From Candidatus Asgardarchaeum abyssi (GTDB lineage: Archaea; Asgardarchaeota; Asgardarchaeia; Asgardarchaeales; Asgardarchaeaceae), in the NCBI GenBank assembly GCA_040225955.1, contig JBECUL010000060.1, positions 1-12,009 on the forward strand: a stretch of DNA of 12,009 bases. The letters are read 5' to 3'. How positions within the stretch are numbered: the first letter of the stretch is position 1; each line of letters starts with the position of its first letter. The translations under genes and the position numbers were made by a program. The notes beneath the pieces are model-generated. The model saw nothing but the letters and a program-made list of their open reading frames with translations, was not told the DNA's origin and ran no database searches. Shown piece by piece: positions 1 to 12,009 of this stretch.

Positions 1-838
1 TCCTCATCAAGTAGGCAGAAAAATTGCTGTTACAACAAGATTTAGAGTAGATATTAAACAAAATACAACTTATATGTAATTTTTTGTATCTATCTTTCAT
101 CTTAGGGGTCTTTAATAAGGCTAAGAGATTCTTCTTCGGACTTCCAGATCTTGTAGCTAACCCAATTCTTGCTATATTTTCTTTTAATGGAATTACCCAA
201 GCAAAAAAGCCATCTGCAAAACGTCTATCAAAATGTAACTCTACAAACTCTTCTTCAACACTAAATTTTTTAACTTCTACTTGATATGCAGGCAATACAT
301 CAACTTTTTCAGATACTCCAAATTTTTTCCTTACTGTTCCACTCCATCCTTCTGCATCGATTACAAGTGGATATTTTTTATTAAGATGCTTTTTATTCCT
401 TTTATCATAAACGTTAAGTAATACCTCTTTATCCTCTGTAACGTAATGAGCCGCAATAACACGATAATTATATTTAATGAAATAACCTCTTTTTTCAATA
501 ATATTAGCTAGGTATTTATCAAACCTATATCTATCTATTACCACAGCTTGATAGTTTTTTGAACAAACTCTAAAATTCAATCCATTAGGAGAGAAAAAAA
601 TAGCGCCTTTGACTTTATTTTGTATGAACTTTGAAGCAGATTTTCTTGAAATATCAATCCCCAACTTTTTAAATCCATTAATACTAATTAATCCAGCACA
701 ATGAAGTGGCAATCCAACTTCACTGTGTTCCTCAAAAATTTCAAGTTCTAATCCTCTCTTAGCAAGCTCTAATGCAGAAAAGAGACCTGAGGGACCTGCT
801 CCAATAATTGCGATATTTGAGGACATATTTTTTATCAT
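1..838 (-). CDS. Geranylgeranyl reductase family NAD(P)/FAD-dependent oxidoreductase (3' end outside the window)
   Basis: Not in the ORF track because it has no stop in the window. Manual translation from ATG 838 (GGTGA RBS upstream; alternative ATG 826) gives MIKNMSSNIAIIGAGPSGLFSALELAKRG (Rossmann GxGxxG), FEEHSEVGLPLHCAGLIS, IDRYRFDKYLA, VIDAEG and FFAWVIP...ARIGL, all typical of the GGR family. The frame is open to base 2. Confidence 0.85.
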   Translation of the reverse strand, partial: MIKNMSSNIAIIGAGPSGLFSALELAKRGLELEIFEEHSEVGLPLHCAGLISINGFKKLGIDISRKSASKFIQNKVKGAIFFSPNGLNFRVCSKNYQAVVIDRYRFDKYLANIIEKRGYFIKYNYRVIAAHYVTEDKEVLLNVYDKRNKKHLNKKYPLVIDAEGWSGTVRKKFGVSEKVDVLPAYQVEVKKFSVEEEFVELHFDRRFADGFFAWVIPLKENIARIGLATRSGSPKKNLLALLKTPKMKDRYKKLHISCILFNIYSKSCCNSNFSAYLMR

Positions 839-874
839 ATTTGTCACCAATATTTTTGATCTACGGTGATATAT

Positions 875-1237
875 ATGGATTCAGTATCCTTTAAGCAAGT
901 AATTCTTGTCAGAACTGATATAAAAATGTCTATTGGTAAACTCGCAGCACAGGTAGCTCATGCTGCGGTTAGCTCAACTTTAAATTGTCAAAAGGCTCAT
1001 AAAGATTGGTTAGATAGTTGGCTAGAACAAGGACAAAAAAAGGTAGTCCTCAAGGTAAAGACCCTAGATGAACTAATTGAGATATGGAAAAAAGTCAAAA
1101 CTGCAGGACTCCCATGTAAATTAATCAAAGATGCAGGACTTACAGAGCTTCCTCCAGGAACTATTACTACTCTGGGCATAGGCCCTGCACCAGAGCAGAT
1201 CATTAATAAATATACCAGTCATTTACCTCTTTTATGA
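875..1237 (+). CDS. pth2: Peptidyl-tRNA hydrolase Pth2
   Basis: KQVILVRTDIKMSIGKLAAQVAHAA, GQKKVVLKV, IKDAGLTELPPGTITTLGIGP motifs. The GTG at 866 lies inside a GGTGAT RBS (865-870), so ATG 875 is the likelier start. Confidence 0.97.
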   Translation: MDSVSFKQVILVRTDIKMSIGKLAAQVAHAAVSSTLNCQKAHKDWLDSWLEQGQKKVVLKVKTLDELIEIWKKVKTAGLPCKLIKDAGLTELPPGTITTLGIGPAPEQIINKYTSHLPLL

Positions 1238-1247
1238 TGTGGTTCAA

Positions 1248-2594
1248 ATGAAAGTACATATATTAGAACAAATTCTTGGAATTAAAACTTACTTGACAAA
1301 AATAGAAGGCATTGGCGGCATTCTAAGAAAATATATAAGTGACTTCGTAGTGGATGAAATCTTGCTAAATCAAAAGCGAGCTAGCAGCTTAGGTAAATAT
1401 TCAGAAGAAAAAAAGAATGGTAATTACACGCATTTTGTCTTCAAAAAAGTAAATTGGGCTACGATTGAAGCTATTAAGTTCATTGCTCGAAAATTAAAGA
1501 TCAGCCATAAACGTTTCTCTTACGCTGGTAATAAAGATAAACGAGCTATAGCTTTCCAGGTTGGAAGTGTTTATAACGTCAAACCAAGTCTTCTTATAAG
1601 GAAATTTCATCCAAATCTAGAGGTTTTAAATGCATGGCTAGCGGATAAACCAATTCGCCTTGGTCAGTTATGGGGCAATTTTTTTAGGATCATAGTAAGA
1701 GATTTTCAAGATTCTTCAAATATTGAAGAACATTTACGATTTATTTACAACGAGCTCCAGTCATTGGGGGGTGTACCTAATTTTTTTGGACACCAAAGAT
1801 TTGGTGTCCAAAGACCAATAACACATATCGTAGGGAAGTATATTCTAAAAGGAGATTACGAAAAAGCTGTAAAAACTCTTTTGGGTGATGTTTTTGAGTT
1901 AGAAGGATCGGACGCTAAAGAGGCAAGGATATATTTAGTTGAATCTGGTTGGAATTATCGAAAGGCTATAAGTAAATTTCCGAATAGATTAAAAACTGAA
2001 ATTCGTTTAATGCAATATTTAATAAAGCATCCTGATGACTATTTAGGGGCTTTAAAATCTTTACCATTAACAATTTTTAAGATATTTATTCATGCTTATC
2101 AATCATATATTTTTAATGAGAGTCTTAGCTATCGTATCGCTGAAGGCTATCCTCTCAACATAGCTATTGAAGGTGATATAGTACTTCAAGTAGATGATTA
2201 TGGATTACCAATTTCATTTCCGTACATAGTAACTTCAAAAAACATAGAAAGGGTTAATGAATTAATTAGAAAAAGAAAACTTGTAATAGCACACCCAATA
2301 ATTGGTTACAAGAGTGTCCTACCTCAAAACAAAATTGGAGACTTTTATGAAAAAATGCTCATACATGAAAATGTTGATAAATCTAATTTTTTGTTCAAAG
2401 ATCTACCAGAACTCTCATCGAAAGGAACATATAGACAAATACTTGCGCCCATTTACTGGCAGAGCGAGCCAAAAATTATTGCAACAAATAATAACATTAA
2501 TTACATAGAATTTAATTTCTCACTTCAGAAATCTTCATATGCCACTATTGTAATGAGAGAATTTATGAAAACGCACCCAAGGAATTACGTATAG
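1248..2594 (+). CDS. truD: tRNA pseudouridine(13) synthase TruD/Pus7
   Basis: DFVVDE, YAGNKDKRA (catalytic Asp), GQLWGNFFRIIVR, PNFFGHQRFG, HAYQSYIFN and FSLQKSSYATIVMRE motifs. Start is ATG 1248 or GTG 1239, directly after pth2. Confidence 0.97.
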   Translation: MKVHILEQILGIKTYLTKIEGIGGILRKYISDFVVDEILLNQKRASSLGKYSEEKKNGNYTHFVFKKVNWATIEAIKFIARKLKISHKRFSYAGNKDKRAIAFQVGSVYNVKPSLLIRKFHPNLEVLNAWLADKPIRLGQLWGNFFRIIVRDFQDSSNIEEHLRFIYNELQSLGGVPNFFGHQRFGVQRPITHIVGKYILKGDYEKAVKTLLGDVFELEGSDAKEARIYLVESGWNYRKAISKFPNRLKTEIRLMQYLIKHPDDYLGALKSLPLTIFKIFIHAYQSYIFNESLSYRIAEGYPLNIAIEGDIVLQVDDYGLPISFPYIVTSKNIERVNELIRKRKLVIAHPIIGYKSVLPQNKIGDFYEKMLIHENVDKSNFLFKDLPELSSKGTYRQILAPIYWQSEPKIIATNNNINYIEFNFSLQKSSYATIVMREFMKTHPRNYV

Positions 2595-2599
2595 CCAAA

Positions 2600-2665
2600 T
2601 AAAAATAAATTGAAAAATAAAATTAGCTTTAGTTAAAGTAAAATTAAAAAAGAAAAAGCAAAATG
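2600..2665 (-). terminator. Oligo-T tracts, putative archaeal terminator for alba
   Basis: The minus strand after the alba stop reads TTTTGCTTTTTCTTTTTTAATTTT, followed by further T-runs. Confidence 0.5.
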
Positions 2666-2675
2666 TTGTTGTTAA

Positions 2676-2963
2676 TTATTTTTTCTGCTCTTCTCTCTCT
2701 AGGACAATTTCTATTGTACTAACATTCATTATCCTATTTCCTTCGCCTGTCACTTGTTCAGTATCTATTTTCACTTCTGCCACTTTAAAGTCGGGAATGA
2801 ATCGTTTTCTTACAAGTTCAGCTACATCAACAGCCCTGCTGATGGATCTTCCTCTTGCCTTTAAAGACACCTTCTTAGCTCCATTGTGGAAAAGAGTTAT
2901 ACAAGCCAATACATAAGCCATTAAGTTCTTTTTACCTATGTAGACCACGTTTTCTTCAGACAT
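2676..2963 (-). CDS. albA: DNA/RNA-binding chromatin protein Alba
   Basis: [27 protein letters not shown] and NVSTIEIVL signatures; 95 aa; AGGAGG RBS upstream. Confidence 0.98.
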
Positions 2964-3023
2964 TATGGATCCTCCTATAGCATTAATCTCTTAGATTTAG
3001 ATTCTGAAACTCCGTTAATTCAT

Positions 3024-3052
3024 AAGTAAAGAACTTTACTTTTAAAATTTTC
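3024..3052 (-). promoter_or_regulatory. Putative alba BRE/TATA promoter with overlapping 18-bp palindrome
   Basis: The minus strand reads GAAAA-TTTTAAAAG (3052-3039). The inverted repeat AAGTAAAG-AA-CTTTACTT spans 3024-3041. Confidence 0.45.
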
Positions 3053-3191
3053 TATTATAAACGAAATTTATCTTTCATTTATTCTTCAAACATCAAGTAA
3101 AATTTAATTAATGTAATATTTTGTAAAGCACAATGAATATTCTTTGTTAAATAATATAACATTTTTTAAGATGCATTTTGGAGGACTTTAA

Positions 3192-4337
3192 ATGAAACTT
3201 TATGAATACGAGGCAAAACAATTATTCATTGAAGAAGGTGTTTTGGTACCTCAAGGAGTTTTGGTGAAATCCGTAGAACAAGCGCTTGATGCTGTTAAGA
3301 AAATCAAATTCCCTCTTGTTCTCAAGGCGCAAGTACTTGTAGGCGGCCGTGGAAAGGCAGGAGGTATAAAAGTAGCTAACGATGAATATGAATTAAGGAA
3401 AATAGTAAGTGAGATGTTTTCTACGAAAATAAAAGGAGAGAGTGTAAATACTATTCTTATTGAAGAGAAAATAGATATAGAAAAGGAATTATACCTAAGT
3501 ATTACAGTGGATCGCTCTTCACGAAGTCCTGTAATACTATTTAGTGACATGGGAGGCATAGATATAGAGGAGATTGCAGAAAGATATCCAAATAAAATCA
3601 TTAAATGCTACATTGATCCATTAATTGGTATGAAAAACTATCATAAGCTTATGATTACTGATCACATAAACTTAACACAAAATGTAAAAAAACAAATTAC
3701 AAACATATTAGATATCCTGTGGAAAATTTTCAAAAAATACGATGCTGAACTTGTTGAAATAAATCCATTGGTGGTCACTAAAAACGGAAACGTAATTGCC
3801 GTGGATGCAAAGATTATAATCGATGACAATGCGTTATTCAGACAATTAAGATTCTCGAAGCTTATGGGGAGTGAAAGAGGTGAATATAATGAGAGAGAGA
3901 TAGCTGCAATGAAAGCTAATATGTCTTATGTAGAGCTTGATGGAAACATTGGTATTATTGGAAATGGTGCAGGTTTAGTAATGGCAACAATGGATGTCGT
4001 TAAATATTTTGGTGGCTCTCCTGCTAATTTTTTAGATGTTGGCGGTGGAGCTAGTGCTGAAAGAATGAGAAAAGCTCTAGAAATTATCAGTTCGCATCCA
4101 AACGTAAAAGCAATTTTCATCAATATTCTAGGTGGCATTACAAGGTGTGACGAAATGGCAAGAGGAATAATATCGGCTCTTGAAGAATTTAAAATAAAAA
4201 AACCCGTTGTAATTAGGTTGATTGGTACGAATGAAAGAGAGGGAAGAGAGATTCTTAACAATTATGGTATTCATGCTTTTGATAATATGGAAGAAGCTGC
4301 TAGAAAAGTGGTTGAGCTCGTTAGGGAGGAATTATAA
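3192..4337 (+). CDS. sucC: Succinate--CoA ligase (ADP-forming) beta subunit
   Basis: [25 protein letters not shown] (ATP-grasp), [27 protein letters not shown] and [10 protein letters not shown]; GGAGG RBS. Confidence 0.97.
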
Positions 4338-5209
4338 TGGCAATTTTTATAGATTCTAATACAAAAGTTATTGTGCAAGGAATTACTGGACGGCAAGGTA
4401 CTTTCCATACCAAGCGAATGATTGAGTATGGAACAAAAGTTGTTGCTGGCGTGACACCAGGTAAGGGAGGACAAGAGGTACATGGAATTCCAGTTTATAA
4501 TACAGTTAAAGATGCTGTTGAAGATACGAATGCTACAGCATCTATAATTTTTGTCCCAGCTAAATATGCAATTGATGCCGTCTTAGAAGCCATAGATGCT
4601 AATTTAAATCCTATTGTAGTCATAACCGAGCATATCCCCATACATGATGCTATGCTTTTTGTTCGCTTAGCACGGCTAAAAGGAATATCTATCATTGGAC
4701 CAAATACGCCTGGAATAATTGCTCCTGAGCAAAGCCTAGTCGGAATAATGCCAGGACATATTTTCAAAAAAGGAAATATTGGAATTGTATCGAGAAGCGG
4801 CACACTTACTTATGAAATTGCTGATATACTAACACAAAATGGATTTGGGCAATCTACATCTATTGGAATAGGTGGCGATCCTATAACAGGACTCGATTTT
4901 ATTGACGTACTTAATAAATTTGAAAATGATCCAGAAACAGAAGCTATAGTTCTTATTGGTGAAATTGGCGGAGACTCTGAAGAAAGAGCTGCTAGTTATA
5001 TTAAGAAAAACATCAAAAAGCCTGTTGTGGCTTATATTGCAGGGCAAACAGCACCTCCTGGAAAACGAATGGGACATGCTGGTGCAATAATTAGTGGTCG
5101 TAGTGGAACCGCCCAAAGTAAAATAGAAGCATTTAAAAAAGTCGACGTTAAGGTGGCAACTTTACCTAGCCAGATCCCTAGTATTCTTAGTGAAATGCTA
5201 AAAAGATAA
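4337..5209 (+). CDS. sucD: Succinate--CoA ligase alpha subunit
   Basis: [43 protein letters not shown] and RMGHAGA (phospho-His). TAATG stop/start overlap with sucC plus GGAGGA RBS. Confidence 0.98.
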
Positions 5210-5213
5210 AGAT

Positions 5214-5450
5214 TTACTTTTCTTTGTCGTTTTTATATTTTTTAAGAGCTTCTCTCCCCTTGTCGGTAATAAAATAAAATGTATAACCGCCCCTTTTTAT
5301 CTCCTTAATAAAATTTTTATTTATAAGATTCTCTACACAGCTTAAAAATAACTTAATATTTAGCTTTGATCGTTTATATAACTCTCTTTGATGTATACCC
5401 CCATCAGAAAGGTCTGCTATAATACTCAAAACCTTAATCTCAGGATCCAT
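5214..5450 (-). CDS. Small winged helix-turn-helix protein, putative DNA-binding
   Basis: Helical N-terminus followed by LINKNFIKEIKRGGYTFYFITDKGREAL, the common wHTH wing pattern (Y.iT.kG). ATG 5450 is preceded by GTGAT; the ORF track start is TTG 5477. Confidence 0.75.
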   Translation of the reverse strand: MDPEIKVLSIIADLSDGGIHQRELYKRSKLNIKLFLSCVENLINKNFIKEIKRGGYTFYFITDKGREALKKYKNDKEK

Positions 5451-5508
5451 TGTTATCACGTATAAAGTATTTTCCAAATAGAAATAATAAAGTCAAAACT
5501 GTACTATA

Positions 5509-5772
5509 TTAATCTTCACCAACACCCATATAGCCTTGCCCAGGTTTTAGAATCTCGATTTTTCTCCTAGTTTTAGTTATATACGATACATGAATTAAGC
5601 CATCTATTTCTAATTTAAGTAGAGCTTTGTTTAATTCATTGGGGGATACATCACCATATACTCTCTCTAAAATGCTCATTAACTCATTATCTAATATTAT
5701 TCCTTTATGTTTCTCCAATATATCAAGGATTACAACAGTTAAAGGTAAGGATGGCCAATCTTTTGATGACAT
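5509..5772 (-). CDS. Small winged-helix protein immediately downstream of cdc48
   Basis: 87 aa, 10 bp after the cdc48 stop. ILDILEKHKG..LDNEL...SPNELNKALLKLEIDGLIHVS fits a wHTH pattern. Confidence 0.8.
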   Translation of the reverse strand: MSSKDWPSLPLTVVILDILEKHKGIILDNELMSILERVYGDVSPNELNKALLKLEIDGLIHVSYITKTRRKIEILKPGQGYMGVGED

Positions 5773-5782
5773 ATTATATCCC

Positions 5783-7978
<2,196 letters not shown>

Positions 7979-8033
7979 TCAAGAGTTAGATGTTAACAAT
8001 ATTTCAATTGTCATTTATATACTACAAACTTAT

Positions 8034-8047
8034 CAATATAAATTCTG
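8034..8047 (-). promoter_or_regulatory. Putative BRE/TATA for cdc48
   Basis: The minus strand reads CAGAA-TTTATATT about 65 nt upstream of the ATG, just after a T-rich tract that follows the EF-1beta stop. Confidence 0.35.
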
Positions 8048-8076
8048 TGGAAAAGAAAAAGTTTTTAGAAAAACAA

Positions 8077-8358
8077 TTAACCATACAAAGAAACAGCACC
8101 TATCTGTACGTCCTCGACATTTTCAATTTCTTTAATTAATTCTTCTAGCTCATCAGTACTCCCAATACTATGATCCATAATTACATTTAATTTTAATCTC
8201 TTCAATCCAAAGGCAACAGGTTCTATTTCATATTTTAGGACTTCATATTTTGGAGCTATCTTTTGCGTTATCTTCTCTTTAAGCTTCTCTAAATCAACAT
8301 TTATATCTACTGGCATTACATTGACTTGAACTAAAACTTTATTTGGCAGAAGAAACAC
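8077..8358 (-). CDS. ef1b: Translation elongation factor aEF-1beta
   Basis: KVLVQVNVMP..INVDLEKL, EPVAFGLKRLKL, GSTDELEE and VEDVQI; follows the zinc-finger gene as in many archaea. The true start may be CTG 8349 (see findings). Confidence 0.96.
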   Translation of the reverse strand: MFLLPNKVLVQVNVMPVDINVDLEKLKEKITQKIAPKYEVLKYEIEPVAFGLKRLKLNVIMDHSIGSTDELEELIKEIENVEDVQIGAVSLYG

Positions 8359-8361
8359 CTC

Positions 8362-8538
8362 CTATGGTCCTTCAAATTCGCAATTTGGGCACTTATATTT
8401 ATGCCCAAATGTTCTACATTTCTCACAACGCCAAATAGTATAAGCTCCACAATTAGGACATTCAAAATGTACAGCGGCCTCTGTTGGTGTTATTTTCCTT
8501 CCACAACTAGTACATACGGGAGTTTTTATGCTTGACAT
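8362..8538 (-). CDS. DUF1610/HVO_2753-family small zinc-finger protein
   Basis: Four CxxC motifs (CTSC, CPNC, CEKC, CPNC) and terminal FEGP. An AGGTGA RBS overlaps GTG 8550, so ATG 8538 is favoured. Confidence 0.93.
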
Positions 8539-8707
8539 TCCACTCATCACCTTCAGCAGAAATAAAAAAGACTCGGTTAAAAAATTTTCGTTTTTATGTT
8601 TTAAACTTCATCGAAAAATGATAAAATCATAATGTATATAGAGTCAATACATATTAATAGTCGGTTTTAATATTTAGTATGGCTTACTATCACTTTTGGT
8701 GAAAAAG

Positions 8708-9157
8708 ATGTCAAAAAGAGAAAAACGTGTACTTGTAGCTGGAACATTTGACATTATACATCCAGGCCATATCCATTTAATAAAAGAAGCGACAAAACTC
8801 GGTAAAGTTATTGTAATAGTAGCAAGAGATTCAACTGTTCGCAGAATTAAAGGAAGAGAACCAATAATCCCAGAAAGACAAAGATTAGAGGTAGTGAAAA
8901 ATATTAAAGGTGTATTCAAAGCGCGATTGGGCAATGAAGATAAGGATTTGTTAAAAGTCGTAGAAGAGGAAAAACCGGATATTATACTTCTTGGTCCAAA
9001 CCAAAACTTTAATGAAAAAGAAATAGAAGAGGAACTTAAAAGAAGAGGAATTAACGTAAAAGTTCTTAGATTAAAGAATGAACTAAAGGATTTCCCATTA
9101 CATAGTACAACAAAAATCGTTAAGAGAATTTTAGAGATTTTTAATAAGGAAAAATAA
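8708..9157 (+). CDS. ribL: FAD synthase (archaeal cytidylyltransferase-like nucleotidyltransferase)
   Basis: RVLVAGTFDIIHPGH (HxGH), VIVARD, PIIPERQRLEVV, PDIILLGPNQ and STTKI; GGTGA RBS before ATG 8708. Confidence 0.88.
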   Translation: MSKREKRVLVAGTFDIIHPGHIHLIKEATKLGKVIVIVARDSTVRRIKGREPIIPERQRLEVVKNIKGVFKARLGNEDKDLLKVVEEEKPDIILLGPNQNFNEKEIEEELKRRGINVKVLRLKNELKDFPLHSTTKIVKRILEIFNKEK

Positions 9158-9177
9158 GGATTTAATAGTTATGCTAT

Positions 9178-9837
9178 TTATTCTATTAACAATTTTCTAA
9201 CTTTTTTAGTTAACCTATCAGCGATATATAGGGGTTCTGGATACTTATGGTCATGAATAAGTTTTAAAACTAGCTCATATGACTGTTCCAGATCTATGAG
9301 ATGCCCAGGAGATATATATAAATATGGTTTTCCATTTTCAAACAAAGCTCTTCCAAGAATCTCTCCATTAAAAACAACATTTGCATACCCTTTTCCAGTA
9401 TCAATTAATTTTCCAACTAAACCCTTCTTTGCTACACCGATAGATGGTTTATTTAAAATTATACCAATATGAGATGCACAACCTATCTTGCGTGGATGAA
9501 GAATTCCATGAGCGTCTATTAAAAGTATATCAGGTGATATGGTGAGATGTTTGTAAGCTACTATTATAGGTTTTACCTCTCGAAATGCTAGAAATGTTGG
9601 AATGTATGGAAATTCTACCTTATCGCGGTATATACATATTTCAATAGGACTATTTTTTAGAATGTCCCACATAACAGCCACTACAAATGCTATAGAAGAC
9701 TTATATGATATATCAAAGGCGCATATATATCTTGATTTACTTACTAAAGGATTATATTTTATGACCACTTTCTTTGAGAGATAGTTTTGCGCTAAAATTA
9801 ATTTTTTAATGGTTATTTTCTTTCTCTTTTGTTTCAT
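9178..9837 (-). CDS. nfi: Endonuclease V (inosine-specific nuclease)
   Basis: AFDISY, FPYIPTFLAFRE (PYIP wedge plus catalytic Glu), LLIDAHGILHPRKIGCASHIG, PSIGVAK, YISPGH and PEPLYIAD. Confidence 0.96.
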   Translation of the reverse strand: MKQKRKKITIKKLILAQNYLSKKVVIKYNPLVSKSRYICAFDISYKSSIAFVVAVMWDILKNSPIEICIYRDKVEFPYIPTFLAFREVKPIIVAYKHLTISPDILLIDAHGILHPRKIGCASHIGIILNKPSIGVAKKGLVGKLIDTGKGYANVVFNGEILGRALFENGKPYLYISPGHLIDLEQSYELVLKLIHDHKYPEPLYIADRLTKKVRKLLIE

Positions 9838-10456
9838 TTTCTAACATTCCCATGGAACTAATTTTTATAGTCAATTCAGTAATTACCATATCCGAAAGGG
9901 TTCTATCTATTATTAATCTTGCAATGTCTTTTTTGTGCTTATATCCTGGAACTATGGAGTCCGGTATTTCAAGAGATGATAGATTATCATAAATAGATAT
10001 CATTATTTTTAGAAGATTCTTAGCTTCATCTATTCTCTTTTTATTTAACAGAATTAATATACGTCTTCGTAATTCGCCAATGAGATCGCTTAATCCCAAT
10101 AAATATGCAGAAAATGATACATTTAGTTCATCAGGAGACAGTATTGTGTTATTTACAACAACTGAATAAAATAATTCAGCTTCTACATATTCTTGGAGAA
10201 GATTAAGTAAAAAATTACTATATAGTAAATCATAATGTTCACTTAAAAGAGTATATATGTTCTTAATTAAATCTCTAAGTTTTGTTAAATTTTCCTCAGC
10301 CATAATCTTGTTATCATTATGCAAAGCATGTATTACTAAGGCCGCTAAGCGAATACCTTTCCTAATCAAGGGATAGACATTATCACGTACTTCACTTTTT
10401 TCATCAACGAACTTAGATACATTTTGAAATATTTTTTCAAGCTTATCAGTAAACAA
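9806..10456 (-). CDS. Translin/Trax (C3PO)-family RNase
   Basis: All-helical pattern with QEYVEA and YLLGLSDLIGELRR (Trax-type acidic catalytic residues) and YKHKKDIAR; TTG start with AGGTGAT RBS. Confidence 0.92.
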   Translation of the reverse strand: MFTDKLEKIFQNVSKFVDEKSEVRDNVYPLIRKGIRLAALVIHALHNDNKIMAEENLTKLRDLIKNIYTLLSEHYDLLYSNFLLNLLQEYVEAELFYSVVVNNTILSPDELNVSFSAYLLGLSDLIGELRRRILILLNKKRIDEAKNLLKIMISIYDNLSSLEIPDSIVPGYKHKKDIARLIIDRTLSDMVITELTIKISSMGMLENETKEKENNH

Positions 10457-10469
10457 TTATTATCACCTT

Positions 10470-11084
10470 TTAAAATTCATAAAATGACATAACAGTACCT
10501 TCGCTAGGAGTTATTTCTAGTATATCTACTCCAAATCCAGTGGCTGCTGTACGTTTTGATCCAAATTTTACCGCATCAATTGCTACCTTTTTTGCATCCT
10601 TTAATGTTAATTCTTCAGTAACATTACTCTCTAATATTCCCAATGCGGAATCTGAGCCATATCCTATAGCAACATATTTTTCATGTTCAATAACAGAGCC
10701 CCATATATCAAGCTCATAAAGATGCATTCCAGATTCATCAATCCCACCGATTATACTAAGAGTTAGGTAAGGAGAGAATTTTGTTGATGAAAGAATTCGG
10801 CTTAATAACTTTGCAACCGCACGAGTTACTATTGAACGATTTGTTTCTAATTGCAATAAATTTATCTGGGCTCTCATATAGTTAGTCAAAATAGAGATGT
10901 CAGCAGATATTCCAGCAAAGGCTATCCCTATATTTTTTGTTAAAGGATAAACCTTCCTCGCTTTTTTGCTAATTATTAAATCATCACCATAAGAATAAAC
11001 TTTCTCCGAAGCTAATAGGATACCATCTTTTGCTTTAATCCCTATTGTAATTGTTGTTATAGGAGGATATTTTATTACAGACAT
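10470..11084 (-). CDS. psmB: 20S proteasome beta-type subunit, divergent and probably non-catalytic
   Basis: TITIGIKAKDGILLASEK, ARKVYPL, IAFAGISAD, IIGGIDESGMHLYELDIWGS and YVAIGYGS: an Ntn-hydrolase beta-subunit fold. Confidence 0.92.
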   Translation of the reverse strand: MSVIKYPPITTITIGIKAKDGILLASEKVYSYGDDLIISKKARKVYPLTKNIGIAFAGISADISILTNYMRAQINLLQLETNRSIVTRAVAKLLSRILSSTKFSPYLTLSIIGGIDESGMHLYELDIWGSVIEHEKYVAIGYGSDSALGILESNVTEELTLKDAKKVAIDAVKFGSKRTAATGFGVDILEITPSEGTVMSFYEF

Positions 11085-11137
11085 TTAAACCACTCTCTAT
11101 CATAAATGATTTTAACTTATGGAAGAAAATTTCTAAG

Positions 11138-12009
11138 TTAATTTTTATTTATTATTACTTGTTTAATATTTTTAAGCAGATCACTTATTCCTTCATTCTT
11201 TATTGCGGATATAAAAATTATGTTCTCATTTATTTGCTTTTTTAACTCTTCGAATTGAACCTTAGAAGCTATATCTTTTTTATTCGCAACAGGAATTATT
11301 GGGATTTGAGGGAATAGGTTTTTTATTTCTAGAAAGAGAGAAACTTGCTGATTAATAGGAATACTAGACAAGTCACTAGGATCAAAGATAAAAATAATAA
11401 GGTCTGCCAAGTGTTTTAAAGCCGCAATTGCTTGTAGTTCAATTTTATTTCTTTTTGATATAGGACGATCAAGTAACCCAGGAGTATCAATAACTTGAAT
11501 CATAAAGCCATTTAGCTTAAGATGGCCTATTATTATATTTCTTGTAGTGAATGGATATTCTGCAATCTCTGGCTTTGCAGAAGAAATTTGTCTAACTAAG
11601 GTACTTTTACCTACATTTGGTGCTCCAGCAATAGTAATAGTTTTTAGATTTGGATCTGCGTCAGGTAATTTTGAGAGAGTTCTTCTAACATTTTCAAGAA
11701 AGATCAACCTATCATTGATATCAGATACCAATGATGCAAGACGACCAAAAGCAGCTCTTCGATAGTTAATAACCTCATTTACTTGTTTTGCAGAGAGTAT
11801 TCTTCGTGAATATTGTTTCTCTAGTTTTTTCATAACTTCTATAGCTCCAGAAATGGAGCCTAAGGCCTTTCTAATTTTGTTAACGTCAAAAAGTATATCA
11901 GCTATTTCGCGATAGAATGAATGAATATTGTCAAACGACGGATATTCTTTTACAACCTTTGTAAGTCTATTAATAACTATTTCATATGCTGTATTAAGTT
12001 TAGCATGAG
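11138..12009 (-). CDS. nog1: NOG1 family GTP-binding protein (5' end outside the window)
   Basis: G1 GAPNVGKS, G2 YPFTT, G3 DTPGLLDRP..RN.IE.QA, G4 NKKD and G5 ISA. The frame stays open upstream of 11833 to the window edge (HAKLNTAYEIV...YPSFDNIHSFYREIAD), matching the NOG1 N-terminal helical domain. Confidence 0.95.
   Translation of the reverse strand, partial: HAKLNTAYEIVINRLTKVVKEYPSFDNIHSFYREIADILFDVNKIRKALGSISGAIEVMKKLEKQYSRRILSAKQVNEVINYRRAAFGRLASLVSDINDRLIFLENVRRTLSKLPDADPNLKTITIAGAPNVGKSTLVRQISSAKPEIAEYPFTTRNIIIGHLKLNGFMIQVIDTPGLLDRPISKRNKIELQAIAALKHLADLIIFIFDPSDLSSIPINQQVSLFLEIKNLFPQIPIIPVANKKDIASKVQFEELKKQINENIIFISAIKNEGISDLLKNIKQVIINKN

Follow-up and report, generated by a model that had tools for sequence, protein, structure and literature searches.

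Results

A divergent proteasome beta subunit gene

We analyzed a 12,009-nucleotide stretch of DNA (the window), which is contig C60 of a metagenome-assembled genome (MAG) of 2.64 Mb in 189 contigs, 93.5% complete and with an estimated contamination of 7.8%. The composition of this contig is typical of the bin. The minus strand of the window carries, in this order, genes for a Nog1-type GTPase, a proteasome beta subunit (the target of this study), a translin-like protein and endonuclease V (EndoV), and a RibL-like gene converges on them from the plus strand:

11138..12009, minus strand: gene for a Nog1-type GTPase, truncated at the end of the window; a homologue is a conserved neighbor of Thr1-less beta genes in TACK and in Asgard archaea
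10470..11084, minus strand: target beta ORF, a divergent 20S proteasome beta subunit of predicted non-catalytic type, 204 amino acids
9806..10456, minus strand: translin-like gene, separated by 13 nt from the beta gene on its downstream side; conserved neighbor
9178..9837, minus strand: EndoV gene, overlapping the end of the translin-like gene; conserved neighbor
8696..9157, plus strand: RibL-like cytidylyltransferase-fold gene, convergent; in the same place and on the same strand in Desulfurococcales locus L100

Inspection of the target ORF confirmed that it is intact and full length, as the initial annotation had stated: it encodes 204 amino acids, begins with ATG at the first possible start, leaves no room for an upstream extension, and is conserved in orthologs. 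The Pfam profile PF00227 matched residues 12-190 (E 7e-44), and the NCBIfam equivalog model for archaeal beta subunits, TIGR03634, scored 182.1 bits, below its cut-off of 224. An AlphaFold model built from a 75-sequence alignment reached a pLDDT of 94.2 and a pTM of 0.90. In Foldseek searches, the best matches of this model were the Saci0662 beta chains of 6z46, the Saci0613/Saci0662 particle of S. acidocaldarius (TM 0.94-0.95, target-normalized; 44-46% identity), and superposition on chains H, I and K gave an rmsd of 1.2-1.3 A. The top matches were all beta chains (TM 0.85-0.95), and the highest-ranking eukaryotic ones included several of beta3 (chain J of 1iru and 4r3o) and of beta6 (6rgq_M). 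Saci0662 was also the best PDB match by sequence (1.3e-38). We are confident that the target belongs to the 20S proteasome beta superfamily (PF00227, Ntn-hydrolase fold), with the alpha-beta-beta-alpha sandwich of beta subunits and no N-terminal helix of the alpha type.

The catalytic relay is missing, and three substitutions stand out

Residues were numbered by aligning the target with the mature A. fulgidus (1j2q_H) and T. acidophilum (1pma_B) subunits, as well as with 25 archaeal betas. Positions -1, 1, 17, 19, 33 and 47 correspond to T10, T11, E27, V29, K44 and G58 of the target and, in the C-terminal part, positions 129, 166 and 169 correspond to Y142, T179 and T182:

11052..11057, minus strand: codons ACA ACA of Thr(-1) and Thr1, by alignment; Gly-Ala in the orthologous family, Gly-Thr in active betas
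10998..11006, minus strand: Glu17-Lys18-Val19 (E27 K28 V29); Glu17 kept, Arg19 replaced
10953..10955, minus strand: Lys33 equivalent (K44), by alignment
10911..10913, minus strand: Gly47 equivalent (G58), the oxyanion-hole glycine, by alignment
10659..10661, minus strand: Tyr129 (Y142), codon TAT; Tyr or Phe in orthologs
10539..10550, minus strand: Thr166-Ala-Ala-Thr169 (T179..T182), in place of D-x-x-S, by alignment

The GYG motif is encoded by GGA TAT GGC and the RTAATG motif by CGT ACA GCA GCC ACT GGA. Alignment and codons bore out every residue that had been reported from the sequence alone, namely Thr(-1), Thr1, Glu17, Val19, Lys33, Gly47, Tyr129 (TAT), Thr166 and Thr169. The weight given to them had to be revised by comparison with 115 betas carrying the full Thr1/Ser129/Asp166 site (full-site betas). 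Among the substitutions listed as losses, those of Gly-1, Ser129 and Asp166 stood, that of Ser169 did not, since 36 of the 115 full-site betas have Thr169, and that of Arg19 proved weak, as 35/115 have Gln or Lys there; Val or Ile at position 19 is unusual. Gly-1 is present in 104 of the same 115 sequences, against Thr(-1) in the target. Judged by this comparison, the real departures of the target are at Gly-1, Ser129 and Asp166.

Ser129 and Asp166 form a second triad that relays protons to the Thr1 amine (PMC4792962). This relay is absent from the target, which has Tyr129 and Thr166, and from its orthologs, which have Tyr/Phe129 and Ser166. The D166A change blocks autolysis in the archaeal core particle, and D166N lowers the activity of yeast beta5 by about 60% (PMC4792962). 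Given the loss of Ser129 and Asp166 and the effect of D166A, self-processing or peptide cutting by the target appears very unlikely. The target keeps the triad of Thr1, Glu17 and Lys33 as well as Gly47. Apart from Thr1, these residues are also kept by 47 to 50 of 50 Thr1-less betas; since such betas do not cut, the presence of Glu17, Lys33 and Gly47 in the target is uninformative on catalysis, and the meaning first attached to their retention falls away.

The substitutions are shared by two orthologs

A search of 5.8 billion clustered proteins (1.84 billion representatives) found just two more relatives of the target above 50% identity, P0002 (62%) and P0003 (59%). The latter is deposited as 'proteasome subunit beta [Candidatus Asgardarchaeia archaeon]' (MGQ4834083.1). 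In the alignment, P0002 reads S-T at positions -1 and 1, GYG and KRSAGTG, and P0003 reads S-T, GFG and RRSAGTG. Both keep Ser(-1), Thr1, Ile19, Tyr or Phe129, Ser166 and Thr169 in intact frames. Neither restores the GSG and RD motifs, whose return in close orthologs the initial annotation would have taken as a sign of lineage-specific decay or sequencing error. Because the same changes occur in orthologs at 59-62% identity, both decay and sequencing error are ruled out as their source.

The same gene was found on an independent 24.9-kb JGI metagenome contig, Ga0164318_10000889 (L029), at 99.2% identity; the two copies differ by 0 synonymous changes, 1 non-synonymous change and a one-codon deletion. 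The codon missing from L029 is that of Asp35 (window 10980-10982), and P0002 and P0003 are likewise one residue shorter there. The contamination estimate of the MAG leaves room for an assembly or sequencing artefact, or for a decaying pseudogene. Against this stand the second contig, the intact frames of the orthologs, the high-confidence structure model, and the typical composition of the contig, and we find such an origin scarcely credible. The gene has a narrow distribution: scans with the alignment of the three-member target clade detected no relative in metagenomes beyond the strain represented by L029 and no match among contigs of genomes, and 400 Asgard species genomes held no target ortholog above 48% identity. 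The GTDB class of the target genome contains only that genome.

Thr1, Glu17, Lys33 and Gly47 are invariant across the target clade. Two segments outside the core fold are nearly invariant as well, the N-terminal MSxIKYPP (window 11061-11084) and the C-terminal FY[EK]F (window 10470-10484), and their conservation suggests that they make contacts in an assembled particle. We considered reading the C-terminus as an HbYX motif and rejected this, as the Tyr of FY[EK]F is third-last, not penultimate.

The invariance of Thr1, Glu17, Lys33 and Gly47 would allow a residual chemical role, and hydroxyl side chains persist at positions 129, 166 and 169. One could thus picture a threonine protease that still works, in which a neighboring subunit trims the ten N-terminal residues and Thr1, Glu17 and Lys33 act together with Tyr129 and Thr166/Thr169. 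We give this picture very little chance. It has no carboxylate at position 166, where the archaeal and yeast mutations mentioned above are damaging; Glu17, Lys33 and Gly47 are kept equally in Thr1-less betas; and the near invariance of MSxIKYPP is unlike that of a discarded propeptide. Trimming by a neighbor, moreover, does not cut exactly at position 1: eukaryotic beta6 and beta7 are trimmed by a neighboring subunit, at sites that do not coincide with this position.

The target probably belongs to the Thr1-less beta family

Among the 400 Asgard genomes, the best matches of the target in other genomes were always betas reading G-A or S-A at positions -1 and 1, which keep E/D17, R19, K33, G47, S/T129, D166 and S169. 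As a rule, an Asgard genome encodes one Thr1-less beta of this sort along with one or two full-site betas. The family was found in Thermofilaceae, Desulfurococcales, Ignisphaera, Bathyarchaeia, Hecatellales, Nitrososphaeria, Methanomethylicia and Atabeyarchaeia. Its 43 named loci show the G-A signature together with the same residues from E/D17 to S169, with Ala1 in 42 and a gap in one. Over 50 aligned Thr1-less rows, position 1 is Ala in 40, Gly in 7 and Ser in 3, and D/E17 is retained in 47, K33 in 48, G47 in all 50, S/T129 in 47 and D166 in 47. All three members of the target clade have Thr at position 1.

We compared HMMs built from 95 Thr1-less betas and from the 115 full-site betas. The target clade favored the inert-family model over the canonical one by +20 to +33 bits, and still by +13 to +25 bits when the N-terminus and the active-site columns were masked. 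Both a 216-row FastTree and a careful 57-row IQ-TREE (LG+C20 PMSF) placed the target clade among the Thr1-less betas. In the careful tree, which replaced a 92-row quick tree whose constrained likelihood exceeded that of the free short search, the target lies in clade B (97/85) within the Thr1-less group (91/51), and its clade is sister to a Njordarchaeales-type group (88/82). In AU tests, for which the tree groups were named after the first tree had been seen, joining the target to the canonical betas gave a dlnL of 10.2 (p 0.096), making its clade sister to the C80-type (L004) betas described below gave 2.5 (p 0.30), and holding the Thr1-less rows together without the target gave p 0.39; none of these placements is rejected, the one with canonical betas only narrowly so. 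Support for the nesting is moderate, and the tree alone would not be decisive for the placement.

The gene neighborhood is that of the Thr1-less family. A Nog1 homologue adjoins a Thr1-less beta in about 30 Asgard loci, and this adjacency was also seen in five Thermofilaceae/Thermofilum loci and in other Thermoproteota. Desulfurococcales locus L100 has the order Nog1(-), beta(+), translin(+), EndoV(+), RibL(-), which matches that of the window, the strand of Nog1 alone differing, and Atabeyarchaeia locus L126 has Nog1(-), beta(+), then translin(+) and EndoV(+). Nog1 is co-directional with the beta gene in the window and divergent from it in other lineages, which implies a local inversion. The slot in which Nog1 and RibL flank an inert beta, a translin-like gene and EndoV is thus represented in Desulfurococcales, Thermofilaceae, Atabeyarchaeia and the target genome (L100, L126, L102 and L129).

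On the evidence of neighborhood, HMM score and, moderately, the tree, the target is this lineage's counterpart of the Thr1-less (Saci_0662-type) archaeal beta family. The initial annotation had set it apart from the Thr1-less paralogs of other archaea, a distinction that does not survive these comparisons. Since the family spans TACK and Asgard archaea, the Thr1-less state would predate this lineage, and if the target is the family's counterpart, its ancestor would already have been inert. With the Thr1-less state older, Thr1 (ACA, one transition from GCA) is most simply secondary, and Thr at position 1 is probably the product of an Ala-to-Thr change. This makes it less likely that Thr1 is a retained residue, as had been supposed.

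The stem branch of the target clade is long (0.76-0.80 substitutions per site). At seven positions where the other 95 family members show a conservation of 80% or more, the clade deviates: -1, 1, 2, 19, 53, 166 and residue 155, the last being a Tyr-to-Val change. Most clade-specific changes, with which that of Ser/Thr129 to Tyr/Phe belongs, sit at the cleft. This pattern bears on the possibility that the target acts outside the 20S particle with its Ntn fold put to a new use, for example in binding, in assembly or as a ring of its own, and with a new binding site in a pocket of Tyr129 and Phe/Tyr171. The long stem, the concentration of changes at the cleft, the conserved C-terminal FY[EK]F, and the score below the equivalog cut-off are in its favor. 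Yet outside the cleft the sequence fits the inert family, with no more than the seven deviations given above at well-conserved positions, the model superposes closely on a ring-forming beta, and without the target in a scaffold role the genome would have no scaffold beta. We regard repurposing outside the particle as quite improbable.

The genome encodes one full-site beta among three

PF00227 finds six places in the MAG: three betas, two complete alphas and one alpha-like fragment. The target is thus not the sole beta gene, a case that the initial annotation had seen as contrary to its reading; there are three betas and two to three alphas. The complete alpha genes lie on contig C69, beside the Rrp4 and SBDS genes, and on contig C7. 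The beta on C7 is canonical, with Gly(-1) followed by TTTVG, and with GSGS and RDAASG. The beta on C80 is a second degenerate one:

L004:950-1570 (G000:C80:950-1570), plus strand: second degenerate beta gene; Glu129 and Ser166, with Gly-1, Thr1, Asp17, Arg19 and Lys33 kept

It has Gly(-1) followed by TTS, and Asp17, Arg19 and Lys33, but reads AIGEGAT and KRSAFTG; its Glu129/Ser166 pair resembles a swap of the Ser/Asp pair. Its relatives P0034 and P0035 carry Asn166 together with Glu or Pro at position 129. P0035 (MGQ4915551.1), from Asgardarchaeia and annotated as hypothetical, has lost Ser129 and Asp166 and kept Gly-1, Thr1, Asp17 and Lys33. The C80 gene lies directly upstream of aCPSF1. In three other Asgard genomes (Odin-like G001, Atabeyarchaeia G011, and G040), the gene in that position is a full-site beta with the signature GTDRKGSDS. 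In G040 (C4:326928-330014), the aCPSF1 homologue gives a split match, with two segments separated by about 1.7 kb in a single open frame of 1222 aa, which suggests an intein or a large insertion.

The PF00227 scan of the MAG found no G-A-type beta. Provided that the MAG is representative, just one of the three betas of this lineage carries the full catalytic equipment; at 93.5% completeness, a fourth may be missed.

These paralogs allow a different origin to be weighed, in which the target arose within this lineage by duplication of an active beta with Thr1, perhaps as a sister of the C80 gene, and then lost its supporting residues but truly retained Thr1, Glu17 and Lys33. The AU tests leave unrejected both the position as sister to L004 and that outside the Thr1-less group, and both degenerate betas have a small residue at 166 together with Thr169. 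The position of the gene speaks against such an origin: the target occupies the Nog1/translin/EndoV/RibL slot that in TACK and Asgard archaea belongs to the G-A beta, of which the genome has no other, and the conserved slot of the L004 beta, upstream of aCPSF1, is another one. In addition, the HMM margin favors the inert family even with the active-site columns masked. We therefore hold an origin by duplication and decay to be unlikely.

The contigs with complete subunit genes are typical of the bin in GC and tetranucleotide make-up (|z| below 0.6). The alpha-like fragment (L006:1-396, plus strand; G000:C15:1-396) is cut by the contig start and has a long branch in the tree; the composition of contig C15 is slightly atypical (PC1 z 2.05), and the fragment may come from another organism. 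The genome also has PAN-like single-AAA genes, three PAC2-family genes and three Cdc48-like ATPases. One of these ATPases, a Cdc48/VAT-type double-AAA protein, is encoded in the window at 5783-7969 on the minus strand; its C-terminus (...VFPSPVT) has no obvious HbYX tail.

Discussion

Taking these results together, we propose, with a probability of roughly 70%, that the target serves as a scaffold in a ring of mixed betas whose active sites come from the C7 beta, and that the N-terminal segment of the target is probably not cleaved off at Thr1. The initial annotation had likewise named a structural subunit of a heteromeric beta ring as one of two possibilities, and this remains the best reading for a gene that is one of three beta paralogs. 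According to our model, the starting point would be an inert scaffold beta of the Saci_0662 type in a 20S proteasome whose cutting is done by a separate active beta. The cleft of this subunit, already useless, would then have been remodeled in this Candidatus Asgardarchaeia-like lineage by replacement of Gly-1 (now Thr or Ser), Ala1 (Thr), Thr2 (Ile), Arg19 (Val or Ile), Gln53 (Ser or Thr), Ser/Thr129 (Tyr or Phe) and Asp166 (Thr or Ser). The resulting protein would be unable to remove its own short N-terminal segment and would not hydrolyze peptides. It would assemble under the alpha rings with the canonical C7 beta, perhaps together with the degenerate C80 beta.

The closest studied system is that of S. 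acidocaldarius, in which Anjum et al. (2015) showed that Saci_0662 is inert, is needed for assembly with alpha, and is the major component of the ring (PMC4569737). Its catalytic partner, Saci_0909, is present at low stoichiometry (PMC4569737). The target resembles the Saci_0662 family in being matched best by it in sequence and structure, in fitting its HMM better than the canonical one, and in its Nog1/translin/EndoV neighborhood, and the target genome likewise has a separate canonical beta able to supply activity. The active-site patterns, however, are opposite. The Saci_0662 family reads G-A(T), and its R19, S/T129, D166 and S169 are nearly always conserved, whereas the target reads T-T(I), V19, Y129 and T166: it has Thr1, but the supporting relay is gone. 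Compared with canonical PsmB (T. acidophilum 1PMA, A. fulgidus 1J2Q, M. jannaschii 3H4P; TIGR03634), the target shares fold, length, Thr1, Glu17, Lys33 and Gly47, but lacks Gly-1, Ser129 and Asp166, scores 182 bits against the required 224, and is 30-34% identical in the Foldseek alignments.

Mixed rings composed mostly of non-cutting subunits are a hallmark of eukaryotes. The target resembles eukaryotic beta3, beta4, beta6 and beta7 as a non-cutting beta fold in a proposed mixed ring where activity is confined to some of the subunits. In eukaryotes, each ring has seven positions that are fixed. When the inert-family profile was run against the PDB, beta3 and beta6 did not stand out, with beta5, beta6 and beta3 scoring alike (156-141 bits). 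It is conceivable that in Asgardarchaeia-like archaea three fixed beta paralogs, one of them a full protease, make up a eukaryote-style ring, and that the scaffold, with a regained Thr1 beside its intact Glu17 and Lys33 and with an aromatic-lined pocket, has taken on a new non-hydrolytic or trans-activated function; this may be the binding of a substrate or propeptide, or a ligase-like reaction. We consider a ring of this kind, with such a function, a long shot, and continue to prefer a plain scaffold role.

To our knowledge, Sulfolobus is the only studied archaeal example of a mixed ring, and a search of the available literature library turned up no account of the beta paralog families of Asgard archaea. 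The kind of subunit is already known, as non-catalytic betas occur in the mixed rings of Sulfolobus and in eukaryotes as beta3/4/6/7; the target is a variant confined to one lineage, and its residue pattern is the inverse of that of its family. It would mean that a scaffold-type beta is still evolving within Asgard archaea and that a vestigial pocket has been rebuilt in one lineage. A compact system of three betas and two to three alphas in a relative of eukaryotes could serve as a model for the origin of subunit order, stoichiometry and active-site loss. The target also provides a natural case in which active-site residues conserved for structure may be told from those conserved for chemistry.

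Another Asgard inert beta has been degraded further, in a different way. In the Njordarchaeales-type P0047 cluster ('proteasome subunit beta [Candidatus Njordarchaeales archaeon]'), Glu17 and Lys33 are lost and position 1 is Ser (ESTNSGTDA), but Asp166 is kept. The loss of Glu17 and Lys33 marks the group of inert betas made up of the P0047 cluster, P0021 and P0084, with the signatures ESTNSGTDA, QSTSSGIDS and GSSKKGLDA.
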